IMG/VR virus record: IMGVR_UViG_3300033146_001059 | Coordinates: 2,190-66,189 of that record | Direction: 5' to 3' (one strand) | Origin: a virus | Taxonomy: Duplodnaviria > Caudoviricetes | Length of the DNA stretch: 64,000 nucleotides | Shown here: piece by piece, positions 1-64,000 of the stretch | Position numbering within the stretch: position 1 is the first letter of the stretch | Layout of the letters: every line of letters starts with the position of its first letter | Program-made: the position numbers and the translations under genes | The notes under the pieces: model-generated | Seen by the model: the letters and a program-made list of their open reading frames with translations, nothing else | Told to the model about the DNA's origin: nothing | The model's database searches: none

Positions 1-804
1 TTCTATAGGTGTACCATTATAGTTAACTGGTCCTATACCAAACTCAACTATGGCACCAGATACTCCAGTGTTACACTTACCAAATGCCTGATTAAACTTA
101 ACATTAGCAACTGTATTGACACCTATGGCAGTAGAGGCTGCACCTGCTGAATGAGAGAATTGACCTAACGCTAGTGAAGCTAACCCTATCGCCCTAGCAG
201 CTATACCCCACGCAAATGAAATGTGTCCTGCCGCTGTTGTATGATTACCTAATGCAAATGAAACGTGTCCTGAAGCAAGATTTTTAGATCCTGCAGCAAA
301 AGAATCATTACCCAATGCGCCCAGAGTTGTAGGGTAAGGGGGTGCCTGTTCCTGGTTAGGTGGTTTTTCAGGTGTTGGTGGAGGTGGATTTGCACCTACT
401 GACAGATCTGTTGCGCCATCACCTATACCCCCGTAATTTGCACTTGGCCTACCGACATATCTCCAACCACTCTTTCCGTTTTTAGTAACTTTCTCCAAAC
501 CAGTGCCACTCCCGACACCAAAAGACTCCCAATCAGATGCTTCTGTCACATCTGGGTCGTTAGTTGGGTCGTTTATAAGTTTATAGTATCCTGCAGTGAG
601 AGCATCATTCCCATCTGAATTTTGATTATACACCAACATCCCAACTCTACGTCTGGGCCTGGGTATATTTAAAATATCTGTTAATTGTGCCCACGTAGAA
701 AAACCACCAATTCCCCACCTAGGATCCGAGACACCATAAGTATCTAATGAATCCGTAGGGGCGAAAAATCCTGTTACTTGTACACTTCCCGGTATCTTAG
801 CCAT
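1..804 (-). CDS. Tail fibre/adhesin-like protein with YadA-like (Hep/Hag) head repeats; truncated at window edge
   Basis: Not in the ORF track (runs off the window). ATG at 804 reads MAKIPGSVQVTGFFAPTDSLDTYGVSDPRWGIGG, then a Pro-rich linker and ~14-aa repeats (SFAAGSKNLASGHV, SFALGNITTAAGHI, SFAWGIAARAIGLA). Confidence 0.7.
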   Translation of the reverse strand, partial: MAKIPGSVQVTGFFAPTDSLDTYGVSDPRWGIGGFSTWAQLTDILNIPRPRRRVGMLVYNQNSDGNDALTAGYYKLINDPTNDPDVTEASDWESFGVGSGTGLEKVTKNGKSGWRYVGRPSANYGGIGDGATDLSVGANPPPPTPEKPPNQEQAPPYPTTLGALGNDSFAAGSKNLASGHVSFALGNHTTAAGHISFAWGIAARAIGLASLALGQFSHSAGAASTAIGVNTVANVKFNQAFGKCNTGVSGAIVEFGIGPVNYNGTPIE

Positions 805-818
805 GCTAATTATTTATA

Positions 819-2048
819 TTATGTTAGTACTATTGTTAAAGCTCCGTTTATAACATTCGTAGTTCTATAACACATAAGGTTAATAGATATTGAATGAGCA
901 TTTGTCAATGCAACTGTTATAGGTGCCTCCATTGCCACTGGTAACTGTGTAAGTTCATCCTTAAATACAGTAGGTTGTGCTTCTGAGTCAACTACACATA
1001 TCCATTTATAGGTCCCCACTGCTGCACCAAATACGTAACTTCCAGCTGACCCACTTTTAAGTGTATTGGCCAATATCTTGATTTGAGGCTCTAATATTGC
1101 CGCAGATGTATGATTACCATAATAAAGTCTATTCATCCATTTTATACTATCTGATTTAGACCCTATTGCACCTCCAGCCGGTTTGTCGGCATTAAATGTC
1201 CATGTTTCTGTAGCGACAGTTGCATGTGTAAATGTTGACCCAGTATCAGCTGTAACTATACCTGAAGTACCTGTAGTAGGGAAAGATGCTCCTGCAAATC
1301 CCGCAGCTCCTGTTATAGTCATATTTATTGGGGCAGCACCGTTACTGTCAGTAGTCCAACTTAAAGATGCATTTGCTAAGGTAACTGTTGCCCCAACTTC
1401 TACGTTCACCCCTGGATTAACAGATAAACCTGCTAATGTAGGTGCTAGATATGGAGAAAGTAAATCTTCAATAATGTCAGTTATAGGAGTATGTGCGTCA
1501 TATGTTGTACCAGAAGAAATACCACCAACTGAAATAGTAGATGTTACGGCTCTGTTAATTACAACAACCTCTAACCACGCAGTAGATAATCCACCTGGGT
1601 TTATTGCTGCTATATCCATTGGAGGACCGTCAACACTGTTTGCAGGTACTGACGTATGATCTCTTATTGTTAAGAATGTTCTATTCGACTGAGTAACTAT
1701 ATCACCAGCAATATAATCAATTCCAGATGCCCATACTTGATGAAGACTTCCACCACTACCACCCCCTGTTGCAAGCGAGGCCCAGTTTACATTAGTAGTA
1801 ACATCCCCCACAGGGTTACTTATTAACTGATATATACCATTATTAACATCTGCTGCATCAATATTTTGATTGTAAACCAGCATCCCAAGTCTACGTCTTC
1901 CCGCAGGTATTGAAAGTATCTCTGCCCACTGAGGCCACGTTGAGTAACCACCTATACCCCATCTTGGGTCTGATACGCCAAACGTATCCTTATCATCTGT
2001 AGGTGCGAAAAAGCCCGTCACCTGTACACTTCCTGGTATTTTAGCCAT
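819..2048 (-). CDS. Tail fibre/structural protein (409 aa)
   Basis: N-terminus nearly identical to the ORF at 1-804; C-terminal ~230 aa paralogous to 2074-3240; Gly/Thr-rich beta composition; tail module position. Confidence 0.65.
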   Translation of the reverse strand: MAKIPGSVQVTGFFAPTDDKDTFGVSDPRWGIGGYSTWPQWAEILSIPAGRRRLGMLVYNQNIDAADVNNGIYQLISNPVGDVTTNVNWASLATGGGSGGSLHQVWASGIDYIAGDIVTQSNRTFLTIRDHTSVPANSVDGPPMDIAAINPGGLSTAWLEVVVINRAVTSTISVGGISSGTTYDAHTPITDIIEDLLSPYLAPTLAGLSVNPGVNVEVGATVTLANASLSWTTDSNGAAPINMTITGAAGFAGASFPTTGTSGIVTADTGSTFTHATVATETWTFNADKPAGGAIGSKSDSIKWMNRLYYGNHTSAAILEPQIKILANTLKSGSAGSYVFGAAVGTYKWICVVDSEAQPTVFKDELTQLPVAMEAPITVALTNAHSISINLMCYRTTNVINGALTIVLT

Positions 2049-2073
2049 TATTTTAGTGTTTTATTTATTAATA

Positions 2074-3240
2074 TTAATTTGTTATTATAACGGTTACGTC
2101 ACCACCTAATTTTTCTTTACTTCTATAGCACAATAGTGTTAGTGCCTGTTGAAAATCGTTAGTAATTGCTACCGAAATAGGATTATTTTCATACATTGCT
2201 ATATTTAATCCAGTATCAGCGTCTTTTATAGTTACAGGCTGTGCCTCTGAACTAACAATACAAAACCATTTATATTTACCAGTCTCTGTAGGAAATACAA
2301 ACGTACCATCTGATCCATCTATAAGTATATTGTCAAATGCTTTTATTTTCACTTCTGTAATATTCCCATCAGCATTACCAAAATACATCCTATTCTTCCA
2401 ATACACAGTATCACTTTTGGTTTGTAATGCAGTACTATTTTTATCATTAGCAGAAAAAACCCACGTCTTTGATCCAGGTATTGTAAGTATCACTGGTGAA
2501 CCACTTGCCACTATATTAGCAGCAGTACCTGATGATGGAAATGTAGCACCTGAAAACTCTTCACCTGATATAGCCATATTAAATGGTACATTACCGTCAC
2601 TGTCGAGTGTCCAAGCTATATCAGCTGATATTACAACCAATGATTCACCTACCTCACGAAGTACGCCTGGATGAATATCTAGTCTAGTTAAATCTGATTT
2701 AACGTCAGGAGAAACTAGTTGACGTATAAACTCATTTAGATCTGAACCAGCAGGTACCGGATCATTTTTCTTTATACCTCCAACGTTTACCGTAGCGTTT
2801 ATCTGTGTAGTCGTACCACCACCAGAAAACACATATTTTGTACTTGCAACATTCCAGACATATAGTGAACCTGTGTTCTCAACTATATACACTGCATTAA
2901 CCTCACCGTAAGGCGGTAATTCTGATTTATTTGTATATGTATATATATTACCTCCACCACCTGAAGAGCCCCCAGTAATCTCAGTCCATCTGCTGTCGCC
3001 CAGGTTTATCCCAGGTGCACCACTAACACTTGCAATATAAACTTTCTTACCGGTATCATCTGTTACAAGTTCTCCTTTATTGTAATTTACTGTGTTATCA
3101 GCAATCATTATCTTAAGATTGCTCCACTCTACCGTACCTGCTGCATCTGCTGCATAAAGTAATTTACCTATTTTAGCGTCGTCTGCGGCTGTATGTATAA
3201 CCAGATCCCTTAAAACCTTTAAATCTCCCCTTATTTTCAT
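2074..3240 (-). CDS. Tail fibre/structural protein (388 aa)
   Basis: Paralogous C-terminal domain with 819-2048 (VGGI, WxNRxYxGN, YKWxCxVxSEAQP); GGSSGGGG linker. Confidence 0.6.
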   Translation of the reverse strand: MKIRGDLKVLRDLVIHTAADDAKIGKLLYAADAAGTVEWSNLKIMIADNTVNYNKGELVTDDTGKKVYIASVSGAPGINLGDSRWTEITGGSSGGGGNIYTYTNKSELPPYGEVNAVYIVENTGSLYVWNVASTKYVFSGGGTTTQINATVNVGGIKKNDPVPAGSDLNEFIRQLVSPDVKSDLTRLDIHPGVLREVGESLVVISADIAWTLDSDGNVPFNMAISGEEFSGATFPSSGTAANIVASGSPVILTIPGSKTWVFSANDKNSTALQTKSDTVYWKNRMYFGNADGNITEVKIKAFDNILIDGSDGTFVFPTETGKYKWFCIVSSEAQPVTIKDADTGLNIAMYENNPISVAITNDFQQALTLLCYRSKEKLGGDVTVIITN

Positions 3241-3241
3241 T

Positions 3242-3784
3242 TTATGATAATTTTACTTTTATACTAGTCCCGGACAATATGTTAGGGTATAAATATATGT
3301 ATAGCTTCTTATCTACATCCCATTTAATTGAGTCTGGGTATGTCACTTCTGTATCGCCATCTATTATTAATTCAGCAGTTATCACACCAGCCTGCGTGGC
3401 GTAAAAAGGTAATTTAGAGTAATCAAAGAAAATATAATTTAGGTCATTTGTTTTAGTTATATTATATCTAACAACATCAGAGCTTATTACAAAATTGTAA
3501 GTTTTACCAACGTAGTCTATACCTCCAGGCCCTCCTATATTATTATCCCATGTAGCGTATGTTTTTCCCACGAGCATTAACCCCCACGGATTTTCTACCC
3601 ATTTATACCTTACATTTGTTTCATCAACATATATCTCTATCCCATCATATAATTGCTCATAGGACGTAGCTACAAAATCCATAAGATCTTGCACAGTACT
3701 AAACTGAGACCTGTCATCTACTGGCCTAGCTTTCATTATTTTAAACCCTAAGGTCTGGGTGCTATTATTAATCTTCTTTGCCAT
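3242..3784 (-). CDS. Putative tail-associated structural protein (180 aa)
   Basis: Tightly packed ORF in the tail module; GFKIxxxxPVDDR N-terminal motif resembling phage tail proteins. Confidence 0.5.
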   Translation of the reverse strand: MAKKINNSTQTLGFKIMKARPVDDRSQFSTVQDLMDFVATSYEQLYDGIEIYVDETNVRYKWVENPWGLMLVGKTYATWDNNIGGPGGIDYVGKTYNFVISSDVVRYNITKTNDLNYIFFDYSKLPFYATQAGVITAELIIDGDTEVTYPDSIKWDVDKKLYIYLYPNILSGTSIKVKLS

Positions 3785-3785
3785 G

Positions 3786-5177
3786 CTAAGCCTGTTTTTT
3801 TATTTGATAATCAATTGGTAATGAAGACTCCCCTGTAGGTGATTGTTCAATATAAGCATCAACTATATCTGCTGTAACAGTGGTTCCTGTGATATTTGAC
3901 ACCACATCAAAAGTATTTGTAACATCATAACTACTCAAAATTATAGCAGCATTCCAGCTTCTAGGCAATTCAAATATAGTAAATAATGGTGTGTGATAAC
4001 CAGTGAGCTCTTGTGGTATGATAGTAGCTATCTTAGGTGTTAAATTACCTACTCCAGCATCCGCTGTAATTGTTGTTTTATAAACATCTCCAGAGCTATT
4101 GTATCCGCCGACAGTCAATATATTTACTTTTTTATCTGCCCCAACATATCCTGAAACAGTGCTTTTTGATGCCTGTGGTACTCTATTTATAATTGTGGCT
4201 GTTTTATTCATTACTGAACCATACTCTATCACTTGTATTTTATATGTCTTATTTCCTGTACCGTAATCAAATGAATGTAATAATCCACTAACCGTTACAT
4301 CAGTAGCTGGATAATCAGTCTCATCACCTGTAGCAGGCACACCAGCATTCATTACTACATTGCCGTCTGGATCAGTAACTTCCCATGTAAACAAGTCATA
4401 ACTCCCTTTATCTACTCTGTATACGAGGTCAAATGACGCGTCTGTTGCTTTCTGTAACACCGAATTAGGTGAGATTGAGATAGAAGGTACAGAGTGCGAC
4501 ACTCCCCCAACTTTATAAGTTGCACTTCTTATGAGCTTCTCGTCCTGACCAGGTAAATTAGTAAGATCGTATACAACTACTAACATAAATGATATAGTAT
4601 CATCCGCCCTATCAATAGCTTCACCGGTACTTATCTCATGGTTTATAACTTTACCAGTAGAATCCACGCCATCAACTATTAAATCCACACCATTCAGGAA
4701 TTCACCAGCTGTATTTTGTGCTGTTACACCAAGAGCTACATCTTTATATATGGACCAATATATGTTTGATGCGTCATTCTGCTCTATCTTAAACGAGAAA
4801 TCTAAAATATTTCCCCTACCAAAAGTTGGTGACACACTAAATGAAATTAATCTTGGAGGTATTTTTATATCCCTCTCTACAGGTTTATCATAGAAATAAC
4901 CAACTACTATGGTTCTTCCATCTAGTACTACACCATTAAAATGTACCTCAGAAATACCCACTACTGTGTAATCCCTGCCTAATGCCTGTGTTACACCATT
5001 AATAGACACAAAAGAAATTTTATGTATACTGTAATTAGTGTAGAATATTGTTTTTGCATTTATGATAGCAATATTGGAATTAGTCCCAACAACACCGAAT
5101 TCTTGTATATAATTCACGTTGTTAGTTCTCATTATTAACTCTCTATCTATAATGTCTCTTATTTTACGTTTAGCCAT
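3786..5177 (-). CDS. Putative structural protein, beta-rich/Ig-like domains (463 aa)
   Basis: Long ORF, Val/Thr/Ser-rich, between the stabilisation protein and fibre genes. Confidence 0.5.
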   Translation of the reverse strand: MAKRKIRDIIDRELIMRTNNVNYIQEFGVVGTNSNIAIINAKTIFYTNYSIHKISFVSINGVTQALGRDYTVVGISEVHFNGVVLDGRTIVVGYFYDKPVERDIKIPPRLISFSVSPTFGRGNILDFSFKIEQNDASNIYWSIYKDVALGVTAQNTAGEFLNGVDLIVDGVDSTGKVINHEISTGEAIDRADDTISFMLVVVYDLTNLPGQDEKLIRSATYKVGGVSHSVPSISISPNSVLQKATDASFDLVYRVDKGSYDLFTWEVTDPDGNVVMNAGVPATGDETDYPATDVTVSGLLHSFDYGTGNKTYKIQVIEYGSVMNKTATIINRVPQASKSTVSGYVGADKKVNILTVGGYNSSGDVYKTTITADAGVGNLTPKIATIIPQELTGYHTPLFTIFELPRSWNAAIILSSYDVTNTFDVVSNITGTTVTADIVDAYIEQSPTGESSLPIDYQIKKQA

Positions 5178-5179
5178 AA

Positions 5180-8100
5180 TTAATCATAATTATTAGTGAA
5201 TAGTGATATAACATTGTATAAATAAGTATAATCCTCACCGCTATATGTTATTTTTATTTTAAAATACTTATCTCTTACTCTTCTTGATGAATTGTTAAAC
5301 CTACTGAACGAATCAACCTTACCAACTTGCACTAAATACTTACCGTCTCTATAATAAGCATTCTCTTTGAATATTCCAATACTCATGTTAGAAGAATCCT
5401 CTCTAATATAGATATTTTCTTCAAATACGGTATTAAACACATTGTCAATGTCAGTATAATCTGGCTCATCAATAATATCACCGTTATCATCGTAATAATT
5501 TATTTTATTTTGACGTAAAACGGCATTCGGAACATCAGTCGTTATGGAGTACTGAATGGTTTTAGGTTTTATTTTATTAGATAGTATCTGTATATTTGTA
5601 AGTATTTTCTCCATATCAGGTCTCTCATGCATAACAAATTCAACGTGAAATGTGTGCTGAGTACCGTGAAACTTACAATATGTAGAGTTAACACCTGTTG
5701 CCCACGCCTCTGATTTTCTATTAGAAACATCAAATAATAAATTATATTCATTATCTGTTAATTGAAACTTAGGGGTATAACTTGTTCTGGATACCCACCT
5801 ATTCATAACCTCGTTATAATACACTGTACCGTATGTAGAAAATAATCCACCAGACTTATCATTCAACAATTTATTATAAGAAAAATATACATTCTTTTTT
5901 ACAGAGTCGAATGACGTATATATTTTTGGTATTCCTACGTCGCTCTTCAATTGAACCAGTTCTTTTTTTGCTTTGAGTAGGTATGATTCTATCTTATAAT
6001 CACTTAAAATTTCAATGCTAGAACCAGAAACCCTCCATATCTTATTACGTATAAAATCTACCCCGTAGATTGTATTGAAACTTCGTATAATTGATTCTGG
6101 ATTTACAGACCCAATAGTAGAGTCTATAACCCTGGCTTTTGAAGCAAGTGCCTGAGCATCATCAACATATATATCTTCTTGAGAATTCACAAGAGTTCTA
6201 CCATCAACTGTTATAAGAGCAACTCCATTTTCAAATATGCAAAAAAGATTATTATTATGGTTTATTAACTTAACTATTTGACCTAACTCCGAATTATAAT
6301 CTTTAAAGTTTATTCCGGAAAAATCCCTATATCCATTGAAAAACTCACTCTGAATATTTGGTGCAGATATCATTATCCTGTTTGGATATTGTAATGTGTA
6401 TGTTGGCGCCTCTACCGAGATACCAACGTATGAGACAGCCCTGTAATCCCCTGTTAAACCTCTGTTATATGCTGACGAGTCTGGTCTATACTCTGAGTAT
6501 AGTTTATCAGCCGCAACTGCAGGGTGAAATCCTCTCTCGCTACCGTATAGCATCATCTCCATAGGGTCTGATTTTTCATACGACCTAACATCAGCGTTGT
6601 GGTTAGTTTGAGATATTATTTCCACTATCATTCCATTTGACGCTAATTTTCTACCTTCATCCATAGTTTCTGATGACGATGATGATTTCCATCCGGTAGT
6701 AATGTTCTCATCTATATCATGAGTCCACTCTTGCGTAGGCCCGGAACCATAAGTATTAAAATCACTAAATGTTGCTGCCGGTGCATCCATTATCCCCATA
6801 GCATATGTAGTCCTCTTAAACACCTTAGTTATAAAACAATCACCATCTGCCACAACTACTGTATCAGTTTCACCAAAAGGTAACCTATCAGTAGTAGAAA
6901 AATATGGTAAACTGTTTGTACTTGAATATATTTCAGCTAAATCTGTAGACGTAAGTGTTGCCTGGGTGGCTTTTATCTCTGCTAGATAAAGAATATCATT
7001 TTTCCAAAAATGTTCAAACTCTAATGTGCTTGTTGCAGTAAAATTCAATGTATATAGATCATTTTCATTTGTTATATCCATCGCAGATGCACTTGGATCC
7101 GTAGCCTCTGCTGTAAATGAGTAATTACCATGTGTAGGTATAGTTATACTTCTCACAATAAACTCTGATGTCTCCCCGGCTATGATAAAATCCACATAAC
7201 TACCAACAGATACATTAGCTTTAAGGTCATCACCAGGACGTTTACCGGCTGCATTTATATAACTTAACTCAAACGTATACGTACTATTAACTAGACTTAT
7301 TTTCATTTTACCAGTTAAAGGCGAGTGCTGTGTTAATTTATAACTTGAATTATAATTAGTTGGGTTAAATAACTCTACCCCTATGTATTTGCTCCAGTTA
7401 TTGACGACCGATGCATACGGATATAAGTTTGCTGTTCCAGTATTATCCCACCACGAAGCTTTATTTATACCTGTCTGTCCATCATCCCATAAACTTACTG
7501 GGTAATCTGTCACAGTAGATGCGTATCCCATAGCGATAGATTTTTTAGGTAGGTATGCGACAGGGTAAAATTTTAATCTTTGTTTACCTTGAAAGTGTAT
7601 TTCTATATGCCTATAATCCCAATCGTGTACAATACCTTGTGCTGGACTAGTATCAAACTGGAAATAATTGCCGTGCCTCACAGGTGAACTGTCTACGGAG
7701 TACTCTCTGTTTACAGTTGGAACATAAATTATATCCCCTTTACGTAAAACCTTTAAAATACCTTCTCTATTTATTTTATTTGCGTCAGTTACATGTATCT
7801 TCATAGCAGCAGCACCCCAGCTCCAGTATTCAATGTATATCATACCAGAATCTGGTGCCCTATCTTTATAACCATCCCTATGTCTATACTTTATCTGACC
7901 GGAGTTACCTACAATAGACGTATATGCAAAGTTGTATGTTCTATCTATCTGTGATGTGAACTGTCCCTCGGCTGCAACTGACACACCATTTGGTACGTAC
8001 ACGAATTTTCCCTTGTACTTTAAATCCCCCTCTAAATTTTGTAAACTAGGCGGACTTTCTACCCCACTAGCTGTTATATCTCTTATATACTGTACCCTAC

Positions 8101-11029
8101 TGGTGTCGTTAGTCATTGATGTTAGTCTAATAGCGGTATTACTATTATAGCCAACTATATTTATATTAAGATTGGCATTATTAAGTATTGACGCCATATT
8201 TATACCATCAACTTCAAAGTCACCACTAAAAAATACCACTTTATTAGATCTAGGTACTCTTCCCTTCTCACTAGGAAAAGCTATACCACTAGGATGTATA
8301 AGTGGTATCGCTGAAGCATACTGTGGCACATGTGCAGTTACTAAGTCATATAGATTATGTTTTAAATCAGAACTCTTTGCAAGCCCTAAACCCGGAGACT
8401 GCCCTTTATCCCATCCAATATATGTTTTCTCCTGATCTACTTCTCCAGGAGTTGTAGGATATACATTCCGAGCAATATATGTGGCTGTATTTCTTCTAAA
8501 ACCTATAAAATCATAACTTCCTACTACAGTATCTATATTACCTATAGGCAACACTGCTGTAGGGCTTATTAATCCCTGATATAGAGTATCTTTATTTCTA
8601 GTTTTTCTAACTACAAAATACCCTATTATATTAGACTTTAAGTAACCTAAATATTTATTATTTATAGAAGTTATAGGTGTCATATCTAGTACCAACTTTG
8701 TAACTTGACGCCTACCTTTTTTTAGTAGATGCTTGTCGTGAAAAGTTCTATATAAACCTCGTACGTTTTCGAACCTGTTTATCGACGGAATAGTATCAAT
8801 CTCATCTTGCCCGACTATACCGTTACTTGTACGAATATCTAAATCCTCACCAAGTATTATATCACCACTATACTGCTCACCACCTTTATAATTATCTAAT
8901 CCTCTTACTGGAAATGCGGGAGTCAGTGATCCGCCGTCAAGTATATATACAACACCTAACTCATATGTCTCACCACCCCAAAAACCGAGATTATTATAAA
9001 CATTGAACGGGTCGCCATATGATGTCTTTATACCTTCAATCACTTCATTCACTCTGATTCTCTGTGTCAGTTTATCAAGTATGTCAAATAACGTCTCGTC
9101 TATATTCGAAGAAACATTCCCAAGAACTAACCTATTATTTATCTGATCTAAAGTCTTCACTGTACTAATTGCAGAATAACTAGTGTTAATAGTTTCCTCA
9201 TTAACTACAGTTATCTCCTCTAAACCAGAATGCTGTATAGCACACGAACCGTCATCAGCTATATAATAACGTTCATTTATTTTATATGACTTAGCAACAG
9301 GTTGTGAGTCCCCACTAACATGTGTCACAGATACTTCTATACTTCCAGAAGTAACATCTAACCCACTTAACATGAACTTCACTAATTTATTAGTCTTTTT
9401 ATCACCTGAGACACCGTAGGCATCCCTATTATTACCGAAATGTATAGACACTAAACGCGATTCAGCAAGTATGTCAGACAGATTTCCATCAGCATTTTTA
9501 TGCCTGAAGTAGTACCTGTACCCACCTCCGAGTAGTACACCACCCTTTTCTACTCCGATAAAATCCAATTTAGCTACAGACGTCGACTTAATTATAAGGT
9601 CAGTTCTTTTAAAAAATTTAGCTGAGTATGTATTCGTGTCTTTAGCTTGTCGTCTATCTATTATTGTAGCAGAACCATCTGAATTCAACCTGAATCTACT
9701 ATTTATAAATCTTATAGGATTATTATTATCTGTGAATATAAAATTTACAGATCTATCATACTCTTGCTGAAGTGTGAGGTCTATGAAGTCATTTAAATTA
9801 AATTCAAATTCCTTAGTTCTAAAAGGCATGGTATGACAAGCATCAACCTCCCAAGGATTAATATAACTCGCACAATCACTACCCACAGGTGTATTCTCCT
9901 CTGTTAGGAAATTATGTATAGGAGAATATACTTTAACTAAATCTGTTCTAACATTGTTTGATGATGTAACTACTTTTCCATCAACAGCATACTCCATAGA
10001 AAAGATACTTAGTGTGTCTTTCGGGAATTCAACCATGTCATTAATGTTGCCATGATATTTATTCATGTAAAACCTTAGCATATCATAATAATCCTCCATC
10101 TTTATATTAGGAAGAAAACTTAACGAGGCCTCGGGGTCCCCTAATTTAGTATAAAATTCTTCCAACTCACTGTCACTTAATGATATAGCCACACCTGAAA
10201 CATCCTGTATTGTAGATGTTGCTACGTCAGTACTATTATTTACAAATTGAGTGTATTTCACATTGTCTCTGCTGACAAAATTAAATGCACACGGCGTTAG
10301 GTATTTTAATGATTTATTCATCCTAGGTAGTGACGTGGATGTTTCGTATGTGATATACACAGTAAACGTATGTGTTTTCATGTCAACTACATCTATACGC
10401 ATTAATGTATCCCACTCAGCATCATCAGACATAACCTGGGCATCAACTGGAACAGAGCATTCTATAGCCCCTTCGTGCATGTACACCTTTTTTGTATCGA
10501 AAGAGGAAAATATACCATTATCATTTAATTTATAACGTAAAATAACATCTCTACCTATAGATGCGTCGGTTAATGTAAATTCTATAGCACGAGTTAATGT
10601 ATATTTATTTCTATCCTCAAACGGTACTATAACTGCATTAGTACGTGTTACCACCTTCACTATGTCAACACCTAATTTTTTATTATTATTTGAGTAATCA
10701 CTCCATTTAGGGCTTGGAAATGTTCCAAGTTCACCTTCAACAAAAGTCCCATCTGTATTAAATTTCCCACTTACTATATATGCAATATTGTTATAAGACT
10801 TAGCTGCTAACGGTATAAACCCCTCTGTTAGTGCAAAACCAACGCCAGCATTCTCATTTAAAATATCACCAGGAATATTCTTTAATACATATTGATTTTC
10901 ACCTACAGTAAGAATTTCAACATTTAATGCGTCTATCATCTCTGTGTTTTTTACCACAAGAGGATGACTGTCTGTGTTTATTCCATCATTAAAACTGTTA
11001 GACCCTGATCCTTTATTATTTAACGCCAT
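5180..11029 (-). CDS. Tail stabilisation / muzzle protein, crAss-like (1949 aa)
   Basis: N-terminal NSFxxGINTD..DALN motif, C-terminal YYNE..WVSR and RVRDKYFKIKITY; position after the IHF-like and ring genes matches crAss-like synteny. Confidence 0.75.
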   Translation of the reverse strand: MALNNKGSGSNSFNDGINTDSHPLVVKNTEMIDALNVEILTVGENQYVLKNIPGDILNENAGVGFALTEGFIPLAAKSYNNIAYIVSGKFNTDGTFVEGELGTFPSPKWSDYSNNNKKLGVDIVKVVTRTNAVIVPFEDRNKYTLTRAIEFTLTDASIGRDVILRYKLNDNGIFSSFDTKKVYMHEGAIECSVPVDAQVMSDDAEWDTLMRIDVVDMKTHTFTVYITYETSTSLPRMNKSLKYLTPCAFNFVSRDNVKYTQFVNNSTDVATSTIQDVSGVAISLSDSELEEFYTKLGDPEASLSFLPNIKMEDYYDMLRFYMNKYHGNINDMVEFPKDTLSIFSMEYAVDGKVVTSSNNVRTDLVKVYSPIHNFLTEENTPVGSDCASYINPWEVDACHTMPFRTKEFEFNLNDFIDLTLQQEYDRSVNFIFTDNNNPIRFINSRFRLNSDGSATIIDRRQAKDTNTYSAKFFKRTDLIIKSTSVAKLDFIGVEKGGVLLGGGYRYYFRHKNADGNLSDILAESRLVSIHFGNNRDAYGVSGDKKTNKLVKFMLSGLDVTSGSIEVSVTHVSGDSQPVAKSYKINERYYIADDGSCAIQHSGLEEITVVNEETINTSYSAISTVKTLDQINNRLVLGNVSSNIDETLFDILDKLTQRIRVNEVIEGIKTSYGDPFNVYNNLGFWGGETYELGVVYILDGGSLTPAFPVRGLDNYKGGEQYSGDIILGEDLDIRTSNGIVGQDEIDTIPSINRFENVRGLYRTFHDKHLLKKGRRQVTKLVLDMTPITSINNKYLGYLKSNIIGYFVVRKTRNKDTLYQGLISPTAVLPIGNIDTVVGSYDFIGFRRNTATYIARNVYPTTPGEVDQEKTYIGWDKGQSPGLGLAKSSDLKHNLYDLVTAHVPQYASAIPLIHPSGIAFPSEKGRVPRSNKVVFFSGDFEVDGINMASILNNANLNINIVGYNSNTAIRLTSMTNDTSRVQYIRDITASGVESPPSLQNLEGDLKYKGKFVYVPNGVSVAAEGQFTSQIDRTYNFAYTSIVGNSGQIKYRHRDGYKDRAPDSGMIYIEYWSWGAAAMKIHVTDANKINREGILKVLRKGDIIYVPTVNREYSVDSSPVRHGNYFQFDTSPAQGIVHDWDYRHIEIHFQGKQRLKFYPVAYLPKKSIAMGYASTVTDYPVSLWDDGQTGINKASWWDNTGTANLYPYASVVNNWSKYIGVELFNPTNYNSSYKLTQHSPLTGKMKISLVNSTYTFELSYINAAGKRPGDDLKANVSVGSYVDFIIAGETSEFIVRSITIPTHGNYSFTAEATDPSASAMDITNENDLYTLNFTATSTLEFEHFWKNDILYLAEIKATQATLTSTDLAEIYSSTNSLPYFSTTDRLPFGETDTVVVADGDCFITKVFKRTTYAMGIMDAPAATFSDFNTYGSGPTQEWTHDIDENITTGWKSSSSSETMDEGRKLASNGMIVEIISQTNHNADVRSYEKSDPMEMMLYGSERGFHPAVAADKLYSEYRPDSSAYNRGLTGDYRAVSYVGISVEAPTYTLQYPNRIMISAPNIQSEFFNGYRDFSGINFKDYNSELGQIVKLINHNNNLFCIFENGVALITVDGRTLVNSQEDIYVDDAQALASKARVIDSTIGSVNPESIIRSFNTIYGVDFIRNKIWRVSGSSIEILSDYKIESYLLKAKKELVQLKSDVGIPKIYTSFDSVKKNVYFSYNKLLNDKSGGLFSTYGTVYYNEVMNRWVSRTSYTPKFQLTDNEYNLLFDVSNRKSEAWATGVNSTYCKFHGTQHTFHVEFVMHERPDMEKILTNIQILSNKIKPKTIQYSITTDVPNAVLRQNKINYYDDNGDIIDEPDYTDIDNVFNTVFEENIYIREDSSNMSIGIFKENAYYRDGKYLVQVGKVDSFSRFNNSSRRVRDKYFKIKITYSGEDYTYLYNVISLFTNNYD

Positions 11030-11279
11030 CTTTTCTTCTTTTTATATTCTTTTCCTTGTTACTTCGTGCTGGTGATATAGCTCTATACATAGTGAATACA
11101 TTTGTTGTACTGTCTATCATAGATTTAGATTTGAATCTCACTGCCCCAGTAACACTTCTAAGTGTTTTCAAAATTGAGGAGTTACCCAACTTGAGTATAG
11201 AGCGTATAGACGATTCCTCTACCTCTGGGAATATCTTAGCAAGCTCAATTACATAATCATTTACATTCTTAACTTTCAT
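11016..11279 (-). CDS. Small basic protein, possibly IHF/HU-like
   Basis: Basic ORF (MKVKNVNDY start preferred); synteny with the crAss-like IHF pair. Confidence 0.4.
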   Translation of the reverse strand: MKVKNVNDYVIELAKIFPEVEESSIRSILKLGNSSILKTLRSVTGAVRFKSKSMIDSTTNVFTMYRAISPARSNKEKNIKRRKDGVK

Positions 11280-11280
11280 A

Positions 11281-11820
11281 CTACTTACTTTTAATAACAT
11301 TAGAGCTTATTTTAGGGTACACTTTCCCATTAGCTATGTTTTCCCACATAGTATTATACAGCCTTTTAGGTACGTGAAATACCCTGTCTATGTATTTACT
11401 ATTTGGCCCAAAGTTTATTAAGAATTTGGGTATTCTGTATTCAGTATTTCTTAGGTTTATTATGAGATCTTTTTTTATATGCGGTAATATTTCGCTGCTA
11501 GCCTCTTCATTTAACAAGCCAACATGTATTGCAGGAAATGACCCGTGTGTTTTTAGTACGGCTATATCCCCATTTAATACATCACGAGCTATCATATATA
11601 GATACTCACCATAAATTATCTTCGCAAGCTGCGCATTTGTACTACACTTATATATGTCTCTCAGTTTGCCTTTTGGTGCATCCAGGCGCTTCTTTATCTT
11701 ACTACCTATGCTAGTAGTTGTAAATACATCAGCGAGGCTAAGAGCCCCGTACATGTCGTAATTACCCCCATAAGGATTTATATATCTAAAACTATCACCA
11801 ACCTTCTTATAATAACCCAT
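11281..11820 (-). CDS. Basic protein, possibly IHF/HU-like (179 aa)
   Basis: Basic; IARDVLNGD segment; crAss-like synteny between tail tubular and stabilisation genes. Confidence 0.45.
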   Translation of the reverse strand: MGYYKKVGDSFRYINPYGGNYDMYGALSLADVFTTTSIGSKIKKRLDAPKGKLRDIYKCSTNAQLAKIIYGEYLYMIARDVLNGDIAVLKTHGSFPAIHVGLLNEEASSEILPHIKKDLIINLRNTEYRIPKFLINFGPNSKYIDRVFHVPKRLYNTMWENIANGKVYPKISSNVIKSK

Positions 11821-12578
11821 TAACCTCTCCTAAACTTAAAACTTCTATTATATCTTTTTCTGTCAAATCTTGTATGCTCATTAAGCACTTCATCAAGTTC
11901 ATTATCTGTGATCTGTTCAGGTATTGCTGCAGCTTGAACCAGTCTTGCTGACTCCTGCGATATCCACTGCATAGAGTTAGCCGCTACAGGATCGCCTGTA
12001 AACATTTTTCTTGTCATATATGATAAGGCCACCTTCGCAGCTATAGCATTTGCATGCTTTCTTGTTATCATTGGTAGTCCGTCGTCATCGACTTTTATAC
12101 CCTCATAGATCATATGTATCTCGACTTCCCATAATCGTTTGTCAATTATTCTTATTGAAGTAGAGTCTACCCACTCATATTGCAGATACGATCCTACACC
12201 AGTAAATGGTGTATCATCAAAATGATATGTTTTTAACTCAGAATTACCGGCCAAAACATTTATATACTCATTATCTCTATTTACTCTATTCTCTCTTCCC
12301 TTATACGCCTCCACTTCACCCCACTTATTAGCATGCACAGGATCTGCAGTTACACTTATAAGTCTATATAAGTTGCAAGGCACATCGATTATCATTGTAT
12401 CCTGATTCTGTGGTTTTTGTGATAGTTTATAGTATTGTACTGGAACTGAGTTTATATCTTTAAATGCTTGATATGCCTCCTCCAAAAAATCGTCTTCTTG
12501 CATTGTTAGCCCGTACTTTCTTTTAAAGATAGGGTAAGCAGCGAGAATGTTAAGTGTAGGTTCGAAATTAGAGTTCAT
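11820..12578 (-). CDS. Tail tubular / ring protein (252 aa)
   Basis: Y.G..VDDDGLPMI motif and PCNLYRL; crAss-like tail tubular position. Confidence 0.7.
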   Translation of the reverse strand: MNSNFEPTLNILAAYPIFKRKYGLTMQEDDFLEEAYQAFKDINSVPVQYYKLSQKPQNQDTMIIDVPCNLYRLISVTADPVHANKWGEVEAYKGRENRVNRDNEYINVLAGNSELKTYHFDDTPFTGVGSYLQYEWVDSTSIRIIDKRLWEVEIHMIYEGIKVDDDGLPMITRKHANAIAAKVALSYMTRKMFTGDPVAANSMQWISQESARLVQAAAIPEQITDNELDEVLNEHTRFDRKRYNRSFKFRRG

Positions 12579-12581
12579 ATG

Positions 12582-13265
12582 TTACTGTTTTTCTTGTGTG
12601 TTAGGTTCTACAGGTCGGTTTAATTGTCTGTAGTAATTTACGTACTTCTGTGTAAGTGAGTCAATTATCTGTTTCTGTACAGACGATGGAGCGTAAAACT
12701 CGCTGTTTGAAAACTGATTTGCGTAAGGTGTTTTTAATAGTGATGCTGGGTTCTCAAATAAGGCAACAACAGAAACATACTTTAAATTATTGTACTTACC
12801 CAAGTTGTAAAAATAAATATCATACATACCAGGGTGTTTCCCAGAGGTATTTACCCACACATATGGTCGATTAGATGTTGCTTGATTGTATTTATGAAAC
12901 CTAAAATCAGTGTCATTATATACTTTAAATGTTGTTGAGTTGTCAAGTGGTCCTATGAATGAAAGTGTTTCATATATAGGTAACATCTGTGACAGCTTCG
13001 GTATAGATATGTGTGGTACAACCACCTGCGAGTCAATTGCACAGTTACCAGATGTATCTTCACAGACTACTTCTATACCATCTATTCTTTGGCTTATACT
13101 TCCAAGTTGAACGGTTCTCTGTGTTATTCCCTGTATTATAAGCGTTTCTGATTCAAGGACTATTTCCTGCATAAGTTGCTCTATTGAAAACGCCTCATTT
13201 GTAACACCCTTAAGACCATCTACTATATGATTTCGTATTGCACTCGCTAATTCTCTTAATGTCAT
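12582..13265 (-). CDS. Ring / head-tail connector protein (227 aa)
   Basis: MTLRELASAI N-terminus, VVALFENP motif, synteny. Confidence 0.6.
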   Translation of the reverse strand: MTLRELASAIRNHIVDGLKGVTNEAFSIEQLMQEIVLESETLIIQGITQRTVQLGSISQRIDGIEVVCEDTSGNCAIDSQVVVPHISIPKLSQMLPIYETLSFIGPLDNSTTFKVYNDTDFRFHKYNQATSNRPYVWVNTSGKHPGMYDIYFYNLGKYNNLKYVSVVALFENPASLLKTPYANQFSNSEFYAPSSVQKQIIDSLTQKYVNYYRQLNRPVEPNTQEKQ

Positions 13266-13267
13266 AA

Positions 13268-13756
13268 TTATCTTTTTTTAATAGTAGCTTTTCCTCCGCA
13301 TCTCATTTTTCCTCCCCCACATTTATTTTTATATCTTAAAAGTGTGCTTTCCCCATGTTCCTCATGTTCGCCAGCTTTTGCATTAGAGACATCTGCTAAG
13401 TTTTTAAGTTTATACAGTTTTTTAGATATAGTAGTTTTAATCATATCTATTTCAGCTGATATATCATTCATACCTTTAACATCCGCATGGTCTTTCATCT
13501 TATCCGTCATTGGTCCAAGTTCATGTTTCAGGTAGTGAATCATATCTGTTTTTTCTGGTATAGAGTTAATTTTAATTGGAACGGGTCCTCTAGATAAACG
13601 CATCTCAGCAATAGAGTCAACATGATCCAATAAAGCATCATACAGCTCCTCTAGAACAACATGTTCTGCCATATTGCTAGACTGTAAATGTTCTATGTGA
13701 GCTATATCTCTAGCTCTAAATAATTCTCCAATATATTCCCCGCACTTCATAATCAT
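13268..13756 (-). CDS. Ferritin-like (DUF5856-type) protein with basic Gly/Cys tail
   Basis: AHIEHLQ..AEHVVLEELYD..DSIAE four-helix pattern; KLYKLKNL end of domain; extra tail RYKNKCGGGKMRCGGK. Confidence 0.65.
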   Translation of the reverse strand: MIMKCGEYIGELFRARDIAHIEHLQSSNMAEHVVLEELYDALLDHVDSIAEMRLSRGPVPIKINSIPEKTDMIHYLKHELGPMTDKMKDHADVKGMNDISAEIDMIKTTISKKLYKLKNLADVSNAKAGEHEEHGESTLLRYKNKCGGGKMRCGGKATIKKR

Positions 13757-13798
13757 ATATTTTAATGTTATCTTTTTATTATAAGAAATTATACTAAA

Positions 13799-13826
13799 TA
13801 AAAAAAGCTCTCGGTATGAGAGCTTT
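13799..13826 (-). terminator. Intrinsic terminator
   Basis: AAAGCTCTC-5nt-GAGAGCTTT stem followed by a T run on the minus strand, after 13851-14723. Confidence 0.7.
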
Positions 13827-13850
13827 CTTAAAAATAACTTTTATATTATA

Positions 13851-14723
13851 TTACACCACAAATGCATCAAGGATAACCTTAAGGTCAGCCGCAGAGTCAT
13901 TAGCGTAGATCACATAGTGAGTAGGTTTTGAAGCCATAGCTGCATTTACGTATGAATGATCAACATACTCATGAGATTCCCACCCTGTTCCAGTATCTTC
14001 TCCTTGGAAATCAAATGTATAAGCTTTATAAGTACCTCTTACATCTACACCCTGATCATTACCGCCGTGGTTCTGAGCATAAGGCATAACGTTTTCTTTT
14101 GTAGCCATTCTTCTTGACTCCTCAATGAATTTACCAAGACCAACACCTACAGATCCCGCTGTAATTGATGATTGTACTAGCTGAGTGAAAGGTAAACCTC
14201 CATGTGCAACTAATTTAATACTAACAGATTTAATGAATATGTGCTCCATACCTTTAGCAACCTCTAATTCAACCTCTGCCCCATTAGCATTAGTAGAAAA
14301 ATAAGTTTCAATCTCATTTAGACTTTGTACAGCTAATGTAGCCCCTAAGTCTATAGCTGCTGCTATACCAGCTTCATCAGCTGTTAATACAGGTGTTGAT
14401 TGAAATACAATAGATTTACCGTCTACTATGAAATCTCTTGCAATAGAGCTAACGTTTCTTAAAGAACGTAGTTTAATCTCCACCTCAAAAACATCACCTT
14501 TAACAAATATATGTGGTTTTCCCCAAGCATCAACAGGCATAGACGGAATTACAGCCGTCCATGAAGTTAATTCTTGTACTGCAGGCGCAGAAGCAGTTTG
14601 CACTGGATTTGATATTTGTCCGTGCTTAATTTTTCCGTACCCAGGAATGTTTATAACATTTGCGTCACCTGTGATCTCACCAAGAGAATTTAATACGACT
14701 TCTTTATATCCTAAATTGAACAT
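13851..14723 (-). CDS. Accessory (auxiliary) capsid-like protein, paralogue 3 (290 aa)
   Basis: MFNLGYK start; GxGKxxEESRRMAT and GWESHEY shared with neighbours; highly expressed codon style. Confidence 0.6.
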   Translation of the reverse strand: MFNLGYKEVVLNSLGEITGDANVINIPGYGKIKHGQISNPVQTASAPAVQELTSWTAVIPSMPVDAWGKPHIFVKGDVFEVEIKLRSLRNVSSIARDFIVDGKSIVFQSTPVLTADEAGIAAAIDLGATLAVQSLNEIETYFSTNANGAEVELEVAKGMEHIFIKSVSIKLVAHGGLPFTQLVQSSITAGSVGVGLGKFIEESRRMATKENVMPYAQNHGGNDQGVDVRGTYKAYTFDFQGEDTGTGWESHEYVDHSYVNAAMASKPTHYVIYANDSAADLKVILDAFVV

Positions 14724-14740
14724 AATTTTTAATTTTTAGT

Positions 14741-14805
14741 TTGTTCGGCATACCAGCTACGTCCGAACGGTTTATATAAATATACGAAAGGAGCTGGGTT
14801 CCCCT
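14741..14805 (-). ncRNA. Putative pseudoknotted leader RNA, copy 1
   Basis: CCAGCT/AGCTGG crossed by GTTCGG/CCGAAC; same layout at 15799-15863. Confidence 0.55.
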
Positions 14806-14819
14806 CCGCTTTAAAATTT

Positions 14820-15785
14820 TTATGCGAAGAAGTCTGTTCCGTCAGCTGCTCCTGCAGATCCATCTGCTAATGTTAGTTTTATGTCTGAGGTAACCAGTGA
14901 TCCAATGAAAGCCTGTAAATCAGTGTCTAGATCTTTACTCACTTTTTCGTTTATATATAACACATAACGCCTAGGTTTACTGTCCATCTTAGCCTGCACA
15001 TAGCCGTGTTTAAGATACTCATGAGACTCCCACCCTGTTGGGCTACTATCCTCTTTAGCTTCAATAAAGAAAGTAGTGTATTCTCCATGCACGTCAACGC
15101 CTAACGAATTACCTTGTTGGTTTTCTCCGTATGGTCTTATATTGTTCAAAGTAGCCATTCTTCTTGACTCCTCTACCCACGATCCTTGCCCTTTACCGGG
15201 GTTAAAACCTACGATAGATTGCTCAGTTAATTTAGTGGCGGGCTGATCCATTGGGTTAGCTTTCTGTATAGTAACACCTTTAAAGCTGTCTATAATAAGA
15301 TCTTCACCTTCTTTTGTCATTACAACATTGAATGTGTTTGCTGCTGCCCCTGCTTTTAATTTAATAATCTGCGCTGCGTTTGTAAAATGCGCTGCTGCTA
15401 AATTAAACCCTTCGATTATTGCATCTGCTAATGCGTCATTTGTAGCTGCTTTCATTGGTGCAGATTGAAAAGATAACCTCTCGCCGTCGATAATGAAATC
15501 TCTAGCAAAATCAGATCTATTTCTAGAATACTCTTCCACATAAATGACAACATTATAAACATCGCCTGAAGCACCTAAAACGGTACCTACTCCTATACTA
15601 CCAGAATCTCCTGGGATGCTATAAGCAGTCTCTTGTGGAGCCTTTTTCTGCGCTCTTTCAGCGTAGAACCTAGTTACTCCTGAAGCCGCTAGCGTAGCAA
15701 AACCATCAATACCAAATGCATCCTGGTCAAGTTTCGTGTATGAGACATCATTAAGTACAATTTCTTTATATCCTAAATTGAACAT
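14820..15785 (-). CDS. Accessory capsid-like protein, paralogue 2 (321 aa)
   Basis: Same motifs as 13851-14723. Confidence 0.6.
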   Translation of the reverse strand: MFNLGYKEIVLNDVSYTKLDQDAFGIDGFATLAASGVTRFYAERAQKKAPQETAYSIPGDSGSIGVGTVLGASGDVYNVVIYVEEYSRNRSDFARDFIIDGERLSFQSAPMKAATNDALADAIIEGFNLAAAHFTNAAQIIKLKAGAAANTFNVVMTKEGEDLIIDSFKGVTIQKANPMDQPATKLTEQSIVGFNPGKGQGSWVEESRRMATLNNIRPYGENQQGNSLGVDVHGEYTTFFIEAKEDSSPTGWESHEYLKHGYVQAKMDSKPRRYVLYINEKVSKDLDTDLQAFIGSLVTSDIKLTLADGSAGAADGTDFFA

Positions 15786-15798
15786 ATTAATTATTTAT

Positions 15799-15863
15799 TT
15801 GTTGACACACTTACCAGCTTCGGTGCGTCTCGGTTTATATTTACCGGAGGGCTGGAGTCCCCC
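15799..15863 (-). ncRNA. Putative pseudoknotted leader RNA, copy 2
   Basis: CCAGC/GCTGG crossed by GACGCAC/GTGTGTC. Confidence 0.55.
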
Positions 15864-15877
15864 ATCTTGTATTTTTA

Positions 15878-16657
15878 TTAGCTTAATGGGTCTGCAAGAT
15901 CCTCTCTTACATATATAATCCATTTAATATCTGTTGTAGGTAAATCTACCCCAACTGATGTGTGCTTAATATATTCACCCTGTTCCCAAGGAGCAAAATC
16001 AGCCTCTGGGGTCTTAACAAAAATAGTAGTATATTTAGCTTTAAGATCTATGTTATGTGAATTTCCCCCGTGTTGTTGGTTGTAGGCAGCATAATTAGTC
16101 GCTGTTCCAAGCTTAACAGATTCTTCAATCTGCCAACCCATACCGTAACCTTTTTCAGCCTCGGCAGTAATGGTTTTAACTAACCTTGTCGATGCGTTAG
16201 CTTTTTCAATACCATCAAATGTACCAGGTCTAACGTGAATATCAGATACTAACATATTCTCATGTCCAAATTGTATCGTAGTTGTAAGGCCAGCTGACAC
16301 TTTTACAGTAGCTTCTGATTTTACAGGTGATGTGTTAAACGTTAAATTATGTAATAAAATCCACGCATCGAAACCGCTTACAATATCACCCTCTGAAGAT
16401 GATTTAGCATTAAAAGCTATAGTCTTTCGTGTGTCATCTGTGTTGCCAGTTAGTACTATTTTAACATCAGCATAATCACCTCCGCTAGGAAGTCCTGCCC
16501 ATGTTGCTATTTCGGCTACTGGTTCCTTAGCCGCTAAGATCTCTACTATATTCCCTTTGTCGTATGTACCAAATCCAGGTATAGTTACTTTAGATCCGTT
16601 AACTGTAATACCTTCATCGGCATTTATTACAACTTTTTTATATCCTGTATTGAACAT
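15878..16657 (-). CDS. Accessory capsid-like protein, paralogue 1 (259 aa)
   Basis: MFNTGYK start, GxGWQIEES, HGGN, WEQGEY. Confidence 0.55.
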   Translation of the reverse strand: MFNTGYKKVVINADEGITVNGSKVTIPGFGTYDKGNIVEILAAKEPVAEIATWAGLPSGGDYADVKIVLTGNTDDTRKTIAFNAKSSSEGDIVSGFDAWILLHNLTFNTSPVKSEATVKVSAGLTTTIQFGHENMLVSDIHVRPGTFDGIEKANASTRLVKTITAEAEKGYGMGWQIEESVKLGTATNYAAYNQQHGGNSHNIDLKAKYTTIFVKTPEADFAPWEQGEYIKHTSVGVDLPTTDIKWIIYVREDLADPLS

Positions 16658-16674
16658 ATCTTTAAAATTTTTTA

Positions 16675-17544
16675 TTATTTACCTCCGCTAAACGCTTGTA
16701 TTGACTGATTAACCATAGGAGTAACACTTACCCTAGGGTCAGATCCTTGCTCCATAATAAATACTACTATCTGATTTAATATTTCCACGTTAATATAGTC
16801 ATCAAACTCCATGTTTTCTGTTGTATCCTCTAAGGTCAATAACTGACTAGGGTATAAACTTATTATCTTAGGATCCCTAAGATACTCTATAGTAACCTTC
16901 TCTATGTTGTAGTCATCAGATTCATCACCTGTTTTTATATGAAGTGTGTCACCTATGATGTCATAGTAAGGCCTGTAAAATTGTGGGTCTAAAAATGCAT
17001 TGTTAAGTATAGCTGCTTTCCTGTCAGCTGTTAATCTCTTAGCGGCATATTCCCTAGACGTATTATTTTTTTGATCGCATCCAAATACCGAAGCAGTAGT
17101 AGAAGTTTTAACTTTTACTATACAATTAAGTAAGTGCCTATAATTATACTCCATAATTGCCAGGTTGCCTTTAGACGCTTTAATGCAGTTTTGCTTACAT
17201 CTAACTTTATTAGCCTCGCAAACTTCTTTACACGCTTGATCAGACCCGCACGCGTCATCACATGTTGTAAAGGTACTCTCACACACGTCATCACATTTTG
17301 TAGCTTTTTCAGCTCTTGCAGCCTCTATTTTTACAGGGTCAAATAACACCTCCTCAGGACCAGTACGTAAAACTCTAAGGTCATCACTTAACTGCTGTGA
17401 TACATCCATCTGATTATAACGAGTGTTAGTATACCAACTTATAGCTTTATTCGCATAATAAAGGAAATCCTCTACGTACAACGCAGAGGCTTCCTCTTTA
17501 TTTAATTCTATTAATGTATTACGATAAAGCTCTCTTATAGTCAT
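16675..17544 (-). CDS. Head-tail/ring protein (crAss gene74-like) with Cys-rich insertion
   Basis: LSDDLRVL, IEYLRDP motifs; position two genes downstream of the MCP. Confidence 0.6.
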   Translation of the reverse strand: MTIRELYRNTLIELNKEEASALYVEDFLYYANKAISWYTNTRYNQMDVSQQLSDDLRVLRTGPEEVLFDPVKIEAARAEKATKCDDVCESTFTTCDDACGSDQACKEVCEANKVRCKQNCIKASKGNLAIMEYNYRHLLNCIVKVKTSTTASVFGCDQKNNTSREYAAKRLTADRKAAILNNAFLDPQFYRPYYDIIGDTLHIKTGDESDDYNIEKVTIEYLRDPKIISLYPSQLLTLEDTTENMEFDDYINVEILNQIVVFIMEQGSDPRVSVTPMVNQSIQAFSGGK

Positions 17545-18389
17545 TACTTTTCTCCTTTATTTTTTTTCTCTGCAGCTTTCTCAGCCTTAGCAGCCCTTGC
17601 TTTTGCCATTGGATCCTCTTTTTTAGGATATATAGCATTTTCAATCTCTTTTACTATTGGTACGTTTACAGCACTATTTAAATACTCTAAAGCCAAAGCT
17701 TCGGTTGTACCCAGTAATATATTATTGTATCTATATGCGAAACCATCATAAGCAATTATATCTTTATCAAGACCGTGATATAGCATTAATTTTAATGATA
17801 TATTTGCATCTTCATATAAAGCAGCGATCTCATTACGTCTGTGCCTGTCTTTAGCAGCAGTCATCAGATACTCTTTTACGTCAGACATTGGTTGACCAGT
17901 CATATCTATACCAAGTAATCTTACTCTATTGTATAGATTAATTTCAGTATCATCCATTATCTTATTAAGCACTTTCATCTCCGATTCGATTTCAGAAAGT
18001 TTCTTTCTAGATTCTGCGCCAGGCCTGAATACATAGAACCAGGCTTCACTTAAACCTGTTTGTTGTGCAGCATCAAAATCTTTTGCGATGTGAATAGAGT
18101 GTCTCACCCATTCCCAATCTGCTGCATCTTGTGAATCATTTAAATCAAAAGTAAGTCCGTCTTTTATAGTTATAGTTGAACTTATCTCTGGTAAATATCC
18201 TCTTTTTAGTTTCTCCATCTCTGATACATTGGTTTCAATACCATTGTATCTCCCGTTGGACATACCTTTTGAAGGTTGTAATTTTAATTTTGCCTCCTTA
18301 CTGAAAATTGATTTTATTATTACAATCTTATCTTCAGGTGTCCCGTCTGCTAATTGCTCTTGGCTCAGTGTTTCAAATTTTTGTGTCAT
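17544..18389 (-). CDS. Conserved crAss-like protein downstream of MCP (gene75-like, 281 aa)
   Basis: FDLNDSQD motif, LG.TEALALEYL C-terminal segment; synteny. Confidence 0.55.
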   Translation of the reverse strand: MTQKFETLSQEQLADGTPEDKIVIIKSIFSKEAKLKLQPSKGMSNGRYNGIETNVSEMEKLKRGYLPEISSTITIKDGLTFDLNDSQDAADWEWVRHSIHIAKDFDAAQQTGLSEAWFYVFRPGAESRKKLSEIESEMKVLNKIMDDTEINLYNRVRLLGIDMTGQPMSDVKEYLMTAAKDRHRRNEIAALYEDANISLKLMLYHGLDKDIIAYDGFAYRYNNILLGTTEALALEYLNSAVNVPIVKEIENAIYPKKEDPMAKARAAKAEKAAEKKNKGEK

Positions 18390-18418
18390 AGTCTTATTAT
18401 TTCATATTATCATTAAAT

Positions 18419-18443
18419 AACCCCACCCAACATGAGTGGGGTT
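18419..18443 (-). terminator. Hairpin / probable terminator after MCP
   Basis: AACCCCAC...GTGGGGTT stem just downstream of the MCP stop. Confidence 0.6.
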
Positions 18444-18466
18444 TTATTATTATAAGAATTTAATTC

Positions 18467-19876
18467 TTAGTATGCAATTGATTCAGTAATAATTGCTGAT
18501 TTGTAAGGGTTAAATATTACAACTCCAGAGTATCCTAATAGGTGGTAAGAACTACCGTGGATTGAAGTAGCAATCTGTCCGCTTTCACGTCCTGACTGTC
18601 CACCCATACCATTAAGTGTTCCAGATAACATCTCAGCCCCGTCAAGAGTGAATGTTGCCATATTAGGTCTTCCTGTAGAAACATCTGGTTGCATATCGAT
18701 ACAGAAACCGTATCCATAATCAGGGTATTCTTGAGAAAGAGATCTATCAACTACGAAAGAGATAGAGTTTCCTTGGAATGTGTAAGTATCAAATTGTGCG
18801 CCAACCTTAACTTTAGAGTTAGATTGTTTAGACCAGAAGTAAGAACCTTCAGCTGGAGAGGTAAATCTCAAGTCAGCTTTCATTACTTTTCCAACTTGGA
18901 ACCACAGTCTCTCGTTTACAACGAAAGCATAAGAATTTCCAATAGGTGTATCTGATTTTTCAACCATAGCTGCCATGATATCCTCGAATAAATCAATAGA
19001 CAGTACAGAGTAAGCGAATTTATCACAATATCTTTCGATCTGTGCAATTACACCATCTCCAATCGGCACATCTCTACCTTTTTCATCCTGCATCATACAT
19101 TTACCGTTCGCATCAAAGTTAGATTGACCGAAGATCATATGTTGTTCTCTTGAGACTAGGTAAGAGTCCATACACTCTTTTTCCTTAGTATTCATCTTAG
19201 CATACTGCTCACCATCTTTACCTTTACCCATGTCGATGAAAACATCTTCCATAAGTGCAAAATCACCTGAGAAATCTACAGAAGATCTGTGTCTAGATAG
19301 ATAATTTCTATGTGTCTCAGTGTTAGAGATGTACTTGATATAACCTCTCTCAGAAAGCTCTGGGTGATAGTTAGATCTGTATCTTGTGATACGTCCTGGC
19401 GTAAGGAATTCTTTAGCAGCTTGCTTGCTCATGTCAGCAGTAACCAACATAACTTTATGCATCCACTTATTATCCATTTCCTTCTTAGGTGGGGCAACTA
19501 CAAAAAGTTGTTGCTTGTTCTCAAGAACTAACGTATCATTTTTGTCGTAATATTTCTCAGCTAGTGCAAGATCAAAGATCGCACCTGCTGCTGGGGTAAC
19601 AGTTCCACCCGCTACAATTTTAACTTTTTTGATAAAGTTAACTTTAATTGACCACTCAATAGTCATTGAGTTAATCGGTGTGAAAGAATCTCCACCTTTC
19701 TTTTTAGTATAAACATTTCTAAGTGCCTCAGTAAGGTTAGAAATTGCTAATCCAGGGTACATAGTTACTACCTGCCCCATTTTGTGAGGTTTTTTCCCCA
19801 ACAATGTTCCAAAGTTTTGGACTGTTTTTGTGCTCGAAACGTTTTCCAAAACCGTGTTTCTGTCTACTATTCTCAT
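18467..19876 (-). CDS. Major capsid protein (469 aa)
   Basis: PELSERGY, GRDVPIGDGVIAQIE motifs typical of crAss-like HK97-fold MCP; highly expressed codon style; follows scaffold. Confidence 0.85.
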   Translation of the reverse strand: MRIVDRNTVLENVSSTKTVQNFGTLLGKKPHKMGQVVTMYPGLAISNLTEALRNVYTKKKGGDSFTPINSMTIEWSIKVNFIKKVKIVAGGTVTPAAGAIFDLALAEKYYDKNDTLVLENKQQLFVVAPPKKEMDNKWMHKVMLVTADMSKQAAKEFLTPGRITRYRSNYHPELSERGYIKYISNTETHRNYLSRHRSSVDFSGDFALMEDVFIDMGKGKDGEQYAKMNTKEKECMDSYLVSREQHMIFGQSNFDANGKCMMQDEKGRDVPIGDGVIAQIERYCDKFAYSVLSIDLFEDIMAAMVEKSDTPIGNSYAFVVNERLWFQVGKVMKADLRFTSPAEGSYFWSKQSNSKVKVGAQFDTYTFQGNSISFVVDRSLSQEYPDYGYGFCIDMQPDVSTGRPNMATFTLDGAEMLSGTLNGMGGQSGRESGQIATSIHGSSYHLLGYSGVVIFNPYKSAIITESIAY

Positions 19877-19903
19877 AGTTCTTTAAAATTTAATTATTAA
19901 TAA

Positions 19904-21091
19904 TTAGTCGTCCCACAGTGCGTCGATATTGTCAGGTCTACCAGTTTGTCTACCTTGGCCAACATCTTTGCCAGGTTTTGGTATAATATCATTACGAGAC
20001 ATTCCATTTGCGGATCCAGGTGCACCATTAAGCACATCTTGTCTCCCTTGCTTGAAAGCCTCCGACTCTTTTCTTCTCCAGTACTTGTCAACATTATCTA
20101 AGTAACTTTCACCATATTTCATAAACCATGCTGCTTTGAACAGCCTTTCTGGATCACTAAACATTTCTTCCATAATTAACGGATCACCCTGGTCATTAAT
20201 TTCCAGTAAACTGTGTAAAACTTCATTTTTCATTTGATCTGTAACCTCAGCACCTCCAATATTATCAATATTCTCAACCGCTGAAACTATTTCGTATCTA
20301 TCAGCTTCTAGTGCAGCTACTTTTTCTTTGCTCACTTCCGCCTCTTCAGATGCTTTTGCTTGTGCTTGCTTGTCGTTTAATTGACCTCGCAAACTAGCCA
20401 CCTGTTTAGTATAAATAGACTCATTTTCTTTCTGTCTACCCATTGCAATTATTGCTTCTTCTTCTGTTAAATCCGGTTCAACATGTTTGAGCCAGCTTAA
20501 AAAGATAGCGTCATCAGGCATTTCATTATAATCTACGCTATTAGCATCTCGAGCAGCGAATGATTTTGCTACCTGCTTATTTATTACATCAGACATAAAC
20601 TCAGAAACACTCCTGTTGGAATTTCTTATGTCATTAAGTAATTGTATTTCTTCACTTGCTAGATCATATTCCTCTTCTACAGTAGGTCTTGCATCTGTTG
20701 AAAGTGACTGCAATACAGTGTACTGCTCATCTGCGCTCAGAGAATCGAAATCCACAGACGCGCCGTCATCGTATGTTATCTTACCTCCTACGATACCGTA
20801 GTCTGCTAAATATCTCTCTACTCCTGTAAGTATGTCATCTCCGTCGGTACCAGAGCCGGAACCGTCTCCATCTGTACCATCACCGACAGTTCCCCCGTCA
20901 GCCCCGCTAGCGTCAGTTCCATCAGAACCATCAGAACCACCAGAACCACCAGAACCACCAGAACCATCAGAACCACCAGCTCCGTCTGTATTTGTACCGG
21001 AACCATCTCCAGTATCAGCTGCAGCAGCAGCTCCATCAGATCCATCTACGTCTTCCGCAAAAAGATCATCTACACTTAAATTGTCATTCAT
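19904..21091 (-). CDS. Scaffold-like acidic protein (395 aa)
   Basis: Very acidic, low-complexity N-terminus, coiled coil, immediately upstream of MCP. Confidence 0.65.
   Translation of the reverse strand: MNDNLSVDDLFAEDVDGSDGAAAAADTGDGSGTNTDGAGGSDGSGGSGGSGGSDGSDGTDASGADGGTVGDGTDGDGSGSGTDGDDILTGVERYLADYGIVGGKITYDDGASVDFDSLSADEQYTVLQSLSTDARPTVEEEYDLASEEIQLLNDIRNSNRSVSEFMSDVINKQVAKSFAARDANSVDYNEMPDDAIFLSWLKHVEPDLTEEEAIIAMGRQKENESIYTKQVASLRGQLNDKQAQAKASEEAEVSKEKVAALEADRYEIVSAVENIDNIGGAEVTDQMKNEVLHSLLEINDQGDPLIMEEMFSDPERLFKAAWFMKYGESYLDNVDKYWRRKESEAFKQGRQDVLNGAPGSANGMSRNDIIPKPGKDVGQGRQTGRPDNIDALWDD
20919..20979. repeat. 9-bp tandem repeat CCA(T/C)CAGAA encoding a GSD/GSG linker
   Basis: About 6-7 consecutive units inside the scaffold gene. 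Confidence 0.8.
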
Positions 21092-21180
21092 CTTATTATC
21101 GTATTTACATTATAAAAACTGACACAACTTTATGTCATTTTCTTATTATAAGAAAAAAGTAGAGTAATACCAACTACCTA

Positions 21181-21576
21181 CTAGTTACTTAGGTTTCTTT
21201 TATCTTGACTACCAACGCGTAATGCTAAAGCAAATACACCGTCTGCTACCCATGCCCCAACACCATACATATGAGCTACGCCGTTTGGACCTATTTTTAT
21301 AGATACTCCTGTCTCGTCTATCAGATTATACATACTTCCAAATGTAATCACAACCTCAGTGGCTACTGTGTTTACTATCTTTAGCTCATGAACAGAGTCC
21401 TCTACTAATGTTGTACCTTCCCATTTAGCTATTATAGCGTCAGCACCTATTTCCCATAGTTGCATAGTGGATCTGGCTTTAAAATCAGGGTACAATGTAC
21501 CTACAATTATCTCTTTAACCTCCGCGCCATCGTCCTCGAAGTCTGATAAATTATTCATGTATATTCCTAAACCCAT
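21181..21576 (-). CDS. Hypothetical virion-associated protein (131 aa)
   Basis: ORF packed in the head module. Confidence 0.5.
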   Translation of the reverse strand: MGLGIYMNNLSDFEDDGAEVKEIIVGTLYPDFKARSTMQLWEIGADAIIAKWEGTTLVEDSVHELKIVNTVATEVVITFGSMYNLIDETGVSIKIGPNGVAHMYGVGAWVADGVFALALRVGSQDKRNLSN

Positions 21577-21836
21577 TGTGTTCTTATTTTATTTGTTATC
21601 TCTTTTAATGAGTATATAATACTCTCGATCTCTCTGTTTTGTGACAAGTCTTTATTCATGTCAAGCATATCTATGTATTCCAAATTAGCTACTATCTTAG
21701 TGCTTAAAGTATACATTCTATTAAATGTACGTACATCACCTGATACAGGCTCTTTAACAGATAATATATACTGTATATCGGCTAAAGTCTTATATGCGTT
21801 ATTTACAGCTGTGTACACCTCTTCTATATAGATCAT
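21567..21836 (-). CDS. Hypothetical protein (89 aa)
   Basis: ORF packed in the head module. Confidence 0.5.
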   Translation of the reverse strand: MIYIEEVYTAVNNAYKTLADIQYILSVKEPVSGDVRTFNRMYTLSTKIVANLEYIDMLDMNKDLSQNREIESIIYSLKEITNKIRTQWV

Positions 21837-21837
21837 T

Positions 21838-22854
21838 TTAACAAGATTTACTGTTTATAGAACAAGACTTTCTTGCCGACTCTAGGATTACCTGCGCCTT
21901 TCTGAATTCTCCTTCAATGAAATTAATGTAGGCCCCTAACCTCTTCTGCTGCAGTTTTTGCCAATCTGCAATCGTACATGCATCATCACATGCTGGATCG
22001 CAGGCTATATTTCTAATTTCTGTTACAATGGCATTATTTATTTCTTCAGTTACAAGAATCTGTGAATCTGCCATCATGCCTACTGTAAAGGTATCATTAC
22101 CCTCTAATCTTCCTATAGCTAGCATTTTTTCTTCGTACGTACTGTCTAAGTCAAACGCAAGTGTTATGTTACCTGCATAATCTAAAATCACAAGCTCGTC
22201 GTTATTGTTTATCCCAAATGTTCCACTGGCTGAGGCTAATCCCCACTCACCAGCATAACCGTATACGTCTCCTTTTATAGCTTGATTACCTTCAAGTACA
22301 TCATTAAATATAACATATATAGCATTGTACCACCCATCAAAAAATGAATCTACACCACTTCTGTTTGGTAAACTATTCATTGTAAATGGGTATGAGTATG
22401 AGTATTTATATACAGACTGGAATGGTGGGTTATTACCACCTACAGGAACACCTTTAAATTGCAATATATTGGCTTCTCCGGTATAGAAATTTATATTTAA
22501 AACTACATCATCTGGTTTTACATCTTGTGTATAATACAGTCCATCAACAGAATATTTAAACTCAGGTGGTTCCGCCGCATTAAGCTTTCCGTTATCTTCA
22601 ACTACTACCTGTGAATATAATTGTTTTCTGCCCATAGTTCCCATATATGACAGCACAAATCCGTATGTTTTACCCCTACCAGTATCTGTTATTATAGATC
22701 TGTAATCTATATTATTATAATTTATACTAAGCACAGGTTTGCGTGCGTCATCATATAGAACCTCAGCAGAGACACATGTCTCAGTGCCTAGTTTCTGAAG
22801 TACAGATGTCAGCGCTCCGTGACTATCTTTAGTAACTGCTTTTGGTATATTCAT
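21838..22854 (-). CDS. Hypothetical structural protein (338 aa), Cys-containing C-terminus
   Basis: ORF directly after portal; DGWY motif and ACDPACDDAC tail. Confidence 0.55.
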   Translation of the reverse strand: MNIPKAVTKDSHGALTSVLQKLGTETCVSAEVLYDDARKPVLSINYNNIDYRSIITDTGRGKTYGFVLSYMGTMGRKQLYSQVVVEDNGKLNAAEPPEFKYSVDGLYYTQDVKPDDVVLNINFYTGEANILQFKGVPVGGNNPPFQSVYKYSYSYPFTMNSLPNRSGVDSFFDGWYNAIYVIFNDVLEGNQAIKGDVYGYAGEWGLASASGTFGINNNDELVILDYAGNITLAFDLDSTYEEKMLAIGRLEGNDTFTVGMMADSQILVTEEINNAIVTEIRNIACDPACDDACTIADWQKLQQKRLGAYINFIEGEFRKAQVILESARKSCSINSKSC

Positions 22855-22856
22855 GG

Positions 22857-25127
22857 TTATATTTTATTATTGTTTATTTCTCTTGCGTTGCTGTTACCAC
22901 CTTCAACGTACAACTGCTCTCTTTCTAGTTGTACTATCTCACGTTTAGCTCGCATCTCTTGCTCTTTAAACCTAGCTTCGTCTGTAGCTACTTTCTCTTT
23001 AATATTAAGCTCCCTTGTTTTATTCTCGCTTTCAATCTTAAGTTTCTCTTTATCTAGGTTAAGTCTTTCTCTGATAAGTATATCTGCCTCACGTTGTAGT
23101 TTCTCAGCCTGAGCACCAGCTTCTTTCAACTGCTGTTCATACTGTTTAACCTGGTCATCCATCTGCTTCATCTGCCCTTCGTTATCATCGGAAGATAATC
23201 CTTGACGCACAATATCTCGTGCTTCCGCTACTGTATCTGCTAATATAAGGTTAACCATGACTTCAGGCTTAACTGCTCCTCCTCCAACTAACTCACTTAC
23301 TAGCCCTTCTAGTTTTTGTAGTTTAAGCGCATCTCTAGATGAATTTGTTACCTGTATATTATAATCCGTCCACACAAAGTCCTTTCTATCAATCTTAAAA
23401 GCTATACTCGCTGAGCCTACTCTGTAAGCTCCCATCTTACCTTTCTTATATGATGTTTTAGCATTGTTTATAAGTGTAGTAAGTATTCTTTTTCTAGCAT
23501 CGGACATTAAGTCAAATATGTTTAATGTAATAAGAGATACCTGTCTTATGCCTGTCTTTACATTTTCTACTGCTTCACGTTCCTCAATCTGCCCGAGCAT
23601 TTGGTCTGTTACACCTGTAGTTAGAACTACCTGTCTTTCAAGTGTTTGTAGTATAGCGTTTATACCGTTAATGGCGTTACCGTCTATGCCTCCTTGAAAT
23701 TCACCGTAGTGATTAAATAGCTGTGCTCCCTCTTCTGTGGGATCAATTAATTCTACCCCTTGTTTTCTAAGAGCTATCCACTTCATCAATCTCTCCATAA
23801 AACGAGACCCTAATACTTTTGGTATACCAGCGATATTAACACGTGTCCCTGCAACTCCAGCTGTAGCCACTAAGTTATTACGGTGAAACTGGGTTATATC
23901 ATACATGTCTTGCACATCCTTGAGGTTCCATACCATTGAGTATGCCTCACCTTGACGTATGTTGTATGACATACCTGAGTAAGTTAATGATGTTTTATAT
24001 GGGTCATTTTGTGACCTTGGAACGTCCTCAGATTTCTTTAGACCAAAATATATATCATAACCTATCCTATAGCCCTCATATCTATCTTCGATGTAACCTT
24101 TTTTACCGTCTTTGGTTTTACCGTCTAATTCATTGGATGCTAACCACTCTACATGGTAAACCTCCACTGTGTCAAACTCATTACCAGTGTATTGATTATA
24201 TACATTATCGTCATCGTTGTAGTAGGGGTCTTCAAGTCTTTGTGGGTCTGCCAATCTCCTAGAAGTACCGTAAGCTGAGGGTTTTATACCAAACAGTTTC
24301 TTCTTATCTTCAGAGGTCATCATATGACCAAATTTTTGTATAACCTGATGGCGTGTGTAAAATTCTCTATGAACAACTGCATTAACAGAATCCATAAATA
24401 AATCATTTTTATTTTTATTAAAAAATAGATTTTCAGGTTTTATTATTTCGAATACAGGGTCCTTGCCTTTTTCACGTATATACGTTCTCCAGTTCATTTC
24501 TCCTGTTATAAGTAGGTCGTAAAGTAGTTCAGCCGACTTACGTTTAAAATCTATTATGTTATCTTGTTCAAAGAATTTAACTAAATGCTGTGCCGCTTTA
24601 GCGTACACACTTATAAAGTCTTCATTTATATACTCCATTAACCCATGAAGGTACTCTTCATGTAAAGGATTTTCCTGCTCTTTAGATGCTTGTCCACCAG
24701 CCTGTAAATCTACTGACTGCTGAAATTGCTGCATAGATGTTTTAAACCTAGTATTAACTTCCCCAATAATAAAGTTCTTCTTCTCCTCGTCTTCTAATGA
24801 AAGTGTTTTATCATCACTTACAGATATACCATAGTTAAATGTTTCTGTTAAAAATAATCCAACCAAAGCATCTATACGAGGTTTAATAATAGGTGTAAAC
24901 TGTATGTCTATAGGGTTTCCTATACCATAATTGTCGCTTAAGTACTCAAATTCTTCAGCGTCTCTTCTACCAGAGTAGTATTTCCTACACACTGGAATAT
25001 GTTTCTTCTCATACATCAACTTACCTATCCAGTAGTCAACCATGCCAACTAAGTACGGATCGCCTTCTTTCTGTTTTCTAGTTGCATATATGTCGTCTAC
25101 TGGACGTCTATTAATAATACTTGCCAT
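22857..25127 (-). CDS. Portal protein (756 aa)
   Basis: IIKPRIDALVG, EVYHVEW, TGVTDQMLGQIEEREAVENV; C-terminal coiled coil; between TerL and MCP. Confidence 0.85.
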   Translation of the reverse strand: MASIINRRPVDDIYATRKQKEGDPYLVGMVDYWIGKLMYEKKHIPVCRKYYSGRRDAEEFEYLSDNYGIGNPIDIQFTPIIKPRIDALVGLFLTETFNYGISVSDDKTLSLEDEEKKNFIIGEVNTRFKTSMQQFQQSVDLQAGGQASKEQENPLHEEYLHGLMEYINEDFISVYAKAAQHLVKFFEQDNIIDFKRKSAELLYDLLITGEMNWRTYIREKGKDPVFEIIKPENLFFNKNKNDLFMDSVNAVVHREFYTRHQVIQKFGHMMTSEDKKKLFGIKPSAYGTSRRLADPQRLEDPYYNDDDNVYNQYTGNEFDTVEVYHVEWLASNELDGKTKDGKKGYIEDRYEGYRIGYDIYFGLKKSEDVPRSQNDPYKTSLTYSGMSYNIRQGEAYSMVWNLKDVQDMYDITQFHRNNLVATAGVAGTRVNIAGIPKVLGSRFMERLMKWIALRKQGVELIDPTEEGAQLFNHYGEFQGGIDGNAINGINAILQTLERQVVLTTGVTDQMLGQIEEREAVENVKTGIRQVSLITLNIFDLMSDARKRILTTLINNAKTSYKKGKMGAYRVGSASIAFKIDRKDFVWTDYNIQVTNSSRDALKLQKLEGLVSELVGGGAVKPEVMVNLILADTVAEARDIVRQGLSSDDNEGQMKQMDDQVKQYEQQLKEAGAQAEKLQREADILIRERLNLDKEKLKIESENKTRELNIKEKVATDEARFKEQEMRAKREIVQLEREQLYVEGGNSNAREINNNKI

Positions 25128-25736
25128 CTATTGCTTTATTTTTGCTACTATATCAAACGCATAACATACCACATATAGATCACTATCAACATCAAGATAT
25201 ACATCTTTTCCTGTGAAAGCCTCTATTACAACAACATCCCCTTCATCTATAGAGTCCGCCGATGAGCGTATAACATCAGCAACCCTTATGTCCTGTGCTG
25301 TAGGATCCTGTGATAATGTCTCTGTTGGTATATGTATACCTGAGGCTGTTATGGATTCTTTTTTCCTTAGCTTTATAAGTATTCTATCTATACCTGGTTG
25401 CATTTTAACTATATCACTCATAACTTTAAACTTTTTACTATATTTTAACACTATACCAGATGCTGGTACTATTTTTACCTTACCGACCCTACTTTCAGAA
25501 GGGACGTGAACACCATAAAAAATATCAACTGCCACAGTATCTCCAGTTATAAAGTTTTCATCACCAGAACTCGTAACTTCACCAAGATATAATTCTCTAC
25601 CATTATCGTATTTATTTCTAACACTGTCTGGTATTATAATATTAGCTGTTGATTCTATAGTGCTGGGCCATTTTCTTAAATTTAAAACTACATTGCCCTT
25701 AGTAGCCTCTAAGTCATTTACATTTACATACATCAT
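25128..25736 (-). CDS. GroES/Cpn10-like co-chaperonin, two tandem domains (202 aa)
   Basis: PGIDRILIK...TASGIHIP mobile-loop motif in domain 2; NVVL...IIIPDS..GEV..GDTV in domain 1. Confidence 0.7.
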   Translation of the reverse strand: MMYVNVNDLEATKGNVVLNLRKWPSTIESTANIIIPDSVRNKYDNGRELYLGEVTSSGDENFITGDTVAVDIFYGVHVPSESRVGKVKIVPASGIVLKYSKKFKVMSDIVKMQPGIDRILIKLRKKESITASGIHIPTETLSQDPTAQDIRVADVIRSSADSIDEGDVVVIEAFTGKDVYLDVDSDLYVVCYAFDIVAKIKQ

Positions 25737-25780
25737 TAAAACATTTTAATATTCATAAGTTATTATAAGAATAAGAAATA

Positions 25781-28003
25781 TTATTTCCAACCACCCATTA
25801 AACCTTCTTTAAGAGAAAACTCATATTCTTTATTCATATTTTTTTCTTCCTCGCTCTTTTTAGGCATCTCACCATATTTCTTTTTACCAGTAATAGGATC
25901 TCTATAATAACCAAATGGCTGCAGTTCTGCTAACATTTCTTTTGGTTTAGCTATTTTACCCATCAAATCATCGTCCATCAATTCACATAAGCCCATGGCT
26001 ATAACTAAATCCGAGGGTGTACGATTACCTCTGTCATACTCAATAAGCTGTTCTAATGCAAGATCAAACCACACGTTGTGACTGTTATCATCAATATACT
26101 CCTTAAGTTTACCGTCTTGGTAATCAATATATTGCGGTGATGGTGGGGTACCGAGCTGCGAGGACTGCGCCTTTGTAGGATCTGCATCCATATTATTTGC
26201 TGTGGCAATAGTTGGTCTTTTAATAAATCTGTGGTACTGCCCACGTGTTCTGAAGTGACCTACAATACCTATCTTAGCATACTCCAGATTTATCTTTGAG
26301 TTAAAGAACATTGATAGCTTTAATACATTCTCGTAATCGTCACGTACATCATCAGATCTATTATTATAGTAGGCAACGTATAAATTTGTAGTAGTATTAA
26401 ATATCCCCCCATCTGGTATTCTTTTCTTAACTGCGGCAGCTAATTTGGAACCTTCTGTACCAGGTGCTGAATCAGCATTACCTTGATCAATACTGTCGAG
26501 CCCCATTATGTACAAGTCATTAAATATACTTCCTCGTTTATCTCTGTAAGGCTTCTCCTCACCTTCAAGTATATAAATGCTGCCAGCTTCATTTTCAATA
26601 AAATTGGCCCCTACATGTTTTCCATCTGCATCGTCAACATATTCAAGAGTCCCTTTTAACCACTTAGGCACACCCTCTTGCTTCAACATTATTTTAGTAC
26701 GTTGAGCAGCAAGCAGTTCTGTGTTGAATATATTCTTACCATCTTTCTGGAATACTTCTTTAAGCTCCAGCGGGAATTCCTGGCACTCTTTTAAGAATGC
26801 TTCAGGATCATTTTCAATTAGCTTACGCTCCTCTACCATAGCCAATCTGGCTGTCTTAATATCAGGCACTCCCCACTCCTCCCATGTTGTAGCGTACTTC
26901 AACTGTGACGGTATAAATAATGCAGTCTTTCCTCCCCACTCATATGTAGGATATAAATTAAATGCATCTGGATCCATAAACATATGCTTAGCGTGGTCAT
27001 TATTTACTGATCCACCCGTACCTGTATAGACTACAAATGCTTTCTTAATTTTACGCATAACAAGCCATGATCCCTTAGATTGACCTATAACTTCTTTTAA
27101 TGAGCCTGGACCTGTAGATGGGAATGCAGCGAATTCCTCTATGTGTTGGAAATTAGGACGACGTCCTTTAGTTGCACCGGCACGGAAACCGTACACGATT
27201 TTTTTAAGGTCATTCTGCGACCCCTTCTTAGCTTTTTTACCTGTAGACAGGTCTGTTACTTCTTTATACGCAACTATATTTTTTTTAGAGTCTGTGTAGC
27301 GTTCTTGCCAGTAACCGGAGTAGAGCTCCTCTATCTCGTCTAATGTCTCTACAATCTTGTCCCATGCCTCTTCAGCATGATCCTCTGATGTTGCAGATGA
27401 TATAAGATCTTGTTTATCATGTAAAATGTAGTACCACATCATTATCGATGTAGTAAAGTAAGATTTACCAATACCACGCCCCGACATTAAAGCCACATAT
27501 TTACGTTGCTTGTATGCTGCCCACATGATATCGAACACATACCTATCAACATTCGAATATGTTGGGTGGTTTATATCTGTCTCTTCCTCGAGATACCCAC
27601 CTTCGCCATCTGGCACTGGAACTGGGAATATATAAATAATCATCCAGAACACATAAAATGGATTATAGTATTCCCCTTCGATGGTCACACCATTCTTACA
27701 TGCATAGTCTACTTTTTGGTAATAGTCAAGCATCTCAAGTGAATCTGGGTGAACATCGGGCGGAGTACGCATATTCTCAAACCACTTTGGTATTGGTCTA
27801 AATACAAGGTAATCAAGCATACGTATTTCCTCATCACCAGTAACTATGCCTGGTAATCTGTGTGATGCATTTGTGACGTCATGTACGTCATTAAATATTC
27901 TCCCATCAGCCCTGTATTCTAGGAATGGAACTTTTTTCTTGTCAAACGGGTCGTACGCGTTACGTGTACTAACCTTTAACGGTTTAACTGCTTTCTTTGC
28001 CAT
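25781..28003 (-). CDS. terL: Terminase large subunit (740 aa)
   Basis: Walker A GRGIGKS, Walker B HIEEFA, coupling motif GTGG, nuclease IMGLDSID and SDLVIA. Confidence 0.9.
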   Translation of the reverse strand: MAKKAVKPLKVSTRNAYDPFDKKKVPFLEYRADGRIFNDVHDVTNASHRLPGIVTGDEEIRMLDYLVFRPIPKWFENMRTPPDVHPDSLEMLDYYQKVDYACKNGVTIEGEYYNPFYVFWMIIYIFPVPVPDGEGGYLEEETDINHPTYSNVDRYVFDIMWAAYKQRKYVALMSGRGIGKSYFTTSIMMWYYILHDKQDLISSATSEDHAEEAWDKIVETLDEIEELYSGYWQERYTDSKKNIVAYKEVTDLSTGKKAKKGSQNDLKKIVYGFRAGATKGRRPNFQHIEEFAAFPSTGPGSLKEVIGQSKGSWLVMRKIKKAFVVYTGTGGSVNNDHAKHMFMDPDAFNLYPTYEWGGKTALFIPSQLKYATTWEEWGVPDIKTARLAMVEERKLIENDPEAFLKECQEFPLELKEVFQKDGKNIFNTELLAAQRTKIMLKQEGVPKWLKGTLEYVDDADGKHVGANFIENEAGSIYILEGEEKPYRDKRGSIFNDLYIMGLDSIDQGNADSAPGTEGSKLAAAVKKRIPDGGIFNTTTNLYVAYYNNRSDDVRDDYENVLKLSMFFNSKINLEYAKIGIVGHFRTRGQYHRFIKRPTIATANNMDADPTKAQSSQLGTPPSPQYIDYQDGKLKEYIDDNSHNVWFDLALEQLIEYDRGNRTPSDLVIAMGLCELMDDDLMGKIAKPKEMLAELQPFGYYRDPITGKKKYGEMPKKSEEEKNMNKEYEFSLKEGLMGGWK

Positions 28004-28009
28004 AACTAT

Positions 28010-31000
28010 TTAACTTTTTTTATATAAAATACCACCGTATCTGAATTTATTAACTTTAATATTATTTTCAGTTTTATACATATCTAGTATTTTTTTATTC
28101 TCTATCGCTTTTGTAAAATCAAGTAACCCTTCTGGGTCATCAGACTTCTTAAATATATCAAACAGATTACCTGATCCTTTTAATTTTTCTATACGAGCCT
28201 GTACGGCTTTTGCATTCTCTGGGGTAAATGCATTAACACCGTTAGGAGTGTACTCATATATAGTATGACCCACACCTGCTATAGGGTAACGTCTTCTACT
28301 TGCGTGGTACTTTGCCAATTCCTCTAAAGATAAATCCTTCCCGTTTTTAACCAGTTTACCAAATTTTTCTTCCAACTGCTTATTTGCTGCCCTAGCTATA
28401 GTAGCTTTAGATGCTTTTTCTACGTGAGTCAATCCATAATGAGAATACATAAAACGTGTATTTTGTGGACTAAGTGTAGTTAATATCTCATTATATGTTC
28501 CAGTCTGCCCGTTAAGTGCAGCCATTAATGATGTAGTTGCACCTCGGTCATGCACATGACTTGACGATTTACCTATACCTATACCCGTAACAGCTGTTCT
28601 ATGTTCGTTGTTTGGTAGCGCAAAATAATCTGACGCATCTCTATTAACTGTAGGTGATCCGATATCTCTAGGATAGAAACCCCTAAAATCTTTATTAGTA
28701 GGATAACTTTTTAGCATAAAATTACCTGGATCTCTGTTAGCAAGACTACCAAGATCATCGTTTTTAAATGTCATTTCATTAGCATGCAAACGTCTTCTCC
28801 TTGCGTACGTAGAAAATTCCACAGGTGATCCTACTTTAGCATTTCTTTCCCATGCCTTTATAATAGCATTAGGCGATAAGTCTAATTCTGTAAAAGCCCC
28901 AAGTACAGATAATATATCTGTATTATGATACAGGTCATCTCCATTTGTTAATACATCTATCTCTCCGCTAGCAACTTTATCGTCAAATATTTTTGCGTTC
29001 TTAGTGTGTTTTGCATTATGTTTTGTGAACTGTATCATTCTAGTCAACTCGTGTTGAGCATCTTCTCTTTCTAATGGATCTGCTATTTTATTTATAGTCT
29101 CAAGCATCTCCTCTATCTTAGCATCGCCTTCAAACGTTTTAACGTCTTCCGGAAGGATTTTTTGCGTAGCCTTAGCCTGCTCCCCTAATCGCTCAGCACC
29201 TTCTCTAGATAATTCCGATGTGTGTATCTTTTTACCCGTCTTTCCATAAATAAAGTTACCTCTACCTTTATCGACCATAGGGAATTCTCTATCAAGTATG
29301 ACTTTATTTGGTCTATTACTCTTAGGAGGAAGTTTGGTTATACCCACCTTTCTAGAAGCTGGTCTCTTACCTGTAGCAGCTCCAGTGTATCGTTCAACTC
29401 CAAGCTTGTCTACACGAGCTTTTACTTCAGGTGATAATCCATACAGATAATCTTTCGGTAAATCATCTCCATAGTCTTCTCTTTTTCGTATTATATTTTT
29501 TATATACTCAATAACGTGCCCTGGTTCATGTGTATAATCTTCTTTTGTCAAAGATTTCATTACTTTCTCTGTAGGGAAAATGTTATATTCTCCAAGCATT
29601 GTATTATGTATTCCAAACCCTTTATCACCCTCTACTACCTTAGTATTGTCATCATATAATTGCCCTTCTAAATGTCCTTTAACTGCGTTCTCGTCATTTC
29701 TAGCTAAGAAGTTTGTATATTTATTATACCCAGGTTTAGACTCTGTATACATTAAAGCTGAACTTCTTCGGACTAAATCATTTTTAGAAAAGTCGTCTAA
29801 ATTATTATAGTTAATAGTAGCTTCTGAACGCATATTCATATCGTCCCACTTGGTTTTAAAATCTGTACGCACCCCACGTTCCTCAGGCGTACCACCCAGT
29901 TTACCATACATTTTATTTTTAAACTGGTCCTGTTTTCTATACAAAAGTTTGCTAGCTTTACCTGCTTTTTTACTTTCTGTTATTAAACCAGACTTCTCAC
30001 CCTGTAACAGTTTTACTATGTCATGTTCGTATATTGTCGCAGTAGGTATTTTACCTTTCTCACCACGCATTAAAGCTACTTTAGTTTTAAGTGGTAATTT
30101 ATTATACCCCTCTAATAACCCAGTTTGTGCATTATATTTGTATTTATATGCGTCTGCTGTTCTGGCTGTTTCGAATGGTGAATTAGCTTTTTTATTACGG
30201 TCAAGTATGTTAAGTCTATTTTTTACTTGTGGGTTGTTAGCGTAGAACTCTGCTACTCCTAGCTCTCGCTTATTTATGAATTTGGTATAGCTAGCTTTTT
30301 TTGTAGCCGCAGTTTTACGCGACGGAATAATTATATCAAGTATTTTATCTTTCGCTGATTTTACACCAATTTTTTCATGTGCTAAACTGGTCTTTCCTTT
30401 GGATTTCATGTCAACACCGTACTTGAATATCGCGTCAAGCTCTTCTTTTTTCATTGTCCCCGCAATAGGTAAATCATCAATAGCAGCTCTTACATTTGAA
30501 CCACTAAAGATATCGTCTATATTTTCCTGCCCCTTTAATATTCCTGGTGCATCTTTCATAGCTTTTATAACTGGCTTATGTGTGTTGGCTGCTAAACCCT
30601 CTGACAACTCCTTTATACCTGTCTTATACACTTTATTGTATGAGTATACATCTGGTAGCACTTTACTTGCGACACGCTCAGCTAATGAAGCCGTCTTAGG
30701 TAGTACTTTATACCCTTTCTTAACTACATTATTAACAAGTGTTTCACCTGCTCTCACTGTTTGTGCTGCTTTGCCGCCACCAAATAACATAGATGGGTCT
30801 GTTACCACATCTATACCTAAGTTACCTGCCATTTCCCACACATTGTCTCCGTGTCTAATACCGGTTTCTTTATCTACTGTACCAAAACCCCACTCATCAG
30901 ACATAGTAGACATCTGACGCTTATCTTCTTTTCCAGTATATAATTCTCTTAATGATCTTGGCACAGCTAAAGAGTAGTCGTGTTTTTTACCTGTGGCGTG

Positions 31001-31393
31001 TCTATATCCTTCTGTTAACAATGTTGCTGGCGTACCCATCACCTCGATACCTGGTAATAAGTAATTTTCAGCCATTTTACCAACTGTAATATCATCTAGA
31101 TATCCTTTTCTGTGCTCGTTACCCTCAGCGTCTATAGTACCCTCTTGCCCTGCTACCACATCTACATTTGGTAAGCGTCTTTCACTGGCTTTCTTCTGCT
31201 GGTTATATTTCTTACCACCATCATCGTTTTTACTTTTTACCACAGTACGTCTAGATTTAAATCCAGACTTGATTCGTTTAATATTGTCTTCACCCATTAA
31301 AACGTAAGAGCCGTCTTTCTGTACATCTACTTTTTCTGGTACTTTACCTGTGCTCTGAAACATTTGGTATTTCTTTTTATACAATATATTCAT
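28010..31393 (-). CDS. Large basic putative cargo/ejection protein (~1127 aa), HExxH motif
   Basis: Preferred start MNILYKKKYQ at 31393; D(P)SMLFGGG membrane-like segment; THEPGH; C-terminal KFRYGGILYKKS. Confidence 0.55.
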   Translation of the reverse strand: MNILYKKKYQMFQSTGKVPEKVDVQKDGSYVLMGEDNIKRIKSGFKSRRTVVKSKNDDGGKKYNQQKKASERRLPNVDVVAGQEGTIDAEGNEHRKGYLDDITVGKMAENYLLPGIEVMGTPATLLTEGYRHATGKKHDYSLAVPRSLRELYTGKEDKRQMSTMSDEWGFGTVDKETGIRHGDNVWEMAGNLGIDVVTDPSMLFGGGKAAQTVRAGETLVNNVVKKGYKVLPKTASLAERVASKVLPDVYSYNKVYKTGIKELSEGLAANTHKPVIKAMKDAPGILKGQENIDDIFSGSNVRAAIDDLPIAGTMKKEELDAIFKYGVDMKSKGKTSLAHEKIGVKSAKDKILDIIIPSRKTAATKKASYTKFINKRELGVAEFYANNPQVKNRLNILDRNKKANSPFETARTADAYKYKYNAQTGLLEGYNKLPLKTKVALMRGEKGKIPTATIYEHDIVKLLQGEKSGLITESKKAGKASKLLYRKQDQFKNKMYGKLGGTPEERGVRTDFKTKWDDMNMRSEATINYNNLDDFSKNDLVRRSSALMYTESKPGYNKYTNFLARNDENAVKGHLEGQLYDDNTKVVEGDKGFGIHNTMLGEYNIFPTEKVMKSLTKEDYTHEPGHVIEYIKNIIRKREDYGDDLPKDYLYGLSPEVKARVDKLGVERYTGAATGKRPASRKVGITKLPPKSNRPNKVILDREFPMVDKGRGNFIYGKTGKKIHTSELSREGAERLGEQAKATQKILPEDVKTFEGDAKIEEMLETINKIADPLEREDAQHELTRMIQFTKHNAKHTKNAKIFDDKVASGEIDVLTNGDDLYHNTDILSVLGAFTELDLSPNAIIKAWERNAKVGSPVEFSTYARRRRLHANEMTFKNDDLGSLANRDPGNFMLKSYPTNKDFRGFYPRDIGSPTVNRDASDYFALPNNEHRTAVTGIGIGKSSSHVHDRGATTSLMAALNGQTGTYNEILTTLSPQNTRFMYSHYGLTHVEKASKATIARAANKQLEEKFGKLVKNGKDLSLEELAKYHASRRRYPIAGVGHTIYEYTPNGVNAFTPENAKAVQARIEKLKGSGNLFDIFKKSDDPEGLLDFTKAIENKKILDMYKTENNIKVNKFRYGGILYKKS

Positions 31394-31394
31394 T

Positions 31395-31988
31395 TTATAG
31401 CATTCCTTTCTCTCTGAAACTCGTCTGCTTAGTACCTCCACGGTTTCTAGTATTAATACTTTGCCTCTTCATTGACGCTATCAACTTCTCCTTAACTTCG
31501 AGGATAGTAGGCAATTCTTTAATAGCTTTATTTATAATATCTATATTGGTTACAAATGATGTCACCCCTGTTGTGGGATGCATCTGCTCCATAATCTTTG
31601 GTTTTGTATCTCTAATAGTTTCTCTCAGCTGCTCCATCTTACGATTAAGCTCCTCGACAGCACGCTCCTCTTCATTTGATGATACCAACACATATGCATC
31701 TGCTGCCAACTCATACAACTCGAGTTCTTTTTTAGTGAATGGAGGCTCCGGATCCCTCGACTTCCATATTCTATAAATAACCTGCTCCTTTTTCATCTTA
31801 CCATCTAAATCTCTGAAGGCATTTTCCTCATCGAGACTAAACATGTGGTAGATGTATAGAAACAGTTTGTCTAGTTTATCTTTTTTCTTAACTCCGTAGA
31901 ACTCTTTGACATCCATGAACTCTCTAACTTGTACGAAGTTAACATTTATCATTAATCTATCATCTTTAAAATCTAATTTTATTGGCAT
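31395..31988 (-). CDS. Possible terminase small subunit (197 aa)
   Basis: Helical/coiled coil with C-terminal RNRGG; near TerL; function inferred only. Confidence 0.4.
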   Translation of the reverse strand: MPIKLDFKDDRLMINVNFVQVREFMDVKEFYGVKKKDKLDKLFLYIYHMFSLDEENAFRDLDGKMKKEQVIYRIWKSRDPEPPFTKKELELYELAADAYVLVSSNEEERAVEELNRKMEQLRETIRDTKPKIMEQMHPTTGVTSFVTNIDIINKAIKELPTILEVKEKLIASMKRQSINTRNRGGTKQTSFREKGML

Positions 31989-31997
31989 AATTCATTA

Positions 31998-32126
31998 TCA
32001 TTTATCATTAAACATATTCTCATTTTCTTTTACAGCCTTTTTAGCATCGTCAAACTTTATATACATCCCCAACACTAATGATCCACATAGTATAATTAAA
32101 TAATATATAACTGCAAGCAACCTCAT
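31998..32126 (-). CDS. Small single-TM protein (42 aa)
   Basis: MRLLAVIYYLIILCGSLVLGMYIKFDD..., fills the gap between two genes. Confidence 0.4.
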   Translation of the reverse strand: MRLLAVIYYLIILCGSLVLGMYIKFDDAKKAVKENENMFNDK

Positions 32127-32128
32127 AA

Positions 32129-32821
32129 TTATTTTTTATATAACAATCCGCCTAGTTTATATCTAGACACAGCTTCTCCTTTCTGCCAATCTCCTTTTGT
32201 AAAATTACCAGTATTCCACATAGTAGCTGGTGTACCCTCAACCCTTTTACTTGCCCCTCTATATCTACTAGGATCAAGATTAACCATAGATTGCTGTATT
32301 AGTTCATCTGATAAAACATTATCGTAATCATTATTTTTTCTTGAGTAATTGGCTCTCATTATTTTGTCAGTCATATATCCTGGGCTCGTTTTTGGAGAGT
32401 ATGAGTTTGTATTTCTGACACTCGAATATGGTGAACTAGCTTGAAAACCCCTTACCCTCTCAAGTATACTGTTATAAGTTGCACTCTTATTATTATTCAA
32501 AGCTGAAGCTTTAGGTAGAAAATGTCCTGTAACATTCTGCGCCTCAAAATTACCATTAAATTTATCAAATTTTGTATTAGCATTATACCTTGTCGCATAT
32601 GCATTTCCGATATCATTATATTCAGACGTAGCATTACCTAACGAATCCTTTTTATAGAACCCGGCTTTACCTGCAAAATGCTGCACATTGTCCGCTCCCC
32701 AGTCCAGGTTTTCATCCTTCCAATTAACTGGTTCCCATGCTTTCACAATGGGGGTTCCTGTGGTTGGTGTTTTAGTTGGTGAGGGATTTCCTCCATTTAA
32801 ATATTTTCTGTACACACTCAT
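32129..32821 (-). CDS. Putative cargo protein (230 aa)
   Basis: N-terminal RKYLNGG and C-terminal RYKLGGLLYKK. Confidence 0.55.
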   Translation of the reverse strand: MSVYRKYLNGGNPSPTKTPTTGTPIVKAWEPVNWKDENLDWGADNVQHFAGKAGFYKKDSLGNATSEYNDIGNAYATRYNANTKFDKFNGNFEAQNVTGHFLPKASALNNNKSATYNSILERVRGFQASSPYSSVRNTNSYSPKTSPGYMTDKIMRANYSRKNNDYDNVLSDELIQQSMVNLDPSRYRGASKRVEGTPATMWNTGNFTKGDWQKGEAVSRYKLGGLLYKK

Positions 32822-32839
32822 AATTATTTATCTTTTTAT

Positions 32840-33511
32840 TTACTTAGTTTTGTATAGTATTCCTCCTAACCTAAATCCTGGTCCGTAGTACTTTGTTTTG
32901 CCTGTTCGTATATATTCCTCCAAAGGTTTCCATGCATGCCCCATACTTGTATGCGCTCTAATACGTTCTCCTGCGGGTTTGTAATAATTAGCTTTCTCAA
33001 AATCCTCGTCATTACCCTCAAACAATGTGCTTCTAACTCTTCCGTCTATCCAATTATCAAGATAAGCTCGTTCTCCATCACCTTCTATGTCTTTTCCGCG
33101 ATACCCTCTGTCGTATCTCTTCTTTTTATTATTTTCCCAGTCACGTTTAAAATCCCCTCCATCGTACTTCAGGGATTCGTTTGCAAAATTACTTCGTAGG
33201 CCAGCATACGTATCGTCAGCTTTACGCATTCCATGTAACACATCAATAGCTATGTCTTGATCTTGTGTTTGTCTTTGGATTATATAAAATGCCATGAGTG
33301 CCAAGTTTAGGGTGCTTGGCTTTACAGTTATCATACGTGATATTTTTCTGGGTAGGACTGAAGTACTCTATGGAGCCCGCACCTGTTTTATCACGTGTAA
33401 ATGTAGAGTCAGCTTTAATAGTCACCTCACCACCGTACTCAAGCGCTTCCAGGGCTTTGTATCTACTATATATATATCTTTTTTACGCTTACTTAGTACT
33501 GGTTGTAACAT
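32840..33511 (-). pseudogene. Putative cargo gene interrupted by two compensating frameshifts
   Basis: MLQPVLSKRKKDIY / SRYKALEALEYGGEVTIKAD...YNPKTN / QDQDIAID...GFRLGGILYKTK reconstructed over three segments. Confidence 0.55.
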
Positions 33512-33513
33512 AT

Positions 33514-33735
33514 TTAATCATCTATTTGCTCTAAATCCTTAGAATTAAATCTGTGTTCTTGTAACTTACCATCATTAGCAAACCATATACAACTTACTCC
33601 TAAGAATAAATTATCGCGTGTTGCCATTACTTTCAATTTTTCGATCTTTGACACCATCATTTTTGGTGCGTTAGGTAATTCTTTATTCAACTTAACTAAC
33701 TGACCTGGTTTAAAATATACCTTGTCTTCCATCAT
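33514..33735 (-). CDS. DUF2158/YodC-like small protein
   Basis: FKPGQLVKL..PKMMV...CIWF...F pattern. Confidence 0.7.
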   Translation of the reverse strand: MMEDKVYFKPGQLVKLNKELPNAPKMMVSKIEKLKVMATRDNLFLGVSCIWFANDGKLQEHRFNSKDLEQIDD

Positions 33736-33784
33736 CTTCTATTTATTTATTTATTATTAATATCACATTACTATAAGAAAAAAT

Positions 33785-35503
33785 TTACTTTTTATAAAGT
33801 ACCCCGCCTCCACGTAACTTTGGTGATGATGCATATAACTTCTCTAAAAATATTTTAGATACTCGTGCAAATTCCTTTTTAGACACATCGCCTTTTCTAA
33901 AGGCCTCCTTATCTTCTGGATGCATTAGCCTGTATAGATTTCTAATTATTTCGTGAGACGTTATATTTTTAAATTTTATATTGTATTTTTGTATAATTGG
34001 TTTCAAGTACTCAACTGCGCTTGATATCTGCTTCTCTGTCAGCGGTTTAGCCCCAGCATCACCCTCATCTGTATTACCTTGAAACTCTACACCTATAGAA
34101 AAATCATTAACACCCTCACGTCCGTTAAATACAGATTTACCAGCATGGAATGTTACTTGGTCTGGATCGGCTAAGCGTACTCTGGTACCATCAAATCCTA
34201 TAAGTACATGTGCCCCGGTTTCTTTATCTCTTGTAGCTAACTCGTACACCGCATTAGTTAAATCATCGTCCATAAATGCTGTGTGGTGAAGTATTACAGC
34301 CGATGCCTCGTTTGTTATTGATCTGCCTTTTTCTGTAAATGACTTATCATTTTTATTTCTAACAGACATCGTAGGCACATAAAACTCATTAAAGTTATTA
34401 CCTCTAGGACGTATTTTCTCTGGTGAATTCATTTCTAACAGTTTCTCTGCGTAATTACCACCAAATTTAGCTCTATAGAAATTCTGCATGTTTTTACTTT
34501 GGTATACTTTAGTCATATATCTATTGTACTCTGTGAGATCTACCTCAGGTGGAGAGTACATTACAGGCGCTGTATATTTAGGATTTGCTTTATATGTAGA
34601 GTTTTCTGGGCCAGCTGTAGAACTATTACCTCCAAGTGCTGATCCAAATATGTCAGTGGCTGCATTTGCTTCATTAGCTATATCTGTGTATGCTGAATTA
34701 TCCTGTGAAGACATCCCTCCCATAATATTTTTATACCTAGCTTCCTCTGTGTTCTCAGGGGCACTTACTGACGCTACTTTACTATCATGTTGAGTATTTA
34801 ACTGTTTAGCATGTTCAGCTATCACTGCATCTTTATAGTAGGGCTCTTGTCCATTAGACACCAACCACTTATCGTATTCGCCCCGCACATCCTCAGGCTG
34901 CTCAGTATATTTTATAGTTTTACTTTTCTCGGCTACCCGGACGTTTTGTACGTGTTGATCTTGTACTGGCTGTGCATCCTCGCTTTGTTGTGGTAACACC
35001 ATCTTTTTAGCTGTTTTATTCGACATAACCACCTGGTTAGATGGTTGGTTGTATAATAATCCTTTTGGTGCCGATATAAATGGCGACAACTCAGACGTTG
35101 CCTCTTGCTCCTCTTTATCTACTGTAGCTGCCGCCCATGTTAAAGGTGAGTAGGTTTCCTCTATCTTTACCTCTTCTTCTGTTGGTACAGTTTTAGTACT
35201 CGCAGGCTGTGTGACAGTAGTAGGTATTTTGGGCTCTACTTTTTTTACAGCTGTTTTCCTCTTTACTAGGGGAGTCTTTTTTTGTTTGGTATTCTTAAGG
35301 GCTTCTCCCTCTTCTTTATACCTTGTATTATACTCTTTAAAATTCCATGTAAACACATCTTCACCAGAAGCTCTTGCTGACGCAAACGCCTCTTTAAAAG
35401 TATCTCCTCGCTGAGAACTAGAGGTACGCTTTTTAACGTCAAGTTTATTTAATCCATCACTCTTAGTAGGATCATCTATAGGCAACTTAATTTTGTCAAT
35501 CAT
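33785..35503 (-). CDS. N-acetylmuramoyl-L-alanine amidase (Amidase_2), probable virion cargo (572 aa)
   Basis: VILHHTA, GAHVLIG, FHAG, NDFSIGVEF, SHE motifs; N-terminal TFKEAFASAR..FTWN..YNT; C-terminal GGGVLYKK. Confidence 0.8.
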   Translation of the reverse strand: MIDKIKLPIDDPTKSDGLNKLDVKKRTSSSQRGDTFKEAFASARASGEDVFTWNFKEYNTRYKEEGEALKNTKQKKTPLVKRKTAVKKVEPKIPTTVTQPASTKTVPTEEEVKIEETYSPLTWAAATVDKEEQEATSELSPFISAPKGLLYNQPSNQVVMSNKTAKKMVLPQQSEDAQPVQDQHVQNVRVAEKSKTIKYTEQPEDVRGEYDKWLVSNGQEPYYKDAVIAEHAKQLNTQHDSKVASVSAPENTEEARYKNIMGGMSSQDNSAYTDIANEANAATDIFGSALGGNSSTAGPENSTYKANPKYTAPVMYSPPEVDLTEYNRYMTKVYQSKNMQNFYRAKFGGNYAEKLLEMNSPEKIRPRGNNFNEFYVPTMSVRNKNDKSFTEKGRSITNEASAVILHHTAFMDDDLTNAVYELATRDKETGAHVLIGFDGTRVRLADPDQVTFHAGKSVFNGREGVNDFSIGVEFQGNTDEGDAGAKPLTEKQISSAVEYLKPIIQKYNIKFKNITSHEIIRNLYRLMHPEDKEAFRKGDVSKKEFARVSKIFLEKLYASSPKLRGGGVLYKK

Positions 35504-35509
35504 CTTTTA

Positions 35510-36430
35510 TTATATTAATTGGTATGGGTTATCTCTATCGTACTCCTCGTCTTTAGAGCTGTCATACAGATCCCCATTAAATTTTCTATACTTTGCTTGT
35601 AACGTTCCAAACTTATCGACCCATATTTTCATATCATAACCGTCTACAAAGTCGTAGTCGTCTACAGTCATAACTATCAGTGTTTTCTTATATACCTTAT
35701 TACCAAGACCACCCATTAACATTTTGTACAGTTCCATTTGAATACTGTAATGATAATAGTTACAATCCATTAGATGCTTAAACGGTCCTGACATCATTTT
35801 ATACTTACGCGTACGAGAGTTATAAAAACTCTTTTTTTGTATGGGCTCCTTTAGAAATTTGTAATCAAAAATTCCGAATATAGTAGTAGGTATCCCCTTC
35901 ACTTTAACTCTTTTTTTCATTAGTAAATCTACCTGCCCGGCTAGCCTCAGCCGTGTATTATATACCAACAGTTCAGTTTTTGACAGCTTCCACTTAGCCT
36001 TTTCCATAAGGTTGAGAGCTTTCTCTGCCTGACGCGCTTGAGGCTCTTCAGGTGTTTCGCCAAAATCCCAACCGTCATAAATAGACTCACAATAAGCATG
36101 AAGTTTAGACCCACGGTCACTTGCCACACGAGCTTTTTCAGCCCACTCAGCACGGAGTTCTTCAGCTGATATTTCCAGTCCATGCTTCTCAACATAGCGC
36201 TCACTAATTCCAACTGAGTCGAAGTGCTCTTTAAACCCAGCCAAAACACCAGTCGGCGATCTAAATCTGAATTTACTACTTGCAAAATCTATTAATTTAT
36301 TGTTATTTATATCGTCTACGTGAAAGTATTTGTGATCATCTTCTATGAATACTACTTTCTTGTCTGGACTAACATTGTCCACTACAACACCCTCAACTGT
36401 AATTGAAGGTTTAAACTCCGGTACATACAT
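35510..36430 (-). CDS. PD-(D/E)XK exonuclease (306 aa)
   Basis: GSKLH..E, LAGQVDLL, IFDYK, YSIQMELY motifs. Confidence 0.8.
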   Translation of the reverse strand: MYVPEFKPSITVEGVVVDNVSPDKKVVFIEDDHKYFHVDDINNNKLIDFASSKFRFRSPTGVLAGFKEHFDSVGISERYVEKHGLEISAEELRAEWAEKARVASDRGSKLHAYCESIYDGWDFGETPEEPQARQAEKALNLMEKAKWKLSKTELLVYNTRLRLAGQVDLLMKKRVKVKGIPTTIFGIFDYKFLKEPIQKKSFYNSRTRKYKMMSGPFKHLMDCNYYHYSIQMELYKMLMGGLGNKVYKKTLIVMTVDDYDFVDGYDMKIWVDKFGTLQAKYRKFNGDLYDSSKDEEYDRDNPYQLI

Positions 36431-36439
36431 ACACTATAA

Positions 36440-36792
36440 CTATTTTAAATTCTTATACAATATACCCCCCCCCCCGTTATGAAATCCTGGGGCATACTTA
36501 CCATTCTTATTTTTAATATAATCTAGCACATCATTAAGCTGGTTATTTATTCTACCGTCTCTATAGTTAACATACTCAGCGTCTGGGCTCATATATTATA
36601 TACTACCAAACCTGTGCGTTTCTCGGTAAAAGTATCGTCTGACTGTAAGAAAACACCGCGATCCCTTAATTTACTAAGTCCACCGTAGTCTAGTATAATT
36701 TTATTTACTTTATCACCTTGAACTTTTTTCTCGTTGGAGGATAGTTTTCTAAATGACGCCCCCCACTGAAATTTTCTGCGTATTAACCTCAT
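36440..36792 (-). pseudogene. Split/decayed paralogue of 32840-33511 (ORFs 36589-36792 and 36440-36592)
   Basis: SDDTFTEKRTG..MSPDAEYVNY aligns to ADSTFTRDKTG..FSPTQKNITY; ends PGFHNGGGGILYKNLK. Confidence 0.55.
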
Positions 36793-36853
36793 TCTGTTTA
36801 TTAGACTATAGTTTATTCAAATTAGTATAAGAAAAATAAATGAGGCTTCAAAA

Positions 36854-37519
36854 TCATTTCTCTGCTATAAGCATATAAATCGGGGTTGTATCCTCTAAAG
36901 CCCCTACCTTTCTTACAAAAACGCGCTTAGCATATAAGTCCTTAAATTTCGTAAGTGTAGATTCAAATCTATTAGCTACTATTTCTATAATGTAGTTTGA
37001 GCCCACTTCCTCCATTATTGTATTATTTATAAATGTTTTTGGTCCTGCTAATATTACCCCAGCATGACATGTGTCATAACCTATACCATTGTAATACACG
37101 TAACCGAGCATATTGAGAATTTTACGTCCTAAGGTATATTGATAATAGTCTATTTTACGTAGCTGGTTCAGTACGGCTACAGCTGGTATATGTACATCTA
37201 TGTGTTCATATAGATTATGAGGAGAATAGAACGCTATGTCCTGCTTTTCTAGCGAGTCGATAAACGGCTTTATTTTACCACCGTAGCGGAACCACTCTGT
37301 GTGGCCATCGGCGTAGGCAGGGTTTGGATGTGATTTTAAGCGTTCACTATTATACTCCCCATGTAGATCCCCCTCGATATCTTTATGGAAAACATGTATT
37401 GGTACAACTTTGCCTGGTCGACATAATTGTCTGAAACGTGCACGAGGATTAATTGACTTTCCTATCTTATATAGATCTGTGTCGAGATCGTGCAATATAT
37501 ATGTATAAACTTTACTCAT
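36854..37519 (-). CDS. GIY-YIG (T5orf172/Mug113-like) domain protein
   Basis: YTYI...YKIGKS..P..R..QL...E..LH...TEWF. Confidence 0.75.
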   Translation of the reverse strand: MSKVYTYILHDLDTDLYKIGKSINPRARFRQLCRPGKVVPIHVFHKDIEGDLHGEYNSERLKSHPNPAYADGHTEWFRYGGKIKPFIDSLEKQDIAFYSPHNLYEHIDVHIPAVAVLNQLRKIDYYQYTLGRKILNMLGYVYYNGIGYDTCHAGVILAGPKTFINNTIMEEVGSNYIIEIVANRFESTLTKFKDLYAKRVFVRKVGALEDTTPIYMLIAEK

Positions 37520-37534
37520 ATCTTCTAAACTTTT

Positions 37535-38446
37535 TTAACTTTCTAAACTTTCTAGACTTTTATCTACTCTATCTAGTATATTCTCTGCATTTGTAAGGCG
37601 AGACTGCTTTATGTATTTCTCAGCCCTTAGTAATTCTAACTGATCGGCTAAATGATTCATCTGCAACTCTTCTAAACGTAATATGAGTCCTTGCTTCTTA
37701 GTCGACCCCTTACGTTTTGATTTATTATTTAATTTATACTTTACTTGCAACTGTGTCGACAGACGCTCTTCGGCTCTTTTACGTGCCGTGGATTTAAATT
37801 TATTACGTTTGTAATATTCTATAAAGTCCTTTACTACCATTTCTCGTAAATGGTCATAATCTATTGTAAGTACATTATCTTTATATGTCATCCACGGGGC
37901 ATCTTCCACACCAACTAAAGATTGTATAGATTTACGCACTGATGATACTGGTACATTTGTAGATCTTGCTATTTGGGCCCCGGATACTTCAAGCTCTGAG
38001 AGAGCCCCGGCCTTTTCTAACGCCGCAAGCCTTAACAAAAATGCCTTTTGTGCCGTAGTTACAATTGGTGATATAAGAAATGCAAGAGGTACAGCTATGT
38101 AATCCTTTTTGATAGTAGTGCGTGTAGTATAGCCCCCGACCAATTTCTTAAGCATTCCTAGTGCTGTGAGCGAATCAAGTGCAGACTTTACAGATCTGTA
38201 ATCTATGTTTATGTAATCGGCCAACGTTTCTGGTGTATCATTAAATAGTACACGCCTAGACTTTCTGTTATAATAATCTGTGACTATGTAACCATATACC
38301 ACTATTTCCACATTTGTAAGTACTCGGTATCCTTCGTGAACCTTCTTTTGAACCTGTATCAGGTCAGTTACCTCCAAGGCAGCAAACTGGTAGTGGCCAT
38401 AGTCAGTAGAATACCCCAAGCTCCCTTCAATCTTTAATTTCGCCAT
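37535..38446 (-). CDS. Winged-helix DNA-binding / replication-initiator-like protein (303 aa)
   Basis: Two HTH-like segments (ETLADYINIDYRSVKSALDSL; AQIARSTNVPVSSVRKSIQSL); adjacent to iteron-like repeats. Confidence 0.5.
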   Translation of the reverse strand: MAKLKIEGSLGYSTDYGHYQFAALEVTDLIQVQKKVHEGYRVLTNVEIVVYGYIVTDYYNRKSRRVLFNDTPETLADYINIDYRSVKSALDSLTALGMLKKLVGGYTTRTTIKKDYIAVPLAFLISPIVTTAQKAFLLRLAALEKAGALSELEVSGAQIARSTNVPVSSVRKSIQSLVGVEDAPWMTYKDNVLTIDYDHLREMVVKDFIEYYKRNKFKSTARKRAEERLSTQLQVKYKLNNKSKRKGSTKKQGLILRLEELQMNHLADQLELLRAEKYIKQSRLTNAENILDRVDKSLESLES

Positions 38447-38501
38447 AATAATAATCTGTAATACTATATAATAAGAAATGTTTTTATTAATTACAAGGAA
38501 C

Positions 38502-38629
38502 TACTACAAAAGGTAATATTATGATTTTTAAATGGTTCAAATATGAGCCAAAAAAAAGACACCTTTTGTAGTAAAAAAAGACACCTTTTGCAAAACCGTG
38601 TAACTAAAAAGACACCTTTTGTAGTAAAA
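38502..38629. repeat. Iteron-like repeats at the strand switch
   Basis: AAAAAGACACCTTTTG at 38553, 38575, 38606; inverted partial copy TACTACAAAAGGT at 38502. Confidence 0.8.
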
Positions 38630-38973
38630 TGGGCGTATAAAAAGTATGAAAGTCCAATGTTTACTGTATGTGTAGAGCGTGTAATCTTCGTGTATTATAG
38701 AAGGGCTACTCTATTATTACACGTTACTCTGTGTAATATACTCGCTCAAGCGCCGCGACGGCTTGAACCAAAATTGTAATTCGTGTAACTATAAGCCCCA
38801 GGTCGTTTCTATATTCAAAAGCGAATAGTATACGAAAACACCAAATAATGAAAAAAAAATTATAGTGTTTGTCAGGCGCGGATGGTCCTTGTAATTTAGC
38901 CCCATCAAGTTTTCATTGGGGAATTAAAATAATAATTAAATAGTATAATATAAATTATAGAAAATTAAATAAA

Positions 38974-39156
38974 ATGAAAAATTTAATTGTATTAACACAG
39001 TTTGCATTGTCAGCAGTAGTTGCTTATGGTGCTTTGTTCGGTCAACTTGAAACAGGTTTAGATAGAGCAACATTATTGATCATTGCCTTAGTGATGGCAT
39101 TAACAGTAGGCATTATGTCTACTATAACACATGAGAAGGATGAGAAAGAGAACTAA
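38974..39156 (+). CDS. Small 2-TM membrane protein
   Basis: Two hydrophobic segments; first gene of the plus arm. Confidence 0.55.
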   Translation: MKNLIVLTQFALSAVVAYGALFGQLETGLDRATLLIIALVMALTVGIMSTITHEKDEKEN

Positions 39157-39391
39157 CAAGGTTACATACGTTAACCGTAATGAGGGTAAGACTTGTGCTC
39201 AACTTGAGCGCGAGTTGAGACGATTAAAGCAGGACATCGAATACAATAAGAGGATGTCTGATGCGTTCTATGAGCGTAGACAGCGTATAATAGATGGAGA
39301 AGCAGAAATAACAGCTGCGGATATTAAGGAGGATAACATAACACCAGAAGGGTACGCTATGTGTTTTGGTAAACTAATAAAAATAAATTAG
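39131..39391 (+). CDS. Hypothetical protein (86 aa)
   Basis: ORF track, coiled coil. Confidence 0.5.
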   Translation: MRRMRKRTNKVTYVNRNEGKTCAQLERELRRLKQDIEYNKRMSDAFYERRQRIIDGEAEITAADIKEDNITPEGYAMCFGKLIKIN

Positions 39392-39437
39392 TAATTTAAC
39401 AGTGGGGTGCGCAATACATATCACGCACAATATTAAT

Positions 39438-39866
39438 ATGGAGTATAAAATATTAAATCCAAAAGGAGAGATGCTATCTTCTAAAACGTTCAACAGTATA
39501 ACTGGCAGCGTAGATCACGCAAAAGAGTATATTGAAAATGCCATATCACATGACAATACAACATGGGACAACATATCAGAGTATCTGGTTGGATTCTTAC
39601 TTGATAGTGTATCTTTTCATGCGGCAGTTGGTAAGACTGCACGAGTAGCAGCAATATCGAAGCTTATGGAAGACCATAATGATTTATTTGGTTTAATAGC
39701 TGAGTTACGTGGACTAGAACTTACCATAGAGATTAAGTACAGTGTGGTGTATGAAACTGCAGGACAAGAGATGCGTGTTATAGAAGTATTCGCATCAAAT
39801 GCGTTTGAAATACACGGAAAAATCCCAGGTAACTGGAGAAGAATAATAGCTAGACAAGTTATATAA
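39438..39866 (+). CDS. Hypothetical protein
   Basis: ATG start MEYKIL preferred to the track GTG, which lies inside a repeat. Confidence 0.55.
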   Translation: MEYKILNPKGEMLSSKTFNSITGSVDHAKEYIENAISHDNTTWDNISEYLVGFLLDSVSFHAAVGKTARVAAISKLMEDHNDLFGLIAELRGLELTIEIKYSVVYETAGQEMRVIEVFASNAFEIHGKIPGNWRRIIARQVI

Positions 39867-40165
39867 ACTAAATGTGGGCTGCGCATACATTATCACGCAG
39901 ATAAATTATGAATATACTATAGTATAAGTTAACCACCTTGGTTTGGGGAGATGCAGTTCAATTCTGCTAGTGGTTCTAGGGTCATGTTATTAATTCTAGC
40001 TGACAATCGTATGCTTTGCGAACATACTTGCTGAAGATAGTAGGCAAGTGATCGGGAGTATTAATACGTGACCACACCGAGATGTGTATAAACTATAGGG
40101 CACTTAAGCCTGTTTAGCATCAAGAAGTCCTTTGGTGTGTCGTGATCTAGGCATCTTTTATAATT

Positions 40166-40744
40166 ATGGGTGTAAATACCAAGTTATCAAAAGCACAAGT
40201 TAAGGAGATTAACGGTGAAGTAGCTGCAAAGGCTGAAGATCGTAAGGTTCGTGAAGATATCCTTACTACTCAACTCATGGCTAAGAAATTAGCTACGCAT
40301 GCCACTGAAGGGTTACTGCTTAGATTTGATGGTCAGAAGGACTATAAAGATAAGGATGGAAAGTTCCAGACCAAAATGTTGCGTTATAAGAATTTTTATA
40401 CGGGTGAGTTCTATTCGTTCTCACTTAAGGAATTACTTAACAACTTTAAGGTTGCAGGTGAAACTGTTGCATCTACGCTTAAGTTCGATCAGGACAATAT
40501 GTGGTCTTTACCAGGTCTTATATTTGTTGATAACGTAGTTCCTGCCATTGCTGGTAAGGAAGAGTATCCTCTTGTATCTTATAAGGGCTATACTCAGACG
40601 TTATTCACTAAGTATGCGGGTGAAGCGCTATCTAAGCAATTAGATAAGATTAAGGTTAAGAAGAACCTACGTCCTGATTCTAATCCGTTCCTTGACCAAG
40701 TGAACATAATAACAGATCCAACTAAAATACCAGTGTTGATCTAG
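40166..40744 (+). CDS. Hypothetical protein (192 aa)
   Basis: ORF with highly expressed codon style, followed by a terminator. Confidence 0.65.
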   Translation: MGVNTKLSKAQVKEINGEVAAKAEDRKVREDILTTQLMAKKLATHATEGLLLRFDGQKDYKDKDGKFQTKMLRYKNFYTGEFYSFSLKELLNNFKVAGETVASTLKFDQDNMWSLPGLIFVDNVVPAIAGKEEYPLVSYKGYTQTLFTKYAGEALSKQLDKIKVKKNLRPDSNPFLDQVNIITDPTKIPVLI

Positions 40745-40761
40745 GGTGATAGTAGTATAAG

Positions 40762-40792
40762 AAGTCTCGCATGTAATGTGTGAGGCTTTTTT
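40762..40792 (+). terminator. Intrinsic terminator
   Basis: AAGTCTCGCAT...GTGTGAGGCTT plus T run. Confidence 0.7.
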
Positions 40793-40930
40793 AATGTCTA
40801 CACTGCTCTACGACGCATACACTGCTGGACGACAATTGCACTTTTTACCGGTAGGTGGTGGTCATGTATCACGTTAAACCTACCCCTGTGTTCGCCGGTG
40901 CACGCTTAATTTATTTAATATCATAACGTT

Positions 40931-41539
40931 ATGAAAATTTCTGTAAAAATGGATGCCATTGTTCGCGCAATGGACAAAAAAGTATTCAACAATGAAGTTG
41001 TTGAGGGTGATGAGGTTACAATCCTTAAACCAATGCCTTACGACAATAAAGATGCTGAAGGCAAGATTATATCAACCACATATAGCTTCATCTGTAAGTT
41101 AACTCGTGCTGATGGCACAAGTGAGATTGTATCTCTTCCTGGTAAAGTATTATTCTCTGCTCAAGTATTGAAGAGTACTGAAGGAGGTACAACTGAAGAT
41201 ATTCCTGCTAACTATGAGTCATTTATGTCTCGTATTGGTGGTGGTGAGACTGATGAAGGAGCAACAGTAGAGCTTGACGCGTTTACTAACTTCACAGTTA
41301 AACATGTTTCAGATATTCCTGAGACAAGAGCTAATGTGTTGGCTAAGTATGACATAATGAATGTGGCTGAAGACCGTCGTAAGATGTATGCATTGAGAGA
41401 TTATGCTAGATTTGCTGAGCTTTTAAAGCTTAATAAGGGCAAGTATGATGCGTTATTAGACTACGATGCAATCTATGAGTCTGGACCAATCAGTGCATCT
41501 GTTACTCCTCTAAAGAATATTCAAATCGCACTATCGTAA
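40931..41539 (+). CDS. Hypothetical acidic protein (202 aa)
   Basis: ORF with highly expressed codon style, structured leader, downstream hairpin. Confidence 0.65.
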   Translation: MKISVKMDAIVRAMDKKVFNNEVVEGDEVTILKPMPYDNKDAEGKIISTTYSFICKLTRADGTSEIVSLPGKVLFSAQVLKSTEGGTTEDIPANYESFMSRIGGGETDEGATVELDAFTNFTVKHVSDIPETRANVLAKYDIMNVAEDRRKMYALRDYARFAELLKLNKGKYDALLDYDAIYESGPISASVTPLKNIQIALS

Positions 41540-41556
41540 ACAGATAACATTAATAA

Positions 41557-41588
41557 GTAGCCTAAGAGATCACGCTTGGGCTACATTT
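41557..41588 (+). terminator. Probable terminator hairpin
   Basis: GTAGCCTAAG...CTTGGGCTAC. Confidence 0.55.
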
Positions 41589-41783
41589 AATACCTATTTA
41601 CCACTCACTTAAGTACCATAAACACTCAGTAATTACAAATATAACACTAATAACCAGTTACTATTATGGTAGAACTAATTAATGCTCTTTTATCAGTTGG
41701 CGCTCTGATTTTTGGTATAATAGCAGTCTATTTTGTAATAAAAGCTCCAAATAAATCATAATTAACTCATAAACTATATTGTT

Positions 41784-42059
41784 ATGAAAATATCAGTAAA
41801 TTCAGATTTTAAATCAGCAGACGTTATAGTATCAGCGTCAATAACCTTATCAGTAGAAGAAGCTCGTGCATTGTATGTATTGACAGAAACTCCTACTAAA
41901 ATAGCTCAAAATGGTAATATTACTGTCGACGAAGATGAAGCTAAAAAGAGAAATATACTTACTCGTGATTTCGTGCGTAGCATTGCTAAGAAAGTATTAA
42001 TTACTTCTGGCAATATTACACCAATCACAGATATCATAGAAGATATCAAGAATGCATAA
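41784..42059 (+). CDS. Hypothetical protein (91 aa)
   Basis: ORF track. Confidence 0.55.
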   Translation: MKISVNSDFKSADVIVSASITLSVEEARALYVLTETPTKIAQNGNITVDEDEAKKRNILTRDFVRSIAKKVLITSGNITPITDIIEDIKNA

Positions 42060-42327
42060 CAAGCTTATAACCTATGTAACCCTAGCGCTAATGTTTGGCG
42101 CTGGGATTATATTAGGCACAATTAGTGCGTTACCCGGTAAAAATAAATCCATATCTGTATTACGCAGTCATGGTATTGTAGATACTAGTAAAGACTATTA
42201 TACAGTTTATATGCCAAATAAAGAATATATTACTGAAGTAGAGTTTAAAGCTTTAGTAGTAATGTCTGATATGTGTTCGAGAGTAATTGTACACTACCTA
42301 AGAAATATTAATGAACACACTAGATAG
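42052..42327 (+). CDS. Hypothetical protein with N-terminal TM (91 aa)
   Basis: ORF track; hydrophobic N-terminus. Confidence 0.5.
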   Translation: MHNKLITYVTLALMFGAGIILGTISALPGKNKSISVLRSHGIVDTSKDYYTVYMPNKEYITEVEFKALVVMSDMCSRVIVHYLRNINEHTR

Positions 42328-42328
42328 A

Positions 42329-42910
42329 TTAAATCGTCGACACATCAGTTGACGTTTAAATAGGGTCTCAACGCGAGATAGACTCCGTACTACGCATGTT
42401 AAGCTTAACGGCATGCAGGTAGGTAACAGAAAAGTGCGAGTACAGAGGTTGTGCCTACTCTGACTTTTAATGCAGTGAGCACTACGAACCGAGATGTTTT
42501 AAAACTAATGTTAATTATTAGTACAATTAAAAAGTCCTAGGCTCCTAGGCAAGGGTGGTTGTAATGGGATAATAGATGGATATCAAGTAAGTATAAAGGT
42601 CAGTCCGAACTTGATTATAATTCTACTATTCTGTTGCCACAATGACCCACACGCTATCTATGACTGGCAATACGTGAACTCTCTTCGAGTGAGCGGCATG
42701 TAATCTCCATTCTAAAGGAGAAATGTGTGAAAAGAAGCGTGACACCTTAGCGGGTGCACTTATGACTGTAAATCAATCAGGGTACACAAGGGGGGAGTTA
42801 GCATAGCTGTAATGTGCTAGGCAGATCGCCAGAGAAAAGAGTTCGTAGCTCTTACTCCTCACAATGATTTTGTGGATTTTCCCTGAGATAACTTCAAAGG
42901 GTTTCCACAG
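42329..42910 (+). ncRNA. Long structured non-coding region (candidate ncRNA or ncRNAs)
   Basis: No ORF of 60 aa or more, raised GC, more than ten hairpins; strand assumed from context. Confidence 0.5.
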
Positions 42911-43479
42911 AGCAGTATTAAAAACTTAATAAGAGTAGTTCTGATCTTATAATTTTTCATTAATAAATGAATAGTTTTTGGGTTTAATAGTTTTAGGTTT
43001 TATTAAGTTCCTAGTAATATTAAAAATATAGCAAGAGTAGTTCTTATAAGCTAAGTGAATTTTTTGAACATTTTTTACTTAACAACAAATGTAATTTTCA
43101 TCGATACAATTGTAGAGGTTTTTACTATATTCCTCACTTAATTATTAATTAATCCATAATTACAATGAGAACAGGATTAAAGAGAGTACTAGCAGGTACC
43201 TTCACCTTAGCTGCACTATCATTTATACTACCAATCAGTTGGATTATAATGATAGTATTTGGTTTAACACTGTGGGGCGCTTACTGTCTTTCAGACATAA
43301 TGTAAGATTTTATTAGGATCCCAGATGACGTTATGTTGGTAGCGTGCGTCATCTACTAACATACCTAAAGTGACAGGTATAAAAATAAAGTTGCAGAAAC
43401 TTATCACACGAGTGATATAATACTAAAGTTTATCTAGTCGAGGTTTTTATATAGTATTATAATTTTAAATTAAATAGTT

Positions 43480-43668
43480 ATGGTTATAAGTGAGAAATTA
43501 GATTTTAATGAAAGAGGCATTTATATGCCTAGAAACAGATCGTTAGATCTCAGATTAAAGAAAGAAATCAATAAGCATTTCATTTCTATAGGATTTCCCT
43601 CGTATAAATTTGTACGTGCTGAAACATCTAAAAATAGAGTTAAACTAATCTATAAAATATATAATTAA
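43480..43668 (+). CDS. Hypothetical protein
   Basis: ORF track. Confidence 0.45.
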   Translation: MVISEKLDFNERGIYMPRNRSLDLRLKKEINKHFISIGFPSYKFVRAETSKNRVKLIYKIYN

Positions 43669-43670
43669 TT

Positions 43671-43916
43671 ATGGGTACATCTGAATGGATTCCAGAAACA
43701 CACTTAGAAGCTGTTATGAATGGCGAACTTGGTAAAGGAACTACACATCTTAATATAGATGTAAAAACCACAGATACTGTGTTGCAAAACGCTTTAGCTT
43801 TAAGTGCTACTGAACCGTGGTTTAAGACAATTGAGAAAGAAAATAAAAAAGAATATTCATTAGATTTTAAATTTAATGATGGTACAACTCTAAACATTTT
43901 ATTAGCTAAAGTTTAG
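43671..43916 (+). CDS. Hypothetical protein
   Basis: ORF track. Confidence 0.55.
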   Translation: MGTSEWIPETHLEAVMNGELGKGTTHLNIDVKTTDTVLQNALALSATEPWFKTIEKENKKEYSLDFKFNDGTTLNILLAKV

Positions 43917-43995
43917 TAAATTTAAGATATAAATGCTGGTTTAGTCGTTAGCCTCAAGACTCAAAATCGAGGCTTTCATATTATCTAATATTAAA

Positions 43996-44451
43996 TTGAT
44001 TACGATGACAATAAAAGATTTATACAATAAAGATTATGCTGTTACACGAGTTGAAACAGGGATTTCAGGAAAAGGTTCAACTGTAATATCGGTTGGTGTT
44101 ATATTCAGAACCGAGATTGAAACTTATGCCGATGGACGTGATAATGTTACTGAAGATGAGCTTGTGAAATTATTTGGTAAGAAAGTGGTTATTGTTGATG
44201 ATATTAATTCTGGGAACGTATTAATATCTGAGCTTGTAGGTAGTAATACTACTACGGCCACTATTATTAAAGGGTATTCATTTAGGCAAGTTAAAAATGA
44301 TTTAAGTCAGTTTATATATTTCTTTTTAAAGAATGCTTTAGCAAAACATGTTGGGAATGATAATGACGGGATAGTAGCTAAAAAAATGATTGCGGGTGTT
44401 ATTCAATCACTTGAATTATCTTTGATGCTTAATGGTTTAGATATTAACTAA
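43996..44451 (+). CDS. Hypothetical protein
   Basis: ORF track. Confidence 0.55.
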   Translation: MITMTIKDLYNKDYAVTRVETGISGKGSTVISVGVIFRTEIETYADGRDNVTEDELVKLFGKKVVIVDDINSGNVLISELVGSNTTTATIIKGYSFRQVKNDLSQFIYFFLKNALAKHVGNDNDGIVAKKMIAGVIQSLELSLMLNGLDIN

Positions 44452-44556
44452 AATAAAATACATTAGCCTCTAATATAATAATTGAGACTACTTTATTTAC
44501 CATCAATTAATCATAAAAATTAAAAATAGAGATTTAAGAACTCGCTATTTAATCAG

Positions 44557-44592
44557 AAAAGGGCTGACATACAGGTTGGCTCTTTTTATTTT
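44557..44592 (+). terminator. Intrinsic terminator
   Basis: AAAAGGGCTGAC...GTTGGCTCTTTT plus T-rich tail. Confidence 0.65.
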
Positions 44593-44663
44593 GGCTCTGA
44601 GAGCATTAGATGCAGCGATGTATCCTTAATAACTAAAATTATATTAACTTAAATTAAATCGTT

Positions 44664-44957
44664 ATGTTACAACAAGCAATGAAATTATCAGATGGTAACC
44701 CAGGTGCTGCAATGTTTATTATGGAATTATTAAATTTCGACAGTCCTATGCTGCAATTAAGAGTCCTTAAGACACTAGAAGACATTAAAACATTAAGAGG
44801 AACTAATCTGTGTGTGTTGTATTCAGACTTAGCAGGTAAAGATCTGCGTAAAGTTGAGGAAATATGCGAAAAAGTACCTTTAAACGTATTAGAAGATGCT
44901 TGTAGTCGTCAAGATTATTCAGGTATTGCTTTAATTAAACCCTACTTAGATAAATAA
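44664..44957 (+). CDS. Hypothetical phage protein (GNPGA motif)
   Basis: MKLSDGNPGAA; ORF track. Confidence 0.6.
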   Translation: MLQQAMKLSDGNPGAAMFIMELLNFDSPMLQLRVLKTLEDIKTLRGTNLCVLYSDLAGKDLRKVEEICEKVPLNVLEDACSRQDYSGIALIKPYLDK

Positions 44958-45005
44958 AAATAAGAAATTTTTCATTTAGCTTTAATTATATATTAAATTA
45001 TTAAT

Positions 45006-45200
45006 ATGAATTCAGTGTATTTTGTAAATTTAGAGTTTCGAAGAGGGAGTGAAAAAAAGAATATTATGGTAGATGTATGTGGTACAAAAGAACTTACTAA
45101 TAACGCAGTTATTAAACTACAGCCAAAATATTCTACTGGTCCACTTAAAGTGGAGAAGGTTGAATTAAATAAAACCTTTAAATATGAAAATATTAAGTAG
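45006..45200 (+). CDS. Hypothetical protein
   Basis: ORF track. Confidence 0.45.
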   Translation: MNSVYFVNLEFRRGSEKKNIMVDVCGTKELTNNAVIKLQPKYSTGPLKVEKVELNKTFKYENIK

Positions 45201-45432
45201 ATGTACACGTAGAATATTAGATAATGCTATACGTGATGAAAATACTGAGTTAATTGTACTTAAAGATGACCTTAGAAGAGCTCAAAATGAGCGTAATAAA
45301 TTAGGTGATAAAAGTTATGTATTAGATCCAGTAGTTAAAAATAAAGAAGCCTGTATAAAACGTAGTGATACAGTTATACAGGAACTAACTCAAATTTTAA
45401 ATAGTCATGGCAAAAGACAATTCGAGGGCTAA
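45184..45432 (+). CDS. Hypothetical coiled-coil protein
   Basis: ORF track. Confidence 0.5.
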   Translation: MKILSRCTRRILDNAIRDENTELIVLKDDLRRAQNERNKLGDKSYVLDPVVKNKEACIKRSDTVIQELTQILNSHGKRQFEG

Positions 45433-45657
45433 TATAGGTTCAATACAATCGCAAACTAAAGATTTTGATAAAAGATATAATGGTAAAGTATCTAAAAGAT
45501 ATCTATTTGATAAAGGACTTGATTGGTATAATTACCCTTTAACAGGTAAAGCACCAGTTTAAAAATACAATTTCTTAACTTGGGGCCAGTACGTTAGATT
45601 ACGCTGGTCCACTGAGAATATAAAACTTTAAATTAAATTATTTCAAATAAATTGAGA

Positions 45658-46119
45658 ATGAAAGCAATTGAATGTAAAACGATGCAGGACATCGCAGAAG
45701 ATGGAGTTTCTTTTGTAGATGCAGATTTTAATAACAATGAGGAGGGTTCTATTATTTTTAATATTAAATTTTTATCTAAAAAGGATATTCAAATAATTGA
45801 AGATTCTGGTGTTGAGTTATTTACAACGGAAGATGCACTAAAAACCAATATGTTAGGTAATTTTATTATTAAAGTGACTTCTACAGGAGGATTTTTATTA
45901 GTAAATAAATCTGAGGCTTTAGTGTTATCAACTATAAAGTTGGACACATTAAATTTAGTTATGGGTATGGTTGAAAATTTTAAACAATTCTTACTTGATA
46001 ATAAAACTGAGGGTATGCTCGAGTCTGTTGAATTTATTTTAGGTTTGTTAACGAATCTAAAGAAACATCTAGAGTTGAAGTTTCTTATGGATATGGTGTG
46101 TAATAAAATTAGTAATTAA
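45658..46119 (+). CDS. Hypothetical protein
   Basis: ORF track; ATG start chosen. Confidence 0.55.
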   Translation: MKAIECKTMQDIAEDGVSFVDADFNNNEEGSIIFNIKFLSKKDIQIIEDSGVELFTTEDALKTNMLGNFIIKVTSTGGFLLVNKSEALVLSTIKLDTLNLVMGMVENFKQFLLDNKTEGMLESVEFILGLLTNLKKHLELKFLMDMVCNKISN

Positions 46120-46242
46120 AAGTGTTTTAAGATGGAAAAAAATAACATATTATTAGATGTACTCCAGGTAGTTGTTACTGCGGGGTTAATGGCTGCAGGA
46201 GCTTGGAGCATATATTTATTAACTAAAATTAATTTTTAAGTT

Positions 46243-46692
46243 ATGGGTGATTCAATAACACCAGATAGAAAACCAATAGCATTGGTTATAGATCATAATC
46301 AGTCGACGTTACTTGGTTTTGCTCTAACATTAATGCCGGATGAAATTCCGATGGATAAACTTATAGCTATGAGCTCAGATTCTGAAAACAAATTAGGGTC
46401 TATGTTAGGTCTAGCTTTTATGATGCTTATTAAGATGAGCGACAAAGAAGAAAAAGCTAAGTTAACAGAAGCATTAAAAGAACATAAGGATTATACTAAT
46501 TCCACAATAGTAGTTAACAATGCTACTGCTTCGGGTAACTTTGTATCTAAAAAAGTGTTTAAAGATGTACTTGATCTTGCTATGAAAACGCATCGTAAGA
46601 TGTATGATTATGGTATAAGTGGAGAAGATGTTATGTTGGATGATTTACCAGTTTTCAATACGTTGGTAAATGCCCACAAATTATTACAATAA
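46243..46692 (+). CDS. Hypothetical protein
   Basis: ORF track. Confidence 0.55.
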   Translation: MGDSITPDRKPIALVIDHNQSTLLGFALTLMPDEIPMDKLIAMSSDSENKLGSMLGLAFMMLIKMSDKEEKAKLTEALKEHKDYTNSTIVVNNATASGNFVSKKVFKDVLDLAMKTHRKMYDYGISGEDVMLDDLPVFNTLVNAHKLLQ

Positions 46693-46710
46693 AGGTTAAA
46701 TTATTTTATT

Positions 46711-47229
46711 ATGAGTAAGAAAGTTGTAGAAGTACTTGTAGCTGAGATAGCTAATATTGATGCTAACATATATAAAATGTTAATTGAACGCGCTGATCTT
46801 AAAGTAGGTGCAGAATTATTTGAGCCAGATATTATCATTGATGAAGCTAGGCTTATACGTGGCCCAGGCTCTAAAACACATAAAACTAAAAAAGTTAGTG
46901 TAGAAACTATTATAAAAGGGAAAAATGCTAACAAAATAGTCAGAAGAGCTAGGAAGAAAACTGCTCGCTTAGCTATTGCTGGATCTATTTTATTTAGTGA
47001 AAGAATAGAAAATACCGATTCTGCTCGCTTAGTTCAAAAATCTTTCTTACAGCATTTAGTTTCTACTGGATATATAAAACCTGCAGGCAACTTCTATTTA
47101 ACTATAGATGCTGGTAAAAAGTATATGAGAACTTATGCTAATACAGGCATCAAGTTTTATACTGATACATTTGACGAGTTAATTAAAGAATGTGGATTTA
47201 AGTTCACAAGAAAGAAGGAATTAGCTTAG
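46711..47229 (+). CDS. Basic putative DNA-binding protein (172 aa)
   Basis: C-terminal LVSTGYI...YLTIDAGKKY resembles a winged-helix (antirepressor-like) segment. Confidence 0.45.
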   Translation: MSKKVVEVLVAEIANIDANIYKMLIERADLKVGAELFEPDIIIDEARLIRGPGSKTHKTKKVSVETIIKGKNANKIVRRARKKTARLAIAGSILFSERIENTDSARLVQKSFLQHLVSTGYIKPAGNFYLTIDAGKKYMRTYANTGIKFYTDTFDELIKECGFKFTRKKELA

Positions 47230-47459
47230 TGGGAGGCTCAATAGATGTTGACAAACACATCTGGGAAGGATGGACTGTCGGAGATTTCATAGAAGATTTA
47301 GAACCTGTTTTAGACCTTATAATTAGTGGAGGAAGCTACATAAAGATAAGAAATAAACAAGAGCTTAGGGAGTGGTGTACGAATAATCAGCCATATTATA
47401 AGAAACATATTCCAGAGGTTGTTGAGTATTTTGTAGATAAATTTGGTATTATAGATTAA
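47229..47459 (+). CDS. Hypothetical phage protein (IWEGWTVGDFIE..NQPYYKKHIPEVV)
   Basis: ORF track, GTG start overlapping the previous stop. Confidence 0.6.
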   Translation: MGGSIDVDKHIWEGWTVGDFIEDLEPVLDLIISGGSYIKIRNKQELREWCTNNQPYYKKHIPEVVEYFVDKFGIID

Positions 47460-47543
47460 ATTTTTATATTTACAATATTCCAATTAAAGAACGCTGAATA
47501 GGGCGTAATCTATCGTCGAGGGCGTAGACACACATTAAAACGC

Positions 47544-47633
47544 TAATAATCAAAGGAAAATAAGTCGAGTGGTGTATACTCGCTATAAAGTACAGAGACC
47601 GTTAAGTGGGCTCTGTTAGCACATTGATTATTA
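47544..47633 (+). ncRNA. Candidate structured RNA (3-way junction)
   Basis: TAATAATCAA/TTGATTATTA closing stem enclosing CGAGT/ACTCG and ACAGAG/CTCTGT hairpins. Confidence 0.4.
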
Positions 47634-47849
47634 TTTAATTTAAAATTAAATTATATGGCAAAGAAGAAAGAAAGAGAATTCTCTTCTATGAGAGATAAGG
47701 AGCTTAGTAAAAAAAAAGAGCTAAGCGTACAGATATAAGAGATTTATTAGGTTGGTACGATTACCCGTGTTTAGGTGGAAATAAACGTGCAGGAAATTAT
47801 GTGACACCTATTACGTCAGGAAATAAAGAGAAAAAGAATGTTTTAAATT

Positions 47850-48341
47850 ATGTATTTTAAATTGAGTATGAAAAAACTACTGGTGTTAATTATATTATTA
47901 CACACTTTAGGGAGTTGCACTAAAGTAGAGTATATAAAAGATGAACGCCCTTTAAAAGAATATGAATATGAAGAAAAAGATGTTTCAACTACATATTCTC
48001 CATATGCCTATCTAAAAGTATTAAAGGTTGAAAAAAATTATAAATATATAAAAATAAGTGTAAAATGTTCTAACCTTCTTTCTTCTTATATACATATAAG
48101 AGTATCGCAACTATACACAGAAACAGGTGAAGTTTTTTATATGTATAATAATATAATGTATTATCCTAATGTTAGACCTGGTATGACTTTTAATATTCGT
48201 CAAAGTAATAATGCATTAGATGAATTTATACTCACACTAGATTATGTATACAATTCTTTTGAAGAAATTAATATAAACATATCTCAAAAAAGGGGGATTT
48301 ATTCATATAGAACCAGTTCTGCATTAATAAATAGTATTTAA
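47850..48341 (+). CDS. Putative lipoprotein
   Basis: MKKLLVLIILLHTLGSC lipobox. Confidence 0.6.
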   Translation: MYFKLSMKKLLVLIILLHTLGSCTKVEYIKDERPLKEYEYEEKDVSTTYSPYAYLKVLKVEKNYKYIKISVKCSNLLSSYIHIRVSQLYTETGEVFYMYNNIMYYPNVRPGMTFNIRQSNNALDEFILTLDYVYNSFEEININISQKRGIYSYRTSSALINSI

Positions 48342-48354
48342 AATTTAATATATC

Positions 48355-48645
48355 GTTTGAGTTCAATTTGAACTGTATCAAACACGCGGGTTCGATTCCC
48401 GCTACCTCCACTAATAATTTAAAATCATGGGGGTAACCAGGTATCGACTTGGTACGAAGTAGAAGTAGACGAGATGTATTGAGGTGAATCCGACAATAAA
48501 CGGAAAGAAAACAGCAAAAGTAATCAACTTTGTAGATGACACTAGAGTGTTAGCTGCGGCTTAATCAGCCTATGATTGCGCGTTAGGTGAGAGCCCTAAC
48601 GTTCTTGATTTTAAAGGCTCACCCTATGTGGTGGGTCTTTTTTTA
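48355..48645 (+). ncRNA. ssrA: tmRNA, circularly permuted (two-piece) gene
   Basis: T-arm GCGGGTTCGATTCCCGC + TACCTCCA (48386-48410) precedes the 5' end GGGGGTA..ATCGAC (48429); G3.U70; helix 2 TTGGTAC/GTATCAA; tag ORF 48502-48564 ending LAAA*; outer ends approximate. Confidence 0.85.
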
Positions 48646-48676
48646 TTTTAAATTAAACCATATAAATTATATAGTT

Positions 48677-48826
48677 ATGTGTGCAATATTTGTAATAATT
48701 TTAGTATTATTTGGGTTTATATACGTATATAGATGCAAAACAACTTTTTATAAAGAGGTGGCAGCTTTTGAACATCAATTAAAGATGAAAGAATATGTTA
48801 TTCAAAAGCTTAAAGATAATAAGTAG
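48677..48826 (+). CDS. Small TM protein
   Basis: MCAIFVIILVLFGFIY; the longer track ORF overlaps the tmRNA. Confidence 0.45.
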   Translation: MCAIFVIILVLFGFIYVYRCKTTFYKEVAAFEHQLKMKEYVIQKLKDNK

Positions 48827-48986
48827 TCCTGGCTTGAGCAGGTATGAGGTTTAAGTTCTTAAAAATATATTAAGTGAATATGGTAAAACTAATAGGTTAG
48901 GTATTTACGTGATGTTTACTTACAGTAATACTGATAAAATAAAAGGCTTAATATATTTATTTTAAATTACATTAAAAAAAAAGAGA

Positions 48987-49340
48987 ATGACTAAAGAAGA
49001 AATAAATGAAATGAATGGAGACTTATTGATAGTTTTCCAAGCATTCAAGGATATTAGAAAGATTCTTATTAAATGGAATATTGGAATAGAAGATGCTTTA
49101 CTTATATTTCGTTTAAAAAGTTTCAACGCTAAATGGATTGGATTTCGTTATGCCCCAATTATATTAAAAAGATTAGCTACAATTAAAGAAAGGTTCAATC
49201 TTACTTTAGCACAACGCAGAATATTACGTGATGCTATTGAATTTCATAATCCTCAAAAGAAAACTGAGGCTATTAGTATTAAAATACCAGTAGGTGAGAA
49301 AAGAAGTGTAGTCAAAAGAATAATGGGCACATTCAGTTAA
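48987..49340 (+). CDS. Hypothetical protein
   Basis: ORF track. Confidence 0.55.
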   Translation: MTKEEINEMNGDLLIVFQAFKDIRKILIKWNIGIEDALLIFRLKSFNAKWIGFRYAPIILKRLATIKERFNLTLAQRRILRDAIEFHNPQKKTEAISIKIPVGEKRSVVKRIMGTFS

Positions 49341-49346
49341 TAATAT

Positions 49347-49525
49347 AAAGTCAAGTCAGCGTCGAGGATGAAATCTAAACTTTGATGCCGGGATAATGAT
49401 ATTCCTTTTAGGTCTGCAGACTAAGAGGTGAGTAAGTATTTATATAATAGGGTTTTGAGTAGGGTACCTATCACTCCTAATCTAACGTATAACGTTAGCT
49501 TTGAAGTTAGCTCCGACTTGACTTT
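49347..49525 (+). ncRNA. Candidate multi-branch structured RNA
   Basis: 11-bp closing stem AAAGTCAAGTC/GACTTGACTTT enclosing about five hairpins. Confidence 0.55.
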
Positions 49526-49762
49526 TAATATTTTATATTATAGTAAAAATAGTAATAGAAATAAATGAATGCAGTCAATGTCCTCATGTTACTGTAACTC
49601 CTTACCCGACTGGTGATAGCTGGGAAAGAGCAGAAAACTGGCATTGTAAAATTAAAACGGATAAGAATACCGGTAAAAATAAGAAAATTGTTGGGTATAT
49701 TGAAGCGTTTGATAAAACAGAGATACCAGAATGGTATCCAATAAAAGTTAAATAATATTATT

Positions 49763-50173
49763 ATGGTAACATTAAAAATGGTATCTGATTTTATAAATAA
49801 TGAACTTAAAATAGATATAAGTAATAAAAGTAGGCATAATCCTTTACCACAATATAGAAAGTTTTACTATGCTATGGTTTATAAATATGTCACTATTGAA
49901 TTTACTAAGCAAGAAATCGGTTGGCACATCAATAGAAAATCTTCTACGGTATTACAGCAATTAATAAGATTTAATGATATTTGTGACGTTGATAAGTCCT
50001 ATAAAGCTGAATACGATGCTGTGTGCTTTAGATTTGAAATGTATACTCTCAAAAGAATGTTGGACCAAAGAAGGGAGGCTGTAAAACTTGAAGCTTTACT
50101 AGAATCTTCATTTGATACTGCTATGATTGAAGGTATTGCAAATCAATTAATTAAAATAATTAAATCTAAATAA
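49763..50173 (+). CDS. HTH protein resembling the DnaA C-terminal domain
   Basis: DISNKSR...YRK.YY...TKQEIG..INRKSSTV. Confidence 0.6.
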   Translation: MVTLKMVSDFINNELKIDISNKSRHNPLPQYRKFYYAMVYKYVTIEFTKQEIGWHINRKSSTVLQQLIRFNDICDVDKSYKAEYDAVCFRFEMYTLKRMLDQRREAVKLEALLESSFDTAMIEGIANQLIKIIKSK

Positions 50174-50331
50174 TTATGGGATTCAGAAAGCGTATTAAAT
50201 TGAAACTTTCTATAATGCTTGATCGTAAATTGAAAGTTCGTATAAGACCACGTACAGATGCTGATATTATATTAGATCAGATGCAATTAAGACAAGAAAT
50301 TAATCAATTAAACAGTGAAAATTAAAATAAA

Positions 50332-50787
50332 ATGGAAAAGTTGACAGATATATTGGCGGATGTATTACTGATGCTAAAAGATGGTATGAGCTTAGCAGCG
50401 GATCAAATACCTACATTAATTCAAGATTTCATAAGTTGGGGGATCGTAAAGGAAAGTACGCATGTTATAATTTGGTTGGTTGTAATTATAACTTTAAAGA
50501 TAGTAGCTAATAAATTTGATAAATATAGTTTAACTTATAGAGATATAGTTGAAAAATTAACTGCGGAAGAAGAGAAAGAAGGTTACTATAATAGATACGG
50601 ATACCTTAAAGAGGCTAGAGAAGAAGCTACTGGTTTTACTATTGCAAAATATGTGGTATATGCAGCTTTATTTTTCGCTACCCTTCTCTTAATAGGAGAG
50701 TTAATGGATGTTATTAAGATTTTAGTAGCGCCCAGAATTTATCTTATTGAGGAAATTACTAATTTATTAAAACCAGCAGTAAAATAA
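50332..50787 (+). CDS. 2-TM membrane protein
   Basis: Two hydrophobic helices; APRIYLIE C-terminal motif. Confidence 0.6.
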   Translation: MEKLTDILADVLLMLKDGMSLAADQIPTLIQDFISWGIVKESTHVIIWLVVIITLKIVANKFDKYSLTYRDIVEKLTAEEEKEGYYNRYGYLKEAREEATGFTIAKYVVYAALFFATLLLIGELMDVIKILVAPRIYLIEEITNLLKPAVK

Positions 50788-50852
50788 TAAAGAGATTTAT
50801 ATTATTAATCATGATTGCTGCAGGATTTAGCAGTTGTGGACCTAAAGTTTAG

Positions 50853-50993
50853 ATGGCTAACGAATATAAATTGGTAACTGTAAATAAAAAAGTTATTGAT
50901 TTAGGGTATTTTAGTGATATAAAAGATGCAATCAAGGTTAGAAAAGATGCAGAAATATCTAACAATAGAAAACCATTAAATAAAAATAATTAA
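50853..50993 (+). pseudogene. AP2-domain fragment (HNH-AP2 endonuclease remnant)
   Basis: VNKKVIDLGYFSDIKDAIKVRKDAE in a 46-aa ORF. Confidence 0.55.
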
Positions 50994-51000
50994 AACATAA

Positions 51001-51071
51001 TCCCTCTTAGAAATCTTACACTGTCGAGGAATTCGACGCCTGATTTTGGTTCTGGAAGAATTTTAGAGGGG
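51001..51071 (+). ncRNA. UAGAA-stem element 1 (no tRNA mimic)
   Basis: TCCCTCT-TAGAAA...AATTTT-AGAGGGG; internal GTCGA/TCGAC hairpin. Confidence 0.6.
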
Positions 51072-51089
51072 TTTATAATATTTTAACTT

Positions 51090-51278
51090 ATGACAATAGG
51101 AGAAATAACGATTATACTAGTACATACAATATTTATAGTAGCTTTTATAGCTTTAAAAACTGAAGACGTACCTAGAGAATACGCAGGTCTTGCTTTTGCA
51201 TCTACATTAATAACAACAGCAGTATTACTTTTTTATGTCTTTGTGTTATTAGATAATTGGAATACTCAAATATTTTAA
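51090..51278 (+). CDS. Small 2-TM protein
   Basis: Hydrophobic ORF. Confidence 0.5.
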   Translation: MTIGEITIILVHTIFIVAFIALKTEDVPREYAGLAFASTLITTAVLLFYVFVLLDNWNTQIF

Positions 51279-51460
51279 ATTATGACAGGTTTTAGCATAT
51301 TAATTATTTTGATGCATCTTGCATATATATAGTGACAACACTTCTAGATATACTAGTTGGTGAAGTGAGTGACACTTTAATAAAAACATTAAGATATTTA
51401 GTAATATCTTTTTGGATTACATTTCTACTTATTAATTGGAATACTAATTTTGGGTAAATT

Positions 51461-52441
51461 ATGGATATTAAAGAACTTGAGGTATTTAACTTTACTAATA
51501 ATGAATATAAGGAGTTTGAGAATAATGGTAATACGTACTTATTGAATCAGCACCCTTATTTAGACATTGTACTAACTGACCACTGTAATCAAAATTGTAG
51601 TTTTTGTATAGCTGATTTGATTCATCATAAATTAAATGCAGATTTAATCATCTTTAAAAAAAAAGTTGAATTTGCTATAAATAACATGAATATTGATGAG
51701 GTTTTATTACTTGGAGGAGAACCTACTGTTAGTAATGTTCTTATTCCTATTATAAAATACCTTAAAACCTTACCTCTTAAAAAGATAATCATGACCACAA
51801 ACGGTATAAGATTAGCGAGAGATGAAAAGTATCGAGAAAAAGTATTTTCTAGTGGATTAACACATGTTAATATTTCATTTATGAATATTGAACCTGTTAA
51901 ACAAGGCGAAATTACTGATAATGTATTACCATTAACATTATATGACCTTGCATTAATATATGAAACAGCCAAAAAGAATAAAGTTACTATAAGAATAAAT
52001 AATAATATTTTTATAGATAATAATGATACTGTTAATGCTATGCTTAATTTTTATAATACAGTTAAACCTTATTGTGATCAAGTTAAATTTAGCCCTTTAT
52101 TTGCTGTTGATAATTTTAGCGTTGTTAATGTTAAAACAAATTGGGTTAAAGAACATATATTAACTGATGGGTATGTTGATGCTTTATTTACTGCCTTTGA
52201 ATCAACTATGCGATCTAAAGTGTTAATTTTAGAAAATCCAATGCAATTTGGTTTCGTAAAAAATACCTTAATACCTTTAAAAATACCTATCATTATGAAT
52301 TGGAATTTTGGGAAGTATACAGGTATGATGGATAAAGTTGTTAAAGAAAAGAAGATTAATAATATTAAATTACTTCCTAATAATGAGCTGTCTTTGTCTT
52401 GGAACAGAGAAGACGAGAAGTATTTTATAAAAACTGATTGA
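51461..52441 (+). CDS. Radical SAM protein (326 aa)
   Basis: CNQNCSFC (CxxxCxxC), LLGGEPT, MTTNG, VNIS motifs; no SPASM cysteines visible. Confidence 0.9.
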   Translation: MDIKELEVFNFTNNEYKEFENNGNTYLLNQHPYLDIVLTDHCNQNCSFCIADLIHHKLNADLIIFKKKVEFAINNMNIDEVLLLGGEPTVSNVLIPIIKYLKTLPLKKIIMTTNGIRLARDEKYREKVFSSGLTHVNISFMNIEPVKQGEITDNVLPLTLYDLALIYETAKKNKVTIRINNNIFIDNNDTVNAMLNFYNTVKPYCDQVKFSPLFAVDNFSVVNVKTNWVKEHILTDGYVDALFTAFESTMRSKVLILENPMQFGFVKNTLIPLKIPIIMNWNFGKYTGMMDKVVKEKKINNIKLLPNNELSLSWNREDEKYFIKTD

Positions 52442-52701
52442 TTGTGAAGAAATTGATGTTGATTTGTTTAATGTTATCTGTATTCATGATGGCACAACCT
52501 AAAATACCATCTCCACCTCGAGAAAAAAGAACTCAAAGTTTTGGTGGTGGTTGTTGGTGTTGTGAAAATTTAGGTGTAGAAGCATGCTGTAACAGATGTG
52601 CTAGTGCCCCTATTGACGCTGTTTTGCCTGTATTAGCTTTTACTGGCTTAGCTTTGGAAGTATTCATCTATAAAAAGAGATCTCATGGGACATTTAAATA
52701 A
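52438..52701 (+). CDS. Small secreted Cys-rich protein with PID-CTERM-like sorting signal
   Basis: Signal-like N-terminus, CWCC..CC..C core, APID + hydrophobic helix + KKR. Confidence 0.55.
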   Translation: MIVKKLMLICLMLSVFMMAQPKIPSPPREKRTQSFGGGCWCCENLGVEACCNRCASAPIDAVLPVLAFTGLALEVFIYKKRSHGTFK

Positions 52702-53434
52702 ACAAGATAGGCATGTAAAACGTGCGCTAGCTCTTGATAGGGCCATGACTAAAGTGCAAGATAAAATCTATGCTCTTGGATGGGATAAGCTTGATAAACC
52801 TATTGCTCATGGATGGGAAACGCAGTGGAAGCTACGTGAAGACGTTGCCAGACGCGCAGATTCTTGGCAAATGCAAATGGCTCTAGATGTTGCTAAAATG
52901 ACCCCTAAGCACTGTGACAATAAGAAGTGTTTCAAGGAATATAAACATAGTGAAATGAGATATATTTCACCAGAATACAAAATTGTTGTTAAGTCTAAAA
53001 AAGGCGTTAAAGTATTAATTACCCCTGGCACTAGACGAATTCATAAACATGAGTATGATAAATTACATATACAAGCTCAAAAATGGTTCACTGAAATAAC
53101 TGAGGTTAATCCTTGGGGAGGTAGAGAATATAAGATATACATACTCAGACTTTCATTTGAATTAGTGCCGGATATCTCTAGATGTTATATCACTCATAGA
53201 CAAGTTATTGATCCTGTTTTAGAGCAAGAATATGATGAACTGTCAGATGAGTTTGATAAATATATAAATGATGGTACTATGTCGTCACGTTGGTCTCACT
53301 CAACTAATAATTTTAGAGCTAAGCGTGAAAGAGCTAGATGGCGTAATGCTAAAACTGAAATATTAATGGGTAAAGATCCTGACGATTTAGAATTTGTGCC
53401 GAGACTTAAACGTGGTTGGGACGATTGGGTATAA
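52685..53434 (+). CDS. Hypothetical basic protein (249 aa)
   Basis: ORF track. Confidence 0.65.
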   Translation: MGHLNKQDRHVKRALALDRAMTKVQDKIYALGWDKLDKPIAHGWETQWKLREDVARRADSWQMQMALDVAKMTPKHCDNKKCFKEYKHSEMRYISPEYKIVVKSKKGVKVLITPGTRRIHKHEYDKLHIQAQKWFTEITEVNPWGGREYKIYILRLSFELVPDISRCYITHRQVIDPVLEQEYDELSDEFDKYINDGTMSSRWSHSTNNFRAKRERARWRNAKTEILMGKDPDDLEFVPRLKRGWDDWV

Positions 53435-53688
53435 TATGGAATATCTAATAAATTATATACAGAATTTAACTTTCTTAGGTGTAATTGGTTGGTTAATAAT
53501 ATTTTCTATACTAGGTGATTGGATTTTAGACATAATAAAAGCACTTAAAAAATGAATATAACAAACTTATTTGAGGAAACAGTAGAATTAATTGAGCTTG
53601 GTATATTTGTGAATTTACTTGCATCCATACTTGTAGGTTTAATAGTTTACGCAATTATAGAACATAAAGTTAAGAAACTTATAGAAAA

Positions 53689-53874
53689 ATGCCAAAAGTA
53701 AAATGGGAATATGGTCCACAGAAGGGAGATTCTATGGATACAGTAACAATAGAGAAAACGTGGGTTGAGGTTTATGATAATTTTAATAAAACCCATACTT
53801 TTCTGGTGTCAGCGATAGTCGCTGATTATATTGAGAAACTTGAAAATCAAATTGATAATCATGATAATACTTAA
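53689..53874 (+). CDS. Hypothetical protein
   Basis: ORF track. Confidence 0.45.
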   Translation: MPKVKWEYGPQKGDSMDTVTIEKTWVEVYDNFNKTHTFLVSAIVADYIEKLENQIDNHDNT

Positions 53875-54235
53875 TGGAGTAGAGTACAAAGGAGACAATG
53901 TTACTACCCAAGGTGGTAGGGTGTTTGTTGATGGAAAAGAAGCTATACCTATTAAAGAGCATGGTAAATTTGTAGTAAATATAGCTGGAGATATTAAAAC
54001 TCTCAATGCACACAGTGCCGGGGAAATTAATATAACAGGTAATGTAGCTGAAATTGAATCGCGTAGCAGCAGGATCAATATTCAGGGAAATATTAATGGT
54101 AATATTGAGACTAGATCAGGTAAAGTATCATGCTGGAACATATCTGGAGGTGTTAAAACTACTTCTGGTAAAGTTGTATGCGAAGAGTTAGTTGGTCCAG
54201 CAGAGACAATATCAGGAGATATAAAATGTAATTGA
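53861..54235 (+). CDS. Beta-helix repeat (DUF4097-like) protein
   Basis: Repeating GNIETRSGKV / GGVKTTSGKV / ETISGDI units. Confidence 0.65.
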   Translation: MIILNGVEYKGDNVTTQGGRVFVDGKEAIPIKEHGKFVVNIAGDIKTLNAHSAGEINITGNVAEIESRSSRINIQGNINGNIETRSGKVSCWNISGGVKTTSGKVVCEELVGPAETISGDIKCN

Positions 54236-54236
54236 T

Positions 54237-54473
54237 ATGAGAAAATGGATTAAAGTATTATTTGCCATCACAGTGTGGTATTTAGTTGGAACTTTTTATT
54301 TTTTGTCATTTAATATAGTCAATTGGTCCTCGGGAGGTAGATTTTTAATAGTATCATTTATGCTAATTTCATCTATTGTAGTATATTTTACAGCTTTATT
54401 TGATGACACAATTAAAACGGAAGAATATAGAAATATGCATCAGTGTAAATTTGATTATCTGTCCAAAGTTTAG
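54237..54473 (+). CDS. Small 2-TM protein
   Basis: Hydrophobic ORF. Confidence 0.5.
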   Translation: MRKWIKVLFAITVWYLVGTFYFLSFNIVNWSSGGRFLIVSFMLISSIVVYFTALFDDTIKTEEYRNMHQCKFDYLSKV

Positions 54474-54867
54474 GTAAGTTTTTACCACATTTTGGGCAGC
54501 CATGTATTACTTTTGTACGTAGATGAGTTATAGTTTTTTGTTTAAATTCATCGTGAATAGGACAAATTATAGTGACTGGAGTTTTTCCATTTATATAATT
54601 TACTTTAGAATAATCAAATTTATCTCTACACTTAAAATTAGCATGTTTAATAAACCAATCATTTTTATCTAATGCTGTATGTACTGATGGTTTTCTTCCA
54701 CGGTCCTTTCGTAGCATATCTCTAGGAGAAGCTAAATATTTAATATATAAAGAATCCTTTATTAGTAATTTTATATCGTTTTTAGTGTAGATTTCTAGTA
54801 CAGTAATATCTGGATATATTAAGGATAATTCAAATATAAATTCTTCATGTGATTTGTATGCTGACAT
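54412..54867 (-). CDS. Homing-endonuclease-associated DUF723-like Zn domain protein (probable remnant)
   Basis: FDYSKVNYIN..TPVTIICPIH.EF.Q...H...GCPKC; antisense to neighbours. Confidence 0.65.
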   Translation of the reverse strand: MSAYKSHEEFIFELSLIYPDITVLEIYTKNDIKLLIKDSLYIKYLASPRDMLRKDRGRKPSVHTALDKNDWFIKHANFKCRDKFDYSKVNYINGKTPVTIICPIHDEFKQKTITHLRTKVIHGCPKCGKNLPKLWTDNQIYTDAYFYILPF

Positions 54868-54927
54868 AACTAGATTTTAATATAATATACAAAATAAATA
54901 ATTAATAACCCATTAATATTAAAGCTA

Positions 54928-55581
54928 ATGGCTATAAAAATTAAGGATAAAAATAAGCTCTTTTTCGTTTCAGATTGTCATTTTGGTCACTTTAATATTA
55001 TTAGACTTGCTCAACGCATGGATAATACTATTATTGAGCCTGATGTTGCAGGAGCTAGGGGAACAGCAAGTACTCCAATAGAATTTAAAAGTGCGGATGC
55101 TATGAATGATGAGATTATTCGTAGATGGAATCAGATTGTACCTGCAGATGCAGTAGTAATAGATCTTGGTGACTTTATGTTTAAGTTACCTATGAAAAAA
55201 GCTGCACCTATTCTTAAGAGATTGAACTTTAAGGAGATTCATTTTATTAAAGGTAATCACGGTAGAAATTATTATAAAGAATTCGAAAATGTTGGACGCA
55301 AAGTTGTAGTGCATGATAGAGATATTGTACACATAATTGTTGACGATGACGAATTCGATGACGGAAAATGTGAATTCCAAGTTTGCCATTACCCTTTATA
55401 TGAACATGATCGTAAATTTAAAGGGGCATTTCATTTATTTGGGCATACCCACAAAGATCTTTATTACAGTAAAGTAGCTTTACATGTAGGTATTGATACA
55501 TGGAATTTAAGGCCTGCATCATATCAAGAAATACTTACTCGTATGTATGTAAGAGCTGCGGATGATAAGTTGTGGAAGTAA
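54928..55581 (+). CDS. Calcineurin-like metallophosphoesterase
   Basis: SDCHFGH, LGDF, KGNH, CHYP, FGHTH. Confidence 0.9.
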   Translation: MAIKIKDKNKLFFVSDCHFGHFNIIRLAQRMDNTIIEPDVAGARGTASTPIEFKSADAMNDEIIRRWNQIVPADAVVIDLGDFMFKLPMKKAAPILKRLNFKEIHFIKGNHGRNYYKEFENVGRKVVVHDRDIVHIIVDDDEFDDGKCEFQVCHYPLYEHDRKFKGAFHLFGHTHKDLYYSKVALHVGIDTWNLRPASYQEILTRMYVRAADDKLWK

Positions 55582-55875
55582 AAAACATTCTGTATCTCCT
55601 CCAAAATTAATTTGTGGAGTATACTTTGAATGTTTAAACTTTCTATGTAATTCATGTTCTAAATCAAATATAGTTTTAGCAGAACCCTCTATTATACGTA
55701 ATATTTTATAATTATATGGCATTCTTATTGAATTTCCATTATGAAATTTATACTTGATAGAGTTAAATATTTTACCTATTTTGATAAATTTTTCAGTATC
55801 ATTATAACATCCTATAATATAAACTTTAAAGGATGTAAAATGTGTAGATATTTTGGCTTTTTTCTCCCAATTCAT
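55519..55875 (-). CDS. GIY-YIG/T5orf172-like endonuclease domain (probable remnant)
   Basis: VYIIGC...FIKIG...LEHELH...FGGDTECF; antisense. Confidence 0.65.
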   Translation of the reverse strand: MNWEKKAKISTHFTSFKVYIIGCYNDTEKFIKIGKIFNSIKYKFHNGNSIRMPYNYKILRIIEGSAKTIFDLEHELHRKFKHSKYTPQINFGGDTECFLLPQLIIRSSYIHTSKYFLI

Positions 55876-55904
55876 AATATAAATATATAAAAATAAAAAG
55901 AAAC

Positions 55905-56090
55905 ATGAAAGTATTTAAAGGGTTATTCTTTGTGATATTAACTATAGCAGCTACTGTGAATTTTATTTATGGTTCAGTTGCAGCAGTTGGTGCACCAGAC
56001 AATGAAGCTTTTCTTATGGCTCTTATTCAGATAGCTTTTACATTGTTATTTATTATATTAATTAAAAACATGTATAAGAATAATGTATAA
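55905..56090 (+). CDS. Small 2-TM protein
   Basis: Hydrophobic ORF. Confidence 0.55.
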   Translation: MKVFKGLFFVILTIAATVNFIYGSVAAVGAPDNEAFLMALIQIAFTLLFIILIKNMYKNNV

Positions 56091-56391
56091 ATTAACTAGA
56101 ATAGGAAATTATGGAAAAGAGACGAACGAATATATTGGAGCTTTTACTGAAGCTTACAGTGTAACATACGGAATACCAGAGAAAAAGAATATTGTTAACG
56201 AGCTCCCACCACTTGTGGGCGATGGGTTAGTTGTGCGAGGTTCTATTTCTGTGTGCGATAATTGTAATACTCATTGGAGAACGACAGAGATAACTAAAGT
56301 TGTTGATATTGATCGTGGTTGGATGATTACTACTAAAAATAGTTTATATAAACTTGTAAAATGGAATCCAGGTGATAGTAAAACAGAATAA
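56083..56391 (+). CDS. Hypothetical phage protein (WRTTEI..TKNSLY)
   Basis: ORF track. Confidence 0.6.
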   Translation: MYKLTRIGNYGKETNEYIGAFTEAYSVTYGIPEKKNIVNELPPLVGDGLVVRGSISVCDNCNTHWRTTEITKVVDIDRGWMITTKNSLYKLVKWNPGDSKTE

Positions 56392-56944
56392 ATTATTGGC
56401 GAAGTTTCTTGATTGGACATATGTTCCTTGGAATGATAGGGATAAATATGATTTTAATTTTCCTTACCCATTTGACAAGAAAGACATAAAAATAGAGCGA
56501 ATTGAAAGAGTAGAAGGCACTACACATGTTATCAATACTAAAGTGACACACATACCAACTGGCACATCAATTGTACCTCCTATGCTATTTAAAATGGCGT
56601 GTAAAGATACATTTGTACCTGGCTGGTATGCTACAAGCTTTCCATTTCCATTTGCTAAACGCAAAGGATGGACTCCTTTTCATTATAAAGGGAGGAATAA
56701 TCTTGCGCTTAATTTTGATACGAGTTTGGATGCCTTAGTGCCTGTTGTTAATAAATTAGCAGAAAATGGGTTTAATATTCGTATTGCTGTATATTCTCCT
56801 GATAATATTCCTTATAAATATTCTGTAACATTTGACGGTGTTAATTATACTATTGATGGAAATATGGTAAAAGCAATATATGGAGCATGTGTAGCAGCAG
56901 TAAAGAAATTTAATTTAAATAATTTAAAAAATGAGCGAGACTAA
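56372..56944 (+). CDS. Hypothetical phage protein (F.TS.DALVPVV.K..IY.A.V)
   Basis: ORF track; start uncertain. Confidence 0.55.
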   Translation: MIVKQNKLLAKFLDWTYVPWNDRDKYDFNFPYPFDKKDIKIERIERVEGTTHVINTKVTHIPTGTSIVPPMLFKMACKDTFVPGWYATSFPFPFAKRKGWTPFHYKGRNNLALNFDTSLDALVPVVNKLAENGFNIRIAVYSPDNIPYKYSVTFDGVNYTIDGNMVKAIYGACVAAVKKFNLNNLKNERD

Positions 56945-57317
56945 AGGCAACGTGTCATTCGGTTTTGATGGCACTTTAGATAGAGCGGATGTCGAGGACT
57001 ATGCCGCTGAACTAATTGGATTGGGATTTAATGTTCACATTTTAACATTAAGAGAACCTCAAGATGAGAACGAAGCACAACTTATAGACAACTCGGATCT
57101 TTTCGATGTTGCTAATCAACTTGGAATACCGGCAGAGAATATCATGTTTACTAGCTATCTTCCTAAATATAATATACTTATAGATTCTAATATGATATTT
57201 CATTTAGATGATAGTGAAGTAGAGCTTGAAGAAATAAGTAAATTAACTAGTGTAATAGCTATAAATGTAAATAAAAATGATTTTAGAAAATCTTGTGATC
57301 GATGTCTCGGACTATAA
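56931..57317 (+). CDS. HAD-like protein (first catalytic Asp replaced by Gly)
   Basis: SFGFDGTL, ILT.R, K, HLDD motifs. Confidence 0.6.
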   Translation: MSETKGNVSFGFDGTLDRADVEDYAAELIGLGFNVHILTLREPQDENEAQLIDNSDLFDVANQLGIPAENIMFTSYLPKYNILIDSNMIFHLDDSEVELEEISKLTSVIAINVNKNDFRKSCDRCLGL

Positions 57318-57519
57318 TTTTCTTATATTAATATTTTATGGTTTAGTATGTTATGCTACGGGACTTTATGTTGGTAATAAAATATGTAAAGATAAAAACT
57401 AATGGAAAACTTAATGATGTTTGAGGGTACCATTGGTAACCTTTTTAAAATGTTTGGAGCTATTATAGTGCTAGCATTCTTTTTTAACGCTGGAAGAGAT
57501 TCCAAAAAACAAATTAGAG

Positions 57520-58440
57520 ATGAAGATAAAGACGATAAAGTTCAAGATCAAAAAGAAGATTGATGCTTGGCTTGAAAGTATTCTTGATGAACAATTAAGA
57601 GAAGATCTTAAAGATAACACTATAGTAACAGGTGGAGCAATAGCTTCAATGTTACGGGGTGAGGATGTAAATGATTATGATTTATACTTTACAGATAAGA
57701 AGATTGTAATTAGACTTATTAATTACTATAAAGACGCGTCTTGGCCTATAACTATACTTAACGGTGCATTTAAACAGGTATATATTGAAGATGCTAAAGT
57801 ACGTAGTGGAGGAGACTTTGAGCCAGCCGGTAACGCTTATAATATGGCTGTAGAGAATCTTGACGATGACAGGGTAACTATGTTTTTTAATTCTAAAGTT
57901 GGATATATTGTTAAAGCGCCATTAACTGGTGAAAGGGCACCTTATTCCCCTTTATTTTTTAGTGCGAATGCTATTACTCTTGCGAATGATATTCAAATCA
58001 TTACTAGATTCCATGGTAGTCCACTAAAGATACACGAGAATTTTGATTTTGTACATGCCACTAATTACTATAAAGTTAGAACTGGTGAGTTGTATACAAA
58101 TAAGAAAGCTCTTATATCATTAATGACAGGCGAGTTAAAGTACATGGGTAAAAGTAAATATCCATTAACTGCAATGATACGTACTCGAAAGTTTCAAGCT
58201 AGAGGGTATACTATGGGTGCAGGTGAGATGGTGAAGATTATGTTTCAACTTAATGGTTATGATTTAAAAGATCCTGTTGTATTATCTGAGCAGCTTATAG
58301 GTGTTGATATTGCTTATTTTAATGAGCTTATTGAGGCGCTGATAAAAGCACAAAAAGATCCAGAGTTTAGTATTACTAATACATGGATCATGCAGCAGAT
58401 AGATGAGATCTTTGATAAAGTTGAGCACGATGAAGATTAA
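57520..58440 (+). CDS. Pol-beta-family nucleotidyltransferase (poly(A) polymerase/CCA head-like)
   Basis: VTGGAIAS...DVNDYDLYF, IQII, ENFDFVH motifs. Confidence 0.7.
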   Translation: MKIKTIKFKIKKKIDAWLESILDEQLREDLKDNTIVTGGAIASMLRGEDVNDYDLYFTDKKIVIRLINYYKDASWPITILNGAFKQVYIEDAKVRSGGDFEPAGNAYNMAVENLDDDRVTMFFNSKVGYIVKAPLTGERAPYSPLFFSANAITLANDIQIITRFHGSPLKIHENFDFVHATNYYKVRTGELYTNKKALISLMTGELKYMGKSKYPLTAMIRTRKFQARGYTMGAGEMVKIMFQLNGYDLKDPVVLSEQLIGVDIAYFNELIEALIKAQKDPEFSITNTWIMQQIDEIFDKVEHDED

Positions 58441-58747
58441 TATAGACAAAACCAAAAATACTGGAAAAGAAGGTAAGAAAAGGAGTTTTACCTTTCCTAA
58501 ATGGAAATTACCTTCATTGATGCCTAGTAAAAAGATTATAGGGTTTTTATTTATATATGTTGGTGCTACAATATTCTTTTCTCTTATTGGGTGGGCGGTA
58601 GCTTATCCTCCTGTAGCTTTCTTAGCAGCCGTTTATACTACTGGAGTTAGTGTGGGAATAATTTTTATTGCAATAATATTTATAATTTGTGGTGTAGCTT
58701 TTATTGATAATAGCGCAGAAGAGTGTAGACAATTCTTGAAATATTAA
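58430..58747 (+). CDS. 2-TM membrane protein
   Basis: Hydrophobic ORF. Confidence 0.55.
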   Translation: MKINIDKTKNTGKEGKKRSFTFPKWKLPSLMPSKKIIGFLFIYVGATIFFSLIGWAVAYPPVAFLAAVYTTGVSVGIIFIAIIFIICGVAFIDNSAEECRQFLKY

Positions 58748-58839
58748 TCGGATCATTTGATATGTAAATACGGATCATTTTTGAACTATATGATACATAT
58801 TCGTGAGCTGATTGATATGTAAATTTAAATTTAAATTAT

Positions 58840-59217
58840 ATGGAAGCAAATCAAATACTAGGACTTATAGTTTTACTAGGACTTATATTTTCATTAATGT
58901 GGGGATTTAAAACTGCACTATCTACCACAAAGTATAAGAAAGCAGTTGTCAAACAGGTGCAAAATAAAGATGTGTGTGATGATGTGTGTGATGTTCAAAG
59001 TTACTTCATAGAATATGAATGTTATTTCTTAGGCTTTATACCTGTTACAGTTAAATTTTATAAAGAAGAGTGTGACTGGGGTGATTGCTATGAAGTTACC
59101 ATTACAGCTAAATCTGTTAAAAATATAATTAAGAAGTTTAATGAGCACGTTAAAAGTGTTCGTAGACCTATGAAATCTAAAACAATTCAAGACGTAAAAG
59201 ATACATGCGATGAGTAA
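58840..59217 (+). CDS. Hypothetical protein with N-terminal TM
   Basis: ORF track. Confidence 0.55.
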   Translation: MEANQILGLIVLLGLIFSLMWGFKTALSTTKYKKAVVKQVQNKDVCDDVCDVQSYFIEYECYFLGFIPVTVKFYKEECDWGDCYEVTITAKSVKNIIKKFNEHVKSVRRPMKSKTIQDVKDTCDE

Positions 59218-59554
59218 AGAAGAAATGATAATTACCAGAAAAAGAGGGCTTATTGTTGAAGGAATACGGGCTGATAAAGGAATGTTAGAGATGTTACAAT
59301 CTGTAATAATACTTGATTTACTTGATGATAAGATGGATGTATTAACAAATATATTCACTCAAAAAGATAAGCAAGTGTCTAAGATGACTAGAAATCATTT
59401 TAGAAAGACACAAGGACATCACGTAGCAGAATTCTTCGGGATTAGCTACGATACCGATGGAGATACTGATCCGGATCTTGATAAGATGAAGGAGAAGATT
59501 GAATTCACTATCAAACAGTATATTGATAAGCGTGCTAAAAAACTAGGCTTATGA
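59210..59554 (+). CDS. Hypothetical protein
   Basis: ORF track. Confidence 0.55.
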   Translation: MSKEEMIITRKRGLIVEGIRADKGMLEMLQSVIILDLLDDKMDVLTNIFTQKDKQVSKMTRNHFRKTQGHHVAEFFGISYDTDGDTDPDLDKMKEKIEFTIKQYIDKRAKKLGL

Positions 59555-59841
59555 CAAATGAAGAAAAAATTGATAGAGCCCATAAATTAGCGGGTACTAT
59601 TGAACTCATAGAGCATATTCTTATTCGTATTAAAAGACAGAAGAAGATTTATGTCACTAAGGAGAAAGATGATGACATCTTCTTTTTTGGTGGGTTGCTG
59701 CAACGTTTTTTTCACATGTTTCAGCCTGAGTTAGAGAGTGTAAAAACTCCTGAAGAATATGATTTAGAAGTATTAACGCTTGTGGAAGACTTCTATGAGG
59801 AAAAAAGGCGAGAGCTTGAACATGAATTAATAACATTATAA
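59551..59841 (+). CDS. Hypothetical protein
   Basis: ORF track; overlapping start/stop. Confidence 0.55.
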   Translation: MTNEEKIDRAHKLAGTIELIEHILIRIKRQKKIYVTKEKDDDIFFFGGLLQRFFHMFQPELESVKTPEEYDLEVLTLVEDFYEEKRRELEHELITL

Positions 59842-60362
59842 TGGAAGAAGTAACATTTAAAAGAGAAGGATTTTGGTATTGGTTACATAATATGACCTTT
59901 ATGCTAGAGCCAGAAGATACTTGCACATATAGAAATAGAATAGGATTTTCAATCATATTGAATATGTTGTTTTTACCTGCGTTTCTTACACGACTAGCTT
60001 TTATAGGTTTATTTAATAAAAAACTTTGGTACGATGATTTTAGAATGTTTGGTTTTGGGCCTACGTTTATCTATATGATATTTTATGGGTTAATACTTGT
60101 GATAGCATCTGCACTAGCTGAGCAAGCTGGTGAAGCTCTGACATTTATTTATTATTTAATGTCTGCTGGGTATTTCATAGGAACATTTTCTGTTTTAGGT
60201 TTACTAGCTTATGTTGCTAGTAAAATCCACGATTGGAAAGAAGCTAGAGAATTTGATAGAAAACATGCTGCAGATTATGTTGAGCCAGGTCCAGGTACAT
60301 TTAAGAAATTATATATTGCGTGGAAAAATAAATACTGTAGCAAGATAAAATGGGAAAATTAA
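59841..60362 (+). CDS. Multi-TM phage membrane protein
   Basis: DTCTY N-terminal and KNKYCSKI C-terminal motifs, about 3 TM. Confidence 0.6.
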   Translation: MEEVTFKREGFWYWLHNMTFMLEPEDTCTYRNRIGFSIILNMLFLPAFLTRLAFIGLFNKKLWYDDFRMFGFGPTFIYMIFYGLILVIASALAEQAGEALTFIYYLMSAGYFIGTFSVLGLLAYVASKIHDWKEAREFDRKHAADYVEPGPGTFKKLYIAWKNKYCSKIKWEN

Positions 60363-60871
60363 AAATAGACTGTAGAACAGGTGTGATTTCTCCTAGTAGT
60401 GATTACACTAATAAATTCATGAACGGAGAAAAAGTTTTATTTAGTACTTATTCTAGTGGCAGCTTTAATTCTGATATGAAAAAGATGAAAGCCGTTATAT
60501 TTGGCAATTTTATAATGGAATTAGCTGAATATATGAAGAGTACTAGAAAAATCACTACAACATTACATGCTTATAATCATGAAGATGGGTCATTTATGAT
60601 GGTCATGGGCAACAGTATAAGTATAGGGTGTAATCCTATGTTGAAATCTTTTGATATAAAATTTAAATCTATAAGTATTGGTAGAACTGATTATGTTAAT
60701 GTTCAGGCACATATCTTAGATCAGAAGTTAAATATAGATATCTTAGAGGCATTTCATTATGTATCTAGAACATGGTCTTTTCCTGAAAATATGATTGTGC
60801 CTGATAATTATAAAGAAAAATTTAAACGTTTTAATAAAAAGAGAAATGACGAAAGAAATCAAATTACCTAA
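60350..60871 (+). CDS. Hypothetical protein
   Basis: ORF track. Confidence 0.5.
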   Translation: MGKLKIDCRTGVISPSSDYTNKFMNGEKVLFSTYSSGSFNSDMKKMKAVIFGNFIMELAEYMKSTRKITTTLHAYNHEDGSFMMVMGNSISIGCNPMLKSFDIKFKSISIGRTDYVNVQAHILDQKLNIDILEAFHYVSRTWSFPENMIVPDNYKEKFKRFNKKRNDERNQIT

Positions 60872-61178
60872 AGTAAGCGTTAAAACAGCTAAATTATATG
60901 AAAAAGCTGGTTTTGGTGCTATTGCAAATGAATTACCATTTGTAGCTAGAGTTGTATATAGACTTAGAACTGAGAAATATATATTACCTATAGTATTACC
61001 CACTGCTACTTGTTATTTCAATTATACGGCTACTACTATACTATGTGACCCGAGTGTAAAGCTTGAAAGACCCTTACCTTCGATTGTAAGTACTAATGAT
61101 TATACTACTTATGACGAAGCAATGGACATGTGCTTACAAGAAATACTGATGTTTTTAACACATACAGATGGACAATAA
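60846..61178 (+). CDS. Hypothetical phage protein (VS..TAKL..KAGF..TYDEA)
   Basis: ATG at 60846 preferred. Confidence 0.55.
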   Translation: MTKEIKLPKVSVKTAKLYEKAGFGAIANELPFVARVVYRLRTEKYILPIVLPTATCYFNYTATTILCDPSVKLERPLPSIVSTNDYTTYDEAMDMCLQEILMFLTHTDGQ

Positions 61179-61262
61179 TTTTAATACTGTTGAGGTATTG
61201 TACAACGATGAGTGGCAAGAGCTGCCATTATTAACACCTGAGTATTTAACAGAAAATAATCT

Positions 61263-61667
61263 ATGGTAATGAATAGAGATGAAATAATGAAGGAAGCGCT
61301 GAAGAGTGCAGATCCTATAAAGAAAGGGCTATATAAAATGCTCGCAAGTGAGATGGATCGTGGATTTGATGATCCTAAAGTTACATTCCTAAGTGTTGTG
61401 AAGAAAATGATTAAGAGTACCAAACTAGTACATCAAGATGATGTTACTCGTTATGAACTTAAACTTCTTCATAACCTTATGCCTAAACCAATTGACCTTA
61501 AGAAAGAATTTAAATGGTATATGGGTAACGCTTTAGCTGATAAATCTATTGGAGGAGTTATGAAATACTTCAAAGAAGAGTTTGATGGTAGATATGAAGC
61601 TAAAGATTTGTCTATTATGGCAAGAACTGAATTTAGAAAAGATTTACCTAAAACTAAGGGCGTATGA
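61263..61667 (+). CDS. GatB/YqeY domain protein
   Basis: MKEALKS.D..K...L, E..LL..LMPK, IGGVMKY.KE.F.GRY. Confidence 0.7.
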   Translation: MVMNRDEIMKEALKSADPIKKGLYKMLASEMDRGFDDPKVTFLSVVKKMIKSTKLVHQDDVTRYELKLLHNLMPKPIDLKKEFKWYMGNALADKSIGGVMKYFKEEFDGRYEAKDLSIMARTEFRKDLPKTKGV

Positions 61668-61942
61668 GTTTCGCACAAACAGTACTAGTGACAAGGTGCG
61701 CTTTTTGTGAATTCTTTGACCCAATAAATGATGAATGTTCAGGGGTTGAAGGTTACATGGCAGTAGACCCTGAGTATATTCATGCTGATTGTCCAGAAGA
61801 TAATAAACCTGAAAATATTAGTGTAATAACTGAACATCCTGTATCTATTAAAGATGCGCACAAGGCTCCTTATATTACAGGTGAAGATATTAAAAATTTA
61901 GACGGTGCATTAGGGCAAGGAGGCCCATTCAGATGGGGTTAA
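61664..61942 (+). CDS. Small Cys-containing (Zn-finger-like) protein
   Basis: CAFC..C..CP. Confidence 0.5.
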   Translation: MSFAQTVLVTRCAFCEFFDPINDECSGVEGYMAVDPEYIHADCPEDNKPENISVITEHPVSIKDAHKAPYITGEDIKNLDGALGQGGPFRWG

Positions 61943-62107
61943 ATTTAAATTCTATATTAATGAGGCAATCTTTTGAGCAGATAAAAATTATTTTTAATGA
62001 CAATCTGGAGAGGCAAGAATACATAACAGATCATGTGGATGCGTTGGCACAGTTTTTACTTGCTGATTCTAAGGAGGTTGTAAAAAAGAAATAATTTTCT
62101 TATTATG

Positions 62108-62138
62108 TTTGTTACTTTGTAAATTTTTAGTATCTTTA
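62108..62138 (+). promoter_or_regulatory. Bacteroidota-type promoter candidate upstream of the RNA cluster
   Basis: TTTG-19nt-TATCTTTA, one mismatch to the -33 TTTG / -7 TAnnTTTG consensus. Confidence 0.45.
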
Positions 62139-62223
62139 CACCAGTAAAAGAGAAGATATTTGACATCACCGAGCTAAACACTCGTAAAAAGTTTAATTAA
62201 TAAAGAAAAATTAGTAAAATATA

Positions 62224-62308
62224 GTACCTCTTAGAAGCGTAAAAACTTCATCTTTAACCAGGTTGTGTGAAAATACGACTAGGATAATTTAAAAGTAATT
62301 AGAGGTAC
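62224..62308 (+). ncRNA. UAGAA-stem element 2 (no tRNA mimic)
   Basis: GTACCTCT-TAGAAG...AATT-AGAGGTAC; internal GGTTGTGT-GAAA-ATACGACT hairpin. Confidence 0.65.
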
Positions 62309-62335
62309 AATATGGCCGTTTAATTGCGGCCACCA

Positions 62336-62410
62336 GGCGCTGTCGTCTAATTGGCCTAGGACACCACCCTTTCACGGTGGCAGATGCGAGTTCGAACCTC
62401 GTCGGCGTCA
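62336..62410 (+). tRNA. tRNA-Glu(TTC)
   Basis: Full cloverleaf; CCACC-CTTTCAC-GGTGG; TTCGAAC; no encoded CCA. Confidence 0.9.
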
Positions 62411-62525
62411 CTTTTCTTATTAAAACTTGTTGGTTCGAATTTTATATCGTATATTGCGGTATGAGGGAAGACATACAAAGAAATAAGTGAGATTACTGGA
62501 GCAGCTAAAAGTAAATTTAGTCTCA

Positions 62526-62612
62526 AATCTAGTCTATTTATGTAGAAATCATCATTGGTTATTTGACCATAATAGGTTAGATAAAGAAAGTATAAAAAAC
62601 ATTAAAAATAAA
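62526..62612 (+). pseudogene. HNH endonuclease C-terminal remnant
   Basis: NLVYLCRNHHWLFDH with no intact start. Confidence 0.55.
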
Positions 62613-62731
62613 AGCATCACTTAGAAACATTTACATTCGTAAATTTAGCTCAGTTGGTAGAGCATTTGAATCATAATCAAAAGGCCAAGGGTTCAACTCC
62701 CTTATCTTACAACAGAAAATTAGTGATGCTT
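62612..62731 (+). ncRNA. UAGAA-stem element 3 enclosing a degenerate tRNA(CAT) at 62639-62711
   Basis: AAGCATCACT-TAGAAA...AATT-AGTGATGCTT; inner D, anticodon and T arms intact, acceptor stem has 2 mismatches. Confidence 0.7.
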
Positions 62732-62739
62732 AAACTTAT

Positions 62740-62813
62740 TGTGAGATAGAGCAGATGGCCAGCTCGCGAGGCTCATAACCTCGAGGTCGGGGGTTCGAAT
62801 CCCCCTCTCGCTA
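62740..62813 (+). tRNA. tRNA-Met(CAT), initiator type
   Basis: 1:72 mismatch, A11:U24, CGAGG-CTCATAA-CCTCG. Confidence 0.85.
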
Positions 62814-62889
62814 CTATCAGGTCCCTTTGAAGCTAGGGTTTATGGAACAGGCTAAATAAAAGCCTATAATACCTGTTCGCCTGTAACCT

Positions 62890-62962
62890 TGTGATATAGC
62901 TCAGTTGGTAGAGCATCTCCTTCATGCGGAAAAAGTCATCGGTTCGAGTCCGATTATCGCTA
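62890..62962 (+). tRNA. tRNA-Met(CAT), elongator-like (Ile2 not excluded)
   Basis: Cloverleaf, loop TTCATGC; one anticodon-stem mismatch and a U1:U72 mismatch. Confidence 0.7.
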
Positions 62963-62970
62963 CTAAAACA

Positions 62971-63175
62971 AGACCAGATGGCTGGAGAAATACTATTACG
63001 AAAGGTATTTGAGATAAAGATTGATTTTTGCGGATTGATCGCAGGCTCATTACGCTTACTAATTACTACAGTATGGTAAAGCACATGGAGCCGCAACTCC
63101 ACGGTCATAGATAAACGAGAATTAACGTTGTTCAAATTTATTTATGTTGGGTGGTTCGAATCCCCCTCAGGTCAC
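62971..63175 (+). ncRNA. Expanded tRNA-like RNA (Cys-like fragments)
   Basis: GACCAGA/TCAGGTC ends, TGGAG-CCGCAA-CTCCA arm, TTCGAATCC T-arm, separated by long inserts. Confidence 0.4.
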
Positions 63176-63186
63176 AATTATTAAAT

Positions 63187-63296
63187 GGGAACTTTTATAA
63201 GTTAGAGATATTATGTGTCTCTTAGAAAAATTTAAAAACTATGGTTAAGACTATTCCGTGAGGAAAGGTTGTCAGGTTCAAATCCTGAAGTTCCCG
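63187..63296 (+). ncRNA. UAGAA-stem element 4: tRNA-like RNA with the module inserted as a hairpin
   Basis: GGGAACT/AGTTCCC acceptor; TT-AGAGATAT-tat-GTGTCTCT-TAGAAAA insert; TCAGG-TTCAAAT-CCTGA T-arm. Confidence 0.65.
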
Positions 63297-63300
63297 CAAA

Positions 63301-63419
63301 AAATCCCCCTTAGAAAACTTTCAATCAGATTTTGTAAATCCGAGATTGTAGGTTCGAATCCTATGTTATCGTTAGATAATTAGCTAAACTGGATATAGCG
63401 CGTAATTTTAGGGGGATTT
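63301..63419 (+). ncRNA. UAGAA-stem element 5 enclosing a circularly permuted tRNA-Thr(TGT) mimic
   Basis: AAATCCCCCT-TAGAAAA...AATTTT-AGGGGGATTT; order anticodon arm, T-arm, closed acceptor, D-arm. Confidence 0.75.
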
Positions 63420-63428
63420 AAATTATTG

Positions 63429-63634
63429 AATAGTAAATGGCGGAATAGGTAGACGCTAACAGAGGTATAGGATCACTCCAATTATAAGGGCCCCTCTATA
63501 ATTATAATAAATTATGATCTATGTAAAGTGACTATACTAGTGACAAAAGCCCTTAGTGGATGAGCCTACGGGCAATAATGACAACATGACGAGTAATTCA
63601 AGCTCGAATCTAGTCAAATCTTTACTTTACTATT
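63429..63634 (+). ncRNA. Expanded tRNA-Leu-like RNA
   Basis: AATAGTAAA/TTTACTATT ends, Leu-type D-arm GCGGAATAGGTAGACGC, T-stem GTAAAG/CTTTAC with a large structured insert. Confidence 0.5.
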
Positions 63635-63644
63635 TAAATTATTT

Positions 63645-63717
63645 GGGGCTGAAGCTCTACTGGCTGAGCACTTCGCTTGCACCGAAGAGGTTGCGGGATC
63701 GTACCCCGTCAGCTCCA
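63645..63717 (+). tRNA. tRNA-Ala(TGC)
   Basis: GGGGCTG/CAGCTCC with G3.U70; CTTCG-CTTGCAC-CGAAG; atypical T-loop ATCGTAC. Confidence 0.85.
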
Positions 63718-63721
63718 CAAA

Positions 63722-63846
63722 TACCTCTCTTAGAAAAATTCAAAAACATGTAAAGACAGATAAAAGCCCTTGTGGCACATAAGTCCGTTAGGTTCGAATC
63801 CTTCACCCTTGGTGTAAATTGGTTTTTGAGGACAAATAGAGAGGTA
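63722..63846 (+). ncRNA. UAGAA-stem element 6 enclosing a permuted tRNA mimic
   Basis: TACCTCTCT-TAGAAAA...AAT-AGAGAGGTA; TCAAAAAC/GTTTTTGA; T-arm AGG-TTCGAAT-CCT then closed acceptor CACC-ctt-GGTG. Confidence 0.7.
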
Positions 63847-63851
63847 AATTT

Positions 63852-63973
63852 GGCGAGATTAAAATGTTGGAACACTAGTGAGGTTTTCATTTCGTCTCAC
63901 TTAGAAAACTTTAAATTTATACAAAACAAAATGTGAATTTGAATAACGGAGGTTCGAATCCTTCCTCTCGCCA
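63852..63973 (+). ncRNA. UAGAA-stem element 7: tRNA-like RNA with the module inserted as a hairpin
   Basis: GGCGAGA/TCTCGCC-A acceptor; CT-AGTGAGG...TCTCACT-TAGAAAA insert; GGAGG-TTCGAAT-CCTTC T-arm. Confidence 0.7.
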
Positions 63974-64000
63974 CTAAAGCCTCCCTCGATTTCATGACTG

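What the first reader, a model, noticed from the sequence alone, without database searches (positions are those of the whole stretch)
62224..63973. Family of seven ncRNAs: a conserved stem-UAGAA module fused to tRNA mimics in several topologies (candidate novel Y-RNA-like system)
Seen: seven intergenic elements (51001, 62224, 62612, 63187, 63301, 63722, 63852) share a 7-10 bp stem whose sequence differs but whose pairing is kept (GTACCTCT/AGAGGTAC, AAGCATCACT/AGTGATGCTT, AAATCCCCCT/AGGGGGATTT, TACCTCTCT/AGAGAGGTA and others). The stem always ends in CT/AG, is followed by an invariant TAGAA, and the partner strand is preceded by T (usually AATT). The cargo varies: simple hairpins (2 copies), a whole degenerate tRNA (1), circularly permuted tRNAs with a closed acceptor stem (2), or tRNA-like RNAs carrying the module as an internal hairpin (2). 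Established: bacterial and phage Y RNAs (YrlA family) join a Ro60/TROVE-binding bulged stem to a tRNA-like domain ordered T-arm, closed acceptor, D-arm. Inference: the module is a protein-binding handle, possibly for a divergent Ro60, repeatedly grafted onto tRNA genes to make adaptors or decoys (e.g. against anticodon nucleases). The core sequence differs from the canonical Y RNA GNCGA-type core, and no TROVE gene is visible in this window.
Basis: partly seen in the sequence, partly recalled or inferred. Interest (0 to 1): 0.92.

Follow-up and report, generated by a model that had tools for sequence, protein, structure and literature searches.

The report
Phage Y-RNA-like family with Ro60 partner
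Seven small RNA genes in this phage share a protein-docking stem joined to tRNA-shaped bodies, and in related phages such RNAs sit beside a distant relative of the Ro60 RNA-binding protein, so they look like a new kind of viral Y RNA.

Summary
All seven elements exist. Each has a 5-10 bp stem of different sequence that ends in C-G and U-A. UAGAA follows one strand and a U precedes the other. Stems covary: 81 of 81 cells pair, and 0 of 500 shuffles reach the observed covariation score or double-change cell count.

The window is a 37%-complete crAss-like phage contig that ends inside the RNA cluster. It holds no Ro60 gene.

The same module occurs in other phage contigs (G001, G002, L266, L268, L270, L272). 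There, 22 of 24 modules lie within 2 kb upstream of, and on the same strand as, a 600-650 aa protein. The model of this protein matches Ro60/Rsr/TROVE over its full length (VIA Z 13.7-15.3).

A distant clade of this protein (22-26% identity, mostly ~100 kb contigs, many crAss-sized) is flanked by the same architecture, but with UACAA in place of UAGAA. That variant appears in 38 of 44 loci (127 modules), against 1 of 44 with UAGAA.

Best reading: these are Y-RNA-like partners of a divergent phage Ro60. The family is not in Rfam and is not YrlA by model or motif. Binding is inferred, not shown. I rate it a new variant of a known kind.

The parts
50999..51073 (+). Simple module. The 9-bp terminal stem (1 G-U) is 50999-51007 / 51065-51073, and UAGAA is at 51008-51012. 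The cargo has a hairpin plus GATTTTGGTTCT, a motif shared with the G001 module at 14313-14426. The module lies 17 nt upstream of ORF 51090.
62224..62308 (+). Simple module. The 8-bp terminal stem is 62224-62231 / 62301-62308, and UAGAA is at 62232-62236.
62612..62731 (+). Module with a nested tRNA. The 10-bp stem is 62612-62621 / 62722-62731, and UAGAA is at 62622-62626. The cargo is tRNA(CAT) 62639-62711 with a mismatched acceptor stem.
63187..63298 (+). Non-permuted form. It runs: acceptor 5' strand, linker, module hairpin 63204-63222, UAGAA 63223-63227, spacer with a small GNRA-capped hairpin, T arm, acceptor 3' strand.
63301..63419 (+). Permuted tRNA-like form with YrlA topology. The 10-bp terminal stem is 63301-63310 / 63410-63419, and UAGAA is at 63311-63315. 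It continues with an extra hairpin, a T arm, an acceptor closed by a tetraloop, and a D arm.
63722..63846 (+). Permuted, degenerate tRNA-like form. The 9-bp terminal stem is 63722-63730 / 63838-63846, and UAGAA is at 63731-63735. It has a second inner helix, a weak T arm and a short closed acceptor.
63852..63973 (+). Non-permuted form. It has an acceptor and T arm, with the module hairpin at 63877-63901 and UAGAA at 63902-63906.

Best explanation
The seven elements are genes for small non-coding RNAs of one modular family. The family works like Y RNAs.

The handle is a helix of arbitrary sequence whose proximal end is fixed: C-G and U-A pairs, a U on the 5' side of one strand, and UAGAA after the other. 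It is the docking site for a divergent phage Ro60 (TROVE ring plus vWA) protein. In this phage, that gene most likely lies just beyond the contig end.

The variable cargo hangs from the handle. Cargo can be tRNA-shaped domains in normal or circularly permuted order, whole tRNA-like units, or short hairpins. By analogy with Ro60/Y RNA/PNPase particles, the cargo would tether or gate the ring toward host tRNA-binding factors or nucleases.

The helix sequences differ between copies. This would let each 5' strand find its own 3' strand within a co-transcribed array (inference).

Shown: the structure, its covariation, the genomic linkage to the Ro60-like gene, and the change of handle motif with protein clade.
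Inferred: binding, expression, processing and the downstream effector.
For: (1) Structure.
- In 9 modules, 81 of 81 cells pair, and 6 of 9 pairs change on both sides.
- 0 of 500 shuffles reach the covariation score, the percentage of paired cells, or the count of double-change cells. For the two counts of pairs and of pair types, 50 and 45 of 500 do. Slid controls give 27-51% paired.
- A ~92% relative in run X1 keeps the stem and UAGAA of 63301 unchanged. Its cargo carries 23 substitutions, including 3 double-compensatory pairs in the inner hairpin.

(2) Recurrence.
- The same module, with different stems, occurs in G001 (at least 10), G002 (3), L266, L268, L270 and L272.

(3) Linkage.
- In the 8 loci whose protein is at least 44% identical to G001's, 7 carry CT|TAGAA modules. 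There are 24 modules, 22 of them within 2 kb upstream of the gene, all on its strand, and 0 on the other strand.
- Two of these 8 loci are the discovery contigs. Of the 6 new loci, 4 have outer-stem modules.

(4) The protein is Ro60-like.
- The AlphaFold model has pLDDT 82.4.
- The Foldseek top 10 are all Ro60/Rsr/TROVE, with E from 1.3e-5 to 7.2e-4 over about 470-690 alignment columns.
- The VIA top 10 are all Ro60-type: Z 13.7-15.3, 357-409 residues aligned across model residues 4-628. vWA-only hits reach Z of at most 12.9.
- The MIDAS D-x-S-x-S motif is invariant.
- The protein matches phrog_850 at E 2.8e-17. That PHROG also holds crAss001 Gp96, which is Pfam TROVE at 5.5e-13.

(5) The motif changes with the protein clade.
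- In the 44 loci with 22-26% identical homologues, CT|TACAA modules occur in 38 loci. There are 127 modules: 96 within 2 kb downstream, 10 within 2 kb upstream, and 1 on the opposite strand.
- TAGAA occurs in 1 of these 44 loci, and TACAA in 0 of the 8 close-clade loci. Four control pentamers gave at most 3 (TATAA, 20, looks like a variant).

(6) Whole genomes.
- In four 96-100% complete genomes, same-strand ACTTACAA sites cluster at the gene. By my mapping of the coordinates, the counts are 8 of 12, 7 of 7, 8 of 10 and 10 of 16.

(7) It is not a general tRNA-processing signal.
- Only 1 of 5, 2 of 106 and 31 of 174 ARAGORN tRNAs lie inside modules.

(8) Precedent.
- YrlA RNAs lie within 4 kb of Ro60 on the same strand (PMC4201824, passages).
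- Phage phiLo Ro60 binds two upstream Y-like RNAs and host PNPase (PMC12135203, passages).
Against: - No Ro60-like gene is in the window or its contig, so the link for this phage is by RNA homology only.
- No binding, transcript or end-mapping data exist.
- The protein family has no Pfam TROVE hit: 0 of 32 members at E up to 0.01. It also has no Ro60 hit in sequence or profile searches of the PDB.
- hhalign against crAss001 Gp96 gives only 55% probability over 57 columns.
- The Ro60 fold match has TM of only 0.26-0.52. VIA Z is about 15, only about 2 above the vWA-only hits, and the aligner's own note warns that helical repeats can reach about 13 by chance.
- The Ro60-like gene sits inside tRNA arrays in all 13 loci scanned. 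Part of the co-location could therefore reflect shared residence in the RNA-gene region and shared ancestry.
- The loci were chosen by the gene, with only 5 kb flanks.
- The canonical GNCGAA motif is absent.
- One window module (51001), one G001 module (14321) and the G002 type at about 5.9 kb lie farther from the cluster or gene.
Confidence: 0.65

Rival explanations
1. The stems are leader-trailer clamps of a polycistronic RNA precursor. They would act as processing or stability signals, for example as exonuclease stops or as the site of an endonuclease that reads the U...UAGAA junction. Such signals would define the ends of small RNAs, and of some mRNAs, independently of the Ro60-like protein.
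For: - Modules abut neighbouring RNAs by 2-5 nt.
- Some enclose whole tRNAs.
- Some sit 17-40 nt upstream of protein genes: window 51090, G001 10274 and 14460, and the G002 homologue.
- Unique stems fit correct self-pairing within an array.
Against: - Only 2 of 106 tRNAs in clade-A loci and 31 of 174 in clade-B loci are enclosed.
- In the non-permuted form the stem is an internal hairpin, not an end clamp.
- The junction pentamer tracks the Ro60-like clade. A host nuclease would not predict this.
Confidence: 0.17
2. The permuted members are true permuted tRNA genes. They would mature, like two-piece tmRNA, into two-piece, CCA-ended tRNA-like molecules held together by the module stem. The handle would then be the joint rather than a protein site.
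For: - The X1 relative of 63301 carries a 9-nt insertion. It gives a 7-bp acceptor, then GCCA, a 7-nt spacer, and the 5' acceptor strand.
- G001 8866-8995 has a complete anticodon arm (UGA) with the break in the variable region.
- L285 has one with anticodon UCA.
- The window itself encodes a permuted tmRNA.
Against: - The window copies 63301 and 63722 have acceptors sealed by 3-4 nt loops without CCA.
- Simple and hairpin-type modules have no tRNA to assemble.
- This reading does not explain the linkage to the Ro60-like gene. It may hold for some members alongside the main reading.
Confidence: 0.1
3. The motif acts at the DNA level. It could be a promoter or terminator, a hairpin promoter for a virion RNA polymerase, or a structure-specific recombination site. 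A retron-like template RNA is a related possibility.
For: - The conserved junction is AT-rich, and one weak sigma-70-like match ends at 62225.
- From recall: retron RNAs also have end-pairing repeats next to a conserved G.
Against: - Partner strands lie 35-107 nt apart and covary, which a promoter does not need.
- The scan found 9 promoter-like sites against 6.7 expected, and no terminator-like site at a module.
- No reverse transcriptase or integrase was found in the Pfam scans of 58 window proteins or 33 G001 proteins.
- Modules are strictly on one strand.
Confidence: 0.04

Closest known systems
YrlA / bacterial and phage Y RNAs (Rfam RF02553; Chen et al. 2014, PMC4201824; phiLo Yrl1/Yrl2, PMC12135203)
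   Same: - Small RNAs are encoded next to a Ro60-type gene on the same strand, often several per locus.
- A stem formed by the 5' and 3' ends is followed by a short conserved unpaired motif. The YrlA consensus is a 6-bp stem followed by AAUGCU.
- The tRNA-like domain is ordered T arm, closed acceptor, D arm (window 63301-63419).
   Different: - There is no match to RF02553 beyond an artefact spanning two tRNAs: 24.8 bits against a gathering score of 69. None appeared in 13 related loci.
- The motif is UAGAA or UACAA, not GNCGAAN0-1G / CGAA.
- The handle also occurs as an internal hairpin in non-permuted tRNA-like RNAs, around whole tRNAs, and with cargo that is not tRNA-like.
- Up to about 10 modules occur per locus.
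- The partner protein is not recognised by Pfam TROVE.
Ro60 / Rsr / TROVE proteins (PDB 1YVP, 2NVO, 9L5Y; crAss001 Gp96)
   Same: The neighbour protein of the modules in related phages shares three features: the overall fold (helical ring plus C-terminal vWA), the MIDAS motif, and the PHROG family.
   Different: - It is 600-650 aa, with extra beta segments at model residues about 111-216.
- It has about 10-12% identity to solved Ro60s.
- It has no Pfam TROVE hit in 32 members.
- The gene is not present in the window.
Permuted tRNA genes of Cyanidioschyzon and two-piece (permuted) tmRNA
   Same: The gene order is 3' half before 5' half, with a leader-trailer helix joining the ends. One relative encodes CCA plus a spacer in the acceptor loop.
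   Different: - There is no bulge-helix-bulge motif. By my reading, removing the hairpin does not restore a cloverleaf.
- The host is bacterial.
- Most members are not tRNAs.
- The comparison with the algal genes is from recall plus the search listing.

Membership tests
YrlA (Rfam RF02553) | Scores at or above the family's gathering threshold with the covariance model | tested here: not met
   The only hit in the window is 62753-62944, at 24.8 bits against a gathering score of 69. It spans the T arm of one tRNA and the D arm of the next. There was no YrlA hit in 13 related loci or in the crAss001 gap.
YrlA (Chen et al. 2014) | GNCGAAN0-1G motif near the 5' end | tested here: not met
   All 7 window elements have CU-UAGAA at that position. 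The motif definition comes from PMC4201824 passages.
YrlA (Chen et al. 2014) | Encoded within 4 kb of a Ro60 orthologue on the same strand | tested here: inconclusive
   The window contig ends inside the cluster and has no homologue. In relatives, 22 of 24 modules are within 2 kb upstream on the same strand.
YrlA (Chen et al. 2014) | tRNA-like domain with T arm, closed acceptor and D arm, inside a stem made by the RNA ends | tested here: met
   The feature is met by 63301-63419 and partly by 63722-63846. It is not met by the 2 simple modules, the 1 nested module or the 2 hairpin-type members.
Y RNA (functional class) | Bound by Ro60 | not testable with these tools
   No RNA-protein binding tool is available, and no RNA run was listed.
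Ro60 / TROVE protein (neighbour gene in relatives) | Pfam TROVE domain (PF05731) by sequence | tested here: not met
   0 of 32 family members hit at E up to 0.01, and 1 of 32 hits vWA_Ro60 weakly. crAss001 Gp96, in the same PHROG, does hit TROVE at 5.5e-13.
Ro60 / TROVE protein (neighbour gene in relatives) | Ring of helical repeats followed by a vWA domain with a MIDAS motif | tested here: met
   The Foldseek top 10 are all Ro60-type. VIA gives Z 13.7-15.3 over 357-409 residues. D394, S396 and S398 are invariant.
tRNA (Rfam RF00005) | Scores above the gathering threshold | tested here: met
   Only the nested cargo 62639-62711 qualifies, at 65.7 bits. Element 63852-63973 scores 15.9 against 29, and the other elements have no hit.
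Retron non-coding RNA | Adjacent reverse transcriptase gene | tested here: not met
   There is no reverse transcriptase family among 58 window proteins or 33 G001 proteins.

The most novel reading that the evidence does not exclude
Large phages of several lineages carry a programmable Ro60 system. They include gut crAss-sized genomes, this crAss-like phage and a T4-like phage.

One ring protein comes with an array of up to about ten adaptor RNAs. All the RNAs share a clade-specific docking helix that co-evolves with the protein: UAGAA, UACAA, and possibly UACUUCAA in crAss001. Each RNA presents a different cargo, including anticodon-bearing and suppressor-like tRNA bodies, in normal, nested or circularly permuted order.

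The array would aim the ring, and a recruited host exonuclease, at different RNA or protein targets. Alternatively it would shield or decoy tRNA-directed host defences.

The copy just upstream of the gene may also feed back on the gene's own expression.
Probability: 0.35. Interest if true: 0.9.

Novelty: new variant of a known kind. Interest (0 to 1): 0.78.

Why it matters
Ro60 and Y RNAs are an old, incompletely understood RNA-surveillance system. In phages only a few YrlA-type cases, and one structure, are described.

Here a much more divergent Ro60 family appears together with its probable RNAs. Pfam TROVE does not see the protein and the Rfam YrlA model does not see the RNAs. The family includes genomes of the size and type of gut crAss-like phages.

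The RNAs show an unusually clear modular design: a fixed handle with exchangeable tRNA-like cargo in three topologies. The handle motif changes with the protein clade, which gives a direct specificity-swap experiment.

crAss001 is cultured, and its TROVE gene is an early gene (PMC8375218, passage). The unannotated gap beside that gene holds tRNA-like RNAs, so the idea can be tested at the bench.

I found no paper describing such RNAs in crAss-like phages (searches; four other library searches did not address this).

Tried and rejected
**Pattern scans that gave only false positives**
- CTTAGAA...GATTTTGGTTCT gave 48 hits. Only G001 itself was real; the bulk of the others were one conserved coding stretch of jumbo phages.
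- The three-part pattern in metagenome contigs gave 22 hits. By reading they were mostly ordinary tRNAs and none was a new family member; the middle motif is a D-loop.

**Neighbour-protein searches from the window**
- Searches found no locus with a module cluster.
- The G001 protein used alone found only itself.
- The window and G001 share no protein at E 1e-3.

**Other negatives**
- Cellulophaga phage phi14:2 has highly expressed non-coding regions (bioRxiv 10.1101/2020.03.07.982082, passages) but no clear CT|TAGAA module in the first 12 kb.
- No RNA holder was listed for the cluster.
- Covariance model R1 recovered 9 modules (6 of them its own training rows) and missed the other long-cargo modules. 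Counts therefore rest on my own pairing script.
- PDB sequence and profile searches did not reach Ro60.
- hhalign against Gp96 was weak.
- No homologue of the Ro60-like family was found in the window's own contig.

**Ideas dropped**
- Intron or bulge-helix-bulge splicing: removing the hairpin gives no cloverleaf, by reading.
- K-turn, loop E or self-cleaving ribozyme cores: no motif match by reading, and no Rfam hit.
- UAGAA pairing with the T loop: simple modules have no T loop.
Full report
**1. What the window is**

The window is all but the first 2189 bases of a 66,189-base virus contig, and the contig ends at window position 64000. CheckV rates it 37% complete. It is a crAss-like phage: Pfam finds the Crassvirus muzzle protein and tail ring protein 2, and PHROGs finds the portal, terminase and major head protein.

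From 62224 to the contig end there are no credible ORFs. Instead there is a dense RNA-gene cluster. ARAGORN and Rfam call five tRNAs there, and a permuted tmRNA lies at 48320-48655.

**2. The observation**

All seven elements are as described.

- Five have a terminal stem made by the two ends: 50999-51073, 62224-62308, 62612-62731, 63301-63419 and 63722-63846. The stems are 8-10 bp, with one G-U in total.
- Two are 112-122 nt RNAs with an acceptor stem and T arm: 63187-63298 and 63852-63973. They carry the same helix as an internal hairpin.

In 7 of 7, the strand before UAGAA ends in CU, and its partner begins AG and is preceded by U.

The heptamer CTTAGAA alone is not enriched: 15 matches against 15.03 expected. 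However, 7 of the 11 plus-strand copies have the helix. In the window plus G001, 13 TAGAA sites have a perfect downstream partner of at least 8 bp. In 200 dinucleotide shuffles the mean was 1.26 and the maximum 5. TAGAA ranks first of all 1024 pentamers in this test.

The enclosed tRNA(CAT) scores 65.7 bits. By reading, its acceptor stem has two mismatches.

**3. Relatives and covariation**

A pattern joining the motif to a T loop found contig G001 (43 kb). In the 1.6 kb upstream of one gene, G001 has at least ten modules with different stems. They show the same three topologies: simple, nested tRNA-Ile(GAT), and a permuted tRNA with a complete anticodon arm. Two are non-permuted forms, and one of these has UAGCA.

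G002 (109 kb) has a nested tRNA-Gly, a simple module and a non-permuted form.

A covariance model built from six simple modules also recovered three others. On these nine, 81 of 81 cells pair, 6 of 9 pairs change on both sides, and 20 cells change on both sides against 5.8 ± 1.9 in shuffles. No shuffle of 500 reaches the covariation score, the share of paired cells, or the count of double-change cells. For the two counts of pairs and of pair types, 50 and 45 of 500 do. Slid registers pair only 27-51% of cells.

The model missed the other modules with long cargo. Later counts therefore use my own pairing script. Its criteria are: CT before the pentamer; a partner of at least 7 bp (outer form) or at least 5 bp (hairpin form), not counting G-U; and a T before the partner.

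Contigs of run X1 contain a relative about 92% identical across 63174-63648. In element 63301, the stem and UAGAA are unchanged while the cargo has 23 substitutions. Three of these are double-compensatory pairs in the inner hairpin. A 9-nt insertion turns the sealed acceptor into a 7-bp acceptor followed by GCCA, a 7-nt spacer and the 5' strand.

**4. The neighbour gene**

G001 and G002 share two proteins that flank the RNA cluster. The larger one (629 and 651 aa) starts 40 nt and about 17 nt after a simple module.

Evidence from sequence:
- Pfam gives only weak vWA hits.
- PHROGs places it in phrog_850, 'RNA-binding protein' (E 2.8e-17 and 3.7e-18).
- It has more than 100 homologue clusters, none named.
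- A 32-sequence alignment shows an invariant D-x-S-x-S MIDAS motif.
- crAss001 Gp96 is in the same PHROG (E 9.3e-33) and is Pfam TROVE (5.5e-13) plus vWA_Ro60. The literature calls it a TROVE-domain early protein and a possible ribonucleoprotein component (PMC8375218 and PMC10136315, passages).

Evidence from structure:
- The AlphaFold model has pLDDT 82.4.
- The ten best Foldseek hits in the PDB are all Ro60, Rsr or TROVE entries, including Ro60 of Thermus phage phiLo. They align over about 470-690 columns with E from 1.3e-5 to 7.2e-4.
- VIA-align ranks the same ten first: Z 13.7-15.3, 357-409 residues aligned across residues 4-628. vWA-only entries reach Z of at most 12.9.

Evidence against the assignment:
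- No Pfam TROVE hit in 0 of 32 members.
- No Ro60 in PDB sequence or profile searches.
- A weak hhalign to Gp96.
- TM-scores of only 0.26-0.52.

I conclude that the protein is a very divergent Ro60-like protein. The remaining doubt rests on the helical half of the match.

**5. Linkage and clade-specific handle**

A scan of viral contigs with the protein alignment returned 52 loci.

*Close clade (8 loci, at least 44% identity to G001).*
- CU|UAGAA modules occur on the gene's strand in 7 loci.
- There are 24 modules: 22 within 2 kb upstream and none on the other strand.
- Counting outer stems only, 6 of 8 loci have modules, and 4 of the 6 loci that were not already known.

*Distant clade (44 loci, 22-26% identity).*
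- UAGAA modules occur in 1 locus.
- The same architecture with CU|UACAA occurs in 38 loci.
- There are 127 such modules: 96 within 2 kb downstream of the gene, 10 within 2 kb upstream, 21 farther away, and 1 on the opposite strand.
- UACAA is absent from the 8 close loci.
- Four control pentamers give at most 3. UAUAA gives 20 and looks like a variant.

Locus L285 shows nested tRNAs, non-permuted forms and a permuted form with anticodon UCA directly after the gene's stop.

In four genomes rated 96-100% complete, same-strand ACTTACAA sites concentrate at the gene. By my mapping of the coordinates onto the gene positions, the counts are 8 of 12, 7 of 7, 8 of 10 and 10 of 16. One site lies about 70-80 nt upstream of the gene start in each genome.

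Rfam finds only tRNAs and one tmRNA in 13 of these loci, and no YrlA.

Only a minority of tRNAs are enclosed by modules: 1 of 5 in the window, 2 of 106 in the close clade and 31 of 174 in the distant clade. The module is therefore not a general pre-tRNA signal.

G002 is T4-like, with Gp23 and a T4 portal, whereas the window is crAss-like. The RNA family therefore crosses phage lineages.

**6. How it most likely works**

The architecture matches Y RNAs. A helix carries a short conserved unpaired motif at its inner end. A variable, often tRNA-like, domain lies beyond it. The genes sit beside a Ro60-type gene on the same strand.

These are the criteria used for YrlA (PMC4201824, passages). They also match the arrangement in phage phiLo, whose Ro60 binds two upstream Y-like RNAs and forms a complex with host PNPase (PMC12135203, passages).

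In the YrlA consensus, a 6-bp end stem is followed by unpaired AAUGCU. Here an 8-10 bp stem is followed by UAGAA. The handle pentamer switches with the protein clade, and this is what direct recognition predicts.

I therefore read the helix plus junction as the docking site of the Ro60-like ring, and the cargo as the tethering or gating part. The following are inferences: binding, expression, the processing route, the effector, and the idea that unique stems prevent mispairing within an array.

The module just upstream of the gene could also be an autoregulatory site.

**7. Rivals**

- *Processing or stability clamp.* It fits the tight packing and the positions before some protein genes. It does not explain the internal-hairpin form, the clade-specific pentamer or the rarity of enclosed tRNAs.
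- *Two-piece tRNA maturation.* It is suggested by the encoded GCCA in the X1 relative and by anticodon-bearing permuted members. It may apply to some members, but the window's own permuted copies are sealed and lack CCA.
- *DNA-level readings (promoter, terminator, recombination site) and a retron-like RNA.* These are disfavoured by covariation across 35-107 nt, by strict strandedness, by the promoter/terminator scan, and by the absence of reverse transcriptase or integrase hits.

**8. Comparison with the known, and novelty**

The family works like YrlA-type Y RNAs but fails membership. It has no covariance-model match and a different motif.

The partner protein is Ro60-like by fold and PHROG, but not by Pfam.

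TROVE proteins in crAss001 and in some jumbo phages are on record (PMC8375218; PMC7824862, passage). I found no description of their RNAs in crAss-like phages.

Earlier notes of this scan report arrays of canonical Y RNAs beside bacterial Ro60 genes, and orphan permuted tRNA mimics in phages. The array as such is therefore not new.

What is new:
- the handle;
- its three topologies, including whole tRNA-like units and a non-permuted form;
- its change with the clade of a highly divergent Ro60 family;
- its spread across phage lineages.

**9. Limits**

- For this window, the link to Ro60 is indirect.
- The counts depend on my pairing rules and on loci chosen by the gene with 5-kb flanks, apart from the four whole genomes.
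- Relatedness among the 44 distant loci inflates the raw module numbers.
- The crAss001 motif (repeats of TACTTCAA after a short stem) was read by eye only.
- Supplements of the cited papers were not opened.

Noticed in passing
window 48320-48655: This is a permuted (two-piece type) tmRNA gene. Rfam tmRNA_permuted scores 66.3 bits, and the ARAGORN tag peptide ends in LAAA.
   Followed up: partly
window 62312-62335: A 7-bp hairpin is followed directly by CCA and ends exactly at the 5' end of tRNA-Glu (62336). It looks like an acceptor mini-helix with an encoded CCA.
   Followed up: no
window 62813-63173: A stretch of about 360 nt holds tRNA 62890-62963 and a ~210-nt unassigned RNA-like region that ends in a T arm and acceptor-like strand. 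A contig of the ~92% relative in run X1 skips this stretch, so it is an indel between close relatives.
   Followed up: partly
window 63430-63640: The region begins like the 5' half of a class II tRNA (acceptor strand and D arm) but has no recognisable 3' half. No family was assigned.
   Followed up: no
L184 8779-8861 (G001): ARAGORN calls a tRNA with an extended anticodon stem and a four-base anticodon (taga). It lies inside the module array.
   Followed up: no
L185 16254-17486 (G001 36254-37486): The protein resembles adenylosuccinate synthetase (Pfam E 7.6e-46). From recall, phage PurZ enzymes of this family make 2-aminoadenine genomes. This was not examined.
   Followed up: no
L317 3966-4870, minus strand (crAss001 95965-96869): The 905-nt gap downstream of the TROVE gene Gp96 is unannotated. 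It holds a 144-nt tRNA-like RNA with a large insertion (Rfam tRNA 46.6 bits) and four copies of a stem followed by TACTTCAA. This may be a third variant of the handle.
   Followed up: partly
L285 7470-7585: A permuted tRNA-like module has an intact anticodon arm reading UCA, the anticodon of an opal suppressor. It lies in a complete ~101-kb genome.
   Followed up: no
L260 4159-7635 (G002): The ribonucleotide reductase large subunit is interrupted by an intein (Pfam Intein_splicing E 8e-18). G002 also carries a HAD domain of the 'Swiss Army Knife' RNA-repair type at L263 11698-12168.
   Followed up: no
L264 3200-3500, minus strand (G002): A ~270-nt region lies between the two G002 modules. It ends in a T arm, an acceptor strand and an encoded CCA. 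It resembles a tmRNA but is not called by ARAGORN.
   Followed up: no

What the first reader, a model, noticed from the sequence alone, without database searches (positions are those of the whole stretch)
63187..63973. Two tRNA-like RNAs carry the UAGAA module itself permuted, as an internal hairpin
Seen: at 63187-63296 and 63852-63973 a perfect 7-bp open acceptor stem and a canonical T-arm remain, while the D/anticodon region is replaced by or interrupted with T-AG-stem-loop-stem-CT-TAGAAAA (strand order reversed relative to the other copies). Inference: retention in both connectivities argues that the module acts as an RNA structure rather than a DNA site, and these RNAs could be matured by RNase P/Z and CCA addition.
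Basis: partly seen in the sequence, partly recalled or inferred. Interest (0 to 1): 0.75.

Follow-up and report, generated by a model that had tools for sequence, protein, structure and literature searches.

The report
tRNA-shaped phage RNAs with shared handle
Two small genes in the tRNA cluster of a crAss-like phage keep the top half of a tRNA but carry, in place of the codon-reading half, a conserved bulged hairpin that six other small RNAs of the same phage also bear, so they are most likely stable carrier RNAs cut out by the cell's tRNA enzymes and not working tRNAs.

Summary
EA (63187-63296) and EB (63852-63973) each have a perfect 7-bp open acceptor stem and a standard T arm. In EB one extra C separates the two. 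Each carries an internal hairpin closed by AG/CU and followed by UAGAA.

The same helix recurs eight times, all on the + strand. Pairs 1, 2 and 4 are invariant, pair 3 covaries, and a single bulged U follows. Seven sites have a helix of 8 bp or more, against 0.76 expected by chance.

In five copies the helix encloses the cargo instead. One of these, M4 (63301-63419), is a circularly permuted tRNA look-alike with the layout of bacterial YrlA Y RNAs. A roughly 90%-identical relative shows compensatory changes in it.

Neither EA nor EB scores as a tRNA, even after any single internal deletion.

Best reading: these are non-decoding, tRNA-processed scaffold RNAs that display a probable protein-binding handle. 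That makes them the tRNA-order permutation of a Y-RNA-like design. The partner, the processing and the function are all untested. No RNA data and no distant relatives could be reached.

The earlier scan had noted anticodon-less tRNA mimics and partner-less YrlA-like RNAs in other phages.

The parts
63187..63296 (+). EA, a tRNA-shaped RNA gene. Acceptor 5' 63187-63193; linker 63194-63202; U63203; handle helix 63204-63211 / 63215-63222 with loop 63212-63214; bulged U63223 then AGAA 63224-63227; A/U-rich linker 63228-63248; hairpin with GUGA loop 63249-63270; T arm 63272-63288; acceptor 3' 63289-63295; discriminator G63296.
   Evidence: Sequence; acceptor 7/7 and T stem 5/5; helix; fold -30.1 kcal/mol, z -3.68, 0 of 200 shuffles as good; 0 of 2278 single-deletion variants called a tRNA. 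In the relative, all 8 listed changes fall outside the acceptor, handle and T arm.
63852..63973 (+). EB, a tRNA-shaped RNA gene. Acceptor 5' 63852-63858; D-like stretch with GG 63859-63875; U63876; handle helix 63877-63884 / 63894-63901 with loop 63885-63893; bulged U63902 then AGAA 63903-63906; linker 63907-63925; weak anticodon-like arm 63926-63942 (loop AUGUGAA); 5-nt variable loop 63943-63947; T arm 63948-63964; extra C63965; acceptor 3' 63966-63972; discriminator A63973.
   Evidence: fold -29.8 kcal/mol, z -3.03; tRNA model 15.9 bits, E 3.2 over 63910-63964; 0 of 3321 deletion variants called a tRNA. A contig of run X2 covers 63851-63964 with 15 differences and 3 gaps.
63301..63419 (+). 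M4, the enclosing form. A 10-bp handle helix (63301-63310 / 63410-63419) surrounds a circularly permuted tRNA-like body: hairpin with anticodon-type loop UUUGUAA (63326-63342), 5-nt variable loop, T arm (63348-63364), acceptor closed by a 4-nt loop (63365-63380), U8-A9, D arm (63383-63399), G26.
   Evidence: ARAGORN calls a tRNA in 292 of 800 rotated joins, 106 of them Thr(tgt). On a coarser grid, 62 of 200 joins against 0 of 150 control loci. Rfam YrlA 32.4 bits, E 5e-5, below the gathering score of 69. Compensatory changes in the relative.
63722..63846 (+). M5, enclosing form. A 9-bp handle helix surrounds an inner helix, a degenerate T arm (3 of 5 stem pairs) and a short closed hairpin.
63433..63632 (+). 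EC, a long weak tRNA-like unit with a variant hairpin-form handle (AGGGC 63487-63491 / GCCCT 63549-63553, followed by TAGTGG).
   Evidence: The fold is not better than shuffles (z -1.07), so membership is doubtful.
62612..62731 (+). M2, enclosing form. A 10-bp handle helix surrounds an ordinary-order tRNA with anticodon CAT (62639-62711).
62224..62308 (+). M1, enclosing form. An 8-bp handle helix followed by UAGAAG; the cargo is a simple hairpin with no tRNA parts.
50999..51073 (+). M0, enclosing form, 11 kb upstream of the array in an intergenic gap. A 9-bp handle helix; the cargo is two small hairpins.

Best explanation
EA and EB are non-decoding, tRNA-shaped small RNAs. They belong to a phage-specific family of at least seven or eight RNAs that share one 'handle'. 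The handle is a helix with invariant pairs A-U, G-C, N-N, G-C, a single bulged U, and then AGAA (5'-CNCU-U-AGAA on one strand, 5'-U-AGNG on the other).

Proposed course of events:
1. The units are transcribed with the tRNA array on the + strand.
2. The acceptor/T-arm 'top half' of EA and EB is recognised by host RNase P at the 5' end (63187, 63852) and by RNase Z or exonucleases at the 3' end (63296, 63973).
3. CCA is then added.
4. This yields stable RNAs of about 110-125 nt in which the handle hairpin projects where the anticodon arm would be.
5. The handle is a binding site for a protein that is still unknown.

The design parallels bacterial Y RNAs of the YrlA type, which join a protein-binding stem to a tRNA mimic. 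M4 and M5 are that design in YrlA order, open at the handle with the acceptor closed. EA and EB are the same parts in tRNA order, open at the acceptor with the handle closed.

Shown here: the anatomy, the recurrence, the pairing kept across copies, the strand bias, and conservation in one relative. Inferred: transcription, every processing step, protein binding and any function.
For: - Acceptor 7/7 and standard T arms.
- No tRNA call for EA (0 of 2278) or EB (0 of 3321) after any single internal deletion. The Rfam tRNA model gives nothing for EA and 15.9 bits for EB.
- The handle occurs in 8 copies. Three pairs are invariant, pair 3 covaries, and the total is 62 Watson-Crick plus 5 G-U pairs. 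Seven long-helix sites lie on the + strand and none on the - strand, against a chance mean of 0.756.
- After the bulged U, an A-U pair can form in 7 of 8 copies and a G-U or G-C pair in 6 of 8 (read from the sequences; folds of M0 and M4).
- The + strand folds better than the - strand for EA, EB and M0.
- M4 has the YrlA layout: Rfam YrlA 32.4 bits, E 5e-5. Rotated joins give tRNA calls in 62 of 200 cases, against 0 of 150 control loci.
- A relative in run X1 differs from M4 at many places but keeps it folded. There are three two-sided changes in the 63326-63342 stem. In the T stem a G-U pair becomes A-U. The tertiary 15:48 pair goes from A:U to G:C. CUUAGAA is kept while the next three bases change.
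- In EA the 8 listed changes of that relative all avoid the 56 structural positions out of 111 (p about 0.004 if placed at random).
- Established knowledge, recalled: RNase P, RNase Z and CCA-adding enzyme accept acceptor/T-arm minihelices.
- M. smegmatis YrlA is cut by RNase P and receives CCA (PMC4201824, passages read).
Against: - No transcript or end data were available: no RNA run was listed.
- No partner protein was identified. No TROVE/Ro60 domain is present in the 74 ORFs of the window, though the contig is incomplete.
- The YrlA Ro60 motif GNCGAAN0-1G is absent from the handle (consensus seen).
- EB has an extra base at the junction of T stem and acceptor.
- EA lacks a GG D-loop partner for its T loop.
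- Comparative support for EA rests on one close relative, and one of its 33 substitutions was not displayed.
- No distant relatives carrying the module were found in IMG/VR or in the JGI metagenomes.
- M0 and M1 carry the handle with no tRNA part, and M2 wraps a normal tRNA. The handle may therefore serve processing rather than binding.
Confidence: 0.45

Rival explanations
1. Pure punctuation. The tRNA-like ends are only cutting marks for RNase P and RNase Z that split a long early transcript, as with plant-mitochondrial t-elements. The handle would be an additional endonuclease site, for instance for an RNase E/G-type enzyme in the A/U-rich tail. The released RNAs would have no function of their own.
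For: The units sit head to tail in an ORF-free array. M2 wraps a normal tRNA in the same helix, and M0 and M1 have no tRNA part. The tails after UAGAA are A-rich and then U-rich. The relative gains or loses whole units exactly at unit borders: a 361-nt skip from 62812 to 63174 and 157 extra letters at 63849/63850. Earlier scan notes proposed this for other crAss-like phages.
Against: There are no protein genes between the units that would need release. The conserved part is the helix core plus UUAGAA, not the A/U-rich tail, which changes in the relative. The interior of EA and the body of M4 are conserved or compensated, which is more than a cutting mark needs.
Confidence: 0.2
2. DNA-level element. 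EA and EB are decayed tRNA genes invaded by a small palindromic mobile element or a REP-like hairpin that an HUH or GIY-YIG enzyme reads as single-stranded DNA. The shared UUAG on both arms would be its target or cleavage site.
For: Both arms read (U)UAG in the same 5'-3' sense. Hairpins of the form TTTCTT-AGNGN-loop-NCNCT-TAGAAA occur as tandem repeats in unrelated bacterial genomes. The window encodes HNH and T5orf172 nucleases. An earlier scan note describes hairpin elements invading tRNA genes in Bacteroidota.
Against: Five copies have arms 59-108 nt apart enclosing folded cargo, which is not an insertion topology. The arms differ in sequence between copies rather than being copies of one element. 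In EA the acceptor, T arm and hairpin are unchanged in the relative while the linkers change. M4 shows compensatory change in a tRNA-like fold.
Confidence: 0.1
3. Working tRNAs with an extra arm. M4 would be a two-piece or permuted tRNA-Thr(UGU), and EB a tRNA with an arm inserted between positions 26 and 27. Both would be charged and used in translation, with the handle as an add-on.
For: M4 has U8, A14, G18-G19, a 7-nt loop with U33 and A37, a 5-nt variable loop and a 15:48 pair that covaries. In the relative, the 3' acceptor strand is followed by an encoded discriminator plus CCA and a 7-nt spacer before the 5' strand, the layout of permuted tmRNA genes. The same phage has a permuted tmRNA. 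EB has a loop with U33, GUG and A37.
Against: EA has no anticodon loop: its only hairpin there ends in a GUGA tetraloop. EB scores 15.9 bits, and its alternative 12-bp fold removes the anticodon-like arm. About 24 extra bases plus a 10-bp helix between positions 26 and 27 have no precedent known to me in a decoding tRNA. In this window M4's acceptor is sealed by 4 nt with no CCA.
Confidence: 0.1
4. CRISPR mimicry. The handle imitates the end of a type I-F CRISPR repeat, and the RNAs act as RNA anti-CRISPRs or decoys for Cas proteins.
For: CUUAGAAA, present in 6 of 8 copies, is the 8-nt 5' handle of type I-F crRNAs. PMC6868425 prints a 28-nt repeat ending in it and describes the 8-nt handle (passages). 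Many genome arrays of period 60 end in ...CGCTTAGAAA. Phage repeat mimics are known (PMC10651486, passages).
Against: RacrIF1 needs the Cas6f stem-loop, not the handle. The stems here differ: the base before the handle is never G, and there is no GUUCAC 5' part except GUU in EA. The enclosing copies are not repeat-like. No Rfam CRISPR-DR family matched at E up to 10. Known hosts of crAss-like phages are Bacteroidota (recalled), where I-F is uncommon (recalled).
Confidence: 0.06

Closest known systems
YrlA-type bacterial and phage Y RNAs (Rfam RF02553; Chen et al. 2014, PMC4201824; abstract, section 6 and passages read)
   Same: A terminal protein-binding stem is joined to a tRNA mimic with a T arm, a closed acceptor-like stem and a D arm. 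M4 matches the core of the model (32.4 bits) and shows the same 15:48 covariation that the paper reports. M. smegmatis YrlA is cut by RNase P and receives CCA.
   Different: EA and EB are in tRNA order, not permuted. The handle lacks GNCGAAN0-1G. The score is below the gathering threshold of 69. No Ro60 gene lies in the 66-kb contig. Eight units share the handle, some with no tRNA part.
Phage T4 stable RNAs species 1 and 2 (rnaC, rnaD)
   Same: They are annotated small stable RNAs of 139 and 119 nt directly behind tRNA-Arg in the T4 tRNA cluster. rnaC ends in a standard T arm followed by a short 3' strand. Size and position are like those of EA and EB. Their function is still unknown (recalled).
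   Different: There is no sequence likeness and no UUAGAA handle. In the fold, rnaC's terminal helix is only partial.
t-elements and tRNA punctuation (plant mitochondria, PMC1920247, not read, cited from an earlier scan note; animal mitochondria, recalled)
   Same: tRNA-like folds without decoding capacity serve as RNase P and RNase Z sites.
   Different: Those elements flank mRNAs. Here the units flank each other and carry a conserved extra motif.
Permuted tRNA genes of Cyanidioschyzon merolae and two-piece (permuted) tmRNA
   Same: The 3' half is encoded before the 5' half. The phage's own tmRNA is permuted (RF04321, 66.3 bits). The relative's version of M4 encodes CCA before a short spacer.
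   Different: No bulge-helix-bulge motif can be drawn at the M4 ends (by inspection). Bacteria lack the splicing endonuclease (recalled). EA and EB are not permuted.
Type I-F CRISPR repeats and RNA anti-CRISPRs (PMC6868425, PMC10651486; passages only)
   Same: A hairpin is followed by CUUAGAAA.
   Different: The stem sequence and the closing pair differ, and five copies have distant arms. See the membership test.

Membership tests
Canonical tRNA (RF00005) | 7-bp acceptor stem with a 5-bp T stem and 7-nt UUCRANY loop stacked directly on it | tested here: met
   Fully met in EA. In EB, acceptor 7/7 and T arm 5/5, but one extra C (63965) lies between them.
Canonical tRNA (RF00005) | D arm with GG, and an anticodon arm with a 5-bp stem and 7-nt loop | tested here: not met
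   EA has neither. EB has a GG stretch and a 4-bp arm with loop AUGUGAA that competes with a 12-bp alternative fold.
Canonical tRNA (RF00005) | Score at or above the gathering threshold (29 bits), or an ARAGORN call | tested here: not met
   EA: no match at E up to 10. EB: 15.9 bits. 0 of 2278 and 0 of 3321 single-deletion variants were called a tRNA.
YrlA Y RNA (RF02553) | Permuted tRNA-like domain in the order T arm, closed acceptor-like stem, D arm, inside a terminal stem | tested here: not met
   EA and EB are in tRNA order with an open acceptor. M4 meets it (model positions 23-88, 32.4 bits) but stays below the gathering score of 69.
YrlA Y RNA (RF02553) | GNCGAAN0-1G motif near the 5' end (presumed Ro60 site) | tested here: not met
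   The handle reads CNCUUAGAA. The Rfam consensus 5' part reads cggCgaAUGC. The motif definition comes from PMC4201824.
YrlA Y RNA (RF02553) | Encoded next to a Ro60/Rsr gene | tested here: inconclusive
   No TROVE hit among 72-74 window ORFs. The contig is a fragment with no terminal overlap.
Type I-F CRISPR repeat / Racr | 8-nt 3' end CUUAGAAA, which becomes the crRNA 5' handle | tested here: met
   6 of 8 copies. M1 has CUUAGAAG and EC has CUUAGUGG. The repeat is printed in PMC6868425.
Type I-F CRISPR repeat / Racr | Cas6f stem-loop: 5-bp stem, 5-nt loop, G at the last stem position, GUUCAC 5' part | tested here: not met
   The base before the handle is U, U, A, C, U, U, A, C across the copies. 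Loops are 3 and 9 nt in EA and EB, and the arms are 59-108 nt apart in five copies. Compare the real repeats.
Type III toxin-antitoxin RNA (ToxI-like) with ToxN/CptN nuclease | Tandem identical repeats next to a ToxN-fold endoribonuclease gene | tested here: not met
   The units are not identical tandem repeats. The weak CptIN hit of ORF 58840-59214 (19.1 bits, cut-off 90) did not hold up: the protein has a membrane helix and a Cys-rich domain, and a profile search found no ToxN or CptN in the PDB.
Phage tRNA-cluster stable RNAs (T4 rnaC/rnaD type) | Non-decoding RNA in a phage tRNA cluster with tRNA-like termini, released by tRNA-processing enzymes | not testable with these tools
   Position and termini fit. 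Processing needs RNA data.

The most novel reading that the evidence does not exclude
The phage builds one modular RNA platform in both circular permutations. A tRNA body that the cell's tRNA enzymes process, stabilise and perhaps even charge is joined to a sequence-specific bulged-U handle that recruits a dedicated protein. M4-type units would be true two-piece tRNAs, since CCA is encoded in a relative. EA and EB would be natural 'tRNA scaffolds'. The handle, whose last eight bases equal the type I-F crRNA handle, would mark phage-made tRNA-like RNAs for a counter-defence or translation-takeover factor.
Probability: 0.12. Interest if true: 0.85.

Novelty: new variant of a known kind. Interest (0 to 1): 0.55.

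Why it matters
Non-decoding tRNA look-alikes in phage tRNA clusters have been known since T4 species 1 and 2 RNAs, yet their function has never been explained. Y RNAs with tRNA-like domains are likewise understood only in outline.

This array offers a compact natural experiment. One conserved handle is attached to a normal tRNA, to a permuted tRNA mimic, to open tRNA-shaped shells and to plain hairpins, all within 2 kb. If the handle's partner were found, it would give a direct route to what such RNAs do in crAss-like phages, a very abundant and poorly cultured group.

It would also show that the laboratory 'tRNA scaffold' trick for stabilising RNAs has a natural counterpart.

Tried and rejected
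Searches for relatives
1. Pattern CTTAGAAAA...GGTTCRAATCC in IMG/VR: 20 loci, all unrelated tRNAs, tmRNAs or other mimics.
2. A 17-mer tail pattern: 117 or more loci, of which 40 passed a screen and all looked coding or random.
3. The EA T-arm/acceptor 20-mer in JGI metagenomes: 5 loci, all chance matches in coding DNA.
4. Neighbour proteins in IMG/VR: none for ORFs 61263-61664 and 60350-60868. Three loci for ORF 57520-58437 held no tRNAs.
5. Portal relatives at 60-70% identity lie on short contigs. Of the 5 records searched, one tRNA was over the cut-off, and no array was seen in the two loci I inspected.
6. The same protein in GTDB contigs: none.
7. The INPHARED phages showed only ordinary tRNA matches. 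The terminase is at most 35% identical to any listed phage.

RNA evidence: no RNA holder was listed, so nothing can be said on expression.

ORF 58840-59214 as a CptN-like nuclease: rejected.

Phosphoesterase-like ORF 54928-55578: no PDB or Pfam match.

Known ribozymes, CRISPR-DR and other Rfam families over 62000-64000 at E up to 10: nothing beyond tRNA, YrlA and noise.

Motifs considered by inspection only and left open or dropped: bulge-helix-bulge, kink-turn, sarcin-ricin, tetraloop-receptor, hammerhead and retron-priming readings of the handle.

The early non-coding region of phi14:2 shows a tmRNA but no such handle.

ToxN (PF13958) in five genomes with CUUAGAAA tandem arrays: no match, but the control rang nowhere, so the test says nothing.

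Literature: searches for permuted tRNA with phage, YrlA with bacteriophage and crAss-like with tRNA-like found no description of this module. CTTAGAAA with CRISPR found only type I-F repeats among the 15 of 168 papers listed.
Full report
Context. The window is the last 64,000 bases of a 66,189-base linear contig with no terminal overlap. Pfam finds a crAss muzzle protein, a crAss major capsid protein and tail ring protein 2, so this is a crAss-like phage. It is a very divergent one: its terminase is at most 35% identical to any listed phage. The structural genes lie on the - strand. From about 38.5 kb onward a block of small + strand ORFs follows, then a permuted tmRNA (48320-48655; RF04321, 66.3 bits) and, from 62.1 kb to the contig end, an ORF-poor array. 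ARAGORN and Rfam agree on five tRNA genes there: Glu, three with anticodon CAT, and Ala. Five further standard T loops belong to no called tRNA.

The observation. EA (63187-63296) and EB (63852-63973) each have a perfect 7-bp acceptor stem whose 3' strand follows a 5-bp T stem with a UUCAAAU or UUCGAAU loop. EB has one extra C at that junction. By simple arithmetic, a perfect 7-mer partner within 130 nt is expected about once in 125 T arms. Both elements contain a hairpin that begins with AG, ends with CU, is preceded by U and is followed by UAGAA. Both fold better than shuffled versions (z -3.68 and -3.03) and better than their complements (z -1.91 and -0.88). Neither is a tRNA by the tests run. 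ARAGORN and Rfam do not call them. Removing any single internal segment rescues neither (0 of 2278 and 0 of 3321 variants). EA has no D arm, and its only hairpin before the T arm ends in a GUGA tetraloop. EB keeps a GG-containing D-like stretch and a weak arm with loop AUGUGAA (15.9 bits, E 3.2), which competes with a 12-bp alternative fold.

The module. Searching for a helix that starts with AG and pairs with the bases ending in CU before UAGAA gives seven sites of 8-10 bp, all on the + strand. Simulated sequences gave a mean of 0.756 and a maximum of 4 in 500, and this is the highest count among 262 control 7-mers. With a weaker eighth copy (EC), the helix shows invariant pairs 1, 2 and 4 (A-U, G-C, G-C). 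Pair 3 appears as A-U four times, U-A twice and G-C twice. The outer pairs vary freely, for a total of 62 Watson-Crick and 5 G-U pairs. After the helix comes one unpaired U. The next bases, A and G, can pair with the lead strand in 7 of 8 and 6 of 8 copies. The core is therefore a bulged-U helix, 5'-CNCU-U-AG / 5'-YU-AGNG, followed by AA (read; the folds of M0 and M4 draw it so).

In EA, EB and EC the helix is a hairpin inside a unit with an open acceptor. In M0, M1, M2, M4 and M5 the CU-UAGAA strand comes first and the AG strand 59-108 nt later, so the helix encloses the cargo. The cargo varies: simple hairpins in M0 and M1, an ordinary tRNA-CAT in M2, and tRNA-like bodies in M4 and M5.

M4 is the key to the design. 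Inside its 10-bp helix the order is as follows:
- a hairpin with a 7-nt loop UUUGUAA;
- a 5-nt variable loop;
- a T arm;
- an acceptor helix closed by four bases;
- U8-A9;
- a D arm with GG;
- G26.

Rotating the two halves in a script makes ARAGORN call a tRNA in 292 of 800 joins, 106 of them Thr(tgt). The same procedure on 150 random window loci gives no call at all, against 62 of 200 joins for M4 on the same grid. The Rfam YrlA model aligns the T arm, closed acceptor and D arm at 32.4 bits (E 5e-5 for this small search), below its gathering score of 69. This lead came from earlier notes of this scan. I checked it against Chen et al. 2014 (PMC4201824; abstract, section 6 and passages). YrlA RNAs have a 5' GNCGAAN0-1G motif, a V stem-loop, a T arm, an acceptor-like closed stem and a D arm, and lie next to Ro60. 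The M. smegmatis RNA is cut by RNase P and receives CCA. The layout matches M4, and more loosely M5. The Ro60 motif is absent, and no TROVE protein is encoded in the window.

A relative. No near relative is in IMG/VR, the JGI metagenomes searched or INPHARED. Logan contigs of run X1 hold a phage about 90% identical. One 750-base contig covers 62732-62812 and then 63174-63648. All 15 of its gap letters and 32 of its 33 substitutions are listed, so I could rebuild it in a script.

In EA, the 8 listed events all fall in linkers or after the discriminator. None falls in the 56 positions of the acceptor, handle and T arm (p about 0.004 if placed at random).

M4 is far more changed, yet it stays folded:
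- Three adjacent stem pairs of the 63326-63342 hairpin are changed on both sides, while the loop is untouched.
- A G-U pair in the T stem becomes A-U.
- The D-loop base at position 15 and the variable-loop base at position 48 change together, from A:U to G:C.
- The acceptor strands are largely replaced, yet 6 of 7 positions still pair.
- The 3' acceptor strand is now followed by an encoded discriminator, CCA and a 7-nt spacer before the 5' strand. This is the arrangement of permuted tmRNA genes.
- CUUAGAA is kept while the three bases after it change.

The relative also lacks 361 bases, running exactly from the end of one unit to the end of another. It carries 157 extra bases exactly between M5 and EB. 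Units therefore come and go as cassettes.

Interpretation. The parts of EA and EB that are present are the ones that RNase P, RNase Z, CCA-adding enzyme and T-loop modification enzymes need (recalled biochemistry). The decoding parts are missing. No CCA is encoded, as in the five real tRNA genes beside them. I therefore read EA and EB as non-decoding tRNA-shaped RNAs, released and stabilised by the tRNA machinery, with the handle hairpin standing in for the anticodon arm. M4 and M5 are the same idea in YrlA order.

A conserved bulged helix with invariant base pairs next to variable cargo is what a protein-binding site looks like. The bulged helix of Y RNAs that binds Ro60 is the nearest parallel (recalled). 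The partner is unknown. The ORF just upstream of the array (61263-61664) is YqeY-like, a domain related to the tRNA-binding tail of GatB (recalled). The support is PHROG 1460 at E 4.4e-9, Pfam YqeY at E 0.024, and 3 of the 8 homologue clusters other than the window's own carrying PF09424. This is a candidate only.

Alternatives. The rivals are pure punctuation marks, a DNA-level hairpin element in decayed tRNA genes, working tRNAs with an extra arm, and CRISPR mimicry. They are weighed in their own sections.

The CRISPR lead deserves a note. CUUAGAAA, present in 6 of 8 copies, is exactly the 8-nt 5' handle of type I-F crRNAs (PMC6868425, passages). Many of these are period-60 arrays with repeats ending in ...CGCTTAGAAA. 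But the stems here do not look like Cas6f hairpins, and the known RNA anti-CRISPR works through that hairpin, not the handle (PMC10651486, passages).

The same scan also turned up non-CRISPR tandem arrays of 54-57-nt units ending in a hairpin of the form TTTCTT-AGNGN-loop-NCNCT-TAGAAA. They occur in one Bacillaceae genome on many contigs and in a Lloydbacteria MAG; a Companilactobacillus array carries the same hairpin at a period of 122. In the Bacillaceae genome the array lies just upstream of a weak Bacillaceae-1 RNA match (27.8 bits, threshold 35). This suggests that the hairpin-plus-UUAGAAA motif may be wider than this phage, but I could not follow it up.

Comparison with what is known. 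Phage T4 carries two annotated stable RNAs, rnaC and rnaD, directly behind a tRNA in its tRNA cluster, and rnaC ends in a standard T arm. Earlier notes of this scan describe anticodon-less tRNA mimics and stem-closed non-coding RNA modules in other crAss-like phages, and partner-less YrlA-like RNAs in other phages. I did not re-test those notes. In Cellulophaga phage phi14:2, long early non-coding regions are highly transcribed and unexplained (bioRxiv 10.1101/2020.03.07.982082, passages). Its region holds a tmRNA but not this handle.

What appears new here is the shared bulged-U handle and its presence in both circular permutations within one array. My literature searches found no description of it. 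Supplements were not consulted.

Verdict. The reading as RNA structure is supported and the processing claim is plausible, but neither is proven. EA and EB are best filed as a new variant of the known kind 'non-decoding tRNA-like RNAs of phage tRNA clusters / Y-RNA-like tRNA mimics'.

Noticed in passing
window 48320-48655 (+): A permuted (two-piece) tmRNA gene (ARAGORN; RF04321, 66.3 bits). The 3' acceptor strand, a discriminator and an 18-nt spacer without CCA precede the 5' acceptor strand. It carries no UUAGAA handle.
   Followed up: partly
window 62972-63177 (+): A 205-nt unit with a 6/7 acceptor (GACCAGA / TCAGGTC), a T arm with one mismatch and a structured interior of about 130 nt (fold z -2.37). 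It has no handle. It is absent, together with the third tRNA-CAT, from the relative in run X1, which skips 361 nt.
   Followed up: partly
window 62639-62963 (+): Three tRNA genes with anticodon CAT. The second and third have a U1-U72 mismatch. The first has two acceptor mismatches, and its 5' acceptor strand can instead pair with its leader (ATTTAC/GTAAAT).
   Followed up: no
window 61263-61664 (+): The ORF directly upstream of the array is YqeY-like (related to the GatB C-terminal domain). Homologues at 65-85% identity sit on short metagenome contigs that I could not fetch.
   Followed up: partly
window 63849/63850 and 62812/63174: The relative in run X1 has 157 extra bases exactly between M5 and EB. 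It lacks 361 bases exactly from one unit's 3' end to another's. This is cassette-like gain and loss of whole units.
   Followed up: partly
L156, L235 and 12 or more further loci (one Bacillaceae genome); L160 (Lloydbacteria MAG); L155 (Companilactobacillus): Tandem arrays of 3-5 units (period 54-57 nt in the first two genomes, 122 in L155), each ending in a hairpin TTTCTT-AGNGN-loop-NCNCT-TAGAAA that matches the phage handle consensus. In the Bacillaceae genome the array lies just upstream of a weak Bacillaceae-1 RNA match. I know of no described family for them.
   Followed up: partly
L007 / L018 (IMG/VR contigs): Another phage tRNA mimic: a perfect 7-bp acceptor and T arm, with an interior of two GNRA-capped hairpins and no anticodon loop.
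   Followed up: no
window 50853-50993 (+): A 46-codon ORF whose product looks like a fragment of an AP2-type DNA-binding domain of homing endonucleases (by eye). It lies just upstream of handle copy M0.
   Followed up: no
window 63201-63228: The 28 bases of EA from GTT to CTTAGAAA have the length of a type I-F repeat, and the same first three and last eight bases, but a different stem. This is probably coincidence.
   Followed up: partly

Follow-up and report, generated by a model that had tools for sequence, protein, structure and literature searches.

Is a tRNA-Thr(UGU) cloverleaf whose parts stand in a permuted order, placed among the ordinary tRNA genes of a phage, the gene of a decoding tRNA, a mimic of one, or debris? 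The question is raised by one element, here called E4, in a 66,189-bp IMG/VR virus record with a completeness of 37%. We analyzed bases 2190-66189 of this record, a stretch of 64,000 nt that we call the window. The window carries genes for a portal, a large terminase, a major head protein and an endolysin, as well as a permuted tmRNA gene, and at its right end (62200-64000, + strand) lies a non-coding tRNA array with five canonical tRNA genes detected by ARAGORN and Rfam, all five of the ARAGORN calls being on the same strand (Table 1). E4 is located within this array, and the record ends 583 bases after it. No open reading frame (ORF) of at least 50 amino acids overlaps it, and a Pfam scan of 20 ORFs near it gave a significant family match for one. 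We favor, with modest confidence, the reading that E4 is a non-chargeable, tRNA-Thr-shaped mimic that follows the design of the YrlA RNAs and is built on a phage-specific closing structure, the handle. Its rivals, in the order in which we weigh them, are a relic of a tRNA dimer, a handle that only punctuates, a two-piece tRNA, and a permuted pre-tRNA of the algal type.

Table 1. Features of the tRNA array, the handle-bearing RNAs and the parts of E4 (positions in the window; in handle sequences, hyphens separate the stem strands from the bases beside them).
Feature	Position	Strand	Remarks
Permuted tmRNA gene	48320-48655		ARAGORN; Rfam RF04321, 66.3 bits
E0	51000-51072	+	handle ATCCCTC-TTAGAAA ... 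TTTTA-GAGGGGT; non-tRNA cargo; MFE structure keeps outer stem, z −2.5
E1	62224-62308	+	handle GTACCTC-TTAGAAG ... ATTA-GAGGTAC; non-tRNA cargo; z −3.9
tRNA-Glu(TTC)	62336-62411	+	ARAGORN/Rfam
E2	62614-62729	+	handle GCATCAC-TTAGAAA ... ATTA-GTGATGC; encloses the complete canonical tRNA(CAT) 62639-62711; z −3.97
tRNA(CAT), first	62639-62711	+	ARAGORN/Rfam
tRNA(CAT), second	62740-62814	+	ARAGORN/Rfam
tRNA(CAT), third	62890-62963	+	ARAGORN/Rfam
E3	63187-63296	+	tRNA frame with open acceptor GGGAACT/AGTTCCC; T arm 63272-63288
E4	63303-63417	+	handle around permuted tRNA-Thr mimic
E4, handle, stem X 5′ strand ATCCCCC	63303-63309	+	7/7 pairs with 63411-63417; pair probability 0.98-1.0
E4, conserved motif UUAGAAAA and linker CUUUCAAU	63310-63325	+	C-TTAGAA invariant across the seven handle copies
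E4, anticodon arm CAGAT/ATCCG, loop UUUGUAA (UGU, U33, A37)	63326-63342	+	ARAGORN anticodon tgt
E4, variable loop AGAUU (A44, U48)	63343-63347	+	Levitt pair A15-U48 and G26/A44 possible
E4, T arm GUAGG-UUCGAAU-CCUAU	63348-63364	+	five pairs; G53-C61, U54-A58, U55, C56
E4, acceptor 3′ strand GTTATC	63365-63370	+	6 bp with 5′ strand
E4, acceptor loop GTTA	63371-63374	+	
E4, acceptor 5′ strand GATAAT	63375-63380	+	6 bp with 3′ strand
E4, U8 A9 (TA)	63381-63382	+	
E4, D arm GCTA-AACTGGATA-TAGC (RNA: GCUA-AACUGGAUA-UAGC)	63383-63399	+	four Watson-Crick pairs; A14, A15, G18, G19, A21
E4, G26 and linker CGUAAUUUUA with conserved UA at its end	63400-63410	+	TA precedes the X 3′ strand in 7/7 copies
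E4, handle, stem X 3′ strand GGGGGAU	63411-63417	+	pairs with 63303-63309
tRNA-Ala(TGC)	63645-63718	+	ARAGORN/Rfam
E5	63723-63845	+	handle ACCTCTC-TTAGAAAA ... AATA-GAGAGGT
E6	63852-63973	+	tRNA frame with open acceptor GGCGAGA/TCTCGCC; T arm 63948-63964

Read from 5′ to 3′, E4 passes through an anticodon arm, a variable loop, a T arm, a capped 6-bp acceptor stem, UA and a D arm, which together make up the full cloverleaf of a tRNA-Thr(UGU). A preliminary description of this DNA had presented it as a permuted tRNA-Thr(UGU) mimic with a closed acceptor, and all of the pieces listed there are present on the + strand. The acceptor halves pair at all six positions (five Watson-Crick pairs and one G.U, as read from the sequence) with an A.G mismatch (A1.G72) at the seventh, and the anticodon stem has four of its five pairs, with A28.C42 as the mismatch. 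The bases of the tertiary contacts are canonical throughout (U8, A14, A15-U48, G18, G19, G26/A44, G53-C61, U54-A58, U55, C56, U33, and A37). In two respects E4 departs from a canonical decoding tRNA: its acceptor is closed by GTTA, and its D and anticodon arms come in reverse order. The free ends lie only in a closing stem, which exits between the D and anticodon arms. The preliminary description had closed the element by a UAGAA clamp; a clamp stem does exist, but it is stronger than claimed, with seven base pairs of ATCCCCC with GGGGGAT.

Rejoining the halves of E4 in silico, a check that the preliminary description had proposed, gave an ARAGORN call of tRNA-Thr(tgt) in all 36 junction variants, while dinucleotide shuffles of the re-permuted sequence gave a tRNA call in 0 of 1,000 cases. 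In a further control, ARAGORN accepted 5/5 self-reassemblies of array tRNAs and also 7/20 chimeras made of halves from different array tRNAs. Therefore, the call for E4 identifies two good tRNA halves and not a matched pair. In its native order, E4 is called neither by ARAGORN nor by the Rfam tRNA model at their thresholds. We also scanned every rotated segment of 70-100 nt from 61900-64000 on both strands. The junction-spanning calls were E4, the dimer of the first two CAT tRNAs (62624-62860) and one segment at 62364-62463; the minus strand of the same region gave none.

RNAfold predicts for E4 a 10-bp run in which AAAUCCCCCU pairs with AGGGGGAUUU; a bulged U comes next and after it AGAA/UUUU, in which AGAA can pair with the UUUU at 63406-63409 with a probability of 0.4-0.54. 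In the ensemble computed for a 121-nt RNA, pairing probabilities reach only 0.09-0.17 for the T stem and 0.35-0.48 for the acceptor and D stems, and the fold with cloverleaf plus handle lies 4.9 kcal/mol above the minimum free energy (MFE). The 75-nt core on its own folds into the T, acceptor and D arms. Because the variable loop has 5 nt, U48 is present and G26 can pair with A44, we argue from the sequence that the first arm of E4 is a true anticodon arm kept from a tRNA-Thr.

The closest known design is that of YrlA (RF02553). Both RNAs run from a closing stem through a variable region, a T arm, a loop-capped acceptor, UA and a D arm back to the closing stem, and the 6-bp capped acceptor of E4 is as in the YrlA of S. 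Typhimurium. Also common to both are the UA linker, the pyrimidine that ends the variable loop, the Levitt pair and the D- and T-loop bases, as described for YrlA in 10.1101/312249. The Rfam YrlA model aligns with the T arm, capped acceptor, UA and D arm of E4 (32.4 bits, E = 9.1e−6 in a 151-nt search; model positions 23-88 of 114); the T arm of E4 aligns with the T arm of both the YrlA and the tRNA models, and its acceptor stem with the capped acceptor stem of the former. This score is below the YrlA gathering threshold of 69 bits, and nothing was listed at that threshold. Compared with 15 related phage records, E4 is the top match to the YrlA model, the next reaching 27.7 bits, and the matches at or below 27.7 bits in those records are mostly junctions of adjacent tRNAs, an artifact of YrlA searches about which PMC4201824 gives a warning.

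Several features set E4 apart from YrlA. YrlA is described as having no anticodon loop (10.1101/312249), whereas E4 has a complete anticodon arm at the canonical distance from its T arm. Topologically, this arm occupies the place of the YrlA variable region, and the closing stem occupies the place of the anticodon stem of a tRNA. Near its 5′ end, YrlA carries GNCGAAN0-1G, the presumed contact of Ro60 (PMC4201824); in its place E4 has the 5′ strand CUUAGAAA, and outside the T loop of E4 no G-N-C-G-A-A occurs (the 5′ strand reads ATCCCCC TTAGAAAAC TTTCAAT). A search for TROVE (Ro60) genes found no match at E ≤ 1 in the 66,189-bp record, which is 37% complete and ends 583 bases past E4, so that such a gene may still lie past its end; within the record, no Ro60/Rsr gene lies within ~4 kb of E4 on the same strand, the setting used as a criterion for YrlA. 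Five related records, one of them complete at 175 kb, also gave no TROVE match. Finally, and unlike YrlA, E4 sits inside a tRNA array and has the motif of its closing stem in common with six other RNAs. Judged by its sequence, E4 is not a member of the YrlA family, because it has no Ro60 motif, no Ro60 gene was found in the record or in the five related ones, and the anticodon arm is kept. A Ro60 of the phage seems unlikely; one of the host may be involved.

The order of parts in E4 is also what the middle of a tRNA dimer would leave, where the 3′ part of a first copy runs into the 5′ part of a second. E4 could therefore be a functionless relic, drifting debris of a tandem duplication of a handle-bearing tRNA-Thr gene or of recombination between handle copies. 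Dimeric tRNAs are the proposed origin of YrlA (10.1101/312249), and both the YrlA model and our rotation scan also pick out tRNA-dimer junctions. The mismatch in the anticodon stem, the presence of a degenerate element (E5) nearby and the identity of E4 to tRNAs of related phages point the same way: E4 is 0.64-0.68 identical to the relatives' tRNA-Thr(tgt) and up to 0.69 to their other tRNAs (79 compared), and so is no nearer to the former. We consider a relic unlikely. The stems of E4 are intact at all but one position and its tertiary bases without exception, its acceptor halves pair 6/6 over a loop of only 4 nt, and a perfect handle copy encloses it, the seven handle stems covarying without a mismatch.

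The handle consists of a 7-bp stem of free sequence, with a 5′ strand that ends in C and is followed by UUAGAA, and a 3′ strand that begins with G and is preceded by UA. The preliminary description had overlooked that the clamp recurs: the window has seven copies of this handle (E0 to E6), all on the + strand and in non-coding DNA, and E4 is one of them under the family definition that was set up in the present analysis. Among the 11 + strand CTTAGAA sites of the window, seven have a partner that is complementary at 7/7 positions and preceded by TA, where the chance of such a partner per site is 0.004-0.085 (local shuffles; six of the seven copies scored). No partner was found for the four remaining + strand sites, including one at 43703 inside the ORF 43671-43916, nor for the four CTTAGAA sites of the minus strand. 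With the looser motif CTTAG, nine sites on the two strands are partnered, a number that whole-window shuffles also reach (mean 4.0, maximum 9); the handle signal rests on the longer motif and on its clustering in non-coding DNA. In the record, CNCTTAGAA occurs 8 times in forward and 3 times in reverse orientation, and the reversed control pattern 0 times and once.

The seven stems have unrelated sequences and, taken together, contain 44 Watson-Crick and five G.U pairs without any mismatch. On the other strand, each G.U would read A.C, which argues that pairing was selected in the + strand transcript and not in duplex DNA. In RNAfold predictions, the outer stem is part of the MFE structure of all seven RNAs (z of −2.4 to −4.0), and the helix continues past the stem with U-A, a bulged U, A-U and G.U; the G of UUAG faces C in E6, A in E5 and U in the other five copies. 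Beside the stem of free sequence, ~9 bases are invariant on one strand and 3-4 on the other. A reading of C-UUA-GA as a K-turn was rejected, since the second G.A pair is absent and the opposite strand has UA instead of GA; RNAfold gives the helix extension with a bulged U in its place. For TTAGAA as part of a sigma-70 promoter, no matching sites were found. Readings as a DNA element of the retron, integron attC, IS200/IS605 or MITE-like kinds were rejected on account of inverted repeats that lie outside the short direct repeat, of stem pairs of the G.U type on one strand only, and of the RNA-like cargo.

What the handle encloses differs among the copies. E0, which has a non-tRNA cargo, belongs to a 5′ leader; the ORF 51090-51278 has its ATG ~20 nt downstream. 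In E3 and E6, the handle is instead a capped hairpin (63205-63221 and 63878-63900, respectively) followed by TTAGAAAA, and the tRNA frame around it lacks an anticodon arm. Taken in circular order, the parts of these two RNAs follow one another as those of E4 do, and they and E4 are circular permutations of one another. Against the Rfam tRNA model, E3 matches in the T arm only, and E6 is called by ARAGORN only at the 85% threshold and with a forced intron; running ARAGORN on the array with introns and lowered thresholds likewise produced forced calls only. The cargo of E5 repeats the order of E4 in degenerate form (T loop, a 4-bp capped stem CACC-CTT-GGTG, TA, and TTGG). Lying beside E4, it looks like a decayed copy, which would mean that such modules can rot. 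Searches of Rfam for ribozymes and other families gave nothing near threshold for E3, E5 and E6, with no match at all for E5.

Two features of the handle favor a role in cis: in E2 it wraps a normal tRNA, for which docking is not needed, and in E0 it stands in an mRNA leader close to the start codon. The handle could then be punctuation only, a clamp for processing or stability or a signal of the antitermination type, with no partner in trans, and E4 would be a free mimic or nothing. The conserved A/U-rich tail after the stem would resemble a site for a single-strand nuclease, and the core C-N-C-U-U-A may have a partial likeness to the boxA antitermination motif. Such a purely punctuating handle seems to us distinctly unlikely. 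Some 9 plus 3-4 invariant bases exceed what a clamp needs and, standing beside a stem of free sequence, favor a specific factor that recognizes the handle. Moreover, six of the copies are crowded into 1.8 kb, and the motif is absent from related phages whose tRNA arrays are large.

Could E4 be opened and work in translation? Under this reading, RNase P would cut the GUUA loop before A63374, the 3′ end would be trimmed and receive CCA, and the handle, the acceptor and the D/T contacts would hold the two pieces together as a chargeable tRNA-Thr. The same phage has a permuted tmRNA gene (RF04321), which like E4 places the T arm and the acceptor 3′ strand before the acceptor 5′ strand; the anticodon loop of E4 is canonical, with U33, UGU and A37; and U stands at position −1 before A63374. 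In M. smegmatis, the YrlA with its 7-bp acceptor stem is cut by RNase P and gets CCA in vivo (PMC4201824). However, cleavage is tied to the 7-bp stem, and PMC4201824 and 10.1101/312249 report none for YrlA stems of 6 bp, that of S. Typhimurium among them. In E4 there are six pairs, the seventh position is an A.G, and the loop provides only 2-4 bases. Where E4 has its 4-nt loop, the tmRNA gene has a spacer of 18 nt, placed behind the acceptor 3′ strand and discriminator, and whereas the permuted tmRNA is made of two pieces with a chargeable end, E4 has no tag reading frame. In addition, a decoding tRNA of this make would carry, between its positions 26 and 27, a protruding 27-nt linker and a helix of 7 bp or more. 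We consider a two-piece tRNA quite improbable. A little less probable still is the fullest version, in which E4 is a working tRNA-Thr opened by RNase P, given CCA and joined by its handle; the phage would then use a two-piece tRNA beside its two-piece tmRNA, and the CUUAGAA handle, perhaps with a protein, would make split or rearranged tRNA genes functional in a bacterial virus. If this were true, the handle would replace the covalent 26-27 link between the D-arm piece and the anticodon/T-arm piece. Of the two roles offered in the preliminary description, a decoy or a two-piece tRNA, the decoy or mimic is the better idea, and the 6-bp stem with its A.G mismatch speaks against the other.

Permuted tRNA genes are known from red and green algae. 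There, the 3′ half is encoded before the 5′ half and the ends of the transcript pair; a normal tRNA results once the spacer at the acceptor has been taken out and splicing enzymes have closed the break, which lies in the anticodon, D or T loop. In genes of the Cyanidioschyzon type, the paired ends form a bulge-helix-bulge. E4 likewise has its 3′ half first and its transcript ends paired, and its handle could be imagined as a splice signal, after which the ligated circle would be opened at the acceptor to give a normal tRNA-Thr. The paired ends with conserved unpaired flanks have a loose likeness to the bulge-helix-bulge, and the handle helix of E3 and E6 resembles an intron-like hairpin inside a tRNA frame. 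We find this origin for a tRNA-Thr hardly credible. It is contradicted by the ~27 extra bases that a cut at the helix would leave between G26 and C27 after ligation. Unlike the algal genes, E4 is broken between its D and anticodon arms, where it has 27 bases too many. With 7 bp instead of 4 in the helix and 1 nt instead of 3 in the bulge, the structure does not match a bulge-helix-bulge. E4 has a 4-nt acceptor loop in place of a removable spacer, too short for separate 5′ and 3′ processing, and its host is a virus that infects bacteria. In the 66-kb fragment (37% of the genome), we found no RtcB, neither of two RNA ligase families, no CCA enzyme and no gene resembling a splicing endonuclease, and the searches of this fragment yielded no candidate for a partner protein of E4. 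Finally, the handles of E0 and E1 enclose cargo that is not tRNA-like.

Relatives of E4 and its handle were sought in sequence collections, and these searches found neither of the two in another genome. A blastn search of GenBank phages with 62200-64000 and with the E4 core returned ordinary tRNA similarity only. In IMG/VR, the pattern CTTAGAAAA..GGTTCGAATCC occurs at 17 loci (L004 included), none of them with the handle architecture, and a handle before the common D arm at 37 loci, with the complementary 3′ strand in none; a longer pattern of handle plus T loop had 0 matches in JGI metagenome contigs and 0 in GTDB genomes. A pattern for the hairpin-type handle matched at least 116 loci; among the matches listed, seven reach 6/7 pairs and none resembles a handle hairpin by eye. 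With the T arm of tRNA-Ala as an anchor, metagenomes gave at least 118 loci, and none of the matches listed is similar beyond single tRNAs. Of two neighboring ORFs used as anchors, that of 134 amino acids found no loci, and that of 306 amino acids found three distant ones, without tRNAs.

The terminase served as a further anchor. It identified one close locus of 6 kb in IMG/VR and none in GTDB genomes, and its alignment comprises 79 loci that are at most ~50% identical, except for three short contigs. We searched 27 of these 79 loci, mostly longer records chosen by eye. Fifteen of the 27 carry tRNAs, and their tRNA arrays contain no handle motif and no permuted tRNA. Closer terminase relatives (P0002, P0008, P0010, and P0013; 75-86% identical, on contigs of 40-133 kb) were compared as proteins only. 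One related record (G008) has three tRNA-framed RNAs in which 28-55 nt replace the anticodon loop. E3 and E6 are like these in that the acceptor and T arms are kept and the anticodon region is replaced. In contrast, the G008 RNAs have open acceptor ends and no CUUAGAA handle, and E4 is a permuted, capped form.

YrlA-design tRNA mimics are already known, including in phages, with YrlA RNAs reported from 22 bacteriophages (PMC4201824). Three features are new here: an anticodon arm that is kept, a break placed between the D and anticodon arms and, most of all, a handle common to several RNAs. They are undescribed in the literature that we searched; closer examples may stand among the phage YrlA RNAs listed with PMC4201824. 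Among the titles and abstract openings listed on permuted tRNAs and phages, we found no bacteriophage tRNA case, and a search of the literature on tRNA mimics, decoys and anticodon nucleases found no description of an element like E4.

We propose the following mechanism for the mimic. E4 would be transcribed together with the phage tRNA array and would fold into a body shaped like tRNA-Thr(UGU), with its acceptor end sealed by the GUUA loop. We infer that this loop stays closed. With the acceptor sealed and free ends only in the closing stem, E4 cannot receive CCA or an amino acid; the preliminary description had rightly held that E4 is not chargeable as long as the loop is closed. The RNA would then display a tRNA elbow to a tRNA-binding protein and also, as YrlA does not, a complete anticodon loop; candidates for this protein are a modification enzyme, a synthetase and a tRNA-cutting defense nuclease. 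Such a role as mimic or decoy, and any one of these partners, is what the shape of E4 suggests. The handle appears to be modular, with a free stem of 7 bp, C-G and U-A pairs, a bulged U, A-U and G.U pairs and an A-rich tail, and the phage would place it on at least seven small RNAs, where it may dock a common protein or act as a common clamp for processing or stability.

Ro60 is the known partner of tRNA mimics built like Y RNAs, and the design of E4 stands in a phage tRNA array where no Ro60 was found. E4 fits the published proposal that such mimics come from tRNA dimers, of which it would be an intermediate form, and it points to a use of tRNA look-alikes by phages that is independent of Ro60. 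A phage might, for example, use them to keep host proteins busy that recognize tRNA-Thr or the tRNA elbow, tRNA-cutting defense nucleases among them. The handle, in turn, may mark an undescribed phage RNA-protein system or a processing signal, and it offers a concrete bait with which to find its partner.

In the tRNA array of the window, two stretches of about 200 nt, each bounded by an acceptor-like closing stem and holding a foreign core of about 130 nt, may be further tRNA-framed RNAs. The downstream one (63430-63632) also contains a Leu-type D arm (GGCGGAATAGGTAGACGC). Neither ARAGORN nor Rfam calls either stretch.

Features of the window and of related phage records
Feature	Location	Strand	Basis or detail
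Permuted tmRNA gene, two-piece	window 48320-48655	+	ARAGORN; Rfam RF04321, 66.3 bits
E0, copy of the CUUAGAA handle	window 51000-51072	+	distant from tRNA array
Two of the window's three CAT tRNAs	window 62740-62814, 62890-62963	+	Rfam alignment
Candidate tRNA-framed stretch	window 62970-63172	+	closing stem GACCAGA/TCAGGTC, one mismatch
Hairpin GACU-A-UUCC-GUGA-GGAA-A-GGUU	window 63249-63270	+	inside E3
Candidate tRNA-framed stretch	window 63430-63632	+	closing stem TAGTAAA/TTTACTA
Three tRNA-framed RNAs	G008, L296 5213-5329, 5352-5464, 5699-5805	-	Rfam tRNA model, 40-42 bits
tRNA with anticodon CTA	G025, L299 2248	+	ARAGORN, label Pyl

RNAs built on a tRNA frame also occur in a related phage. 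In all three RNAs of record G008 the acceptor, D and T arms are retained, and their anticodon loop is replaced by 28 to 55 nt; long matches of the same kind are found in records G017 (69853-69964) and G027 (75761-75866). The tRNA with the amber-reading anticodon lies in a complete 175-kb relative, whose array yields three further odd ARAGORN calls with anticodons of two or four bases.

The hairpin inside E3, the tRNA frame with an open acceptor and T arm, carries a GNRA-type tetraloop and stands immediately 5′ of the E3 T arm. Two of the CAT tRNAs start with TGTGA at their 5′ ends, and their 1-72 pair is non-standard.

In the phage tmRNA gene, which is circularly permuted, the T arm and the 3′ strand of the acceptor precede an 18-nt spacer, after which lie the acceptor 5′ strand and the tag reading frame, which has LAAA at its C terminus. 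E0, whose cargo includes the hairpin GTCGA-GGAAT-TCGAC, is located in the leader of a 62-aa ORF (51090-51278), about 20 nt upstream of its ATG, and a radical-SAM gene (51461-52441) follows about 390 bases downstream of E0.

The large terminase of the window has 740 aa and is without LAGLIDADG-type domains. Such domains are present in seven relatives of about 1,100 aa (P0055, P0057, P0075, P0079, P0087, P0091 and P0092), identified as PF14528 and, in one protein, PF05204. The close terminase relatives P0010, P0013 and P0061 were deposited under the label of a "Chlamydiia bacterium" metagenome-assembled genome; the probable explanation is that contigs of phages ended up in the bin of a bacterial genome, or else the label hints at the host. 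The LAGLIDADG-type domains of the longer terminases suggest that, in this clade of phages, the terminase contains inteins.
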